Notes under the pieces: generated by a model | The model's input: the letters and a program-made list of their open reading frames with translations, nothing else | Databases searched by the model: none | What the model was told of the DNA's origin: nothing | Source: Octopus sinensis | Taxonomy: Eukaryota | NCBI RefSeq assembly: GCF_006345805.1 | Contig: NC_043001.1 | Span: forward strand, 47,988,001 to 48,052,000 | Direction: 5' to 3' | Length of the DNA: 64,000 bases | In this document: one piece after another, positions 1 through 64,000 of the stretch | How positions within the stretch are numbered: position 1 is the first letter of the stretch | Layout of the letters: the number at the start of each line of letters is the position of its first letter | Made by a program: the position numbers and the translations under genes

Positions 1-540
1 GCCGTCGAAGGCAACATCAACGCAGCAAAGTACGTTGAGATAGTACGGGATACCACTTTGGTGGCGAAGAGTACTGCTCCAGCAGGACAATGCGCCTTCC
101 CACACAGCCAAGCTCACAACCGGTTTCTTCAAGGACCATGGGGTGACGGTCATGGACTGGCCTGGCCAGTCACCTGACCTGAACCCTATTGAGAACCTCT
201 GGAGTCGATTGGGTAGGGATTTGAATGTGCAACAATACAGGAACCGACACGAGCTGTTTGGGGCACTTCTTGCTGCATGGGGGGCCATCCCTGCACAGTA
301 CCTGCAGGCACTCATAGACAGCATGCTGACCCGCGTAGCAGCTGTCATTGCTGCCAAAGGAGGAGCAACAAGATATTGACTAAATTTCACGATTAATAAC
401 AATTATGTGGTGTGCTGGGATATGTTTTAATAAATTTTTGATTAAAAACGAGTTCGGTTCTGATAATAAGTTAATTAAATTAAGAAAATGTAAGAAAATT
501 TAGAAATTTGAGAAGTGCTAATTAATTTCCGACGCAATTG
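1..540 (+). mobile_element. Tc1-like DNA transposon, 3' part (transposase C-terminus plus right TIR), frameshifted
   Basis: Translates as ...LLQQDNAPSHTAKLT...WPGQSPDLNPIENLW (second D and E of DD34E), with a stop at 379. A frameshift near 55-75 separates it from the upstream AVEGNINAAKYVEIV. It ends ...TTCCGACGCAATTG, followed by TA. Confidence 0.9.
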
Positions 541-665
<125 letters not shown>

Positions 666-761
666 ATGCTTTATCCTTGTGCCGGTTCTAAACAGTTCCT
701 CAATTTAAACTAAAGTTTTGGGAGTATAGATATAGATGAATATAGATATGATTTTGCGTCA

Positions 762-865
762 AAGAATAAGTCCTGGGGTCGATTTGTTCGACTAAAACCG
801 TTGAAAGCGGAGCTCCAGCATGGCCACCGTCGAATGACTGAAATAAGTTAAAAAATAAAAGAATA
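762..865 (+). mobile_element. SINE family A, 3' tail fragment
   Basis: aagaataagtcctggggtcgatttgttcgact...ctccagcatggcc...gactgaaataag matches the tail of the copy at 5946-6352. Confidence 0.75.
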
Positions 866-1044
866 TCCACCATCTCCGCGACGGTGGAGGTAGCAGTGGC
901 GGCGGCGGCGGCGGCGGCGGGTGTGGTGGTGCCTGTGATAAGTACGAATTATGTTGATGATGATGATGATGATGATGATGATGACGAAGTTCAATGCCGG
1001 CGTCATCCTCCACCTCATCGGCCGCAGAGATCATGAGCTAACTA

Positions 1045-1255
1045 AAGATCTACTTCTAGGCAATTGTTTGACTTGTTAAAAAAAACCTCCCTTCAAATTG
1101 CACATACCCTTTAGTCTATTAACAAGGATTGTAGTCCCACACAAAATATGTCCAAATAAAAGACAGGAAAATGACGACTAGATCACCCTTGGTCATAGGT
1201 CTACTGTATTTGTTCTAACCTTAGAGTGAAGCAACAATAACAACAGTGTTAATTA
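1045..1255 (+). repeat. Unclassified dispersed repeat (family C), degenerate
   Basis: Shares the aaaagac.gga..g..acg.ct.ga...ctttg.tcataggtct.ct motif with copies near 17960-18200, 19060-19260, 19790-19980, 28620-28760 and 30050-30250. Confidence 0.5.
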
Positions 1256-1634
1256 TAGAGAGAATAAGAGTATGACATAATTCAGGAAATAGCACTTTCC
1301 ATGAAATATAGTCGAGCTACCCTGGAGATTTTATATGACAATAATGGTGTATTTCTTTTGGTATGGAATAGTTGAAACGCTGTAAGGAAGCGGTTTGACA
1401 GTCGGTGCATAAATTCCGGTCTCTTTGGTGCCAAGTAGTCAGCGGGTAAATCTCAATTATATCCTATCACATGGATATGACGTCAATCTAGTGAAGCTTT
1501 CGTAAATTTCTCCGCTCTGGAATATAATCTACAATGTGATATGTCTGAAAATAAAGCAGCCAAATACAGGATGGGGCCAAAATGAATTATATATACGTAT
1601 ATTCTCACTACCTTTGCTTTATTATTAGCAACAA

Positions 1635-1723
<89 letters not shown>

Positions 1724-1734
1724 GTAATAATAAT

Positions 1735-2115
1735 AAAATGCATTCTAATCTGCTTATCAGTACCAACACATGACAATGCATCTCTAAAAGAAACGGAGAA
1801 ACTAGCAAAATACAAAGATCTGGAGATAGAGGTAACTCAAATGTGAAGCCTAAAAACAGAAACAGCTCTTATAATAGTAGGTGTATTAGGTATGATAAAA
1901 AAAAGCATTCAAATATATGACCAAAAGACCAGGACATACAAATGTATATAACATAGAGCAAATAGCATTACTAAGCACCATGCACATCCTACGTAAAGCA
2001 CTTCAATACAGTGAAAGTAAGAGCACCACAACAAATCACAACGCATAGCCAAGGCACACAGAACTGCGCTCGGTAGTGCAGTGAAAGTACGTGATAAAAA
2101 GAAGACTACTGAATA
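1735..2115 (+). mobile_element. R4/Dong-clade non-LTR retrotransposon, 3' end (REL endonuclease C-terminus plus 3' UTR), degenerate
   Basis: Reads KCILI..SVP..DN.SLKETEKLAKYKDLEIEV.QM*SLKTET..IIVGVLGMIKK...IALLSTMHILRKAL. It is bracketed by (TAA)n and (TGA)n tracts. Confidence 0.8.
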
Positions 2116-2177
2116 ATGATGATGATTATGATGGTGGTGGTGGTGGTGGTGGTGGTGGTGGTGGTGGTGGTGGTGGT

Positions 2178-2369
2178 GATTTCAAATTTTGTCACTAGGC
2201 CAACAGGTTCGAGGGTAAGTGATAAGTCGATTACATCGATCCCAGTGCTCAATCGGTCCTTAATTTATCGACCCCGAAAGGATGAAAGGCAAAGTCGACT
2301 GCGGTAGAACGTACAGACAGACGTTAAACATTTTTCCCGGCGTGGTAAAGATTTTGCTAAATTGCCACC

Positions 2370-2372
<3 letters not shown>
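2178..2372 (-). mobile_element. SINE family B (tRNA-like head plus CCTTTCATCCTTTCGGGGTCGATAAA central domain)
   Basis: The reverse complement matches the plus-strand copies at 55750, 58708 and 59420. Confidence 0.8.
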
Positions 2373-2411
<39 letters not shown>

Positions 2412-2929
2412 TATACAAATTTGAAACGAATAAATAACAAGTGAAGAGGAAAATTATGGAAAAAAGTTTTTAAAAATAAACAAACAAAATCTTATGCAAA
2501 TTTGTCTAGACGTTCAAAGTAAAAACATTGAGACATGAAAAAGAAGAGAAAGAGTTATATATAAACAACTGTGGATGAAACATGAAATCTTGTTTTACTG
2601 CATAATTCTCTATTCAGTTAGAATGTTTCCAGCTATGCATACAAAGCCAACTTTTAAAACCTACACAGAACATGAGTTTCGGCTTGAGCTATTTCAATTT
2701 AAATAAAAGATACTTTTTTGAAAAATCATTTCGTTCTATATCAGCTTGTCATGGGATTCGTGTTTTCTGGTGTTATGCTTGAAACAATTTAAGTACGGAA
2801 CGAAAATACGTGATATAATCTGAGAGAATTTCTCTCATAACGAAACATGTTCGAGCGTTACGCTATACAGTGTTAACAAGGGAACGAAAATTGAAGAAAT
2901 ACTCTTTTACACTTTTCCCCGTTCCAATC

Positions 2930-3100
2930 ATTGGACCGACGCCTTGCTGGGGCATAGCTTCGAAGGGTTTTAGTTGAAGAGATCGACTTCAGTACTTATT
3001 TTAAGCTATATACTTATTCTCTCGACCGCCATTTTGCCGAACCATTAGATTACGGGACATAGATAAACCAACATCAGTTGTTAGATTAGTAATGAGAGAG
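2930..3100 (-). mobile_element. SINE family A, 3' part, degenerate
   Basis: gatcgacttcagtacttatt...tacttattctctcgacc...ttttgccgaacc is the reverse complement of the family A tail. Confidence 0.6.
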
Positions 3101-3201
3101 AAACTCAAAGGCACAGGTACATACATACGCACGCTATACTGGAAACCATCCCTGAGTTGGATCGGGTACCTCAGTCTATAAATATATATATATATATATG
3201 A

Positions 3202-3487
3202 AACTTATAAATAAGGGCAAACGAAAAAATTTCTAATGCCAAATATGCCGAAAAATTGGACATATTGTCCATTACCATATAATTTTTCACAATACGCACG
3301 CTACTCGAAAAAAAACTGACTGAAATTTCTAAAAAATTCCATTTCTGTTGCCTTTTTTTCGAGTAGCGTGCGTATTGTGAAAAATTATACGGTAATGGAC
3401 AATATGTCCAATTTTTCGGCATATTTGGCATTAGAAATTTTTTCGTTTGCCCTTATTTATAAGTTGTTTATAATTTTAACCTTTAAA
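3202..3487. repeat. Fold-back palindrome: about 115-bp inverted arms with a ~36-bp spacer
   Basis: 3202-3317 is the reverse complement of 3354-3465 with about 1 mismatch. The same sequence occurs as a single copy at 32230-32395. Confidence 0.92.
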
Positions 3488-3725
3488 TATATATATATAG
3501 ATATGTTAACCTGGTGGAGGGATGTCTCCATCCAAGGAAATACCTAGTATTGTTAGGGAATGAAATTCCCTTAAAACAATAGGCATATATTAAGCATATA
3601 TTTTATATCGAATTGAAAGAAGAAAACAAAATGGAGATAAGGAAGTTAACATTTATTATTAACACATGGGTCATATTGATAGATAGATAGATAGTTGTAT
3701 ATATATGTATATATATATATATATA

Positions 3726-3803
<78 letters not shown>

Positions 3804-4143
3804 CTATAAAGCGGTCTTTTACCATTGTTATATGTCTTTTCACGACGGTTGTCACTCTAATAGATATTGTTATATACCGAAGTCGTCAATAGAATGGTTT
3901 TATCTGGCACTATACGACCCCCAGTCGTACAGTGTTATCACCCTCAAAAGGCTAGAGGGTTATAACGTCCACTCAGTATTACAGGATAATTACTGTATCA
4001 GCACAGACACGACTATCAACACAGTCTACACGTACTGTCGACCTTCTTGACCTTCCCCCGTCTACCGGCTATTAGTATATCTGTAATGACTGGTCACTAC
4101 CACCTTTCACCGGGAAAGGTGTACAGTTTCACTATAACACACA

Positions 4144-4191
<48 letters not shown>

Positions 4192-4285
4192 ACACATATA
4201 TATATATATATATAATATATAAGGAAAATAAGTCAAGATAGAAGATGCTAAAATAATTTTATCATGAAATACATTTTGTAATGGT

Positions 4286-4321
4286 TAGTACCGGTTTGTG
4301 TCTTTTCGACTTTTTCAACTA
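4286..4321 (-). ncRNA. Degenerate minimal type I hammerhead ribozyme (U3:A8 core variant)
   Basis: Minus strand reads UAG-UUGAAAA-AGUC-GAAAA-GACA-CAAA-CCGG-UA-CUA. It has the same layout and flanks as 35663-35698, but GAAA is mutated to CAAA. Confidence 0.55.
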
Positions 4322-4879
4322 AGAGTAAAACAAAGGTGGATATTAATTATGAAGAAAAACAATTAAATTGAAGAAAAATATGAAATGAAATGTATTGTAA
4401 ATATTGTCATAGTCTTCAAATGGGTAGGATATTTTCCTTTTTTGTATGTGTCTCTCTCTTTTCCCTTGTTAGAGAAAAAGAGACAGACAGACAGACAGAC
4501 AGAAAAAAGGAAAATGTTCTACTCGTTTGAAGATAATGAATATTTACAAAACATATCATTTAATGTTTTATTCAATTTAATTTTCTTTCTTCTTCATTAG
4601 TATCCACCTTTGCTTTGACTCTTACTTGAAAATGTCGACAAGACAGAAATCGGTACTAAACATAACAAAATGTATTTCATGATAAAATTATTGTAGCATT
4701 TTCTACCTTGTCTTATTTCCCTATACATATCAACTCGTATGTCACTTTTCAACAGTCTGCATATATATATATATATATATACAAACACACGTAGGTATAC
4801 GCAAGTATGCGCGGGGCTTTGTAAAGATTTATGGCAAAGGTCAAGATGATCTTTATTAACGTGCTGAGATGATGTTGTT

Positions 4880-5600
4880 TGTAACCAGTAGTCATGAAGA
4901 GGGAGCGTGATTTCGATTTTCGATCCCGCATCAACATCACTGTCATAGGCATCATTATTATTGTCAGCCATCGTTATTATCCCTATTGTCACAGTAGATG
5001 CAGTCGTCCCCACCGTCAGCATCGGTACCATCGTTATCGTCGACGTCATCACTCTCCTCCTCCTCCTCCTCCTCATCATCATCATCATCATTATCATTAT
5101 TATCATCTCCATCGTCGTCATCGTCGTCACCATCATCATCAACTTCTTTCCCTTCTTTTCCTTCTCCTTCTGCACCTCCTCCTCCTCTCCTCTTTCTTTT
5201 TCTTCTTGTTACTACCACCACCACCACCACCACCACTACTACAGCTTTCTCCCCTTCTTTTCCTGCACCTCCTACTTCATATTATTTCCTTTCTACTATT
5301 ACTCGTGTCGTCGCCCCTTCTTCTTCTTCCCATCCCATCTCTTATTGCTTCTCCTCCTTCTTCAATTTTTCTTCATTTTCTTTTTCCTCTTGTTCATTCT
5401 TATCCAACATCATCATCATCCTCATCAACAACAACAACAACAACAACAGCAACAACAACAACAACAACAACAGCGAGAATATCCTTCTCTTCGTTTTCTT
5501 TTCTTCCCAATATATTCTCTTCTTCCCTTCATTTTCTTCTTCTCCTCCTCCTCCCCCCACTTCTTGTCTCCCTAACCCACCCATCTCGATCCACATTATT
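4880..5600. repeat. Low-complexity trinucleotide mosaic (CAT/CCT/CAC/CAA/TTC)
   Basis: Direct reading. It explains the overlapping homopolymeric ORFs on both strands. Confidence 0.9.
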
Positions 5601-5850
5601 CACCTTGCCCCTAGTCAATAATCATTAAGAGTTAATTAAACCACAACCAAATTTATTTCGAAAAATCGATGACAGAAAGCTGCTTGGGCAACTCTCCATC
5701 ATCTGGTTTCTGTAATTCTATACAAGACTGAGCTGAAATTTAAAATATGGCCATTCGGGTAGAAATCCGTTTTTAAAGAATGTGGAACTGAAATGTATGC
5801 AACTATACATAAACATGAACAAATATCTATTAGTATATAGAAACATGCAT

Positions 5851-5922
5851 TCCCATGTGGTCTAGTGGTTCGGATTCCTACGTTTCACCCAGGCGGCTGG
5901 GGTTCGATTCCCGGAATGGGAA
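5851..5922 (+). pseudogene. tRNA-Glu(TTC) pseudogene
   Basis: TCCCATGTGGTCTAGTGGTTCGGATTCCTACGTTTCACCCAGGCGGCTGGGGTTCGATTCCCGGAATGGGAA is 72 nt and aligns to eukaryotic tRNA-Glu. It has mismatches in the acceptor, anticodon and T stems and no encoded CCA. Confidence 0.85.
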
Positions 5923-5945
5923 TATATTCCGCTTAAGTTTTATAT

Positions 5946-6352
5946 GTGCAGGAGTGGCTGTGTGGTAAGTGGCTTGCTTACCAATCACATGGTTCCGGGT
6001 CCGGTCCAACTGCGTAGCACCTTGGGCAGGTGTCTTCTACTATAGCCTCGGGCCGACTAAAGCTTTGTGAATGGATTTGGTAGACGGAAATAGAAAGAAG
6101 CCCGTCGTATATATATATGTATGTATATGTACGTGTGTGTATACGTTTGTGTCTGTGTTTGTTCCCCTAACATCGCTTGACAACCGTTGCTGGTGTGTTT
6201 ACTTCCCCGTAACTTATCGTTTCGGCAAAAGAGACCGATAGAATAAGTACTAGGCTTATAAAGAATAAGTCCCGGGGTCGATTTGCTCGACTATAGGCGG
6301 TGCTCCAGCATGGCCCCATCAAATGACTAAAACAAGTAAAAGAATAAAGGAG
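5946..6352 (+). mobile_element. SINE family A, near full length (tRNA-derived head, internal TA/TG microsatellite, A-rich tail)
   Basis: Head gcaggagtggctgtgtggtaag...ggttccgggt and body gatttggtagacggaaa..gaaagaagcccgtcg. Homologous copies occur at 13385, 33091, 48300 and 60465. Confidence 0.88.
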
Positions 6353-7537
6353 TATACATACAAAAACATACTCATATATGCATATACATACGTGCATGAT
6401 GGCACATATCGACACATGATAGCAGCAACTCAATTTCGAGCAATATCTTCGCTTGAATGTTCTCAAACATGAATAACACGGATGCGGCTTTTTAGTCTTC
6501 CAAAGAACCTGCACTCTTTGGTACAAATATAGTAATGATAGGCGCCTCTTTTAGTAAGAGTTCAGTGTGCATACTACCCATATTGACACATGCTTTCAAT
6601 TCACAATAGATTTTTTCCTAGAGCGTTTTTGCCTTTTTTTCGGCTACTCTCAGCCAATTTTATGTAATACATAATGGAGATGTTATATGCGATGTAAAAG
6701 ATTCAGCCTATGCACACATACATACTAAACATACATACATACATACATACATACATACATACATACATACATACATACATACATACATACATACATACAT
6801 GCATACATACACCTGTATCAACAATCATTGATGCACTTGGGTATGTTAGTAAATATTTAAGCAGCCATCTCAAAAGGCTACGATTTTAGGTAAAGAAAGT
6901 GATCAGCTAATATGTACGTTACAAATACAAACTGTAAGTAGAACAATAAAAATATTAAAGACATTTTGAAGGTTCAATATGTATGATATTTTTTATGCAA
7001 ATTCCATTGATGGAACTCCGTTATTCTTTCCTTTATTAAGAATTGTTTAAAAAAGAAGTATTGAGGTGATTCGTTCGACTAAAGACTCCTCGAGGCGGTA
7101 CCCCACCATGACAAATAAAGGCTAAAAGATAGATACAACAAGCGAACGATAATAGAAAAGATGGCCAGAGACTATAGCTACCGTAGGATTCAGACTACAT
7201 TTCTCCCAAATGTACTTGATGTTTCCTTTTTCATTTATTTCACTCACAAACACATCGTCATTCAAACTAGGCTGCGAAATATACTTGTAACATGTGCGAT
7301 TTCACGTCTATGATCATGTAGAACATAGATGACAACATCAAAAATTACCAATACCGTTAAAACTATGATACTTAATCCGTGAGCTGTTACACTATACAAG
7401 CATTCTTCTAAGTCTACTTCACCATTGCATTTAAAGCATGAAAAAATTTGATGCCATGAAAATGACGATGAAGAACACACTATCAGTACATACTAGCAAC
7501 AGAAAGCGGTTAATAAGAGGCCGAGATGAAGCTTACC

Positions 7538-7795
7538 CTAACTTAAATTACTTCACTGGTAAACAGTTTCGACAACAGGTACGTTCTTTGTCCGAAAAAT
7601 GGCTTTCTCAGCTGTTGATTGTTATTTCAACACCTGTGATTCTAGATAATTTCCGTTGGATGTTAACTCAAACTTAACTTAAATTATTTTAAAAGGTAAA
7701 TACTTCCGAGAACAGGCATCATTATTTGTCTGAAAAATTGGTTTCTCTGATGATAATTGTTATTTAAACTCCAGTGAGGCTAGTCAATTTTCCAA
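7538..7795. repeat. Diverged tandem duplication, ~136-bp unit x2
   Basis: taacttaaatta...ggtaaa...gacaacagg...tttgtccgaaaaatgg..ttctc...ttgttattt recurs 136 bp later. Confidence 0.65.
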
Positions 7796-8012
7796 AGCCA
7801 TCTAGTCATGCAAATCTAAACAGAAGCCGCCATTGAATAAATCGATAAAAATCGTAAACAAAACGTCGCCGCAATCATCAGCATTACAAATTATATTTCT
7901 GCAGCATACGCTGATATACATACATACATATATATATATATAATATATATATATATATTTGTTCCGCGTCCTCGCGTAGTTGTGTTTTTTTTGTGCTTTC
8001 TTGTTTGGATTA

Positions 8013-8068
<56 letters not shown>

Positions 8069-8207
8069 ATATCAATATATACATATTTAAATTTAAAATA
8101 TCTTAGGGTAGCAGAGAAAATATTTATAGAAAAATTCTTTGCTACCAGTGGCCTAGCGAGAAGGAAAAAAATTAGTCAATAGACTATATATTATTCATAG
8201 AAAAATA

Positions 8208-8465
8208 CAGTGTACATTTAAACACATAAGAGATGACCATAACAGGACATCTGACTCACTAGAAAGAGCAGTTAAAACTCTAAGCCACAAATAGTTGTAA
8301 TTCTGAAAGGGAATGTAAAATAAAAACATTTACGCCATCTTTCCTGGACTATGCATAGTTTCTGCAATCTTATGTAAATAAAATAAAATAATTTTAATTT
8401 ACAACTGGCGTTGCTTCCTATTATGTCCTATTATGGTCATCTCTTATGTGTTTAAATGTACACTG
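8208..8465. mobile_element. Tc1-type MITE (about 43-bp TIRs, TA flanks)
   Basis: TA|CAGTGTACATTTAAACACATAAGAGATGACCATAACAGGACAT ... ATGTCCTATTATGGTCATCTCTTATGTGTTTAAATGTACACTG|TA, with 1 mismatch between the arms. Confidence 0.75.
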
Positions 8466-8489
8466 TACTTATACATACATACATATATA

Positions 8490-8557
<68 letters not shown>

Positions 8558-8836
8558 ATAAGATCGTTATTTAAAATACCGATCATATCAAGTGGCTAGC
8601 ATAGGAATAAAAAAACCTCATAGGTAATAATTATTATTGAAATTATAATTAATTGTAATTTTACATATATATACATATATGTGTGTGTGTGTGTATGTGT
8701 GTGTGGGGGTGTATGTGTGTGTGTGTGTATGTGTGTATAGAGAGAAAGATGGACGAACACAGAGAGACGGAACAGATATAGACAGACATGCATATATACA
8801 TACATACATGCATACATACATACATACATACATACA

Positions 8837-8867
<31 letters not shown>

Positions 8868-9133
8868 GCATGCATGTATGTCTGTATGTATATATAATAT
8901 ATTCAGTAAAACATTTTTGAAAACATTTTCCTATAGGAATGGGTTTTAGTGATATGTGATTCTTCCTCTCCTTTTCGAGTGTATGTGTCTTTAAAACATA
9001 CCTAATGCGTACATGCACTAATATTTTTAGAGTAAAACTATTATATGGAAACAATTTTATATCTTTATTTTCATATATATTGATACGTAATGGAAACATT
9101 TACCTCTTACGTTAAAAGAAATAAAACATATAA

Positions 9134-9180
<47 letters not shown>

Positions 9181-9759
9181 TGTGTGTGTGTGTGTGTGTG
9201 TATGCAGTATGAAAGAGGGAAAGAGAGAGGAGAACTTCACAAACATTTTTTTAAATGTTTTTTAATAAAAAATTCCTATTTCTTGAAATTATCATTAAAT
9301 AACAAGTTATTTCTGACGAGAGTAGGAAAAAATACCAGCCACTCCAATATGATAAGTTATTCACAATATCGCTGGAGATTGTATGAAAATATGTAATAAC
9401 AATTATTGGACTGTCAATACTTGTTCACAGCTACTACCACTCAGCCAGAACAGCTAACAAATACCTGTAGTGCGCAAAGTGATTATCTAATATAAACACA
9501 CCAGGTAGATATCATAACTAGAAAAGAACTTTAGCGAACTGTGTGACAGAACACGCTGTTAAACTACCAACAAAAGGTATAAATAGGATAAGTTCACAGT
9601 GCACTAAGTACATCTTATGAAATATTTGACAACGAAGTATCAAAATTCTAGATATCAAATTCTTGAAATGTAATTAATTAAATCGCTTGCTAAAAACCTT
9701 TCTGAACAAAAATGTTGTACAATGATCAACTGATGTTTGTTTTTAAGTCAACAAGGTTT

Positions 9760-10332
9760 ATAATGGAGGATGAACAGATGCAAAGTTTTCGGAAATAAGG
9801 TAAAGGATGACTCGTCCAAGAAAATAACATTTTCCCACTGCTCTAGGGACCAATTCTGTAGGTTTTTATTCCATTCTAAATGCTTTGCAACGTTTGTTTT
9901 TGAAAGTAGTGGGTTTTTTTTATTGCAGCCCCCTCGTGAAATCCAGCTTTGTGCAGTTCCCGGTGAACAGTTTTTGTGGAAACTGGGTTCTCGAAGCCGT
10001 CATTAAGCTCTGCAGTAATTTTGGGAGTTTTGCTTTTGTGATCCTTTCTAACAATTCGCGTAAGAGTTAGACGGTCCCAGTCTGAAAGTTTTGGTTTTCT
10101 TCCGAGTTTTGTTTCGACGTGGAGGTCTTTCCCTATTTCTCAAAAGCTGTCATTGTTTCTGAGACAGTACTTCTTGATACACCAAACATTTCGGCTGTTT
10201 TTCGTTACGCTAGCGACTGCCATACGAGCACCAACAATTTGACCACTTTCAAAGTCCGATAGATCTGTCATTTTAATGAATTTTAATTACCTTTTTCTGA
10301 TGATATCTAGAAAGAAGCAGCAATTTTAGCAA
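9760..10332 (-). mobile_element. Tc1-like transposon fragment (5' half), same family as 39390-40630
   Basis: Colinear with 40000-40530 by eye. The minus strand encodes the WENVIFLDES motif region. Confidence 0.85.
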
Positions 10333-10490
10333 AACACACACACACACCACACACACGCACGCACGCACACACACACACATCTATCTATATATATATATAT
10401 ATAGAGAGAGAGAGATACATAATAGATATTACATTTATATTTATATATATATATAAATGTCTGGTGTGTGTTGCAATCCATTACTAGTAA

Positions 10491-10704
10491 ATGAAAAGAC
10501 GCATTGTGAATAAAGAACGACAGGTAAAAAACGTATACGTACAAGACACAGAGGGTCCCTAATTCTTCATCAGTTATCAACCAGAATAGTAATACTCACT
10601 TTTGCACCTTTAATTATAAGACTTGCGTAACTGAGTGTTACCATTCTGGTTGATAACTGATGAATAAGCAACCGTCGTTGCTTATTTACAATGCGTTTTT
10701 CCAT
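10491..10704. repeat. Nested imperfect hairpin (33-bp inner arms, 31-bp outer arms)
   Basis: 10566-10598 pairs with 10632-10664 (2 mismatches), and 10491-10521 pairs with 10674-10704. Confidence 0.8.
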
Positions 10705-11823
10705 TTATAAGTAACGGTACGTAGTAATAACTATAACATAAATACAACTTATATAGGATCGACTTCCAATAAAATCAAATCACGGGTGGCCCAACATATG
10801 CATTCTTTTTAAAACAAAAATTTAATGAATTCTACGGGCGTTAGTAAATACATTTGGGAACCTAAATCTAAAAGAATAAAATACGATTTGAAATGGGAAA
10901 TAGTTTGTTAGGCTAAATCGTATAGAATAGGGAGTTAATTCTGCTTATGTACAAACGAATTTAAAGAGATATTATTTACTAATAAAAAAATTTTTTAACT
11001 CCAAGATGAACGTAACATTAAATGTAGGCATAAATTAAATTATTTATATAAAAAGTTTAGATAATGTATCGATTTATTTAAACCCATGAAAAGTTACTGA
11101 TTAGTAGCATTAAATACATATAATTAACTTAGAATACACTAAACATTACATTACTATATATAATTAGAATAAATAACTATATTTTTATTAATAATGAATT
11201 CAGCGATAATATGTGCATTATTACAATGTTTTCTAGCATTATTTACGTAAGACAGAAAGTTCGTATGTGTTATAGTTATTATTTTTTGTAAATTTAAAAG
11301 TTTTAAGTATTTTAAATCTTCAATAAATAATATACTGTAAGTAGAACTTCTTTTTCGATAATTTCGATATTATTATAGTAAATATAATACGTATTTATCT
11401 CTGGGTAATGGAAGCCATATTTATCACGTAACTTTTCATTATGAATGTTAAAGTACACTTATTTCGGTTTAATCTACAGTAATTGGCCGGCAGATAAGTC
11501 ATGTTTTTTAAAATTTATTCTAAACAATATCGACATACGCCTTTTATTAACTTTATACACTAACACGTATTTACATTTATTTACATTCTCCATAATGAAT
11601 TAATCATGTTCACAATAATACTTTATTTAAATTTTTTAATTCGTAACTTTTAATAATTTTAATGTCTTTAACGTAGGGATTACATTACAGGTTTTGTTTA
11701 TTTATATATATATTTTTAATTCCTTTTATTCCCTATTATTTTCTTATTATTTTACTACCTAATTATTTTTTTATTCCTTATCATATTATGAGGTAAGGTA
11801 AACTTTATTTTTTTTTAGGAATT

Positions 11824-11941
11824 TGACCTGAGGAGTGACTGCTTTTGGGAGTAAAATCATTTTTCCGTTCTAATGAACTTGGATATGGTTTCTTATATGA
11901 TTTTATATAGTCCTAATTCAGCCATGAAACGCGTGTAGTCA
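11824..11941 (+). ncRNA. Type I hammerhead ribozyme with canonical core and 77-nt loop II
   Basis: UGAC-CUGAGGA-GUGACUG-(77 nt)-CAGCCAU-GAAAC-GCGU-GUA-GUCA. Stem I is UGAC/GUCA, stem II is 7 bp with one A:C mismatch, and the predicted GUA cut is after 11937. Confidence 0.7.
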
Positions 11942-13384
11942 GTGTACAAGTACTTTTATACTTTATATTTTTGTATTAATTGTTATTGTTCAATTTATAC
12001 TTTATTTGACATTAGATTAATATTTTTTGATGAATGTTTCTTTGTATAGTATTCGCTGTGATTTTAAAAGTATTTGCACTTATATATTATATGACTATAA
12101 TAACCCTACTCTTCAATATTTTATATTATAAAAATTTTAGATTAGTATTTTGTATGGTATATGTCTCACAGCATGGTTTTGGTTGGGTTCTTCATTGACT
12201 GAGTTGTGGAATAGTGGTGCGTCTCTAAATTAGTTATATATATATGTATAATATCATAGATGTGCGGTCCATGGAAGCAAGGGAGGGAATTCTTCCCTTA
12301 AAAATTATACCAACAAAATTGAAACTATATCACTTATTTTTCATAAGATCATTCTTTTAATGTTCAGTAAAATTAATATAAACTACATGACATCATAGGC
12401 TTCAGACATTTATTGTCGGAGTCAGCATGAGACAAGCAGTGGCAGACGACACAAAAAGTCTGTGCAAGGGAAGCACCACGAACTGTTGCATCCTTTTCGG
12501 TGTAACATTTTAACATTTTTTCCGATAAAAATGCCGCAAAGGTAATTTTTTTTCTAGTAAGAGATGATAACGAATAGTTTCAAGATGCTGATAAATAATT
12601 ATACGCTTAGATTAGGTTTTTGTCAATTCTCAATACTTTGATATATATAATCTTACGTTGTTATATAACACTTACATAGGAAAAACGGTGAAAATATAAC
12701 ACGCGCGTTGTCTTCTGCATTTATTCAACTAAAATTTTATACTTTTTCAAATTACAAAACACCCTTTAATATAAGATGTAATTTTTTTTAAATTTTAAAA
12801 ATAGCTGTATAATATGAATATGTAAATTTGATCCAACTATCTATTTGACAGAAAGTTCTAGTCACTGCTTCACCGCACGCCCCTGATATATATATACATA
12901 TATATATATTATATATTATATATATACGTATACACATATTTAGACCTATATATACATACATGTATACATCTATGTATTCATGGATGCATGTATATATATA
13001 CACTCATACACACATAGGTATACGTAGAGGGGAATAGGGACAGCGTGCAATAGCAATGAAATTACAGATGCATCATATGTTTATGTAAAATAAATTTATA
13101 AATACATGAATATGGATATTGAATGTCCACATAGCTTTGAATGCCAATGCTAAATTTCCTAGGAAATGAATTTATTTCTAGCATTGTTATATGAAGAATT
13201 TCAATATGAACTATATAGAATGCAATAAATATTAATAATAAAGTTGCCAGAATAAGCTATACTATAGATACTATAGAACTTATAGATAAAAAAGAAATTA
13301 TGCAAAAGCGCATTGTAATCAGCGATGTACATCAATATCTAATTGTCCGGTCGGTCGCATTTAGTCGAAAATATTGAGCCAAGG

Positions 13385-13529
13385 ACATATTCTTTGTAAG
13401 TCTAGTACTTGATCTATCGATCTTTTTTGCCGAACAGTTAAATTACGGGGACGTAAACACACCAACATCGATTGTCAAGCGGTGATGGGGGAACAAGCAC
13501 AGATACACACACACACACACACACTCGCA

Positions 13530-13564
<35 letters not shown>

Positions 13565-13712
13565 GACGGGCTTCTTTCAGTTTCCATCTACCAAATCCAC
13601 TCACAAGGCTTTGCCCGGCCCGAGATGTCACTTGCCCAAGAAGTCACGCAGTGGGACTGAACCGGAACCATGTGGCTAGTAAGCAAGCTACTTTCCGCAC
13701 AGCTACTCCCGT
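13385..13712 (-). mobile_element. SINE family A, internally shortened
   Basis: Reverse complement of the family A head (gaaccggaaccatgtgg...agctactttccgcacagctactcc) and body (gacgggcttctttcagtttccatctaccaaatcc). Confidence 0.85.
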
Positions 13713-13715
13713 GCC

Positions 13716-13765
<50 letters not shown>

Positions 13766-13982
13766 CCGATGAAAAGAAGACAGAAGATTCGTTAAGATAT
13801 CTTTAATTCTTTAATTATGAGTTGCAAATGTTTCTGCACCCTCTCCATTTGCAACGCCAGTATACGTGAAAATTCTAAATAAAAAATCAAGTAATATTTG
13901 GTGGTTTTATCAGACTTATATTGTGCGTACTTCAGACTTTGTTATTAGGAAAATATCGGGAGGAAATATTATATATATATAT

Positions 13983-14078
<96 letters not shown>

Positions 14079-14774
14079 GTACTGTAAGTTTACAGGGAAT
14101 ACTTGATAAGTGTAAGCACCTGTATATGCCAGATAGTGGCAGAGGTGGGAGAATATATCAAACATAAATTGAAAACAGAACACAAAGGATATCGCGGTCC
14201 ACGTGTTTCAAGCTTTATAAACAATCTGTTATTACATCAGCATAGATATATTATTATTATAAAATATTTTTTAAAGCTCTCTTCAGTCGCACACATTGTT
14301 AGTCCAAAGATTACATAACAAAATAAAAAGTACACGGGAGTCCTGGAGATGTGGAGGCATGGTGTCACCTCTTAATTTCCATTACTCCTAGATCCGTTCT
14401 TACATGGAACAGTAGAACCTGTTTGGGTTCCATCTACAAGTTAAATACATTTCCCATGCGTAGAAGAGGCACCCATTTTTTATGGCGAAGCAGTGGGGAA
14501 AGCAGCTATTCTAGAAGAAAATACACTGACATAAAACTTGCCGTCAAAATAGTACCCGTCATCTTGCAATACCTGTCACTAGGACCTAGTATGGTGACCG
14601 AGGGAGTAGCAAAAGTGCTGTAGCAGATCTTGTCGTTTAAATCCAATGACTTTCAGGTGTCTTACTATCATTTCATTTCTTGATTCCTATAGTGATGAAT
14701 ATTCACGGACGAATGTAAATCAGAACTATCAGGTTGAATGTGAGATGGTTATCTCAAGAAAAGATCAACCAACC

Positions 14775-15078
<304 letters not shown>

Positions 15079-15120
15079 TATCATGAACTAACTGTTACTT
15101 TCTCAGATGCAGCACGGAAT

Positions 15121-15171
15121 TTTGTCAGTGAACAGGTCGCGGGCTCGAAGCGACGAAAATATTTTGACAAA
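15121..15171 (+). ncRNA. Minimal type I hammerhead ribozyme, G3:C8 core variant
   Basis: UUUGUCA-GUGAACA-G-GUCGC-GGGCUCGAA-GCGAC-GAAA-AUAU-UU-UGACAAA. Stem I is a perfect 7 bp, stem II a perfect 5 bp, and stem III is the palindrome AAUAUU. The predicted UUU cut is after 15164. Confidence 0.7.
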
Positions 15172-15365
15172 TTAAATTTAAATGTTGAAGTGAATCTAAC
15201 GGTTTTTGCGTTTCTTAAATGGCTTATAAACACCTTCTACGCTGCAATAGTTTTCGTTCCAGCACACGATCTCAGATCAGGTCACTTGCTATGCAAGTAC
15301 ATCTCCGTAATATATATATATATACATAACGAGAAAGATAGAGAGAGGTGAGGATAGATAGATAG

Positions 15366-15423
<58 letters not shown>

Positions 15424-16399
15424 GCAGACAGGCAGACTGACAAACAGATACGCAGAGAAAGAAAGAGAGATTCTTAGTGTACGTAAATGAACCATATGTA
15501 AAGTGTTTCATGAACTAAAGGTAGCCTGACCCAGAGTAATGGAAAAATCCCATAAAACAGATCAAAACATGCATTACATCCAACCACGTATTGGTATTAA
15601 TAAAATATCACAAATGCACAAAAATTAACCCTCTAACGTCGAACTTATCAATACGCGAAACGAGATTATGTGCAGATCCAAATGTGTGATTGAAACATTT
15701 GTGACGATCACCAAATACAAGAATCGCTTGCTTGCAGTAATGTTGTTCAAATGTAAAATATCATTAGTGATCGTTCAAGCTTTCAATTTTCTCGTTGGCT
15801 TCATATGAAAGTTGTAGTGTTTGAATCGTCATAAATTATTAACAACACGAGTTATGGAGTTAAGCATATTACATATATAGCAAACTGCAAGCGTGCATGC
15901 TACGTATGAAATTTGTCAACTTAATAATCGCTAACTGTTGCATTCGCCACGCAGAAACTACATTACATCGTTGCCTCACCATATATTTACAAGAATCCAT
16001 TACAACATATCACGTTATACAAACACCAATAAATAAATGGATGAATAAACAAATACACCCCATAGACAAATATTTGTTGTCGACGCAATCATCCTATATA
16101 GAATAAATCTGACCCAATATCTGCCACAAACCGGAAGATTAGTCATTGAAAATATATTAATAGCGAAACGAAAATTTAACGAGAAATTACAACAGAAATA
16201 TCACAAAGACCTGATTGCCGAGAGAAGCACGGAGTTAAAGGTTAAAAATTTCTTTTTAATACACCAGTGATAAGAGCGCATTATCACGTCATTCCCCTGG
16301 TTCTCGCCAACTGTATAACAACAACAGTTACACATTATAAATAATTACGTCATGCACAGGACAAGACCGTGAAGTTCTAGAAACGTCGATGACCTATGA

Positions 16400-16531
16400 A
16401 CTTTACTCTTCCAGACTAAATGCAAAGGGCTAATAGTAATAATACGTTTGTGTAGCTATCTATCTACCTAACTAACTATATATATATATATATGGGGGAT
16501 GTATGCATCTATATATGTGTGTGTGTGTATG

Positions 16532-16599
<68 letters not shown>

Positions 16600-16786
16600 C
16601 ATACATACACTTACCCATTTAGCTATATATTTAACAATGGATATAACAAGGTAGATATCTAACTAGCTTCATTTCTAGTATCTATGATGTTATCTGCTTA
16701 TGTAATAGTAAATTTATCCGTCTTTGTACCTGTCTATCTACCTATCATCTCTCTCCCTCTCTCTCCTTTTTTCTCTCTTCATATAC

Positions 16787-16857
<71 letters not shown>

Positions 16858-16993
16858 CATACACACACACATATATATAGATGCATACATCCCCCATATA
16901 TATATATATATATATAGTTAGTTAGGTAGATAGATAGATACACAAACGTATTATTACTATTAGCCCTTTGCATTTAGTCTGGAAGAGTAAAGT
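16400..16993. repeat. Near-perfect inverted duplication (~195-bp arms including microsatellites, ~205-bp spacer)
   Basis: actttactcttccagactaaatgcaaagggc...gggggatgtatgcatct... (16400-16594) is mirrored at 16800-16993. The arms differ by about 1 substitution plus repeat-length changes. Confidence 0.92.
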
Positions 16994-17339
16994 ATATATA
17001 TATATATATATATATACATACATATATATGTCAAACTTCTACCAATCTATCAGTCTATGTACTTATCAAACAATCTATTTAGCCATGTATCCACATGTCT
17101 ATCTACCTATCAGTCTACCGTCGTATCTCTATATCTATTTATACAGTTTGCTAAATATGTGCTTGTCTTTGTTTTCGTCTTTTTTTTTTCTTATTTCGCC
17201 TATTTAGCTATCCTGTGTCTTCCTACAGAAACGGAGCACGGAATTAACAAATGGAGAGCTAGTAGAAACGTTGTCGCCGAACAAAAGTCAGCAAAAGGTG
17301 GCCTTTCAAACAGTGTTCACATTTTCACCAACGATATCA

Positions 17340-17880
17340 AGAAGGCGAAATAAAGCAAACCGAACAACAATAACAACAATAACAACGACAACAACAGCAG
17401 CAGCAACAACAACAACAACAATAGTGGCAACAAAATTAGTAACAATAACGGGAACAACAACAGAGGCAATACGACCGGCAACGGCAGCAACAGCAGCAGA
17501 GACATCATAAATAACAGTAGCAGCAGCAATAGCAGCCATGACACAAGCAATACAACAAAACAACACAGAGACAAAAATGTCTGGACTTTCTTGGAAGCAA
17601 CAAGTGCAGCAGCAGCTGCAATAGCAGCAACAGAAACAACATTTGAGTTACATAACAACAACAACAACAACAACAAACAGTCTAACAACAGTATTTACGG
17701 CAACAGCTACATATTCATCAGCATCATTGTCTTCCTCCTGCTCCTCCTGCTCCTCTTCCTCCTCCTCCTCCTCATCGTCGTCGTCGCCACCGTCGTCACC
17801 ATCATCGTCATCGTCATCATCAACGTTATCATCAATCTCATCATCATCAGCAGCAGCATCAACAACGTTAAAAAAAAAGG
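17340..17880. repeat. Low-complexity CAA/CAG/CAT/CCT mosaic
   Basis: Direct reading. Similar tracts occur at 18650-19780 and 27800-31000. Confidence 0.85.
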
Positions 17881-18239
17881 AAAACAAAAATTGAAAACCA
17901 ACGTAAGGACACGTCAACCGTGGCGCCAGCACACACTAACAATAGCAAGAGACCCCAAAAATGAGTTACTTAGTATTTGATCCACTTGTCAGAAATAGCA
18001 GCTAAATCTCCCTTAAATGGTGCCCTAGCATCTGGGACTCTTTAGTGTGTAGTACTCTCTAGATTATGTAGTTCCTATATAACACTCATTAAAAAACAGG
18101 ATGGTTACGGTGGATGGTCTCGGTGAATGGTCACGGTTGGAATACCTTTGGCTACAGGCCTGTCCATCCCGCGTTGATTAGAGTTTAAACAGCCAGAACA
18201 GTTGCAACATCATCAATATAATAAATAATAATAATAGAA

Positions 18240-18650
18240 ATAGTCCCTTCTACTAAAGGCACAAAGCCAGCAATATTGGGGAGGGAAGAAGTCGGTTACA
18301 TCGACCCCAGTATTCAATTGGTACTTATTTTATCGACCTCAAAAAGATGGAAGGCAAAGACAAAGTCAATGTCCGCGGAATTTGAACCCAGAACGTACAC
18401 ACAGACGAAATACTTATTGCTTTACTGCCCACAAGGGGCTACACACAGAGGGGACAAACAAGGACAGACAAACGGATTAAGTCGATTATATCGACCCCAG
18501 TGCGTAACTAGTACTTATTTAATCGACCCCGAAAGGATGAAAGGCAAAATCGACATCTGCGGAATTTGAACTCAGAACGTAGCGGCAGAGGAAATACCGC
18601 TAAGCATTTCACCCAGCGTGCTAACATTTATGCCAGCTCGCCGCCTTAAA
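18240..18650 (-). mobile_element. Composite or nested SINE family B copies
   Basis: Two atcgacccc...aggatgaaaggcaaa segments, with the head gccagctcgccgcctt at about 18633-18648. Confidence 0.75.
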
Positions 18651-20454
18651 ACAACAACAGAAATAATAACAACATGCAGAAATACAAACAACAACAAAAT
18701 ATATCGAAAGAACAACAAAAAAATGTATTAGCAAAAATAGCAACAAAAATGAACACAAAACCCAAACAACAATGATGATCATAGAAACGACAACGCAACA
18801 ATATACAATGAAAGCAAAGGAAAGAAAAACAAGAAAAACAGTCACAATAAAATTTTGCAATGCCGACATGAATAACAACAACAGCAACAGATGAGAAGCA
18901 ACAATACCCGCAGCTGCAATACCAACACCATCAGCTGCAACAGTAACAGCAGCACAGCTGCATTACCTATAAGGAAATCAATAATATCCACACCTTCACC
19001 CAGACTATCGATATTACAATCACCACCATCACCATCACCATATCTCCACCATGTATGTTAGCACCAAAGAAGGAACCTCTACGTGGTCGCCTGTTTTGTC
19101 TGCTAGAAATGTCAGCCAATGTCCTTTAAAATGCAATGGCAAAAGGTATACGAAAAAAATGGGATTGTCTCGATTGGGATAGATCAATTAATTAAATGAT
19201 GTTGGTGCTCAGGGTGATAGGCCTGAGGGAAGAGGGCTGACCTGTTGTTAGAGAGACGATTTTTAAAAAACCCAGCATCATTGCAATCATCACTATCATG
19301 ATTACCCCTACCACAATTAGTATCACCATCAAAACGAGAGTCCGCTCAGTATCTCCAAACTACCATTAGTGTCACCATGACCATCACCATTGATATCACT
19401 AATACCACCATCAGTAACACGACCACCACCATCAAGTTGATCAACATCACCATCAGTCAAACTAACACCCCGCTATGAGTAACGCCCCTCAACATCAGAA
19501 TAACTATCACTACCATTAGTAATGCTAGTGCTACTGCCAACAGCTACATCATCGATAATACAAGCTCAACACCACCCCCACCGACATCGATATCAACCAA
19601 CAGCAACCCTCCCGTCAATAGCACCACCGCAACACAATCATTAGTTACATCAACGTCACCGTTAGCAATACCAACTCCACCAATGCCAAAACTAGCAAAA
19701 CCAACCTAAAAAGCCATAAGCACCACCTCTAATAATACCACCGGCACCAATACCGTTAACACTACTATTATCAATCAACTTTTATGTAGCCATTCAACTT
19801 GCGAGAAATATTAATCAAATCACCATCAAATCACATCCTAATGACTTACAAAAGGAAGGACACATTGGATAATGTATGCACTATGGCAAGAAATCAAATG
19901 AAAAATATCAAGTAGTCGTAAATGGAATACATTTGTTTAATACAATCTTTTTGATCAGGGTCTTTTTAATCGATTAGTCAGTAAGAAAAGGTAATGCACA
20001 TGAGCCTTCGCAGGGCCTTTGAAAGTAATAGTAAATAGAGAGACAAAATACCCTGAAAATGGAGTTCTTCCGCGAATGTATACAACAAAGAAGACTCCGC
20101 TAAAGGCACTTTAATAGGCGATCTTTTGTCTACCACCCTAGTAGGTTACGGCATGATTTAAACGCAGTATGTAAAGAACCGGAATAGTCACCTCTCTTAA
20201 CGATTTCACCTATCTATTGCTCTGGACTGGTAATTTATTTATTGACACTAAGCTAGACACCAAGAAAAATAACAACAATTGAACTTAAACAGTACTAGCA
20301 GTAACAGCACCACCGCCAACAACAACTGCTCTGATACAGATAACAGTTATACTTACACTCCAACGTCATAGTCCGCCAAGATTTTCATCATAAATAATGT
20401 GATCGCAATCAATAAGTAACATGAACATACTCAATATTGGTTTGAAATGTTAGC

Positions 20455-20655
20455 ACAAGGCCAGTAATCTTGGGGGATGGTGCTAGTCGATTAGATTGCT
20501 CCCAGTGCTCAACTGGTACTTATTTTATCGATCCCGAAAGGGATAAAAGGTAACACCAACCTCAGCGGAATTTCAACTCAGAACATAAGGACGGATGAAA
20601 TTCCTGTAAACATTTTGCTCGACGTGCTAACGGCTCTGCTAGCTCGCCGCCTTAA
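20455..20655 (-). mobile_element. SINE family B
   Basis: tcgatcccgaaagggataaaagg...ctgctagctcgccgcctt. Confidence 0.8.
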
Positions 20656-21074
20656 ACATACTCAATATCATTCGCCATCACCGCTATAACAAAGCATGTG
20701 GAATTTATAATAAGTGAATATGTGTACCAGGGAGATCCATCTTCTCGCGCACTCTTCTTTCATTAATACCAGCTAATACCAACACACGTCAACAAATCAC
20801 ACACAAAGCCTTACATGTAGTGCATCACATTTATATCCTCCATACCTTCTCAAGGCTGCTCGAAACTCGATTAAACCAGGTAGAAACTTACAAGTTGCAC
20901 AAAAGAACATCGAATATATCCATCTCAGTACCACATAACTTAACCATATGACATTATTATTATTATATCACATAATAACGCAACTATTTTACATAATAAT
21001 GCAAACATATCGTATAATATAAACTAACCATATCACATAAGATAACCATATGATAATTTTAATTTTGGCACGAG

Positions 21075-21510
21075 GACAACGATTTTAGTGGGGGGGGGGA
21101 GCAAATCGATTACATCGACCCCCAACATCTTACTGGTACTTTATTTTATCACCCTGGAAGGATGAAAGCCAGAGTTGGCCTCGGCAGTATTTGAAACCAG
21201 AATATAAGAAACCGGAAGAAATGCCGCTCAGTATTTTCTCCGACTTCTTAACGATGCTTCTAGCTCGCCGACTTTAACACACCATATACTAGTTTCAAAT
21301 TTTGGCTCAACACCAGAAACTTAGGAGCACAGACTAAGACGGTTGCATCGACCCCAGTGCATAAATTGTACTTATTTTGTTGACTTCCAAAGGACGAAAG
21401 GCAATATTAACCTTGCCTGTATTTGATCTAAGAGCGTAAAGAACTGGAAAATATACCGATCAGCATTTTGTCTGATGCGTTAAAAAAGGTGCCCGCTTGC
21501 CGCCATTATA
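21075..21510 (-). mobile_element. Two tandem SINE family B copies (~21075-21275 and ~21300-21510)
   Basis: Each has atcgacccc...ggatgaaag and a ctcgccg/cttgccgcc head. Confidence 0.75.
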
Positions 21511-22099
21511 TAACCAGATAATAAAATAATAACATAACAATATTAAACACACAAGAAAACAAATTACTAGATGTTACATATGTCAGCACAACATTCATAG
21601 CACACATACGTACAAAGCAGTATGTATTACGAATTGATGTCAAAACTTAAAAGATATACCAAGCAGCGTATTTCGCCCATGCAAATAAACACCAGCTCAC
21701 AATCAATAATTCATATCCAACATGTGATATGCTAAATTGTACTACAGAGTATCTCTATAGTTTTTATCAAGTATTCTGAAATTCACAATTACATAAACCT
21801 TGTCTTTATATGCAATACTCTATGTAGTCATAGACACAGACACTAGAAAACAAGAAAATAGCTTGGCAAGTTTCAATCTTGTCGTAGGCTTTCACCAGTC
21901 ACTGAGCACCTAAAACCCGACTGAAACAAGTATTTCTGATCTATTCTTTTCTTCCATGAACAGCTTTGGTTTAAAACACTATATTGCTGATGTTGCTATT
22001 TTTGTGTTCATATGTTTGTTTATCTGGACAGGTTGGCAAGGAGATGCACCTTGCAAAGTAGACATAAAAGGAATGAGTTTACAATGACGATGGTGCTGT

Positions 22100-22370
22100 A
22101 GTTATATCTGGACTCAATGATACGGATAGTGCTTTTAAGATGGTGCTGTAATTATATCTAATGTGATTGACCGAAAAAGCTTTATTAGGATGGGGCCGTG
22201 GATGTTTTTGCGTTGAAAGGCAGGAATCGTTTCTCTTTTTTTGTGGATGGTATTGTAGATGTAACTCACCTGAGTTGCAGGAAAGGTCTTCTTAGGACAG
22301 AGTTGTAGATATATCTAGGTATTTGAAGGAGAATGTACGCGTTCTAGTTATTCCAGTGATGAAGTGTCTC
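22100..22370 (-). mobile_element. Possible Penelope-like RT thumb relic
   Basis: Minus-strand pieces FKYLDIS and TIHKK...FLPFNA...SFFGQ resemble the PLE pattern FLD...VYRKPT...YL.F.S.HP...SQ. Many stops. Confidence 0.3.
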
Positions 22371-22518
22371 GCATTATACTGTCATTTTCACCAAGCCAGC
22401 TCTTGCGCGCAGGCTTATGATCAAAGGCATTCCAAACATGGCTATATTTTACGACTATCTTTTAAAATTTTCATTCAACTGCTTTCATGAAAGAAAGACC
22501 AATTTCCATTATCTTTCC

Positions 22519-22578
<60 letters not shown>

Positions 22579-22579
22579 T

Positions 22580-22910
22580 AAAGGGTAAAAGCTAAAGATC
22601 CCCTTAGGTCATGAATGACCAAGGGATTGCACATAGAAAGTTCCCTTCCGAGGCACAAGTCCGGGCGAGGTTGTTTTTGGAAGACCAGCAGTCGCCCATG
22701 CATACCAGCCTCCCTTCTCCCCCACTGGTGTTGTCCAAGGGAAAGGCAAAGGCCGATACAGCTTGGCACCAGTGACGTTTCAACTGGAGCAACGTGAAAT
22801 AAAAATGTCTTGCTCAATAACACAACACATAATCTGGTCCGAGAATTGAACTCACTACTTCATGACTTTGAGCTCGACACGTTCACCGCTGAACCATGCG
22901 CCTTTACACA
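22580..22910 (-). mobile_element. tRNA-derived SINE, family D
   Basis: Minus-strand head aaggcgcatggttcagcggtgaacgtg...gtgagttcaattctcgg (A/B-box-like), body ttgagcaagacattt, and a 3' end next to (TA)n. Confidence 0.7.
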
Positions 22911-23229
22911 CGCACACACGCACGCACACACACACATACGCGCACACACAAAAACACTAACACACACACACATTTCAGGGTGTCCAAGAATTCTCGGAGA
23001 TGAGAAGAAGTTACCCTCAAAGCTGAAACCTGGTTTGAATGCTAGCGAAAAAGGCATCCAAAGACCGAGTGGTGGTGTTAGAACGAATGAGGAATTTAGT
23101 CTACCATCCAAGAACTCATTATGCAAAACGTCAGAACAAATACCACAATGTATCTCTAGCAATTCCGCCTATCCCATATCGCCTGCCCGCCATTCGTCTG
23201 CTGGAAAAGAGAACAACAACTTCAGTGTT

Positions 23230-26200
23230 ATATTTTATTTGCAACAAATATTTCTTCTGCCTATTGAGGAATACATAACACCGATTCAGGCAAATATTTC
23301 GTTGTCACAATGGACAAAATAGCAAATGCGTTACCCGGCATAATGGCGAAAAATATACGTTGGTAGAGAATTTCCACCTCACGTATTTCACTACTTTAGT
23401 TGGCTATTTCTGTACCCATAAATCTGAGTAAGGAAGTGATTCGGGGACTCAAAACGCCGGAGCTTTCCCCTGCTCTACGTTCGAAAAGTTATCGATCTGA
23501 GAGTAGCAGGTACTTTTTTAACTTGCGATCTTCTGCTGTATTTTTTTTAACTTGCGATCCTCTGTGTTTTTTTTTAACTTGCGATCCTGTGTGTTTTTTT
23601 TTAACTTGCGATCCTCTGTGTTTTTTTTTAACTTGCGATCCTCTGTGTTTTTTTTTTAACTTGCGATCCTCTGTGTTTTTTTTAACTTGCGATCCTCTGT
23701 GTTTTTTTTTAACTTGCGATCCTCTGTGTTTTTTTTTAACTTGCGATCCTCTGTTTTTTTTTTAACTTGCGATCCTCTGTTTTTTTTTTAACTTGCTATC
23801 TTCTGTTTTTTTTTTTAACTTGCGATCCTCTGGGGTTTTTTTAACTTGCGATCTTCTGTTTTTTTTTTAACTTGCGATCTTCTGTGGTTTTTTTTAACTT
23901 GCGATCCTCTGTGTTTTTTTTTTAACTTGCGATCCTCTGTGTTTTTTTTTAACTTGCGATCCTCTGTGTTTTTTTTTAACTTGCGATCCTCTGTGTTTTT
24001 TTTAACTTGCGATCCTCTGTGTTTTTTTTTTAACTTGCGATCCTCTGTGTTTTTTTTTAACTTGCTATCTTCTGTGTTTTTTTTTAACTTGCGATCCTCT
24101 CTGTTTTTTTTTTAACTTGCGATCCTCTGTGTTTTTTTTTTAACTTGCGATCCTCTGTGTTTTTTTTTAACTTGCGATCCTCTGTGTTTTTTTTTAACTT
24201 GCTATCTTCTTGTTTTTTTTTTTTAACTTGCGATCCTCTGGGGTTTTTTTAACTTGCGATCTTCTGTTTTTTTTTTTAACTTGCGATCTTCTGTGGTTTT
24301 TTTTTAACTTGCGATCCTCTGTGTTTTTTTTTTAACTTGCGATCCTCTGTGTTTTTTTTTAACTTGCGATCCTCTGTGTTTTTTTTAACTTGCGATCCTC
24401 TGTGTTTTTTTAACTTGCGATCTCTGTTGTTTTTTTTTTAACTTGCGATCCTCTGTGTTTTTTTTTAACTTGCTATCTTCTGTGTTTTTTTTTAACTTGC
24501 GATCCTCTCTGTTTTTTTTTTACTTGCGATCCTCTGTGTTTTTTTTTTAACTTGTGATCCTCTGTGTTTTTTTTTAACTTGCTATCTTCTGTGTTTTTTT
24601 TTTAACTTGCGATCCTCTGTGTTTTTTTAACTTGCGATCCTCCGTGTTTTTTTTTCACTTGCGATCCTCTGTGTTTTTTTTTAACTTGCTATCTCTGTGT
24701 TTTTTTTAACTTGCGATCCTCTGTGTTTTTTTTAACTTGCGATCCTCTGTGTTTTTTTTCACTTGCGATCCTCTGTGTTTTTTTTAACTTGCTATCTTCT
24801 GTGTTTTTTTTAACTTGCGATCCTCTGTGTTTTTTTTTAACTTGCGATCCTCTGTGTTTTTTTATTAACTTGCGATCCTCTGTGTTTTTTTTAACTTGCG
24901 ATCCTCTGTGTTTTTTTTTTACTTGCGATCCTCTGTGTTTTTTTTTTAACTTGCGATCCTCTGTGTTTTTTTTTAACTTGCTATCTTCTGTGTTTTTTTT
25001 AACTTGCGATCCTCTGTGTTTTTTTTAACTTGCGATCCTCTGTGTTTTTTTTAACTTGCGATCCTCTGTGTTTTTTTTTACTTGCGATCCTCTGTGTTTT
25101 TTTTTTAACTTGCGATCCTCTGTGTTTTTTTTAACTTGCTATCTTCTGTGTTTTTTTTTAACTTGCGATCCTCTGTGTTTTTTTTTAACTTGCGATCCTC
25201 TGTGTTTTTTTTTAACTTGCGATCCTCTGTGTTTTTTTTTAACTTGCGATCCTCTGTGTTTTTTTTAACTTGCGATCCTCTGTGTTTTTTTTTAACTTGC
25301 GATCTTCTGTGTTTTTTTTAACTTGCGATCCTCTGTGTTTTTTTTTAACTTGCGATCCTCTGTGTTTTTTTTTAACTTGCTATCTTCTGTGTTTTTTTTA
25401 ACTTGCGATCCTCTGGGGTTTTTTAACTTGCGATCTTCTGTTTTTTTTTAACTTGCGATTCTGTGGTTTTTTTTAACTTGCGATCCTCTGTGTTTTTTTT
25501 TTTACTTGCGATCCTCTGTGTTTTTTTTAACTTGCGATCTCTGTGTTTTTTTAACTTGCGATCCTCTGTGTTTTTTTTAACTTGCGATCCTCTGTGTTTT
25601 TTTTTAACTTGCGATCCTCTGTGTTTTTTTTTAACTTGCTATCTTCTGTGTTTTTTTTAACTTGCGATCCTCTCTGTTTTTTTTTAACTTGCGATCCTCT
25701 GTGTTTTTTTTTAACTTGTGATCCTCTGTGTTTTTTTTAACTTGCTATTCTGTTTTTTTTTGTTTAACTTGCGATCCTCTGTGTTTTTTTAACTTGCGAT
25801 CCTCCGTGTTTTTTTTTCACTTGCGATCCTCTGTGTTTTTTTTTAACTTGCTATCTTCTGTGTTTTTTTTAACTTGCGATCCTCTGTGTTTTTTTTAACT
25901 TGCGATCCTCTGTGTTTTTTTTTCACTTGCGATCCTCTGTGTTTTTTTAACTTGCTATCTTCTGTGTTTTTTTTTTAACTTGCGATCCTCTGTGTTTTTT
26001 TAACTTGCGATCCTCTGTGTTTTTTTATTAACTTGCGATCCTCTGTGTTTTTTTTAACTTGCGATCCTCTGTGTTTTTTTTAACTTGCGATCCTCTGTGT
26101 TTTTTTTTAACTTGCGATCCTCTGTGTTTTTTTTTTAACTTGCTATCTTCTGTGTTTTTTTTTAACTTGCGATCCTCTGTGTTTTTTTTAACTTGCGATC

Positions 26201-27790
26201 CTCTGTTTTTTTTTAACTTGCGATCCTCTGTGTTTTTTTTTAACTTGCGATCCTCTGTGTTTTTTTTTAACTTGCGATCCTCTGTGTTTTTTTTTAACTT
26301 GCTATCTTCTGTGTTTTTTTTTAACTTGCGATCCTCTGTGTTTTTTTTTAACTTGCGATCCTCTGTGTTTTTTTTTAACTTGCGATCCTCTGTGTTTTTT
26401 TTTAACTTGCGATCCTCTGTGTTTTTTTTAAACTTGCGATCCTCTGTGTTTTTTTTTAACTTGCTATCTTCTGTGTTTTTTTTTAACTTGCGATCCTCTC
26501 TGTTTTTTTTTAACTTGCGATCCTCTGTGTTTTTTTTTAACTTGCGATCCTCTGTGTTTTTTTTTAACTTGCTATCTTCTGTGTTTTTTTTTAACTGCGA
26601 TCCTCTGTGTTTTTTTAACTTGCTATCTTCTGTGTTTTTTTTTAACTTGCGATCCTCTGTGTTTTTTTTAACTTGCGATCCTCTGTGTTTTTTTATTAAC
26701 TTGCGATCCTCTGTGTTTTTTTTAACTTGCGATCCTCTGTGTTTTTTTTTAACTTGCGATCCTCTGTGTTTTTTTTTAACTTGCTATCTTCTGTGTTTTT
26801 TTTTAACTTGCGATCCTCTGTGTTTTTTTAACTTGCGATCCTCTGTGTTTTTTTATTAACTTGCGATCCTCTGTGTTTTTTTTTAACTTGCGATCCTCTG
26901 TGTTTTTTTTAACTTGCGATCCTCTGTGTTTTTTTTTAACTTGCGATCCTCTGTGTTTTTTTTAACTTGCTATCTTCTGTGTTTTTTTTTAACTTGCGAT
27001 CCTCTGGGGTTTTTTAACTTGCGATCTTCTGTGTTTTTTTAACTTGCGATCCTCTGTGTTTTTTTTTTAACTTGCGATCTTCTGCTGTATTTTTTTTAAC
27101 TTGCGATCCTCTGTGTTTTTTTTAACTTGCGATCCTGTGTTTTTTTTAACTTGCGATCCTGTGTGTGTTTTTTTTAACTTGCGATCCTCTGTGTTTTTTT
27201 TTAACTTGCGATCCTCTGTGTTTTTTTTAACTTGCGATCCTCTGTGTTTTTTTTTAACTTGCGATCCTCTGTGTTTTTTTTTAACTTGCTATCTTCTGTG
27301 TTTTTTTTTAACTTGCGATCCTCTGGGGTTTTTTAACTTGCGATCTTCTGTTTTTTTTTAACTTGCGATCCTCTGTGTTTTTTTTTAACTTGCGATCCTC
27401 TGTGATTTTTTTTTAACTTGCGATCCTCTGTGTTTTTTTTTAACTTGCGATCCTCTGTGTTTTTTTATTAACTTGCGATCCTCTGTGTTTTTTTTTTAAC
27501 TTGCGATCCTCTGTGATTTTTTTAACTTGCGATCCTCGGTGTTTTTTTTTTAACTTGCGATCTTCTGTTTTTTTTTTAACTTGCGATCCTCTGTTGTTTT
27601 TTTTAACTTGCGATCTTCTGAGTCAGGTGCTGATCTCATGAGATTGCCGCTGGACAAAGTATCAGTGCAGACCGCATCCCAGATAAGGGACTTGCCATCG
27701 ATCTTCGGCCGTTCCTTGGTCTAACTCCGCTCTCTCCAGTTGCGACGGAAAACTAACTGCGTCCAAACGGCGTTTAATGTTAGGCAAACC
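23230..27790 (-). mobile_element. CRE-clade non-LTR retrotransposon 3' fragment (REL endonuclease) split by a minisatellite
   Basis: 27790-27621 reads NIKRRLDAVSFPSQLE...DG-KSLIWDAVCTDTLSSGNLMRSA. 23536-23260 reads AEDRKLKKYLLLSDR*LFE...ESSGVL...LLRF.G..IA...EIRE..ILYQRIFFAIMPGNAFAIL. This matches the CRE pattern WD.TC.DT...AE..K..KY..L...F.P.A.E..G...QR.S.AI.RGNA. An AATAAA follows on the minus strand near 23235. Confidence 0.85.
23513..27620. repeat. Minisatellite, unit AACTTGCGATCCTCTGTG(T)8-11 (~27 bp), roughly 145-150 copies
   Basis: Direct reading. Recurrent variants include GCTATCTTCT, CTCTGGGG, TCCGTG..CAC and TTTATTAAC. Confidence 0.97.
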
Positions 27791-29172
27791 AAGACAGCAG
27801 AAGCAGCAACAACAACGACGAAGACGATGACACCATCACTACCATCAGCAGTACCATCATCAATATCAGCAAGTGCTATACTCATGACAGACACGTTGTA
27901 GGAATATAAGTACCTCCTCCCCCCAAAGCACCACGTGATCTCTTACCTCATGGTCTTCTTATTCTTCTCACCATTCAACTTCTGTTTCTTCTACTTCTTA
28001 TCCGCCTCTCACATTTCGCCCACCCAAACAAATTCTCTTTCTGATTCTATCCTTTCATTTCAAATTACTTTTAAATTATCACAACCACTACCACAACAAC
28101 AACAATAACGGCAGCAGCAGCAGCCGTTCAAGAATCCGAACCTGGAGATCTCCATTTCCAGCGACTTCGAAGGCCACTACCCAGTGGTGTCCGGCGTCAA
28201 CGAAGAGCCTTGGACAACAACAAGACGACCAAAGTTTTTTTTTTCCAAGGTCTGGTGTCTCCCGCCCCTAAGCCCTAGACCATCATCTAATCACCGTTAC
28301 CCGTCTTGTTGCTTAGCAACAACAAGAACAGCAGCAACAACAACAGCAACAACAACAGCAGCAGCAACAACATCAACAACAACAACAAGACAGCACCACC
28401 ACTACGATCAGAAGCAGCCACAGTACCATCATAATCCTCTGGTAATGTCATATCTACCATCATTATAACCATTCGCCACCATCACCGTCTACAGTAGCAC
28501 CACCACCACTGCAAAATTATATCAATAACCGCAACAACAACAACAACAATAACAGTTACACAGCCATCGCCACCACCAACAACAACAACTCCACCAACAC
28601 TAAACCGATCATCATTACGAGAGGAAGGCACCTCTTAGTGGTCATTCGGCCTTTAGAGAAATAGCAGCCAAATCTTCTTGCGTCCAAATATATGACCAAA
28701 TGGCCACGGCTGGGATGTCTTTGGTCATAGGTCTGCTTGATCAGGGTTGGCCTACAGCTATACAACAATAACAACGACGACAACAACAACAACAGTAACA
28801 ATAAGTCGATCATGAGTTTCACGAGCAACAGCTGTAGAAATCATCGAAAAATCGCAACTAGCTGCAGCAGCTGTTGCAATGACATCAATAAGTGCAGAAG
28901 TTGCAGTAGCAGCAATCCCAGCAGCAGAAGCTGCACCAGAAGCAGCAACAGCAACAGCAATAGCAATAGCAGCAGCAGCAACAACAACAGCAACAACAAC
29001 AGCAACAACAGGAGGGTTAACAGAAGCAGCAGTAACAACAACAACAACAACAACGATAACTACCATAATAGTAACTATTGACAACCAGTATTGTATGGAG
29101 AGGGGGAGGTTATATATAACTGCTGCACCGTACTCACAACTACATCTACCTACACCACTACCACCACCACCA

Positions 29173-29461
29173 CCTCAACCACCACTTCTACTAGCGACAC
29201 AACCACTTACCGCCACCTTTACTCTCACTACAACCACCACCACCAATACCTCAACCACCACTTCTACTACCGACACAACCACTTACCGCCACCTTTACTC
29301 TCACTACAACCACCACCACCAATACCTCAACCACCACTTCTACTACCGACACAACCACTTACCGCCACCTTTACTCTCACTACAACCACCACCACCAATA
29401 CCTCAACCACCACTTCTACTACCGACACGACCACTTACCGCCACCTTTACTCGCACTACAA
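29173..29461. repeat. 76-bp tandem repeat, ~3.8 copies
   Basis: cctcaaccaccacttctact... starts at 29173, 29249, 29325 and 29401. Confidence 0.93.
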
Positions 29462-31563
29462 TTTCCTTTCTCCACCGCCCCGATCACTAACATTAACAAG
29501 ACACCACCACTACCAACACCATTGCGAACTAGCTCCGCCACTACTACGACTACCACTATCACCATTACTATTAGCAACACCTTCACCATCGCCACCGTTA
29601 TTTACAGCCACTAAATTCAGCTATCATCGCACGATCACATTCATCATCGCCATCGTCGTCGTCGTCGTCGTCATCGCTGCCGTCCTAATCGTCTCTGGCA
29701 ACACTAAACTCCTATATACACTAACATACCAACATCACCACACCAACATCGCTACCGTTAAATGTAACCATAGCCAACAACACTTCCTTCATTACCATCA
29801 TCACTATCACCACTATCATTACTATCACCGCCCATCGCCCATCATCATGCCTCCATTAATATCCCTACCCCTACCTTCACCCCTCACATGACAAGAAGAG
29901 CGTCTAGAAAGTTAATAACTAATTGAACATCAACACTAAAGAGCTACATCAACACTACCACCGAAAGTTTCTCCACTACCACCACCGAAAGTTCCATCAC
30001 CACCACCATCACCATCACCATCACCAGCAATACCTTCAACAACGGCCTAAAGGGTTGCCACGTGCTCTTTTGAAGTGCATGAAATGATAGCCAGTTAGTT
30101 TCCCCTTAACTCGGACTCTACCGTTTTCGGAAAGAGACAGGACCAGGACATGAAGCATAATGCAAGCCTGACTTCCCTAGTTGTAAGAAAAAGACGGAAT
30201 GGACGCGGCTGGAATGTCTTCGATTGTGGGTCTGTTACAACAGTAAAAACTTACCTGAGACTAAACAATAACATGACAACAACAACAACAACAGTATTTA
30301 TAATATTTGAGTTAGAGAACCCTTATTGATTGTAGGTCTTCTCGAGAAAAATATGGCCGACGTATCCGCATCATCAACATCGCTACATTGCAACCTGTTC
30401 CAGTGTATTATCACAGCTTCTGCCTTGCCTCCTTCAACCCCGCTGTGTTGTCGCCAGCTCCTCTGTATGGGTTCAACCTCCAAAACAACGCCGTCATAAA
30501 CATTTCACCGACAGAATCGCCACCACAGTCTGTCATTAGTCTTTCATCTTCATCATGAAGACACTCCACCTTCCCACCGAAAAACGCAACATCACTTCTG
30601 TCATCATTGCCGCCGTCACCACCGACATCATGTCAAAAGCATCAAAACATCACCATCAGCACTAACGTTACTGTCACCAGTATCAAGAGCATCGCCTTCC
30701 GAATAAAATCAAAGCAAATCGCCATCAACGGCAGCCGTATGAAGGTTCACTGCCAACACCACCATCGCAACGTTATCAACAACATCGTCCCGATCACATA
30801 ATCTCCACCATCGCCCACATCAGCCACAACGGAAACATACCATCGCCAACACGATCAACATCCTCACCATCACAAACACCAACACCACCGCCAGTAACAA
30901 CAAGCGAAATTACTGCGAAAATAGAGAAACAACTGGAGCAGAGTCACAGCAGAGACAGAACAGAGACAGAGTAGATATCATAGAAAGAAAGAAAGAGACA
31001 AAGAAATCAAGACAAAGCCAGAATAGCAACAATAGTAACAAGGCAAAACAAGCGCAAAAATATGTGGAATCAAGAGAGATGGCAGTGAAGGAGGTGAAGA
31101 TATCCCTAAAATTTTTGGTAGAGATTAAGAGATATATTTTGAGCGAGTCATAACAATTGTTGGTATATGGGAGGGGCTGCTGTTTATAGACGTAGCAAGA
31201 CGTACAGATGTCGTGTTGTTCGAAATAAAGTTATCCTTTTAACATGCATAATTAAGTCAGACACTAATTAACTATTTGCCTAATTAAATCATGGATGTTT
31301 GAATTCTTATTACGTGTATATAAAGTATTAGCGGCATTAACGTCACCCAAGTAATTCCTATATTTCTCTGTTCTTGGCTGGTTACTTCTGCCTTACAATA
31401 ATAAACATTTAATATACTATATACACATACATAAATACATCTCTCTTCTGTCTATCTGTCCGTCGGTCTATCCCTACCTCTCTCTCTCTCCCCCATCCTA
31501 CCAGTCTCTATCTGTATGTATGTATGCATGTATGTATGTATGTATGTATGTATGTATGTATCT

Positions 31564-31656
<93 letters not shown>

Positions 31657-32098
31657 CTCTATATATATATATGTTTGTGTGTGTGTGTGTATAATTATTT
31701 TGTATATGGTTAGTAATATACCGATTAAGGCACTTTCTCTGTTTATGCTACCTGATGTCATCCACAGTTTTGATATAAGTGTCACTGGATCTGCTTCAGG
31801 AATTGGGCTGTATTCTTTGAAGGAAACGGGAAATGGAGTTTGCAAAAATATTTATAAAACTTCTTGCAAGCTCCATTATCCGTTTCCCTCATTCATTGTG
31901 TGTGAGTGTGTGTTTGTATTTATGTATGTCGCTTAGGAATTGCAATGCTAATAACCTGGCGTAGAACTCATTATATATTTATGCCCCTCTACGAAGTGTT
32001 ATTTGGATAGAGAGGGGTTTCAAATAAGAGATGACAAAGGAATAGCCGATTATCTTATGAATTTCATTTGCTTACAGCTGTTTCCACTATGAGATGCG

Positions 32099-32163
<65 letters not shown>

Positions 32164-32398
32164 TTAATGTAGGATAAATTTTTTTTTCGAAAAAAATTTT
32201 ATCAATGGCCAGCATATTAAAAAATACCTTTAAAGGTTAAAATTATAAACAACTTATAAATAAGGGCAAACGAAAACATATCTAATGCCAAATATGCCGA
32301 AAATTGAACATATTGTCCATTACCATATAATTTTTCAGAATACGCTCGCTACTCGAAAAAAAGCCGATAGAAATTTCTAAAAAATTCCATTATTACCA

Positions 32399-32451
32399 TA
32401 TCGGACCGATTTCAGGGTTAGTTCGTAAGAACCCTCCCTTCGTCAGTGATA
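32399..32451 (-). ncRNA. Type I hammerhead ribozyme, canonical C3:G8 core
   Basis: UAUCA-CUGACGA-AGGG-AGGGUUCUUACGAACUAA-CCCU-GAAA-UCGG-UC-CGAUA. The predicted GUC cut site is intact, and the first stem I pair is an A:C mismatch. Confidence 0.72.
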
Positions 32452-32699
32452 AATGTGGCAAAGAAATAAATGAGATACTTACTCATACCCATGGAAGAAG
32501 CAAAACACTAAGTCATGAGCACAACTAAGTACCCCAAATACATCCCAAATAGAAATACTCCAGCCCATTCAAGACACGTGCGATTTGAACTGAGGCTCTC
32601 ATTTATAGGTTATATATATATATATATATTTATGATGGGGTGCTGAAACATTTCTGGTTTTAAGGATGTCACAAAAAACCTTTATATATATATAGGTTT

Positions 32700-32899
32700 T
32701 AATTTTTTTGCCGCAATTTTGTTGGAAGGATTAAGTCAATTACATGGAGCCCAATGTTTAACTGGAACTTAATCTATCGAACCCGAAAGAATGAAAAGCA
32801 AAGTTGACCTCGGCGGCATTTGACTTCAGAACATAAAGATGGAGGAAATACCGCTAAATATTTTGACCGGCGTACTAACGATTCCGCCAACTCGCCGTC
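32700..32899 (-). mobile_element. SINE family B
   Basis: tcgaacccgaaagaatgaaaagcaaagttgacctcggcgg...ccaactcgccgtct. Confidence 0.82.
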
Positions 32900-32911
32900 T
32901 CTATGCTGATG

Positions 32912-32984
32912 TGGAGAGTCCGGGTTTCGATCCTGGATCCACTTACATGCTAAGCAAGCATTCTACAACCTGTGCTAATTCTCT
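32912..32984 (-). pseudogene. tRNA-Ala(AGC) pseudogene
   Basis: Minus strand AGAGAATTAGCACAGGTTGTAGAATGCTTGCTTAGCATGTAAGTGGATCCAGGATCGAAACCCGGACTCTCCA aligns to metazoan tRNA-Ala-AGC. The anticodon arm CTTGC-TTAGCAT-GTAAG is intact; the D and acceptor stems are damaged. Confidence 0.75.
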
Positions 32985-33090
32985 CTCCAATACATAGTTA
33001 TAATAAAAACAGTCTGACGATGACTTCGCTGGCCAAAACTTCGAAGTCAGTCTCAATAATATTTATGGTTAAGAATAATATATACATATA

Positions 33091-33261
33091 AGGCGCAGGC
33101 GTGGCTGTATGATTAGAAGTTCGCTTCCCAACCACATGGCTCCGGGTTCAGTCCCACTGCCTGGCACCTAGAGCAAGTGTCTTATACCATATCCTCAGGC
33201 CGACCAAAAGCTTTGTGAGTGGATTTGGTAGACGGAAACTGAAAGAATCTCATCGTATATA

Positions 33262-33303
<42 letters not shown>

Positions 33304-33540
33304 GGTATATCTATGTGTGTCTTTGCGTCTGTGTTTCTCCCCCACCACTGCTTGACAACCGGTACTTGTGTGTTTACATCCTCGTAAATGAGCTGTTCGG
33401 CAGAAGTGACCGATAGAATATATATCAACCTTTAAAAAAATAAGCACAGGGTCGTTCCATTCAACTAAACCAAATTCTGCAAGGCGGTACGCTAGCATGG
33501 CTGCAATCTAATGACTGAAACAAGTAAAAGATAAAAGATG
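33091..33540 (+). mobile_element. SINE family A, near full length
   Basis: aggcgcaggcgtggctgtatg...gatttggtagacggaaactgaaag...gactgaaacaagtaaaagataaaag. Confidence 0.88.
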
Positions 33541-34088
33541 TGTGTGGAGGGGTGTTGTATTTATAGGGCAAGTAACTTGTTCTGAAACCCTGTGTCGAAG
33601 AAGGCGTATGTTAGCAACATCGTGGTGGACGTGTTATTATAATTAATCTCAATTTTCGTTTAAGGTGTCGAAAATTTCTACACACTTTTGTGATTTTGGT
33701 CACAGGCACGTTTCTGCTGGAACTGTCGAAAATTAATGATTTGTGAGAATGTATAAGCCTCGGGAGGTTTCCTTTAATGTTAGAACGAATTAAAATGGCG
33801 GGGAAAAATGAAAAAAACAAATATCCAATGCCTATGAAAACTTGCCTGTAACTAACTTTCAACTGATGCAATGGAATTGTGTTAAGTGAGCAGATAGTTG
33901 AAGTGAGGCGAAAATTCGACAACTCAAGAAGTGAACAAAAAGAATAAGGAATTTTGGTGTGCGTTGTTAGAACTCCTAAAGATATTCCTGTAAAGACAAT
34001 TTCGTTTGCGTGTGCTAGTGTATATGTATGTGTGATATGTGTGTATACAAAATATATATATAAAGCAAATTAAAGATATATATAAATA

Positions 34089-34159
<71 letters not shown>

Positions 34160-34330
34160 CAAATTAAATGGGTGAATTAACAATTTGAACCTAAAAGCAA
34201 AATTAATAGAGGTCACAAAAGTGACGGAGGATATTGATCAGCACAAGATTTAAAAACTAGAGTTAAAAAAACTAAAAAGCTACAAAGCTCTCTACTTAGA
34301 ATCACAAAGGGCGGTAATGTATATAACTGG

Positions 34331-34380
34331 ATCGAACGAATTCGGATTTGATGCATAGCATCTTAACCCTCGTCAGCGAC
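34331..34380 (-). ncRNA. Type I hammerhead motif, canonical CUGACGA, A15.1 mutated
   Basis: GUCG-CUGACGA-GGGUU-AA-GAUGC-UAU-GCAUC-A-AAUCC-GAAU-UCG-UU-CGAU. Confidence 0.55.
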
Positions 34381-35364
34381 TCTTAACGCCTAGGGTTAAA
34401 CTCAAATACCTCTGTCAATCTAATAAGAAAATCCGTTGAAAACCTGAGCTGATTTTCAAAGAGATAAAAGTGTAAACAATAAATTAAATGGGTGGCTTAT
34501 TAGTAATTTGAACCTAGAGACAAAATTAATATGTCACAAAAGTGATGAACGGTCCTGACCACCACTCTTGACCAGCACCAGCTATGGTTAGAAACAATAG
34601 GCATATAATGTATACATTATGTGGTTATACAATTACTACTATTAGTAGTCCACTTCTCTGTAGCTACTGTATTTCTTGGCTTTCTAAACAGATTGACAGC
34701 TTCTTTTCCTAGGATTGGCCAAAATTGGCAGACACATCTAATGCGAACTTAGTCAGGTTCGAAAATCAGTTAAGGTTGTTCATCGGTTTTCAATTTACGT
34801 AGAAACAGTTAAATTTGCCCCATTTGTAACTCTACTGCATAAATTATATTATACATACATACATACATACATACATACATACATACATACATACATACAT
34901 ACATACATACATACATACATAAAACAAAAAAATTGGAAGGTACCGCACGAGTGAAAATATGTAAAATATAAATATAAAATTTTCAGAAATGGTATCTTTG
35001 ACAATGATAAGGAAAATGTTAAGTTCACATAAAGTGGTAAAAAGAGGTAGTAAAATAAATTCAAAATTATTTCTATGTTCATCAAAAAACTTGATTGTGT
35101 ATAAGCATATATACAGAAATAATTTGTAGACAGTATTTGATAGGAGAAAGCGTGTATTGCTTACTCAAAATTTCATCAGAAATCATATTTGAATATTTAT
35201 ACAGAATATAAGGGGAATGACCAACCTGTTTCTCCATCTCTAATCTTGTACGTGCTTTTGCCAAACACTTTTGTTACCATTGTCAAAGACTTTATCACCG
35301 TATTTTAATACATCTATGCTAACTTTTTTTAGCACCACAAAGGTTACACAAAGCCTTATATTTT

Positions 35365-35411
35365 ACTTTTGAAAATCTTTTTATTTTTAAAGAAAGTGAA
35401 ACCGGTCAAGT
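35365..35411 (+). ncRNA. Type I hammerhead ribozyme, U3:A8 variant, U:U at base of stem II
   Basis: ACUU-UUGAAAA-UCUUUUU..loop..AGAAAGU-GAAA-CCGG-UC-AAGU. Stem I is ACUU/AAGU, stem III is the palindrome ACCGGU, and the predicted GUC cut is after 35407. Confidence 0.62.
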
Positions 35412-35537
35412 CAATAAACATCTTTAAAAGTCCTCTGCATTTTCAAATCATCTTCGCTATATATATAAGTGTGTGTGTATGTGTGTGTGCGTGCGGGCGT
35501 GCGTGTGTGTGTATGTATGTGTATACGTATGTGTGTC

Positions 35538-35613
<76 letters not shown>

Positions 35614-35662
35614 GAAAAGAGTCAAAGTAGAAAATGCTAAAATAATTTTATGAAAAACATTT

Positions 35663-35698
35663 CAGTACCGGTTTCAGTCATTGAGACTTTATCAACTG
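35663..35698 (-). ncRNA. Minimal type I hammerhead ribozyme, U3:A8 variant, apparently intact
   Basis: CAG-UUGAUAA-AGUC-UCAAU-GACU-GAAA-CCGG-UA-CUG (36 nt). Confidence 0.72.
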
Positions 35699-35942
35699 TA
35701 AGTAGGGAAAACAATTAAATTTTGGAAAAATTAAAAGAAAAGTTTTTGAAAGAATATTTCCATAGTATTCAAATACAAGGGGCATTTTCTTTGTTTCTGC
35801 CTGTCTCAGTCTCTCTTGTTTACTCTTACACACACACACACCTAAGATGTTTATGGTGAATATTAATCGAAATCGACGGCACTAGTACCGGTAACAATGC
35901 ATATTTCAAGCATAAAGGATCGCATCTACCTTCTTGCTTTAA

Positions 35943-36033
<91 letters not shown>

Positions 36034-36984
36034 ATGTATATATATATATACTTATGTGTATGTATAAACTTCTTTAACATCTGGTTGTTTCAAGCGCGCA
36101 TGGTTCTACATTCTGGTTAGTACGTATACACGATGCATATATTTACGCAGACATACTATATAATCAGACATTATTTTCAAAGCAAAAACCAATACTGCGT
36201 ATAAAATATACTCTAAGCTGGATATTAACTACATTAACATTAATCTAAGCTTTTTTTAGGAAGTTATATTTTTAGACTATATTGTGACTTCAACAAGAAC
36301 AGTTGCGTCAGAAACAAGTATGTTATATTTGAGTTATGTTGTTTTCAACAGGATCATTTGGAACTTGTGGTTTGGAAATTACCACGGTTGCATCATTGAA
36401 GACAGATTATGAATCATCGAGCTCTCGTTGTCTGTTTGTATGAAGAATTTTATCTACTTGACCGCCAGTATTCATAGAACACTATCATCAAATAAAAAGC
36501 ACTAACATAATGTCTTCATTTTAAAGCTGAATTACTATCCTCGCAATCGGTGCCTCAACCATAAACGTGAGATCAGTATTCATTTCTAGTACTCAATTAT
36601 TGTTCGAAACTTAGCAGTATCTCATTGTGGTTCTCGCTTTAAACTTCCGCCATTAGTGTTCTCTACGTAAACACAAAATATTGTGCATTATTGTCTATTA
36701 TAGTCACAAACCGCCCAATCCATAGCTAGTTATCTGATACCTTTGTGCTGATTTATCTGGTGACAGATAACTCAACACCGAGATGTAACTTGGAATTATT
36801 TTACTGACAGAACTTTAACTCAAAACTTATAAAACTATGACCTAATTTGACAAAAGGGCACACGTCATTAGAGAGAGCATTAGTTCCACTACATGATATA
36901 TCGATTATAGACAAAAAGCTGAACTGAAAAACAAAGTTAATTCTAAATGTTTTGATCTCGAGACGTACATTTTAAATATTGGTT

Positions 36985-37340
36985 TCGAATTTTGGCGCAA
37001 GGCCAACAAGTTCAGTGCAGTGGGTAAAACAAGTATATCTACTCCAGTACACGACTGGTACTTACTCTATCGACGTCGATAGAATGAAAGGCAAAGTAGA
37101 ATTTGAACTCAGAACGTTAAGACGGACAAAATACCGTTAAGCATTTCGCCTGACATGGAACGATTTTGTCGGTTCGTCGCCTTGTAGAGTTTGAATATTG
37201 AAAGGTGAACTAGCAGAGTCATTAGAATGTCCGACAGAATGCGTTATAGTATTTGTTCTGACAATGTGCTAAGAGTTCAAACCCTGCCGAGGTCAACTTT
37301 GCCTTTCATCCTTTCGAGGCTGGTAAAAAAGAATACCACT
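36985..37340. mobile_element. Two SINE family B copies head-to-head (minus ~36985-37185, plus ~37200-37340)
   Basis: gaatgaaaggcaaagt...gtcggttcgtcgcctt, then gaaaggtgaactagcagagtc...gaggtcaactttgcctttcatcctttcgagg. Confidence 0.72.
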
Positions 37341-37607
37341 CCATGGCGGTGGTTAGGTGGAACGTTGAGAATGGCAGACCGGGTCATCCGCGTATTTGCT
37401 CCGGCTCTTTGCGTTGTCATTGTCAAAGTTCCATTATGGCCTGCTTGAGTGGTATGCTTAACTCGTTGGTCACTTTAACACCACCACCTAGCACCTTATG
37501 TACCTTTGGCGGAGATCGCTTTGTTGCAAGTATTTGGGTAAAGCTCATGGTTTGAGGGTACATTCCTCCTTTCTCCCTTCTCACTAGTTTCATAATCTAG
37601 CTAACGC

Positions 37608-37880
37608 AGTGGTCCTCAACAAGGGGTCTTATGACCCCTGTGGGTCCATATAAGATTTTTGGTGGTTCACGCAAAAAAAAGTAAATTGGGGATGCACAAC
37701 TGTATTTTAAGGGCCCCCGAAAGTATTTTGCTTTCGATGTGTGTATTGGTGTATATTGCAAGAAAGAGCTAGGTTTACATAGTTCAAACTATAAAAGTGA
37801 GAAAAACAAGATAGGAATTTTGAGAGACGTGTATATTCAAAAGGTTAAGGGGCCATTGATAAAAAATGGGTGAGAACACG
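37608..37880. mobile_element. hAT/Charlie-like MITE, degenerate
   Basis: Starts CAGTGGTCCTCAAC..GGGGTC and ends GGGGCCAT..AAAAAATGGGTGAGAACAC, resembling CAGTGGTTCTCAAC / GTTGAGAACCACTG termini. Confidence 0.55.
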
Positions 37881-39281
37881 CGCAACAGATTGTGAGAATT
37901 GTCTTCCCTCCTGATCAAATGATAAGAAAGAAATTCAATCCTCTGGTTCTAACAAATTACCGCTACGTGTGAAGATAATTTACTGATCATTGTCAACAAA
38001 GGTTCCCATAATTATGAAATATGTATGGATGTAGTTTTGTTTGTATGTACGTACGTACGAATGTATGTATGTGTGAAATTATCATTTATGACAGGAGAAG
38101 TATTAACACCAAAAGATAAGCATAATATCCAAGTTAACGTGGGAGCTTTGTTTAAATATCGCATACTAAGGTATTCAGCTTGAGAGGTCCTCTTATACAC
38201 AACAGTAGCTTTCCATTACTTCGTTAATTCCCATAAGGTTAATTGAGCAGAGTGCTCAACACTAACGAATCACAAGTCAATTTCACAATGCAGTCGTTCA
38301 TTAGAGACAGTCTATATAGTCAATTAAATCAGTACTCAGTTGAAAACAGTATTGATATCAATGCCAAGTCTCGCGAAACAAGGCTGCGTTATTCGACACA
38401 AACATACTAAATATAAGTAAAGAGAAATATACAGAGTACATGACAAAACGCTAATAAAAATTAGTTAAATTTGCAATCATACTGTTACTATTGTATGGAC
38501 GTAGTAATCAAGACCGTTAGGTTTTCTTCTTTCTTTTTCTTGTAAAACGCCCGCGTTTTGTTGAACATAGCACACACATACGCACACATGTATGTATGTA
38601 TGTATGTATGAATGTATGTATGTATGTATGTATGTATGTATGTATGTATGTATGCATGTATGTATGTATACAATATTATAATATTTGCGACAGGCGTTGT
38701 ATCAATATCAAAGGTCAATCTTAATATCCAACTTAACGCCGATGTTTTTTTTTAAATGCTGAATATTGAGGTATTCAGATTGAGAAGTCCTCTTACATGG
38801 ATGTATTGTGCGTATAAAAGTACGCATATTTATATCATTGGCAGACGAAGACTCTATCCTATAGACGCTGGAACTGCTAGATCGCAGGATGTCCACGTAC
38901 TGCGATCCTTCAGTGACTATAGTCCGCTTGTAGAGTACCAGTCAAATCTCACTGTAAACGATATACAGGATTACAGGCATTTTTCAAGTATTGATATCAC
39001 AAATATTCAGTAGGATTATTAGAAAATGATTAGCGACAGAAACAGAATCAATTCCAAAAGTTGGTCTTTGTATCCAAATTATTGTGAATGTTTTCTTACA
39101 AGATTTATATTAAGCATAAAGTCAGTAGGTGCGAGAGGTGAGAAAAAATATATTTAACCACATGACTTTCAGAGGATTATACACACACGCACACACACAC
39201 ATACATATATATACATACATACATGCATACATACATATATGCATACATACATATACATACATACATACATACATACATACA

Positions 39282-39314
<33 letters not shown>

Positions 39315-39330
39315 CTATAGCTATCTATCA

Positions 39331-39363
<33 letters not shown>

Positions 39364-39389
39364 TATATGTACATATCGATATACATATA

Positions 39390-40630
39390 CAGGGGTTGAA
39401 CAAAATAATGAAAACACCTTAAAATTTCAAACAAATTTATTTTAATATGGGATAGGACTGCCTTTGACAGTAATTACAGCTTCTACGAGGTATGGACTCG
39501 TACAAAGCTTAAATTGTTTCCAAAAGGAATTTTTGTTCATTCTTTAGCTATAAGTCTCCAGTTCTTGTAGTGATGATGGTGGAGAATATCGACTTCTTAC
39601 TTCTTTTTTTTTTTTTAATGCACCATAAATGTTCAATAATATTGAGATCTGGGCACTGTGATGGCCTGATAAGATGTTCAACTTCACTAGAAAGTTCCGT
39701 ATGCCATTCAATAACAACTTTAACTGTGGGAATTGGTGCATTATCATCCTGAAAGATTGTGTTTCCCTCCGGAAAGAGTTCCGCAACCATAGGATGAATT
39801 TGATCTGATAAAATGCTTAACTAGCCTTGACTACTAATTCTGCCATGAAGTAAAACAATTGGGCCGGCGGATTTCGGGGATATAGCTTCCCAGATCATCA
39901 CAGATCCTCCTCCATATTTAACACTTCGAAGAAGGAAGTCCCGGCCAAATGCTTTTTTGGGGGGGGGGGGGGCTGTATCCACACGTATACTTGGCCGGTA
40001 GTCAGAAATAAGTTAAAAGATGACTCGTCCGAGAAAATAACATTCTTCCACTGCTCAAGGGATAAATTCTGTATGTTTTTACTCCACTCTAAACGCTTTG
40101 CAAGGTTTGTTTTTGAAAGTAGTAGTTTTCTGATTTCTACCATCCCGTGAAATCAGGCTTTGTGCAGTTCCCGTCGATCAGTTTTTGTGGAAATTGGTTT
40201 CACGAGTGGTCATTAAACTCTGCAGTAATTTTGGGAGCTGTACCTTTGTGATCCTTTCTAACAATTCGCGTAAGAGTCCCACGGTCCATATCAGAAAGTT
40301 TTGGTTTTCTTTCGACGAGGACGTTTTCCCCTCATTCTCAAAGGCAGTCGTTACTTTCGAGACAATATTTCTTGATACACAATTTCGTCTGTTTCCGTTA
40401 CGCTAGCGCCTGCCATACGAACACCAACAATTTGACCTTTTTGAAAGTTCGATAGATCTGTCATTTTAATGAATTTTAATTACCTTTTTGTTATGATATC
40501 TCAAAAGAAACAGCAATTTTAGCAAAGCTAATGATAAATAAAAAAAAACATAAAAATAAACAAGCTTTTGACGGTTTTATAGATATTTCAATGCTGCTAG
40601 GTGTTTCCATTATTTTCTCCAACTCCCCTG
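39390..40630 (-). mobile_element. Tc1-like transposon, both TIRs present, transposase disrupted (DD34E)
   Basis: TA|CAGGGGTTGAACAAAATAATGAAAACACC ... GGTGTTTCCATTATTTTCTCCAACTCCCCTG|TA. Minus-strand pieces read WKNVIFSDES and FQDDNAP...PDLNIIEHLW. Confidence 0.93.
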
Positions 40631-40709
<79 letters not shown>

Positions 40710-41595
40710 AAAGACTGGGTGGTGTTTTCACACGGGAAAACATATAGGAAAATGTATTGTTGAAAATGCACCAAATTTCAAAAACTCGTATATGTTTAAA
40801 ATGCATTTATTTACATATATAAACCAAACTAGTTTCAACAATATTTTTGTTTATAGTAAAAGTTTAAAATTAGAAAAAAAACATCTTTAAACGTTTCAAT
40901 GTTGACAAACTAAAATGTTTCAATGTTGACAAACTAAAATGTCTCAACGTTGATAAATTAACATGTTCAAAACAGAAGTTGTAAGTTTGAATGTTCATAG
41001 CAGTCAATAAAATTAAAAGTGTATATCAATTGTACAAAGTTCATTAATTTCAGTGGTGGTCGACAAGTCATACTGAAAACAAAAATGTGAAATGAAAATA
41101 GTAAAAATATGGGAATTTGGTTTACAGTTTTTCTGATCCTCTTCTAATAGACGCTTTCGCTTATAGTGGTATGTTTTAGGATCAGATGAATTCATAATTT
41201 TTTTCCGCGAGCAGATCAGATTTTTGATTCATTACAATTCTGGTGACGTTATTTTTCCTTGGTCAAGCTAGTCGTCCTGCTTGGTTGTCCTTCTTGTGGA
41301 TACAGTCATAAGTCGTTCCGGTTGGTTGGTTCTCTTAAAGTGACATATCGTTGTATTCGCTGAAATTCGGTTTTGATTGGTCTGTAGTTAGGTAACGTCA
41401 GCAACAGGTGTTTGTAGAATTTCATTCGACTGGAGGTGGATGCCATCAGCAGTTGATGTTTGAATGGTGATTTGGTGTTCCGGTTTCGGAACCCGGGTGG
41501 AAGATTGTTATTAAAGTTTTCAGAAAAAAATTTTTGTTGTTCCTGGTTGACTTTTTAGTCTTTTTTCTTTTGTTTTTTTCAGCTTTTTCTTCTTT

Positions 41596-41898
41596 CTAAA
41601 GGATATTCATCTGTGGTTTATATTTTTTAATTAGTATGTTTTCCTTATTTAAACGGAATTGTGCTGAAGTGTTTCCAGTGCATTGATAGAGAGGGAAGAT
41701 TTGGTATTTATGGTTTATGTTTACGGGGCATTGGTCCAGGTAGTTGCTTAATGGAATTTTTCTAGTGATCGGGTCCCGAATGTGTTGCCTGTGCACCGTA
41801 AGTCTATCTCTCAAAGTTAAGCTGGTTTGGCCAATGTAGTCACCACCACACCCTCCACATTTAAGAACATAGTAACTTCGAAGCACAGGTGAAGTCAT
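41596..41898 (-). pseudogene. PLE GIY-YIG endonuclease domain
   Basis: YYVLKCGGCGGDYIGQTSLTLRDRLTVHRQHIRDP...ENILIKKYKPQMN. Confidence 0.9.
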
Positions 41899-42199
41899 AT
41901 TTTATGGTAAAAGTTTGAGCTAACTTACATTTGTATGTGGAGCCCTCTAAAAGAAAGATGCAAGTTCCGCAGTTAGGGTGGTTGCACTTTTTAATTTGTG
42001 GGGTTGTATTTTGGTGGGTAATTTGGCGCTGGTGAGTACTTTATTTAGGGATTGTGGTTGTCTCTTGCTTTTAATAATCCTATGTGTTTCTAGAACCGTT
42101 TTTCATTCGTGGGTCCTTCATAAGGAGAAGTATGTTTTGGTGGATGATGTTGTATGCTTCCATGTTTCTTGGATTGTGTGTTGATACGTAAGATAGAGT

Positions 42200-42870
42200 T
42201 TTAAATGTGTCATGGTGTTTTCTTGTTTTCCGTAACCCTTGGATGACTATCATTTTTGCACGTTCTATTCCATTTTTTACTAGACTGGCTGGGTATTTTC
42301 TATCTAGTAATGTATTTTAAAGTTTTTGGAGTCGCATTTCTTGGGTTTTGGGATTTGATGCAATCGTGCAAATTCTTCTCGCTAACTTGAACGGTATATC
42401 TATTTTAGTATGTTTTGGGTGTCAAGAGGAGAACAGAAGAAATTGTTTTGAGTTTGTTAGTTTGAAGAAGATGTCGGTTTCAATTTCAATATCTCCCTTT
42501 ATTGGTGGCTGTATTCCATTGTAAACTGCATACTGTGGTTAATGCTGTTGATTAAGTTTTTAAATTTTGTAAGTTGTTTAGGTTTATGTGGCCACATGAT
42601 GAAACAGTCATCCAGGTAGCGTTTCTGGTTGGTGAGTAAGTATTTTTGGAAGTTGTCTCCAAATTTCACTCTAGCGTGTTCGTATATTTGGACTTCCAAG
42701 TATGTCATGGCAAGGTTGGCAAAAGTAGGCGCTAACCTCGTTCCCATCGCTGTGCCCGATTTTTGTCTACAAGTGTTTTCGTTGAAATTGAAAAAGTTAT
42801 TCTGTAGGATGAGTTTTATTCCTTTAAAGATAAATTCTTTTCCGATTCTGTTAGGACTGTCATTTGAGAA
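42200..42870 (-). pseudogene. PLE reverse transcriptase, motifs B-E only
   Basis: LILQNNFFNFNE..CRQKSGTAMGTRLAPTFANL...RYLDDCFIMW...NSINHSMQFTME. I see no upstream DxxSLYT motif. Confidence 0.88.
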
Positions 42871-44129
42871 TTTTTGCAGCTTGGTCTATTGTGGGTTCGT
42901 CGTTGTGGTCGACTCTGTGTGGGGTTGTCGTAATGGTTATATTCTGTTTGGAAGCGGTGGTTATTGCGGAAGAAATGTCTCGAACGGGAGAAGTTCCTAC
43001 TTCTTCTTTGGTCCTGTTCGAAGTCCTCTCTATGTGAGATGTGTCTCTGACGTGGGGAGTTCGTATTTCACTTATATTTCTGTCTGAAAAAATATTCATG
43101 AAGATATTACGTCCGGGACGTGGAGGTTTCTTGGGGTGATTTGGGTTTCTGCATGTTTGAGTGAGGCTGCTTTGTTGTGTGGTGAAGGGTTTAATGGAAG
43201 TTCCCATTTTATGGTTTTGGTGAGTATTTGGAGTCCTGGGGAGGGTATTGGTTATTCTTGGTTCTGGATGGTCATTCTGGTATTATTCCGGTAGTGACTT
43301 TCTTCCGGTTGTATAGGGCTCATAGCTTTTAGTTTTTTCAAGAAGTGGGTAATCAGATTGGTATTCCTCCTTGAATCTTTCCTCATAGTGAGTGAACCAA
43401 TCGTTATTTTCCCCATCTTTGAAGGGAGATTACTTCCTCGTGTTCATAGTCCTTTCTCCAGAGGAAAAGAGTATTTTCAAAAAGTTCCCCTTGGGCTTTT
43501 TACGCTATTTCATCATTTCATCAACTGGGGTAATTTTTTCTTCATGGGATTGAGCTCTGAGTTTCAGAAGTTCTGTCTCCATTTTGAAGTTCTCCAAAAC
43601 CATTTTTTCCTTCAGTTCTATCTGTTTTGCTGGTTTGTTGGGGATTACTTTGATTTGTAGGTTTCTGGGGGAGAATATAAGAAGTTGAATTGAGCCATCT
43701 CACGTATATCTCTGCTTTATTGGAGTTCTTGCCTATGTTCCAGAAAGCGAATTTGCGATTTTTATGATTTTTGGTCCATACTTTGAAAGATAGCTTTCTT
43801 GATATCGGAAGGCTGTTGACAGATATAGTTATTGTTTTCCGTTCCAGAATTAGGGCTATTTTTAAATATGTGCATTAGCGAGGTTTCAAATGATTTACAG
43901 CCTTTTTCGACGGTTTCACTTATTTCTCTCTGCAGGGATCTTCTTTTTTCCGGGCATATTTCTTTGCAGTGTGATTTGTTGAGTTTGTCCGATAGCAGTG
44001 CGAGTTTTGAATTAATATCTTGCAGTTCACATAAGATTTTTTCAAGTGTCGTGTTGTCTTGTTGTTTTTTTTTTGGACGGCACTTTCGATCCTGGCATGG
44101 TAGATATATAACAGAAGTGTGGTGGTATA

Positions 44130-44275
<146 letters not shown>

Positions 44276-44321
44276 TATAATATATATATATATATATATA
44301 TAATATATATATATATGTATA

Positions 44322-44506
44322 ATATAGCACCACAACTTCTGTTAATATCTACCATGCCAGGATCGAAAATGCCGCCCAAAAACAAACAACAAGACAACAC
44401 GACACTTGAAAAATCTTATGTGAACTGCAAGATATTAATTCAAAACTCACACTGCTATCGGACAAACTCAACAAATAACACTGCAAAGAAATATGCCCGG
44501 AAAAAA
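44322..44506 (+). mobile_element. Inverted copy of the PLE 5' end
   Basis: About 95% identical to the reverse complement of 43944-44130 (9 differences in ~187 nt by eye). Confidence 0.92.
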
Positions 44507-44508
44507 AA

Positions 44509-44556
<48 letters not shown>

Positions 44557-44579
44557 ATACATATGTATATATATAAAGG

Positions 44580-44790
44580 GAAACTTTACGAAAATAAACG
44601 GAAGACGAAGGCAGGTGGTGTAGAAACAAACAAATGTATTAGTATAGCGCTCAGGAATAAAAACAGTCTTTTACGTTTCGAGCCTACGCTCTTTGACAGA
44701 AAGATACACAGAAAAAACAAGGAGAGAAACAAGGAGAGAAAAAATGCGTGTAGGAGCTAACGATCTATCATGGCGTCCTGACATCGGACA
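44580..44790 (-). mobile_element. Short dispersed element with hammerhead-like motif at 44667-44704 (family also at ~47040-47200 and ~53490-53690)
   Basis: All three share gacgaag...aaacaa...tgtattagt.t..c.c..gaa...gtc.t.tacgtttcgag. The motif here is UCUUU-CUGUCAA-A-GAGC-GUAG-GCUC-GAAAC-GUA-AAAGA. Confidence 0.65.
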
Positions 44791-45248
44791 TATTTATATG
44801 TATATATGTATAAAAGTATATAAATATTTATATAAATACATACACACACACACACACACATATATATATATTACCATAAATAGCACATATCAATCTTTCA
44901 AGTTGCCTATACATTACTGACAATACACAACTTGTATACACGCCAACACAATTTATATAATGGATAGGAATAAAAGAAACAAAAACATAACTCTTTATTT
45001 AATATCTCAAATATAACAATGCAATGAAAAAAACATTAAATCTGTAATTTATTAACGTTTTCCTATGACCTCTTTTTCGTGTGACTTTTTTCTATGGATT
45101 CATAGAAATACGCTTTACACACACAAAAATACATATACACAAACATACTTGTACAGATACTCGAATACACACACACATACTTCCGTTACTTTTTTCCGGT
45201 GACCTTTTCTGTGACTTCTTCGTGAATTCATAGGAACGTATATGTATG

Positions 45249-45288
<40 letters not shown>

Positions 45289-45713
45289 CATACATATATA
45301 TATATGTATGTATGTATATATGTACATGTGCGTATATATGTGTGTATGCATGTAGTGGACATTTTGTTGTCAAAATCTAACACAAGAATTGAGTTACACA
45401 GCTTGATCCATTTTGTACATCATATGACTCTCGATATATTCGTCGTTGTCCGAATGTCTAACATACAATAACCTCTTCTATATTTGTTTAGTTCTGCACC
45501 CTATGCAACTATTTTTATCATTATTTTGAAGCAATTTATAATTCAATACTTTTGTCTCAGTCTGTGTTTGGTGCGTTCTTCCTTTGTCTTTTTCTTACTC
45601 CTAACTGATAAATGAATCGGCGAAAATATGTTTTTTATTAGAGTTGACATCCGTCTTAATGTAATCCACGTCGGTGATCGAGACAGTCACCACACACACA
45701 CACACACACACAC

Positions 45714-45812
<99 letters not shown>

Positions 45813-46022
45813 ATTATTACCGTCTACTGGTTCAAATAGGGGTATCTTCGTTTTCGAATACATATTTGTAGACTGTTATTCAATACCCACGTTTCTTATG
45901 GACTTCTCAAGTACGACGTTGGTGTTACCTTGAGATCACATAATTGAAAGAATCAGAAGTAATCACGTGATGAAACTCCTGTTGTATTTAGCTTTTAAAA
46001 ACTTCTTATTAAAATTTTTTTA

Positions 46023-46172
46023 ATTTATTGCATCAAATGCAATAATTGTAAAGAACTATATGTGGGCCAGACTGAAAATGTACTATCAGAACGTTCACGT
46101 GTGCACCGATGGCAAATTAGAGACCCAGATGTCAGTCAGGTACCTTTGAGTAACCATCTAGCAAAATGTGGT
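46023..46172 (+). pseudogene. Second PLE GIY-YIG fragment
   Basis: IYCIKCNNCKELYVGQTENVLSERSRVHRWQIRDPDVSQVPLSNHLAKCG, homologous to 41596-41898. Confidence 0.85.
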
Positions 46173-47197
46173 CGGAAAATGTGGTCAAGAGAAATGTCAG
46201 TAAGGGTCCAAAGTTCTATTACCACAGCAACGCCTACTACCACCACCGCCGTCACCAACGACAACAATAATAACGGTGATGATAATAGTGATGATGATAA
46301 TGGAAATGTAAAAAATCCCTGGGAAATGTTGTTTACAACATTTCTTAAAATAGCCAAATAATTACTGCTATGGCCAGGGTCAAACTACAGGTCTCTTGAT
46401 ATGTTAAACAAACCGTGACGCCTAACTAAACCAAAACACAAACCAGCTTAAGTAATTTAATAAAGCCACACACTTATTGGTTAGAATACAGTTTGCAAAA
46501 CTTAGCATTCTAGAGCCTATACAAATGCACTTATGGCAAACATTTCAGCCATCTCACTACAGTTGTAACTTGTAAAACATAACTGTCACCACAACTATAT
46601 GAACCTGAAGATTGCATAGTTTAATGCATGAAAGTACTAGTTCAATCAGAATGGACATTTAGTATTCTATCGTTTCATCATATTATATTATTTTATATTA
46701 TATTATTATAAGATTGTAAATAAAACGTGAAAATTAATGTTGGAATTTGTTTGAGTAATATATTCTTCTATACACAATTACACACACCCGTATGTATTAT
46801 GTACGTATGTATGTATGTATGTATGTATGTATGTATGTATGTATGTATGTAGGTAGGTATGTATGTATGCATGTATGTATGTGTATATGTATATTTATGT
46901 ATGTATACATACATACATACATGCATACATACATACAAATATTATATATATACATATATATATATATATATCTATATATATGAGTGTGTAGTATATATAT
47001 ATATATATATTATATATATAATATATATATATATACAGGAAACAAAAGACGAAGACAAGTAGAGAAACAATGAGCAGGCGTATTAGTTTAACTCGGGAAG
47101 AAAGGAAAAGTCCTTTACGTTTCGAGCCAAAGATCTTTGACAGAAACGATTAAGAGGGGAAAAACCGGAAAGGGAATGGAAAAAACGAAGAGAGTAA

Positions 47198-47545
47198 GTA
47201 AATGTAGGCGTAAGCAAATTAGACAGGTCGATATATAAACTATATTAAATACATGAAATACAAAAATATATATATATATATGTGTCTATATACAAAAAGG
47301 TCCGAGGTACACGAGTAGCAATGATACCGAGAATTAAAGGGGCTGAAGTAAACTATTACAAATATATTCTGCGGCTCGGTCGTCCAATATAATGTTTGTA
47401 GATTTGTAATTCTTTTCTTCAACCCCCTTAATTCTCGACATCAGTTCTTTCCTGTGTAAGTCGGACGTTTTTGTATATAGACATATATACATCTTTTGTA
47501 TTCTTTATATATTGACCTGTCTAAATTGTTTATCCCGACGTTTAC
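47198..47545. repeat. Old fold-back palindrome, ~160-bp arms, about 70-75% identity
   Basis: gtaaatgtagg..aattagacaggtcgatatata...gtctatatacaaaaa.gtccga...cgagaattaa.gggg.tgaag is mirrored at 47391-47545. Confidence 0.75.
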
Positions 47546-47630
47546 TTTTACACCCGCCCAAATGTAGACCTTTTAAGCAGTACAAAGAAGTGTATTGTAT
47601 ACAGAGAATAACTGATTCTCATATATGAAC

Positions 47631-47754
<124 letters not shown>

Positions 47755-48299
47755 TGAAGTCTTGTATAGGTTTTATATATTAACAAATATGTGGTATTCA
47801 GAATTTTGGATAATTCTTTATTAGGGCGTTTGTCTCATTCATCGACACTTCTCACATATGAGTTTCACAGAATATTTCTTTGCCTTTTATACAGCGATGT
47901 TTTTTTTCACTCTGGTAGTGATTTTATCGACCACCATTTAATACATCTCTTACTTACACTCTTTGTTACAGCAGCGGGTTTGCACACGACGATGTTGTCA
48001 CTGACAAACACACATATACATACACACCGATATGCATATGCCTAAACATACATATATGTATGCGTTTATGTTTTGATATCACAAACGAACAAACGAACAA
48101 ACGAACATTGACTGAATCATAAAACATCCACTTTCCTTTTCCTAATACATATATAGATACGTACATACGTACATACATACATACATACATACATACATAC
48201 ATACATACATACATACATACATAAATACATATATATATATATATATACCTATGTATGTATATATATATATGTATACACGCACACACACACACACACTAA

Positions 48300-48515
48300 C
48301 ATATCTCTTTCTCTCTCTTTTACTTGTTTCAGTCATTTGACTGCGGCAATGTTGGAGCACCGCCTTTAGTCGAGCAGATCGACCCCGGGACTTATTCTTT
48401 GTAAGCCCAGTACTTATTCTACCGGTCTCTTTTGCCGAACCGCTAAGAGACGGAGACATAAACACACCAGCATCGGTTGTCATGCAATGCTAGGGGGACA
48501 AACACAGACACACAA

Positions 48516-48520
<5 letters not shown>
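48300..48520 (-). mobile_element. SINE family A, 3' half
   Basis: ttgtttcagtcatttgactgcggc...gatcgaccccggggacttattctttgtaagcc...aaacacaccagcatcggttgtc. Confidence 0.88.
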
Positions 48521-48590
<70 letters not shown>

Positions 48591-49619
48591 ATGTGTGTGT
48601 GTGTTGTGTGTGTTTGTGTGTGTGTGTGTGTGGTGGTGTGGGTTGTGTGTATTAATATATATATTATATATATATTATATATATATATATATTATGTGTA
48701 TATATATATATATATTATTATGTGTGTATATATCTATATATATAATATATTATGTGTGTATATATATATATATATTATATATATATGTATGGGTTTGACT
48801 GTTATTTCGGCATGGTGGTGTCTCTCAGATACCCTTATTTATAGTTATATATATATATACATATACATACGCACATACATACACATATATATGTATGTAT
48901 GGGTGTATAATGTTACCTATATTATATTATAACTTTTAACTCTAAGATCGATTAAAGAGAATATAATAAATCATTTAAGAGCGGCACCGAGAAAGAAGGA
49001 GATTTTGTTTTCTTAGCAATTCGCTTCAGTTCAGAGGTGAGAACGCTACTTCTTGAAAACAATTTGTTTCAAATATGGTGGACTATTATAGCGTTGTCAA
49101 ATATTGTAGTGTACTTGTTTCCTGCTCAGACAATTGCAATTACAGTCTAGACGTTGGCTACTTAGAGTAATAAAGGTTCTACTAAATATTCCATCTGAAG
49201 AATGGTCTAAGCTTTGAAATTGGTAAATTATTTGAAATGTTGTTACAAATGGATTAAAAGAAGAAACTGTCTACACAGTGAAGTCTTACTCGAAATATAC
49301 TTACTTGTTCATTTAGATTTTGGTCTTAGCGTTGTTCTTTGTAACTTGTAGATTTCTTTTATGATTTGTTTTTACGTTCAATAAACTATGTTAGACGTAA
49401 TTCTCAGCCGTGTTCAAATCTAGTTAGAAGAGCAAAAAAAAAAAAAAATCAGCAAAAGATAAAAAAAAAGAACTTTGCAATATATTTACGAAATTGAAAT
49501 TTCAGAAGTATAGTATTTATATGGAAACCAAACTTTGCATTTCGCAACGAAATAAATAAATAAATGAATGAATAAATAAATAATAATAATAATAATAATA
49601 ATAATAATTAATAATAATA

Positions 49620-51200
49620 ATAATAATGATGATTTCATTTATTTGCCACAAGGACGAAGTATGTGGGGGGACAATACAAAGACAGACATAAAGTGTGGGG
49701 GTTTGCATGTAATGAAAGGATAAAAAAAGTAAGTATACTCGGTATACACTGAAAAAGTTGCGGGGAGGATGATAGAGATGTGGCCCTACTTATATAGGAA
49801 GGCCTCTAGAGACAATCGAAGAACCCCACAGTCCGAGATTTCCATGAAATACTAGCGTCCTTCCGGCTAATTCGTCGATAAGACTAGCTATCCGGTTCAT
49901 GACCTTACCCAAATACTGGCCACTAGGCGGTGCAGACCAAACCAGATCCCAAGCTATTTACCAGTTCTCTGTCCAGTATCTTACGACGCTTTCGGGTAGA
50001 ATGAAGCTGCTTCTCCAAGTGCCCAGTTGCAGGCCCACTGCTTTTGGTTAATTTTTGCTTGTATCACTGCCTTGTATTCCCTTAGAATTTGGTTAGCTAG
50101 CCTAGACTATTACAGTCATATCGTTCATATATACAAACCACGAATCCTCTGCACCCTAGTTCTTGCACAATATCCCACCTCAAAATGTAGTTTATGCAGT
50201 TCTCTCTCCAGCGTCTGCACGAACATAAGGAAAGAGAGGGGGTACTTTGTCGAACCTAGCCCATGATACTGAACGATTCCGATAGGTAGTCATTTACTCT
50301 AACCTCCGTACAAATGAGGCGGTACACTGCAACGATCCAGCTCTGAAGACGAGGCCGAAACCAGCCGCCTTCAGGCCAGCGGCCACATTGACGGTCGGCC
50401 CCATCGAAAGCTTTCGACTAATCTAAATTAATTAGAGCCCCACCCATGTCAGGTTTTTTACCCACTCTTTCTGTAATGTATTGCCTAAGGTGAAGGTTTT
50501 CTTGGATAGATCTCTTTGATATGGGACATGTCTGTGCCTCACCCACAAGTGTATCGGCGACAAACTCAAACTTTTTAACAAGCACTTAACCAAAACCCTC
50601 AACTCTGTATTTAACTAGGTTTTGGGTCTGAGGCCTTTGAAATCTTCACCCTTGTTCGGATCCTTTCTTAGCAGCACAACTGTACCAATTTTCGCAGGAC
50701 TGTGAAATTTTCCGTTCTGCTGTCATTTGAAATTGACACAACCCAAGAAGATTCCGAACAAGTTTGGCATATGACGATAAAGCTAGTAGCGCTGACCATC
50801 CTGCTCCGGCTACTTCTCCATTGTGCAGCCGGTCTTCGCTCCACGTAATTCATCAGAAGTTATCGGCTTTTCGCAGAAGTCACCATCACTATCTAAGAGT
50901 TACAGCAAGTCATCGGGGCATGGAGTCATATCTGTGTTGCCGACAACTTAGAATGGTGGATACCCAGCGCTATCTAACTGTGGGTGATGAAGCAGAAACG
51001 TTACGAGATAGTCAATCAGTGGGGTCATCGATTCATATCCTGACACAGCCATTTCATTTTGCCAATGGTCAATTCAATTACGATTTAACAACGAGATTTA
51101 TCTATATGTAATTACGTGACGCAAGGTGGCACAACTCATCGCTGAATTGGTGAATCACTGAAATTGCAATGCTTCTTCGTTCATATTTTCCTGCGGAAAA
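49620..51200 (-). mobile_element. L1/Tx1-clade LINE fragment (RT domain plus 3' UTR, (ATT)n tail), degenerate
   Basis: Minus strand with frameshifts: CEKPITSDE...LYRHMPNLFG...VVLLRKDPNKG...RP..LNTE...GALINLD*SKAFD...YMNDMTVIV...LREYKAV..AKIN...LGIWFG. It joins to ttgtggcaaataaatgaaat(cat/tat)n. Confidence 0.88.
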
Positions 51201-52913
51201 AAACAACTTCTCTGCATCATACCATTCAACTAATTTTCTCTTATGTGCACCAAGTTACAGAAATTGTTGTTAAGTAAGTTTTATCAATACTAAATATTCA
51301 AGAAATGCTTTTAAAATAAAGGATGAGTAAGACCCTCTTACTTGAGCACAGTATTCAGTAATTTGTAATAAACATGGTAAAGTAAACCAGTATAAGCAGC
51401 ATAAATGACTGAATTACTAAACTATATTTTTACTTAAAAAATACGTAAAAATGTTCACTTGTAGTTTCTTTAGATATTCGTTTCACGCTCAGAGTAACAA
51501 AAATGTTTGACGCTTCGGATATGAATTATTCATCAGAAGAATGAACGATGAAAAAGAATAGAGGGGATGATATTTCATCAATGAACAAATATTGTAGACA
51601 TATGCACATAATTGCCACACATGATTACGTACATACACATACTTAAATGCCATATCCCAAGTACAATTCAGAAATATGTACTTTGAATTACTCTTTAAGC
51701 ACAAATTTTGAATATGTACAGAATATATATAAAGCTCAATTTTATGTTATACACAGTCCATTCGAAGCTAATGAATTAAATAACGGCTAAACTAATACAT
51801 CTATTTCAGCTTCTTACATTAATTGATTTTCCATAACCATTAATACCATCACGCATTTTATTTCTAATTCTGAACCGTAGAGGCGCCAAACAACACCCTG
51901 TCTGACAGTTCGCCAAGCACACATATATTATCCATCAGGCAAATAAAATTATTAATAATACTGGAATTATTCAAGAAAATATTGTCAAGTTATGTGAGTA
52001 AATTTTACTTAAATATCAATTTAATTCTATCAGAAAATCCTCTATTCGCAAAATATCTTTCACTCTACAGATAGTCGGCAAAATATAATTCCAATCAATT
52101 ATCGCATATCACATGCATATCATATACTATATACACTATATATCGCATATATTTTGCATTTGTAACTTGACTAAAAATACAATGGAAAACATGAAAAAAT
52201 TAGGACAATTACTTGCGAATTAATATATTAATTATGGCGATATACAAACGAAATACGCGTGCGTATGTGTGTGAGTATGTGTAAACGCATGGCCGTGTAT
52301 GAATATATATGAATCAATACTGATTCGCTCAAATATATTTAGTCAATAATCGTTTCTTTTATGTATATAAAACACATCTTTTTTAATGTATATATAGATA
52401 TATGTATACATAGATATGTACACGTATACTTAAAGGCTTGATTGTATATTAATATTGAGTTTACTATTCAGTCAAAGTTCATTTTTGGTTTTTCTTTTGT
52501 GATACCAAAATTCATATGCACATATATGTATGTGTGTTTACTCATGTCGGTATGGTTGCGTATGTATACGTATGTCTGTGAGAGACTACATTTACCCGTA
52601 TAAACCCGCTGCTGTAACAAATGGTGTAAATTAGTGATTCGATAAATGATGATTGATAAACTCATTACCAGAATTTTTTTTTAAATTACTGGAATATATC
52701 TGATTGGTAAAATATTTGAAGGCGGTGACCCAGCATGGCGGCAGCTCAATGATTGAAGCTTGAAAACAAAAAATATATTTATGAGATACACTAACTAACG
52801 TATGGAACATTTATTTCACGCAATTGTGGATTGGAATATATCTCTCCTTACCTCCGCAAGCAAACAGTCACACAGGCATACAGATACACACACACGCGGG
52901 TACTGTTTATGTA

Positions 52914-52954
<41 letters not shown>

Positions 52955-53109
52955 ATAGCTAATCTAAACATGAAAAAACAAAGAGAAAACACAACGCGAG
53001 GACGTGAACAAGTATAGTATTATTGGACGCTCAGGACGCTTCGTTAGAAACATGGGAAAAGGAAAGATTCAAAGAAGGGAAGATGGAGGGAAAAAAATCT
53101 CCCACGGTA

Positions 53110-53164
<55 letters not shown>

Positions 53165-54421
53165 GTATAGCTGTTTAATGCTAATATCGCTTGCTGCCAC
53201 TAATGTTATTGCTATTTTTATTATCAATTATTTAGATTTGCTAAAGAAACATACATACATACATACATACATACATCCATCCATACATACATACATACAT
53301 ACATACATACATACATACATACAAAGTCGTGGAATGACTTAGCAAACTGGCAAATGGAAATTTTCCCTTCTTTCCATCATGATGTCTCCAAGATTCAGTC
53401 TGCAAAAATTGATGCGATCAAAATTTCGAAGTTGTAAAAAAAAAAAATATCAACTGTTGACAATCAAATAAACATACAAATACAAACAGTGAGAATTTAC
53501 AAAAAACAGAACAAAACAAAAGACGAAGGCGGATGTGTAAACAACAAACAGATGTATTAGTTTAACGCGCGGGAAGTGAGAGAGTCTTCTACGTTTCGAG
53601 TCTACGCTCTTCAGTAGAAATAAACAGAGAGAGAAAATAAAAACGGTTTAGTGGCTGGCGATCTATCAAGGCGAATCAAATACATACACTCAGACAATTA
53701 TTCACGCATTCATACACATAAACACATACACACATATACTGTACGCAAACGGGAAATACATCTTGCTGAAGATTAAGTGTTTTAATAATTTATTGTTAGT
53801 CGATCCCACAGTGAAGGAAATTATATGCACACATACATACCAAAATAAACATGTACGTGTAAAGATACATACACACAAAGACACATACGCCCACATACAC
53901 ACACAAATATGTATGAATGTATGTGTATACATGTGTATGCAGGTATGTATGTGTGTGTATGTATGTATGTATGTATGTATGCATGTATGTATGTATGTAT
54001 GTATGTATGTATGTATGTATGTACGTATGTATGTATGTACGTATGTATGTATGTATGTATGTATATATGTATGTATGTATGTATGTAAGTATGTATGTAT
54101 AATCTCTGATGTATTTCAAGTGCGTGATACGTCACCACTCGCATTAGTGCTCCCTATATTCTACTACGTTAATATCCTCTATTCCGTTATTGTACGTTTA
54201 ATGAAGTATAATGCTGCGTATATTTAGTGGGGAGGCTAAAACGTAGAATATTACCAAACTAAATTGAAAGAATAACCGAAAACAAATTATTGATATTTCG
54301 AAGCCATCATTTGTACGCTCATTTCAATAATTTAATGCAATCATAAAATGATTTCATCAGCAAAAGCTTACAAATGGAAGCTTCAAAATATCAATAATTG
54401 GTTTTCCATTATTCTTTCAAC

Positions 54422-54452
<31 letters not shown>

Positions 54453-54545
54453 CATACATACATACATACATACGTACGTGCGTAGTACAAATATACATAG
54501 ATACAAACATACATACATGGATACATTGATACATTCATCAAAAAA

Positions 54546-54602
<57 letters not shown>

Positions 54603-54609
54603 CGTTGCA

Positions 54610-54960
54610 CAGGAAGCACTCCACAATCTTGAAGAGTGACGTACGGCTTCTCATACCAATCTACCTCGTCGATGTGTAGTAATAATGGAGTTTGTCGATG
54701 TGCCACCAGAAGTAAAGATCTATAGGATGATAGTAGTTGTTCTCTTCGACATAGAGTATAAAACAATATATCGCAGGTCCAAAGGCTGCAGAATAAAAAT
54801 TGGTTACGCAAAGGTTTGAAATATTGATCCAAACGGTTCAAGAGTATGGAAGCCATTCCACATTAGATCAATCTGCCAAGCAGCTCACAATTGTTCGTTG
54901 ACGCAGTGAGAAAAGGGTTTAGCATCACTTTTGTGGTGAGTCAAACTATCTCAAGGATTT
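54610..54960 (-). mobile_element. RTE-clade LINE RT relic
   Basis: MASILLNRL...LRNQFLF..TCDILFYTL...EQL...IDEVDW...TLQDCGV resembles the RTE pattern ILLNRL..Q.GFR..T.D.IF.L...KAFD.V.W...L...G. Confidence 0.55.
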
Positions 54961-55749
54961 CTGGCCACAGAAATAGAGGAGAGAAGCAAGAACCCGCTTC
55001 TTCTGCAGTTTCTGTTATCAGAACGGCAGCCACACCATAACGTCAGTACCGCCAATAGCAGCATACATTTACAATAACATCAACAACAACAATACAACCA
55101 ACAGCCGCGAAAAAGGCAGTAACAGCAACAGAAACAACTGCAACAATAGCAGCAATAGGGATTATATCGACATTCCCAAGCCTGCAAGCATTACTTTCAG
55201 CAACAGAATAAATAAGTGGAGCAACAGAAATAACATTAATGACCACAACGTTATAGACAACAGCAAAACCAACAGCACTAGGAAGCCCCAAATAGCCACA
55301 AACATAAGAGAAACAAAACAAAAACACAAAACTTTCCCATGAGATGCTCCTCCTCGCATCGTACCAAAGAGACATATCGTGTTGTGAAGATGAGGGCGAG
55401 GATATTAAATGGCAAAAACTTACTGGAATTCCATATAAGTTCTGCTAGGAGAGTTGCCTTAAAAAGTTTATTCTTATTAAAAGTATGTCGATGCTTAGTG
55501 TAGTAGCACATAAATATATCTAATGTAGGGACCATATAATAACTATTGCTATATAACGTGTGTATAACACTTTACGCGGCATTTTTTTTTTTACTATTAG
55601 AAAATTGCAATTTATCTACATTGTAAAATAGAGTATTCTTTCTACTGTTAGTGTGGATTTTTTTTTTTTTACTGAGGTTCAAATTAGCGGCTTTATTGCT
55701 TATAGAATTGCCAGGGTTACGATACTTGGTGCTAGGAATATTTGAATCG

Positions 55750-55965
55750 TCGTCTTCATCATCATCAGAATCGTTAGCCTGCCAGATAAAATGCTTAACG
55801 ACATTTCGTCAGTCTTTACGTCCTGAGTTTATATTCATTTGAAGTAGACTTCGCCTTTCATCCTTTTGGGGTCGATCAAATAAGTAGCAGTCGAGCTCTA
55901 GGTTCGATGTAATCAAATAGGTCCGCCACGAAAAGCTCAGTGCTTCTGCCTATAATAGAAAGGAT
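55750..55965 (+). mobile_element. SINE family B
   Basis: cagaatcgttagc...aaatgcttaacgacatttcgtc...gacttcgcctttcatccttttggggtcgatcaaataagt. Confidence 0.85.
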
Positions 55966-56001
55966 TATTATTATTATTATTATTATTATTATCATCATTA
56001 T

Positions 56002-56036
<35 letters not shown>

Positions 56037-56059
56037 TTATTATGATTATTATTATTATC

Positions 56060-56600
56060 TCGAAGCGGCCAGCTGACGGCGTCGTTAGCACGTTGGATAG
56101 AATGTTTGTCGTTGTTTGTTCCTTTTCGAGCCATCCCTGGTTCATAAAGGCTGGTTTTCCGGTTTCCTTGACGTATAGGTTCCCCACGTGGACGGTACAC
56201 CTGTCCGTCGCAGGTGAGCAGCAAAATGCAGGACAAAAGAGTGTGAGAAAGTTGTGGCGAAAGCGTCAGCAGAGGTTCGCCATTACCTTCTGCCGGAGCC
56301 GCATTGAGCTTAGGTGTTTAGGTCATAAACACACACATCGCCCGATCTGAGATTCGAACTCGCGATCCCTCGACCGCCAGTCCGCTGCTCTAACCACTTG
56401 GCCATGTGCCTTGGATAGAATGTTTAGTGAAAGTTCTTCCGGCTTTATGTTCTAAGTTAAAATTCCGCCGAGGTCGACTTTACCGTTCATCTTTTCTAGG
56501 TTGATATACTAAATGTCAGTTGAGCACTGGGCTCAATACAATAAACTAATCCTTAATCTCTAATTTCATGCGTTGCGCTTATAGTGGAAAGGATTATTGC
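56060..56600 (+). mobile_element. SINE family B interrupted by a younger SINE
   Basis: Head at 56060-56107 and remainder from 56411, with a duplicated TTGGATAGAATGTTT. Confidence 0.8.
56108..56412 (-). mobile_element. tRNA-derived SINE, family E, with 15-bp TSD
   Basis: Head aaggcacatggccaagtggttagagcagcgg...gagttcgaatctc and tail gctcgaaaaggaacaaacaacgac. TSD at 56093-56107 and 56411-56425. Confidence 0.85.
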
Positions 56601-57154
56601 TTTCAGCTCGATGGTGGATGTTTACCGGTCCATCTTCCCCTTTCTGGCTATTAACTATTGGGGTATTCTGACACAAGGTGAGCATCATGGCCTACATGTA
56701 GATTAGAGTTTGTGGTGCTACATGTACAAGAAAAAGATTTAGGGTCACGTTTAGTACATGGGTCTTGCTTGATATATTTAAGAACTTTTTAGATATATGC
56801 CCGTGTGCATGTGTGTGTTTGCACGCGCGTGTGCGAGCATGCGTGCGTATGTATAGTATAGGCGGATTGTGAGGGTGTGCGTATGTGCGCCCGTGTGTAT
56901 GTGCGTGTGTGTGTATGCACGTAATCTCCGACTGAGCTGTTACGAGGGAATTTAGAATTCGACATGATAGACGCTACCTGCGTATATTCAAGTCAATGTA
57001 TGTAATAAATAGCTGTCCACTAGAACGCTAGCATTTGTTGCTGCTTTTATTATTAATATTGTTGATGTTGTTGCTGTTGTCGGTGGTAGTCATGTTGCTG
57101 TAATAATCGACTATCCCGCACCTCCAAAATTACAGGCTTTTTGCCTTTAGTAGA

Positions 57155-57219
<65 letters not shown>

Positions 57220-57220
<1 letters not shown>

Positions 57221-57710
57221 GTGAGAGAGCAGTGCATGCAATCAAAGTGACACTGGGGTAAAATATACGAAGCCCAATATACCCATCATGACTACCCGTC
57301 TGATAAAGGTACACCAGGCACATGCATCACAACCATATGTGCGCGACATGGTGATCTCATATCAAGATAAACAGCACATGACCTTGCAGGTGGGGCCCAG
57401 TTAGAATTTTCTTCAGGTTGAGTAGCCCATCCCGCTCAAAAGGTCCCTGAATAAGGGTTGTTTAAGGATGTTGAAAGAACCACCCATGTTTCCAGAGGTG
57501 AATTATTCAAACCCCAAAGAATCCCTCTCAACACATGGCTATGATGCTCCCCTACTACTTCTGCTTGTGATCAGAGATGCACATATCATCAGCCACTAAG
57601 GGACATGCTCAACTGGTTAAGGTCAAACAACTGACAAGCAAATCTGTGGTATTGAGCAGAATATTTGCTGTAGCCCATCTTTTATACCAAGACAAAACAA
57701 TGTACATGAT
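57220..57710 (-). mobile_element. Non-coding ~490-bp dispersed element between (TAA)n tracts
   Basis: Sharp boundaries at (ATT)n on both sides and no ORF. I recall a similar high-copy Octopus repeat; this is unverified. Confidence 0.55.
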
Positions 57711-57753
57711 TATTATTATTATTATTATTATTATCATCATATCATCATCATCA

Positions 57754-57785
<32 letters not shown>

Positions 57786-57794
57786 GCCTTTTCA

Positions 57795-58600
57795 CAACTT
57801 CTAACGCTGTTCCCTAGCAGTGAACTAAGGTAACACCTTTTATTTTTCGGGCACCTTCCGGAGTATTCGAGCGGTTCCAAGCAGTGCAGTTTTCTGCAAG
57901 TGCTTCACCCTTATTGCAGCCCCTATTTGTTCCACGTACTTCTCGAGATTTTTGCTCACTATTCCCAGGGCTCCAACAATAATAATGATGTACTACTACC
58001 ACCTTTTTCATCGATCATAACTACTTAACTTCCCAAGCTAACCTAAAGTATCTCTCAACTGTGATTTCTTCCTTATTGCATACCCTGTTGTCAGTTGGGC
58101 ATGCTATATCTATGATCCAGTATAGATAGTTTTCTTTCTCGATTAAGACAGTCTGGCTTCCTATTCCCTATCTCTGAATCATAAAATCTCAAAGGATCTT
58201 TGCATTTTTATTTTAGACGATGCCTTCGGGTTTGTGGCCGTCCCAATTTTTTGCTCTGTCAAGTCCATAGTTGTTGCAGAGTGTCCAATAGAAAAGCCTG
58301 ACTATATTGTCGAGGCGTCTCTTATATTCCTTCCGGGCTAGTGGCGTACATTGCCTGGTAATATGCCACATGGTTTCACCGTTTTGTCCACAGATTCTGC
58401 ACTTATCACTTTCTGCAATGTTGTCTATTCTGTATTTTATGTAGTTTGTTCTTAGTGCTTGCTTTTGGGTCGCACAGATTAGAGCCTCCGTTTCCAGTTT
58501 TAAATCACTTTTAGTCATCCACAGCAATCTTTTTTCTCTGTCTTAAGCATCCCTATGAAATTGACCATGCATTCTTTTCTTTACCCATCTATTTTAAGTT
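57795..58600 (-). mobile_element. R4/Dong-clade LINE 3' fragment (CCHC knuckle plus REL endonuclease)
   Basis: WMTKSDLKLETEALICATQKQALRTNYIK..CRICGQNGETMWHITRQC...RRLDNIVR...ILWDF...IIDIACPTD..KE...LAWEV.*LWSMKKV. It ends in (TAA)n. Confidence 0.92.
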
Positions 58601-58659
58601 TCATCATCATCATCATCATCATCGTCGTCGTCGTCGTCGTCATCATCATCATCATCATC

Positions 58660-58707
<48 letters not shown>

Positions 58708-58710
<3 letters not shown>

Positions 58711-58908
58711 GGCGGCGAGCTGGCAGAATCGTTAAAACGCCGGGTAGAATGCCTAGCGGTGTTTCGTCCCTCCTTACGTTGAGTTCAAATTTCACCTTTC
58801 ATCCTTTCGGGTTGGATAAAATAGGTAACAGCTGAGTACTGGGCTCCATATAATCGACTATCCCTCTCCCCTAAGTTTCAGGCCTTGTGCCTATAGTAGA
58901 AAGGATAA

Positions 58909-58910
<2 letters not shown>
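58708..58910 (+). mobile_element. SINE family B
   Basis: aaggcggcgagctggcagaatcgtt...cctttcatcctttcggg. Confidence 0.88.
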
Positions 58911-58941
<31 letters not shown>

Positions 58942-59419
58942 GTGACGACGAAGGGCGCGATTGGATTGTAATAGATATTTTATTGGTTGAACGCTATTTC
59001 GACAGTAAGTCTGTCTTTGTCAAGTTCAAATTAAGGGGTGATAAAAATTCAAAATTATAGAAATTTAAATTTAAAGTATGAACGAGTGTAACCAGCGACC
59101 ACACGTTGATAGAATATCATCGGTCTTTAAGTTTCAATTTTATAAGAGGTGAAAAGAAAAAGACAGAAAAAAGACAAAAAAAAAGAGGAAAGAAAAAAGA
59201 AAAAGAAGAATATTTAATCAAACAGTCTTGTATAAGTTTGATGATATTCTCCTGTCATTTTATTCATTCCTCCATAATATCTATTACAATCGAATCGCGC
59301 TCTTCGTCTTGACTGTTTATCATTGTGAAGTTACGTTAATCCTTTTAAAATTATTATTATTATCATTATTATTATCATTATTATTATCATCATCATCATC
59401 ATCAACATCAGCAGCAGCA

Positions 59420-59635
59420 GGAGGAGGAGGAGAATCGTTAGCATGCCGGGCGAAATGTTTAGCGGCATTTCGTCCGTCTTTACATTTTGAGTTCAAATTT
59501 CCACCGAAGTTCACTTTGCTTTTCATACTTTCGGGGTCAATAAATTAAGTACCAGTGAAATACTTGGGTCGATGAAATCGACGAGTCTCCTCACCCAAAA
59601 TTTCAGGCTTTGTGCCTTTAGTAGTAAGGAATATT
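59420..59635 (+). mobile_element. SINE family B
   Basis: gaatcgttagcatgccgggcgaaatgtttagcggcatttcgtccg...ctttcggggtcaataaattaagtaccagt. Confidence 0.88.
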
Positions 59636-59984
59636 ATTATTTTAATGCAGTTGCTGATGGTGGTGTTGGAGGTGGTGTAATCGTTGTTCCGGATTTCGCT
59701 GAAACTACTGATCTTGGTGATTCTATCTTTGTCGCTGTTGTAACTGTTGATGTTGTTTTCTGTATGCTGGACATTACAAAATAAAGCTGAGATTTCTGAG
59801 AAATTTCCTGCGGAGGAAAACATAGATTACTGATAGGAGTAAGTTTCTGAAGAATATATCAAAATATCAGAGGTTTGTATGCTCTTATGTACATTGGGTT
59901 GTGTACACATTCACGAAACATAACGCTCAAATATACAATATTTAATACAGCTATCGAAGGGAGGTAGTCACTCGTACTGTTTTC

Positions 59985-60400
59985 ACATTATTATCTTGAG
60001 TTCTATGTGGCTACTTATAATAAGCAAATGAAAACACTGGTATTACAGGAATTCAACTGATGAATTGCTATGAAGTTTGGTTCAAAAAGGTGTCAATCAA
60101 CTAAGAAAATTACTAGAGAGCACTGATATAACGTTAGATAAGAAAATTTGAATGTACTCATGAGAATTAGACCAAACACAAGATTTAAATACTTAGGTAT
60201 TCGTGAACTTGACAAGTACACCACTATAGATTAAAGAGAAGTGTAGGGACGAATATTGCAGCTGCGTTAGATTAATATCTAAAGTATTTAAATAGTAATA
60301 AAAATGTAATAATAGTTATCCAACACTAGCTGTTCTAGTAATAAACCGAACGATATGTGAAATAACGAGATTAGTCAGGAAAATGAAGGAAATAATTAAT
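59985..60400 (+). mobile_element. R4/Dong-like RT thumb relic
   Basis: IAMKFGSKRC...FKYLGIRELD...EKCRDEY..VRLI..LNSNK...TLAVLVI, with stops and frameshifts. Confidence 0.6.
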
Positions 60401-60464
60401 ATATTTAGGTACAGCCATAGCTCGGAATATTATAAATATTAGAAATATATGAAAGTTTGGTTCG

Positions 60465-60720
60465 TAGGAGTGGCTGTGTGGTAAGTAACTTGTTTACCAA
60501 TCACATGGTTCCGGGTTCAGTCCCACTGCGTGGCACCTTGGGCAAGTGTCGGATTTGGTAGACGGAAACTGAAAGAAGCCCGTTGTATATATGTATATAT
60601 GTATGCGTGTGTGTGTTTGTGTGTCTAGGTTTGTTCCCCTAGCAATGCTTGACAACCGATGCTGGTGTGTTTATGTCCCCGTTACTTAGCAGTTCGGCAA
60701 ATGAGACCGATAGAATAAGA
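60465..60720 (+). mobile_element. SINE family A, internally deleted and 3' truncated
   Basis: gtaggagtggctgtgtggtaag...ggttcagtcccactgcgtggcaccttgggcaagtgtc|ggatttggtagacgg. Confidence 0.88.
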
Positions 60721-61060
60721 TACAACTAAATAAGTATTATATAATTTCCGGTGTAAAACAAGAATATCTTGTAAAAGGCAAAACAAAACGAAAAAAAAAC
60801 AAAAGCACCAAACAAACACATTACAAATATCACTTTTTGGGCCTCAAGGATACTCCTAAATATTAATGCGTATATTTCTACAAGGATTTGTTGTTATTTC
60901 TCGCTGATCGAGCGGCCATGTAGAGGCTTTCTCATTCGCTCAGAATCAGTTTGTGTTAGTGTGTGTGTATGTGTGTGGGAGAGAGAGAGAGACAGAGAGA
61001 GTGTGTGTTTGTGTGTGTGTGTATGTGAGAGAGAGAGAGAGAGGGGGAGGAAGAGAGTGC

Positions 61061-61128
<68 letters not shown>

Positions 61129-62526
61129 TTATGCGTGTGCGAGCATGCTGTGGGATGAGTGTACACTAGTTTCATTTGTATTGTTGCATAAGAGATAATC
61201 AGTTGTGTATTTCCTTTTATAGAAGATAAACATAAAAACGATGGTATAAAACAGAGATAAACCTCGAGTGAAATCTGTTATTATTTAGAAGGGTCGATAA
61301 GTTGAATAGATTCGTTGAAATGATACGATTTAAAAACGCAACCGAAGTTCAAATGGTGTTGTCATGGACAATTTGAAGCTTATGCAATCGATTGGATACA
61401 ATACCATATAAAATTAATGGGTGGAGTATTGCTGATAATACATTGTATTGGGATGAGGAATACATACGTCACCCTCACCGTCTTTCTCTTTCTCTATTCA
61501 TCTTTCTGTGTGTGTGTGTGTGTGTGCGTGCGTGTGCGCATATCTACTTTGTTGTGGTCAAATGTAATTTTGGAGAGATGTTAACTTATTGAAGCTGAGG
61601 TGGTTTTTCGCTTGATGATGTTACTTTGAGTCGATCTGAGGCTTTTAGTTTTTTTTTCCTTTATATTATTATATTATAGGTTTAGTTGTTTTACATTGTT
61701 TTGTTTATACAAGAAAGGTGTTCGGAGCGAGTATGTACACGCATGTGGAGAGATATATTTACGTTTATTCACTATACCGTGGACGTGTTTCATGAATAAT
61801 AATGTTACATACAGAATAGTTTATAAACAGATTTCATCATCACATCATCAGAGATTGCATAGCAAACGTAAATAACCTTTACATTACATAAGAGACATCG
61901 AACAGTTTTAAAACAACGACATGCATAACTACTTATGCTTATTGATATGATAACACTATTCGAAATCCATTATATAATTTAAAGGTTATTTGAGTTTACT
62001 ATGCAAAGTCTCATAACCTGATAACGTAACTTCTATATGATGTATTTCCATATAAAACTGATATTATTGTTGTTAACGAAATACGTGTAGGATCTTTTGT
62101 TTACACGAGAAAATTTATCTCCACATTTGTTTTGCATTTGGTATGAGACTACAATTAAATAGAAACTTAGAACAAGGACGCATTTGCTCTTGACAAATGG
62201 GTATTTTGAACTATAAACAAAGATATGAAGTTCTAAAAATTGATAATAAGTCGTGATGAATAAACAGCACTACACAAATGCATGGTGCTCAGGCTAAATC
62301 TGACGATTTGTATGCCTCATTTTTTCAAGAGCGGCTGGATGTATACATGAATAATCAACGGTGTTGGAGAGCATAAAATTAATGTTGTAGCAGATAAAAA
62401 GTTATCCAACATTGAGGACTGGAATTTATCTGAATATTGGAAAAGAGTTACATGTATCATCAGGATTCGCGCCGGGTATTAATATGCCAACACCGATACT
62501 ACTGCTCAATGCTCTGTGTTCAAATT

Positions 62527-62637
62527 TGGGGGTTGGGGTAGAGTGGGGGTTGGGGTAGAGTGGGGGTTGGGGTAGAGTGGGGGTTGGGGTAGAGTGGGGG
62601 TTGGGGTAGAGTGGGGGTTGGGGTAGAGTGGGGGTTG
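62527..62637. repeat. 17-bp G-rich minisatellite (TGGGGGTTGGGGTAGAG) x ~6.5
   Basis: Direct reading. It is followed by a purine-rich GGA tract to about 62820. Confidence 0.95.
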
Positions 62638-63142
62638 TGGGGAGAGTGAGAGGGGGAGCGAAGAGAGGGGAGGGGGAGAGGAGATGAGGGGGAGAGGAGG
62701 GAGGAGGGAGAGGAGGAGAAGTAGGGGAGAAGGAGAAGAAGGAGGAGGAGGAGGAGAAGAAGGAGGGGAGAGGCGGAGAGGAGGGGGTGGTAGCGAGAGG
62801 AGGAGGAGAGGGAGAGAGAGTATGTATGTATGTATGTATACATACATACATACATACATACATGCATACATACATACATACATACATACATACATACATA
62901 CATACATACATACATGCATGCATGCATACAACGCAATAGAGGACAATAAAACATCCGGAGAGATACACGATACTGAGTGAGCCTTTTATTCACAATTGTA
63001 GCGATTTTCGACTGAAACTTAAATTTAGCATGCAGAGCGTTACTACAAACAACATATCTGGACACATCAACAACAACACAATCGAAGAACAGAACGAAAA
63101 CAACAGCTCAACAGGTAAACAAATTCTTCGTAGCTGTAGTTA

Positions 63143-63345
63143 CGAGGGGCGTTCAATAAGTAATGCCCCTGACCCACTTCCCATAGCAGTAGAGCAACGA
63201 AACTTGGCACAGTTATTAGTCTTTTTCTACATAGGAACCACCCAGAGTTACGCATTTCTCCCATCGTTTCATGCGGCTTTGGAGACCGTTTTTGTAGAAG
63301 AACCCAGCTTGGTCCTCCAACCTCAACGTGACTTCAGAAATCGTA
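63143..63345 (-). mobile_element. Mariner 3' end plus TIR
   Basis: Minus strand reads ...AGFFYKNGLQSRMKRWEKCVTLGGSYVEKD**. The TIR is TA|CGAGGGGCGTTCAATAAGTAATGCCCC. Confidence 0.85.
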
Positions 63346-63785
63346 TTGAAAAAGCCGTAAATACAAAGCTTATTTCCCTTGGCGGTATGAATTGAATAAT
63401 GATCTATTTAACTGCTACGAAAAAGTGAAACAAAACCCCACTGCTGGTTATATGAAACGATGGAAATGATATTGGGACAATCTTTATCCAGAATTAAATC
63501 ATTTTTACTGCGAAGCAACTACGCCAACGAGCAACATTTGTAGAACATAGAAAGGAGGTTAGTAACTGTAACTTTATAAAGAAATCGAAAATTAACCTTC
63601 TTCCCAACTCTATAAACAAAAACGAAACCGTGAATGATATATGACCACCACGTCGATTCGCAGCTAGCGACTTTCCAACAGGTTCTATAGTGCCTGCCAG
63701 CCAAACTACATTACTGGCTCATGTAAGTGACCACTGTCCCCCTAATGCGACTATGGTAAACAGCAGGCACAACCACAACGATTAT

Positions 63786-63786
63786 T

Positions 63787-63821
<35 letters not shown>

Positions 63822-63852
63822 GGTGGTGGTGGTGGGTGGTGGTGGTGGTGGT

Positions 63853-63895
<43 letters not shown>

Positions 63896-63963
63896 GTGGT
63901 GGTGGTGGTGGTGGTAGCGGCGTCGGCGGCGGCGGCGGCGGCAGCAGTAGCAGTAGTAGTAGT

Positions 63964-64000
<37 letters not shown>
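63786..64000. repeat. Compound (TAG)(TGG)(CGG)(CAG) trinucleotide run
   Basis: Direct reading. Confidence 0.97.

What the first reader, a model, noticed from the sequence alone, without database searches (positions are those of the whole stretch)
23230..27790. 4.1-kb minisatellite born inside a CRE retrotransposon endonuclease motif
Seen: on the minus strand, CRE REL-domain coding sequence runs up to ...NLMRSAPDS-EDRKLK. About 145-150 repeats follow, and then AEDRKLKKYLLL...GNAFAIL resumes. The repeat is a derivative of the nine codons GCA GAA GAT CGC AAG TTA AAA AAG TAC, and a T9 unit (27 bp) would read EDRKLKKNT in frame. Established: AE..K..KY is a conserved REL endonuclease motif. Inference: slippage followed by massive amplification turned a catalytic-domain segment into a satellite, a clear snapshot of satellite birth from a TE ORF. 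If T-run variation is partly sequencing error, much of the array could be an open repeat frame.
Basis: partly seen in the sequence, partly recalled or inferred. Interest (0 to 1): 0.78.

Follow-up and report, generated by a model that had tools for sequence, protein, structure and literature searches.

The report
Minisatellite inside a dead LINE fragment
A 4.1-kb run of about 154 copies of a 27-bp unit grew from the few codons that once encoded the catalytic helix of a retrotransposon's endonuclease, inside a broken, truncated copy of that element; it is a clean example of a process that is already well known.

Summary
Window 23514-27620 is a head-to-tail array on the minus strand: period 27, 153.8 copies, 91% match. 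It occurs nowhere else in the window.

The two flanks, joined through a single copy of the unit, align collinearly to the C-terminal domain of a widespread LINE family with the layout PHD finger, reverse transcriptase, CCHC, restriction-like endonuclease. The best hit has E = 3e-18, and 327 proteins score E <= 1e-3. The unit derives from the nine codons AEDRKLKKY. These sit on the family's A-E-x-x-K-x-x-K-Y positions (88-99% conserved), which correspond to the K..KY catalytic-lysine helix of the R2 endonuclease.

The interpretation needs trimming in four places:
- The host copy is a dead 3' fragment of about 150 codons. It has no RT or CCHC, has lost its PD motif, and carries a frameshift and in-frame stops.
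- "CRE" could not be tested. Only R2-like, RLE-bearing LINE is shown.
- The array is not an open frame, and its A-run variation is partly inherited.
- Whether the repeat has spread beyond this locus could not be tested.

The most likely history is a 28-bp tandem duplication, then slippage and unequal exchange. Ancestral-like units survive at both edges, and multi-unit blocks are duplicated inside. TE-derived tandem arrays are well documented, so interest is low.

The parts
27621..27778 (-). Upstream (5') part of the dead LINE fragment: IKRRLDAVSFPSQLERAELDQG (one frame), then a frameshift near 27715-27722, then TKERPKIDGKSLIWDAVCTDTLSSGNLMRSAPDS. It corresponds to family profile positions about 813-868. 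The PD motif region (7 residues) and 6 further conserved residues are missing.
   Evidence: 27699->27556, profile positions 851-896, iE 8e-6; frame-corrected join: 77-81 bits, profile positions 813/815-959/962.
23514..27620 (-). The 27-bp minisatellite of about 154 copies. The majority unit is CAAGTT-A9-CACAGAGGATCG, which reads EDRKLKKNT when in frame.
27594..27620 (-). First copy at the 5' junction (CAGAAGATCGCAAGTTAAAAAAAACAA). It keeps the ancestral GAA GAT codons but lacks the GCA (Ala) codon.
27075..27103 (-). Internal copy of the most ancestral-like unit type (CAAGTT-A8-TACAGCAGAAGATCG). It is identical to the second-to-last unit, and it preserves the original duplication junction ...TAC|A|GCAGAAG.
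23526..23554 (-). Second-to-last unit, of the same ancestral-like type (TAC-A-GCAGAAGATCG).
23510..23536 (-). Native last copy, GCA GAA GAT CGC AAG TTA AAA AAG TAC = AEDRKLKKY. It runs on into the 3' flank and matches the family's A-E-x-x-K-x-x-K-Y positions.
23261..23509 (-). Downstream part of the LINE fragment: LLLSDR*LFERRAGESSGVLSPRITSLLRFMGTEIAN*SSEIREVEILYQRIFFAIMPGNAFAILSIV... There are in-frame stops at 23491-23489 and 23398-23396, and the frame ends at TAG 23263-23261. Profile homology reaches 23294.
   Evidence: (23581->23294, profile positions 869-964, iE 5.9e-16).

Best explanation
This is non-coding, selfish-DNA debris, not a working system.

A 5'-truncated, dead copy of an R2-like non-LTR retrotransposon lies on the minus strand. 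The family layout is PHD, RT, CCHC, restriction-like endonuclease, and only about the last 150 codons are present here.

Within it, a segment of about 28 bp was duplicated in tandem. That segment is A-GCAGAAGATCGCAAGTTAAAAAAGTAC, which encodes AEDRKLKKY, the K..KY catalytic-lysine helix of the endonuclease. Once two copies existed, replication slippage and unequal exchange or gene conversion expanded them to about 154 copies (4.1 kb). A derived variant was homogenised in the process: GTAC became ACAC, a CAG/GCA triplet was lost, GAA became GAG, and the A6 run grew to about A9.

Later exchanges duplicated multi-unit blocks. In the centre they produced an incipient period of about 6 units (about 161 bp).

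Shown: the array; its position between collinear LINE flanks; its descent from the motif codons; the decay of the host copy; ancestral-like units at the edges; block duplications.

Inferred: the order of events and the molecular mechanism (slippage versus unequal exchange).
For: Array.

Flanks: the two flanks joined through one copy hit 327 proteins at E <= 1e-3 among 1.84 billion representatives. The best hit has E = 3.3e-18 and 51% identity, as a single collinear stretch.

Motif: in a 130-sequence alignment the nine residues fall on columns with A 96%, E 90%, K 99%, K/R 88% and Y 98%.

Family:
- Full-length relatives carry PHD, RVT_1 and a C-terminal CCHC-RH-(K/R)PD-WD-AE..K..KY domain.
- The C-terminal profile hits R2Bm residues 933-996 (CCHC to KPD) at E = 0.002.
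- Foldseek's best matches are R2 proteins over nearly the full length (1e-23), well ahead of L1 ORF2p (1.7e-14).
- K..KY holds the catalytic lysine in R2Bm (PMC4838377).

Host copy: dead and truncated.

Array history:
- Ancestral GAAGATCG states occur at the first, third and last copies.
- The TAC-A-GCAGAAG junction unit is second-to-last.
- Block duplications include the CEB triplet five times and a 17-unit pattern repeated 44 units apart.
- Unit-type and A-run autocorrelation both peak at lags 6 and 15, and A-run autocorrelation also at lag 44.

Setting: 13.5% of the rest of the window is also tandem repeat, so this genome is prone to slippage.
Against: - No other copy of this element, and no orthologous or empty site, was available. 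In-situ origin, as opposed to arrival of an element already carrying the array, is therefore inferred and not shown.
- The 5' junction is not pristine. The first copy lacks the GCA codon, and 6 conserved residues are missing four codons upstream.
- Only 1 nt of microhomology can be read at the proposed duplication boundary.
- The ancestral-like junction unit also occurs internally at unit 20, which needs an extra exchange event to explain.
- Array length and A-run lengths may contain assembly or homopolymer error, which I could not measure.
Confidence: 0.8

Rival explanations
1. The array is not local. The tandem expansion happened in a source element, or became a dispersed satellite family, and this locus is just one of many copies, carried by retrotransposition in trans or by satellite spread.
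For: TE-borne tandem repeats that disperse and seed satellites are well documented (PMC7004042, PMC4079207, PMC7320549). Nothing here excludes other loci, because the source genome could not be searched.
Against: The window has a single array and no second copy of the element. The array destroys the endonuclease helix, and the host fragment has no RT. The edges keep ancestral-like units, as expected for growth in place.
Confidence: 0.1
2. The array is largely an assembly or sequencing artefact: its length is inflated or collapsed, and the variation in A-run length is homopolymer error.
For: A-runs of 6-12 are the classic error class. Unit length varies from 24 to 29 bp, and TRF reports 4% indels.
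Against: Variation is structured, not random. A-run length depends on unit type: the CCCC type has A6-7, the AAT type always A7, and the majority type A7-10. It autocorrelates at lags 6, 15 and 44 (p = 0.0035, 0.012, 0.02). Lags 6 and 15 are also local peaks in unit-type recurrence, and a 17-unit type pattern repeats 44 units apart. Base-substitution variants form reproducible multi-unit motifs.
Confidence: 0.06
3. The array is, or recently was, an open reading frame for a lysine-rich nonapeptide repeat (EDRKLKKNT)n.
For: Two of the three minus-strand frames of the consensus unit have no stop. One stretch of 251 codons (26783->26031) is open and reads mostly EDRKLKKNT.
Against: There are 60-75 stops per frame across the region. 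38 of 153 units would be off-length even with all A-runs equalised, and 31 of those are out of frame. The flanking ORF is truncated, frameshifted and stop-ridden, with no upstream start. The search with the 266-aa plus-strand array ORF found no protein relative.
Confidence: 0.02
4. The units were laid down by repeated abortive target-primed reverse transcription or template jumping. Each unit ends in an A-run that would be a relic of a poly(A) tail.
For: Every unit ends in A6-A12. RLE LINE reverse transcriptases are known to jump templates (established knowledge, not tested here).
Against: The unit is internal to the ORF, about 250 bp upstream of the stop, not the element's 3' end. The A-run is already present as AAAAAAG in the native coding copy (AAG TTA AAA AAG). 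Collinear element sequence flanks the array on both sides.
Confidence: 0.02

Closest known systems
Tandem repeats and satellite DNAs derived from internal segments of transposable elements. Examples: the Chenopodium satellite from the tnp2 conserved domain of CACTA transposons (PMC7320549), retrotransposon-derived tandem repeats that seed satellites in Lathyrus (PMC7004042), Tetris in Drosophila virilis (PMC4079207), and centromeric-retrotransposon-derived repeats in maize (PMC3648361).
   Same: A short internal TE segment is duplicated head to tail and amplified into an array. The array sits inside a recognisable TE remnant, and it evolves by homogenisation and multi-unit duplication.
   Different: Here the source is a 28-bp piece of the endonuclease catalytic helix of an RLE-type LINE, and the unit is minisatellite-sized (27 bp). 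Only one 4.1-kb locus is known, and no genome-wide amplification has been shown.
R2-group non-LTR retrotransposons bearing a restriction-like endonuclease (clades CRE, NeSL, R2, R4, HERO); structures of R2Bm and vertebrate R2 (8gh6, 8ibw, 9nl2, 9nl3, 9dou).
   Same: The family of the host element has RT followed by CCHC, RH, (K/R)PD, D and K..KY. Its C-terminal profile hits the R2Bm CCHC-to-KPD region, and its predicted fold matches R2 proteins over nearly the full length.
   Different: The N-terminus is a PHD finger, not the ZF/Myb of R2. Some members add UCH/USP, ankyrin or OTU domains. The clade (CRE or another) is not established, and the window copy holds only the last 150 or so codons.
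Classical minisatellites (VNTRs) such as the VNTR region of the primate SVA element (from my own knowledge, not tested here).
   Same: A unit of 10-100 bp, a kilobase-scale array, internal variant units, ancestral-like units at the array edges, and growth by slippage or unequal exchange.
   Different: Polymorphism, meiotic instability and any effect on neighbouring genes are unknown for this locus.

Membership tests
RLE-bearing (R2-group) non-LTR retrotransposon: the family of the host element | Reverse transcriptase domain upstream of the endonuclease in a single ORF | tested here: met
   RVT_1 is present in all 8 full-length relatives scanned and in nearly all of the 115 profile hits. The RT region scores best against R2 proteins (2e-21), ahead of L1 ORF2p (4e-10).
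RLE-bearing (R2-group) non-LTR retrotransposon: the family of the host element | CCHC motif followed by a PD-(D/E)XK-type nuclease with RH, (K/R)PD, D and K..KY motifs | tested here: met
   These columns are invariant or nearly so: C805, C807, H817, C821; R830, H831; P864, D865; W880, D881; K911, Y915. The profile hits R2Bm 933-996 at E = 0.002. The motifs are as described for R2Bm (PMC4838377).
RLE-bearing (R2-group) non-LTR retrotransposon: the family of the host element | [quoted passage not shown] | tested here: met
   The AF2 model has pLDDT 91 and pTM 0.86. Its elements run H827-844, E849-851, E866-873, E876-885, two helices (893-898, 902-914), E923-930. The Foldseek top 7 hits are all R2 proteins (1e-23 to 6e-19), with about 875-1050 aligned columns.
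RLE-bearing non-LTR retrotransposon: the copy in this window | An intact element (RT, CCHC, catalytic PD..D..K, open frame) | tested here: not met
   Only profile positions about 813-962 are present. There is no RT or CCHC in any frame of the 64 kb. The PD region is deleted, and there is a frameshift and in-frame stops. It is a remnant, not a functional member.
CRE clade (CRE1/2, SLACS, CZAR and relatives) | Placement within CRE in an RT phylogeny with reference elements | not testable with these tools
   No reference CRE, NeSL, HERO or R4 sequences were available. Database names are all uncharacterized or hypothetical. The clade definition comes from the literature (PMC4640811; PMC3636483).
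CRE clade (CRE1/2, SLACS, CZAR and relatives) | Site-specific insertion (spliced-leader genes in the founding members) with target-site duplication | not tested
   The fragment's ends cannot be defined without other copies. No spliced-leader or other RNA gene was found in the window by Rfam.
Minisatellite (VNTR) | Head-to-tail array of a 10-100 bp unit spanning hundreds to thousands of bp | tested here: met
   Period 27, 153.8 copies, 4,107 bp.
Satellite DNA | High genomic abundance, meaning long arrays and/or many loci | not testable with these tools
   The source genome is not in any searchable collection. The 21-mer is absent from metagenome and prokaryote genome contigs and from the paper library. 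There is a single locus in the window.

The most novel reading that the evidence does not exclude
This locus is the progenitor, or an early member, of a species-wide satellite family whose monomer descends from the catalytic-lysine helix of an RLE endonuclease. Its incipient periodicity of about 6 units (about 161 bp) would be the first step toward a nucleosome-sized higher-order repeat. That would be a true 'birth of a satellite' caught with the ancestral junction still readable.
Probability: 0.07. Interest if true: 0.5.

Novelty: new member of a known kind. Interest (0 to 1): 0.25.

Why it matters
The locus is a tidy teaching example. Both array junctions, the native coding copy and a near-ancestral duplication-junction unit are still readable. 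The source of the monomer can therefore be pinned to nine specific codons of a structurally defined catalytic helix.

It adds no new principle, because TE-derived tandem arrays, including arrays from TE protein-coding domains, are established. It has practical value for repeat annotation: the array should be masked as TE-derived minisatellite, and its long plus-strand ORFs (up to 266 aa) are not genes.

A side product is a description of a widespread, unnamed R2-like LINE family (PHD, RT, CCHC/RLE, with variable UCH, ankyrin or OTU additions) and a confident structural model for it.

Tried and rejected
- Pfam on the reconstructed fragment: no family.
- Word-indexed protein search with the fragment: no hit. 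The full HMMER scan was needed.
- Protein search with the 266-aa plus-strand array ORF, meant to find the repeat on other contigs: 8000 low-complexity candidates, none significant.
- tblastn and blastn of the fragment and flanks against the window: no second copy.
- Exact 21-mer scans of metagenome contigs and genome contigs: 0 hits.
- The 15-mer (both orientations) searched in the paper library: 0 hits.
- Exact-protein look-ups of two window ORFs, meant to identify the source genome: not on record.
- Look-up of relative P0003: an anonymous ENA contig.
- Cluster names and profile-search names, meant to settle the clade: only 'uncharacterized' or 'hypothetical'.
- Literature searches for a PHD- or UCH-bearing CRE or Ambal architecture: nothing decisive.
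- Rfam and tRNA scans for an RNA-gene target site: only one tRNA-Ala, 5 kb away.

Considered and rejected: a coding repeat, a TPRT-derived array, and chance resemblance of the unit to the motif. On the last point, the unit supplies all five conserved residues at the right place between collinear flanks.
Full report
**Observation.** Reading the minus strand of 22800-28300 shows an uninterrupted run of near-identical units of about 27 bp. TRF reports 23514-27620, period 27, 153.8 copies, 91% matches, 4% indels and score 6708. That is by far the strongest of 138 tandem-repeat rows in the window.

Splitting at the CAAGT core gives 154 copies, counting one unit with a mutated core and the native last copy. 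Unit lengths are 24-29 bp, with 27 bp in 68 units, 26 in 38, 28 in 25 and 25 in 15. A-runs are 6-12 long, with a mode of 9.

The 18-mer GGATCGCAAGTTAAAAAA with up to 2 mismatches occurs 153 times. All hits are on the minus strand within 23514-27616, against 0.01 expected, and none lies elsewhere in the window. In-frame 27-bp units read EDRKLKKNT.

**What the flanks are.** Neither Pfam nor the word-indexed protein search recognised the fragment. A full HMMER scan of 1.84 billion representatives was then run with the two flanks joined through one copy of the unit. It found 327 proteins at E <= 1e-3 and 19 at E <= 1e-10. The best hit had E = 3.3e-18 and 51% identity, and almost every hit was a single collinear stretch covering query residues about 5-110.

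Full-length hits are 900-1400 aa proteins with an N-terminal PHD finger, RVT_1 and a conserved C-terminal region. Some also carry a C-terminal ubiquitin hydrolase (UCH) domain. The C-terminal region reads C..C..H..C, RH, (K/R)PDG, WD.TC, AE..K..KY, ET.G, QR.S.A.QRGNA.

A profile of this C-terminal region hits R2Bm protein residues 933-996, the CCHC-RH-KPD stretch, at E = 0.002. The RT region scores best against R2 proteins (2e-21) and much lower against L1 ORF2p (4e-10).

An AlphaFold2 model of relative P0039 with a 56-sequence alignment is confident (pLDDT 91, pTM 0.86). [quoted passage not shown] Foldseek's seven best PDB matches are all R2 retrotransposon proteins (1e-23 to 6e-19), aligned over nearly the whole length, ahead of L1 ORF2p (1.7e-14). 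The family is therefore an R2-like LINE bearing a restriction-like endonuclease (RLE).

**The motif.** In a 130-sequence alignment of the domain, the window's AEDRKLKKY falls on columns where A is 96%, E 90%, K 99%, K/R 88% and Y 98% conserved. One relative, P0063, even reads AEDRKRRKY.

In the model of P0039, the motif (residues 907-915) lies almost wholly in helix 902-914, the second core helix of the nuclease fold. For R2Bm, Govindaraju et al. showed by mutagenesis that the K..KY motif in alpha-helix 2 carries the catalytic lysine (PMC4838377).

**State of the host copy.** A profile of 13 full-length relatives was searched against all six frames of the window. It gave only two real hits, both on the minus strand. 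One is 27699->27556 (profile positions 851-896, iE 8e-6) and the other is 23581->23294 (positions 869-964, iE 5.9e-16). There is no RT and no CCHC anywhere in the 64 kb.

With one frameshift corrected, homology extends up to IKRRLDAVSFPSQLERAELDQG at about 27778. The whole remnant then aligns to profile positions 813/815-959/962 at 77-81 bits. The fragment:
- lacks 7 residues at the PD motif;
- lacks 6 conserved residues four codons before the array;
- has in-frame stops at 23491-23489 and 23398-23396;
- ends at TAG 23263-23261.

It abuts GTT/GCT-rich low-complexity sequence at about 27800. This is a 5'-truncated, decayed 3' remnant, the usual fate of LINE insertions, and not a functional ORF.

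**Origin and growth of the array.** The last copy (23536->23510) is the native coding sequence and runs on into the 3' flank. The unit before it reads ...AAAAAAAATAC-A-GCAGAAGATCG. That is the end of one coding copy (GTAC mutated to ATAC) joined through one A to the start of the next. This fits an original tandem duplication of the 28-bp segment A-GCAGAAGATCGCAAGTTAAAAAAGTAC.

The majority unit (83 of 154) differs from that ancestor in four ways:
- T to C (giving ACAC);
- loss of a CAG/GCA triplet;
- GAA to GAG;
- a longer A-run.

The ancestral GAAGATCG state survives in 12 units, including the first, third and last. This is the pattern expected when exchange homogenises the interior of an array and leaves the edges old.

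The order of variant units shows multi-unit duplications:
- the triplet C-E-B occurs five times;
- a 17-unit pattern recurs 44 units apart;
- a D-A-B/B motif recurs every 6-7 units in the centre.

Exact repeats reach 144 bp. Outside the array, 13.5% of the window is also tandem repeat, so the genomic setting favours slippage. The steps from duplication to expansion are inferred. The data do not separate replication slippage from unequal sister-chromatid exchange or gene conversion.

**Open frame and sequencing error.** Each minus-strand frame has 60-75 stops across 23200-27800, and the longest open stretch is 251 codons. If every A-run were forced to 9, 115 of 153 units would be 27 bp. The other 38 would still be off-length, and 31 of those are out of frame.

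A-run length is not random:
- the CCCC-type units have A6-7;
- the AAT-type units always have A7;
- the majority type has A7-10.

A-run length also autocorrelates at lags 6, 15 and 44 units (p = 0.0035, 0.012 and 0.02 by permutation). Lags 6 and 15 are also local peaks in unit-type recurrence, and the 17-unit pattern repeats 44 units apart. Several lags were tested, so these p-values are only indicative. Together with the type dependence, they show that at least part of the variation is inherited. The long plus-strand ORFs in the array (up to 266 aa) are artefacts of a stop-free repeat.

**What could not be settled.**
- The clade label 'CRE' needs an RT phylogeny with reference elements. RLE clades are defined that way (PMC4640811; PMC3636483). 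No names or references were retrievable, and literature searches gave no matching PHD/UCH architecture.
- Whether the repeat exists at other loci could not be tested. The source genome is in none of the searchable collections.

**Comparison and novelty.** Tandem arrays and satellites that arise from internal TE segments are well documented. Examples are:
- retrotransposon-derived tandem repeats seeding satellites (PMC7004042);
- a major satellite derived from the conserved tnp2 domain of CACTA transposons (PMC7320549);
- Tetris (PMC4079207);
- centromeric-retrotransposon-derived repeats (PMC3648361).

This locus is a new, unusually legible member of that kind. It is a minisatellite whose monomer maps to nine codons of a catalytic helix, with the founding junction still visible. 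It is not a new kind of element, and there is no evidence of function.

**Verdict.** Novelty is 'new member of a known kind', and interest is 0.25.

Noticed in passing
whole window 1-64000: The window is extremely rich in tandem repeats. 19% of it (13.5% without the array) is TRF-detected repeat, mostly (ATAG)n, (ACAT)n, (TA)n, (AC)n and (ATT)n. GC is 28-46%. No ORF of 130 aa or more looks like a real gene, so this is a repeat-rich, probably intergenic or intronic stretch of an SSR-rich eukaryotic genome.
   Followed up: partly
window 29160-29461: A 76-bp unit is repeated 4.0 times at 97% identity (ACCACCACCAATACCTCAACC...). It lies inside Thr/Pro-rich low-complexity plus-strand ORFs of 203 and 266 aa.
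   Followed up: no
window 62527-62811: A G-rich 17-bp repeat, TGGGGGTTGGGGTAGAG, occurs 7.1 times at 98% identity. It is followed by GGA/GAG-rich low complexity and may form G-quadruplexes.
   Followed up: no
window 32911-32984 (minus): ARAGORN calls a tRNA-Ala(AGC), but no Rfam family reaches its gathering score anywhere in the window. It may be a tRNA gene or the head of a tRNA-derived SINE.
   Followed up: no
window 22840-22972 (minus): About 290 bp beyond the LINE fragment's stop codon lies a (TG)n/(AC)n tract (22906-22972). It is followed directly by a stretch that looks like a tRNA-derived SINE (GGCGCATGGTTCAGCGGT...GTTCAATTCTCGGACC). Some RLE LINE lineages target (TG)n microsatellites (PMC4640811), but in this SSR-rich sequence the adjacency may be chance.
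   Followed up: no
relatives P0019, P0033, P0050, P0174, P0203, P0206, P0271, P0260 (not in the window): The R2-like LINE family related to the host fragment carries varied accessory domains: an N-terminal PHD, a C-terminal UCH/USP ubiquitin hydrolase, ankyrin repeats, OTU (PF02338), PF01693 and an RFX DNA-binding domain. Named members come from a butterfly, a tardigrade, poppy and the alga Closterium, and most others come from unnamed metagenome or Logan contigs. The family seems to have no curated name in the sources searched.
   Followed up: partly
window 26059-26859 (+) and other plus-strand ORFs in 23400-27361: Because the plus strand of the repeat lacks stops in some frames, ORFs of 70-266 aa (FFLTCDPLCFF...) appear inside the array. 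Gene callers could mis-annotate them.
   Followed up: yes
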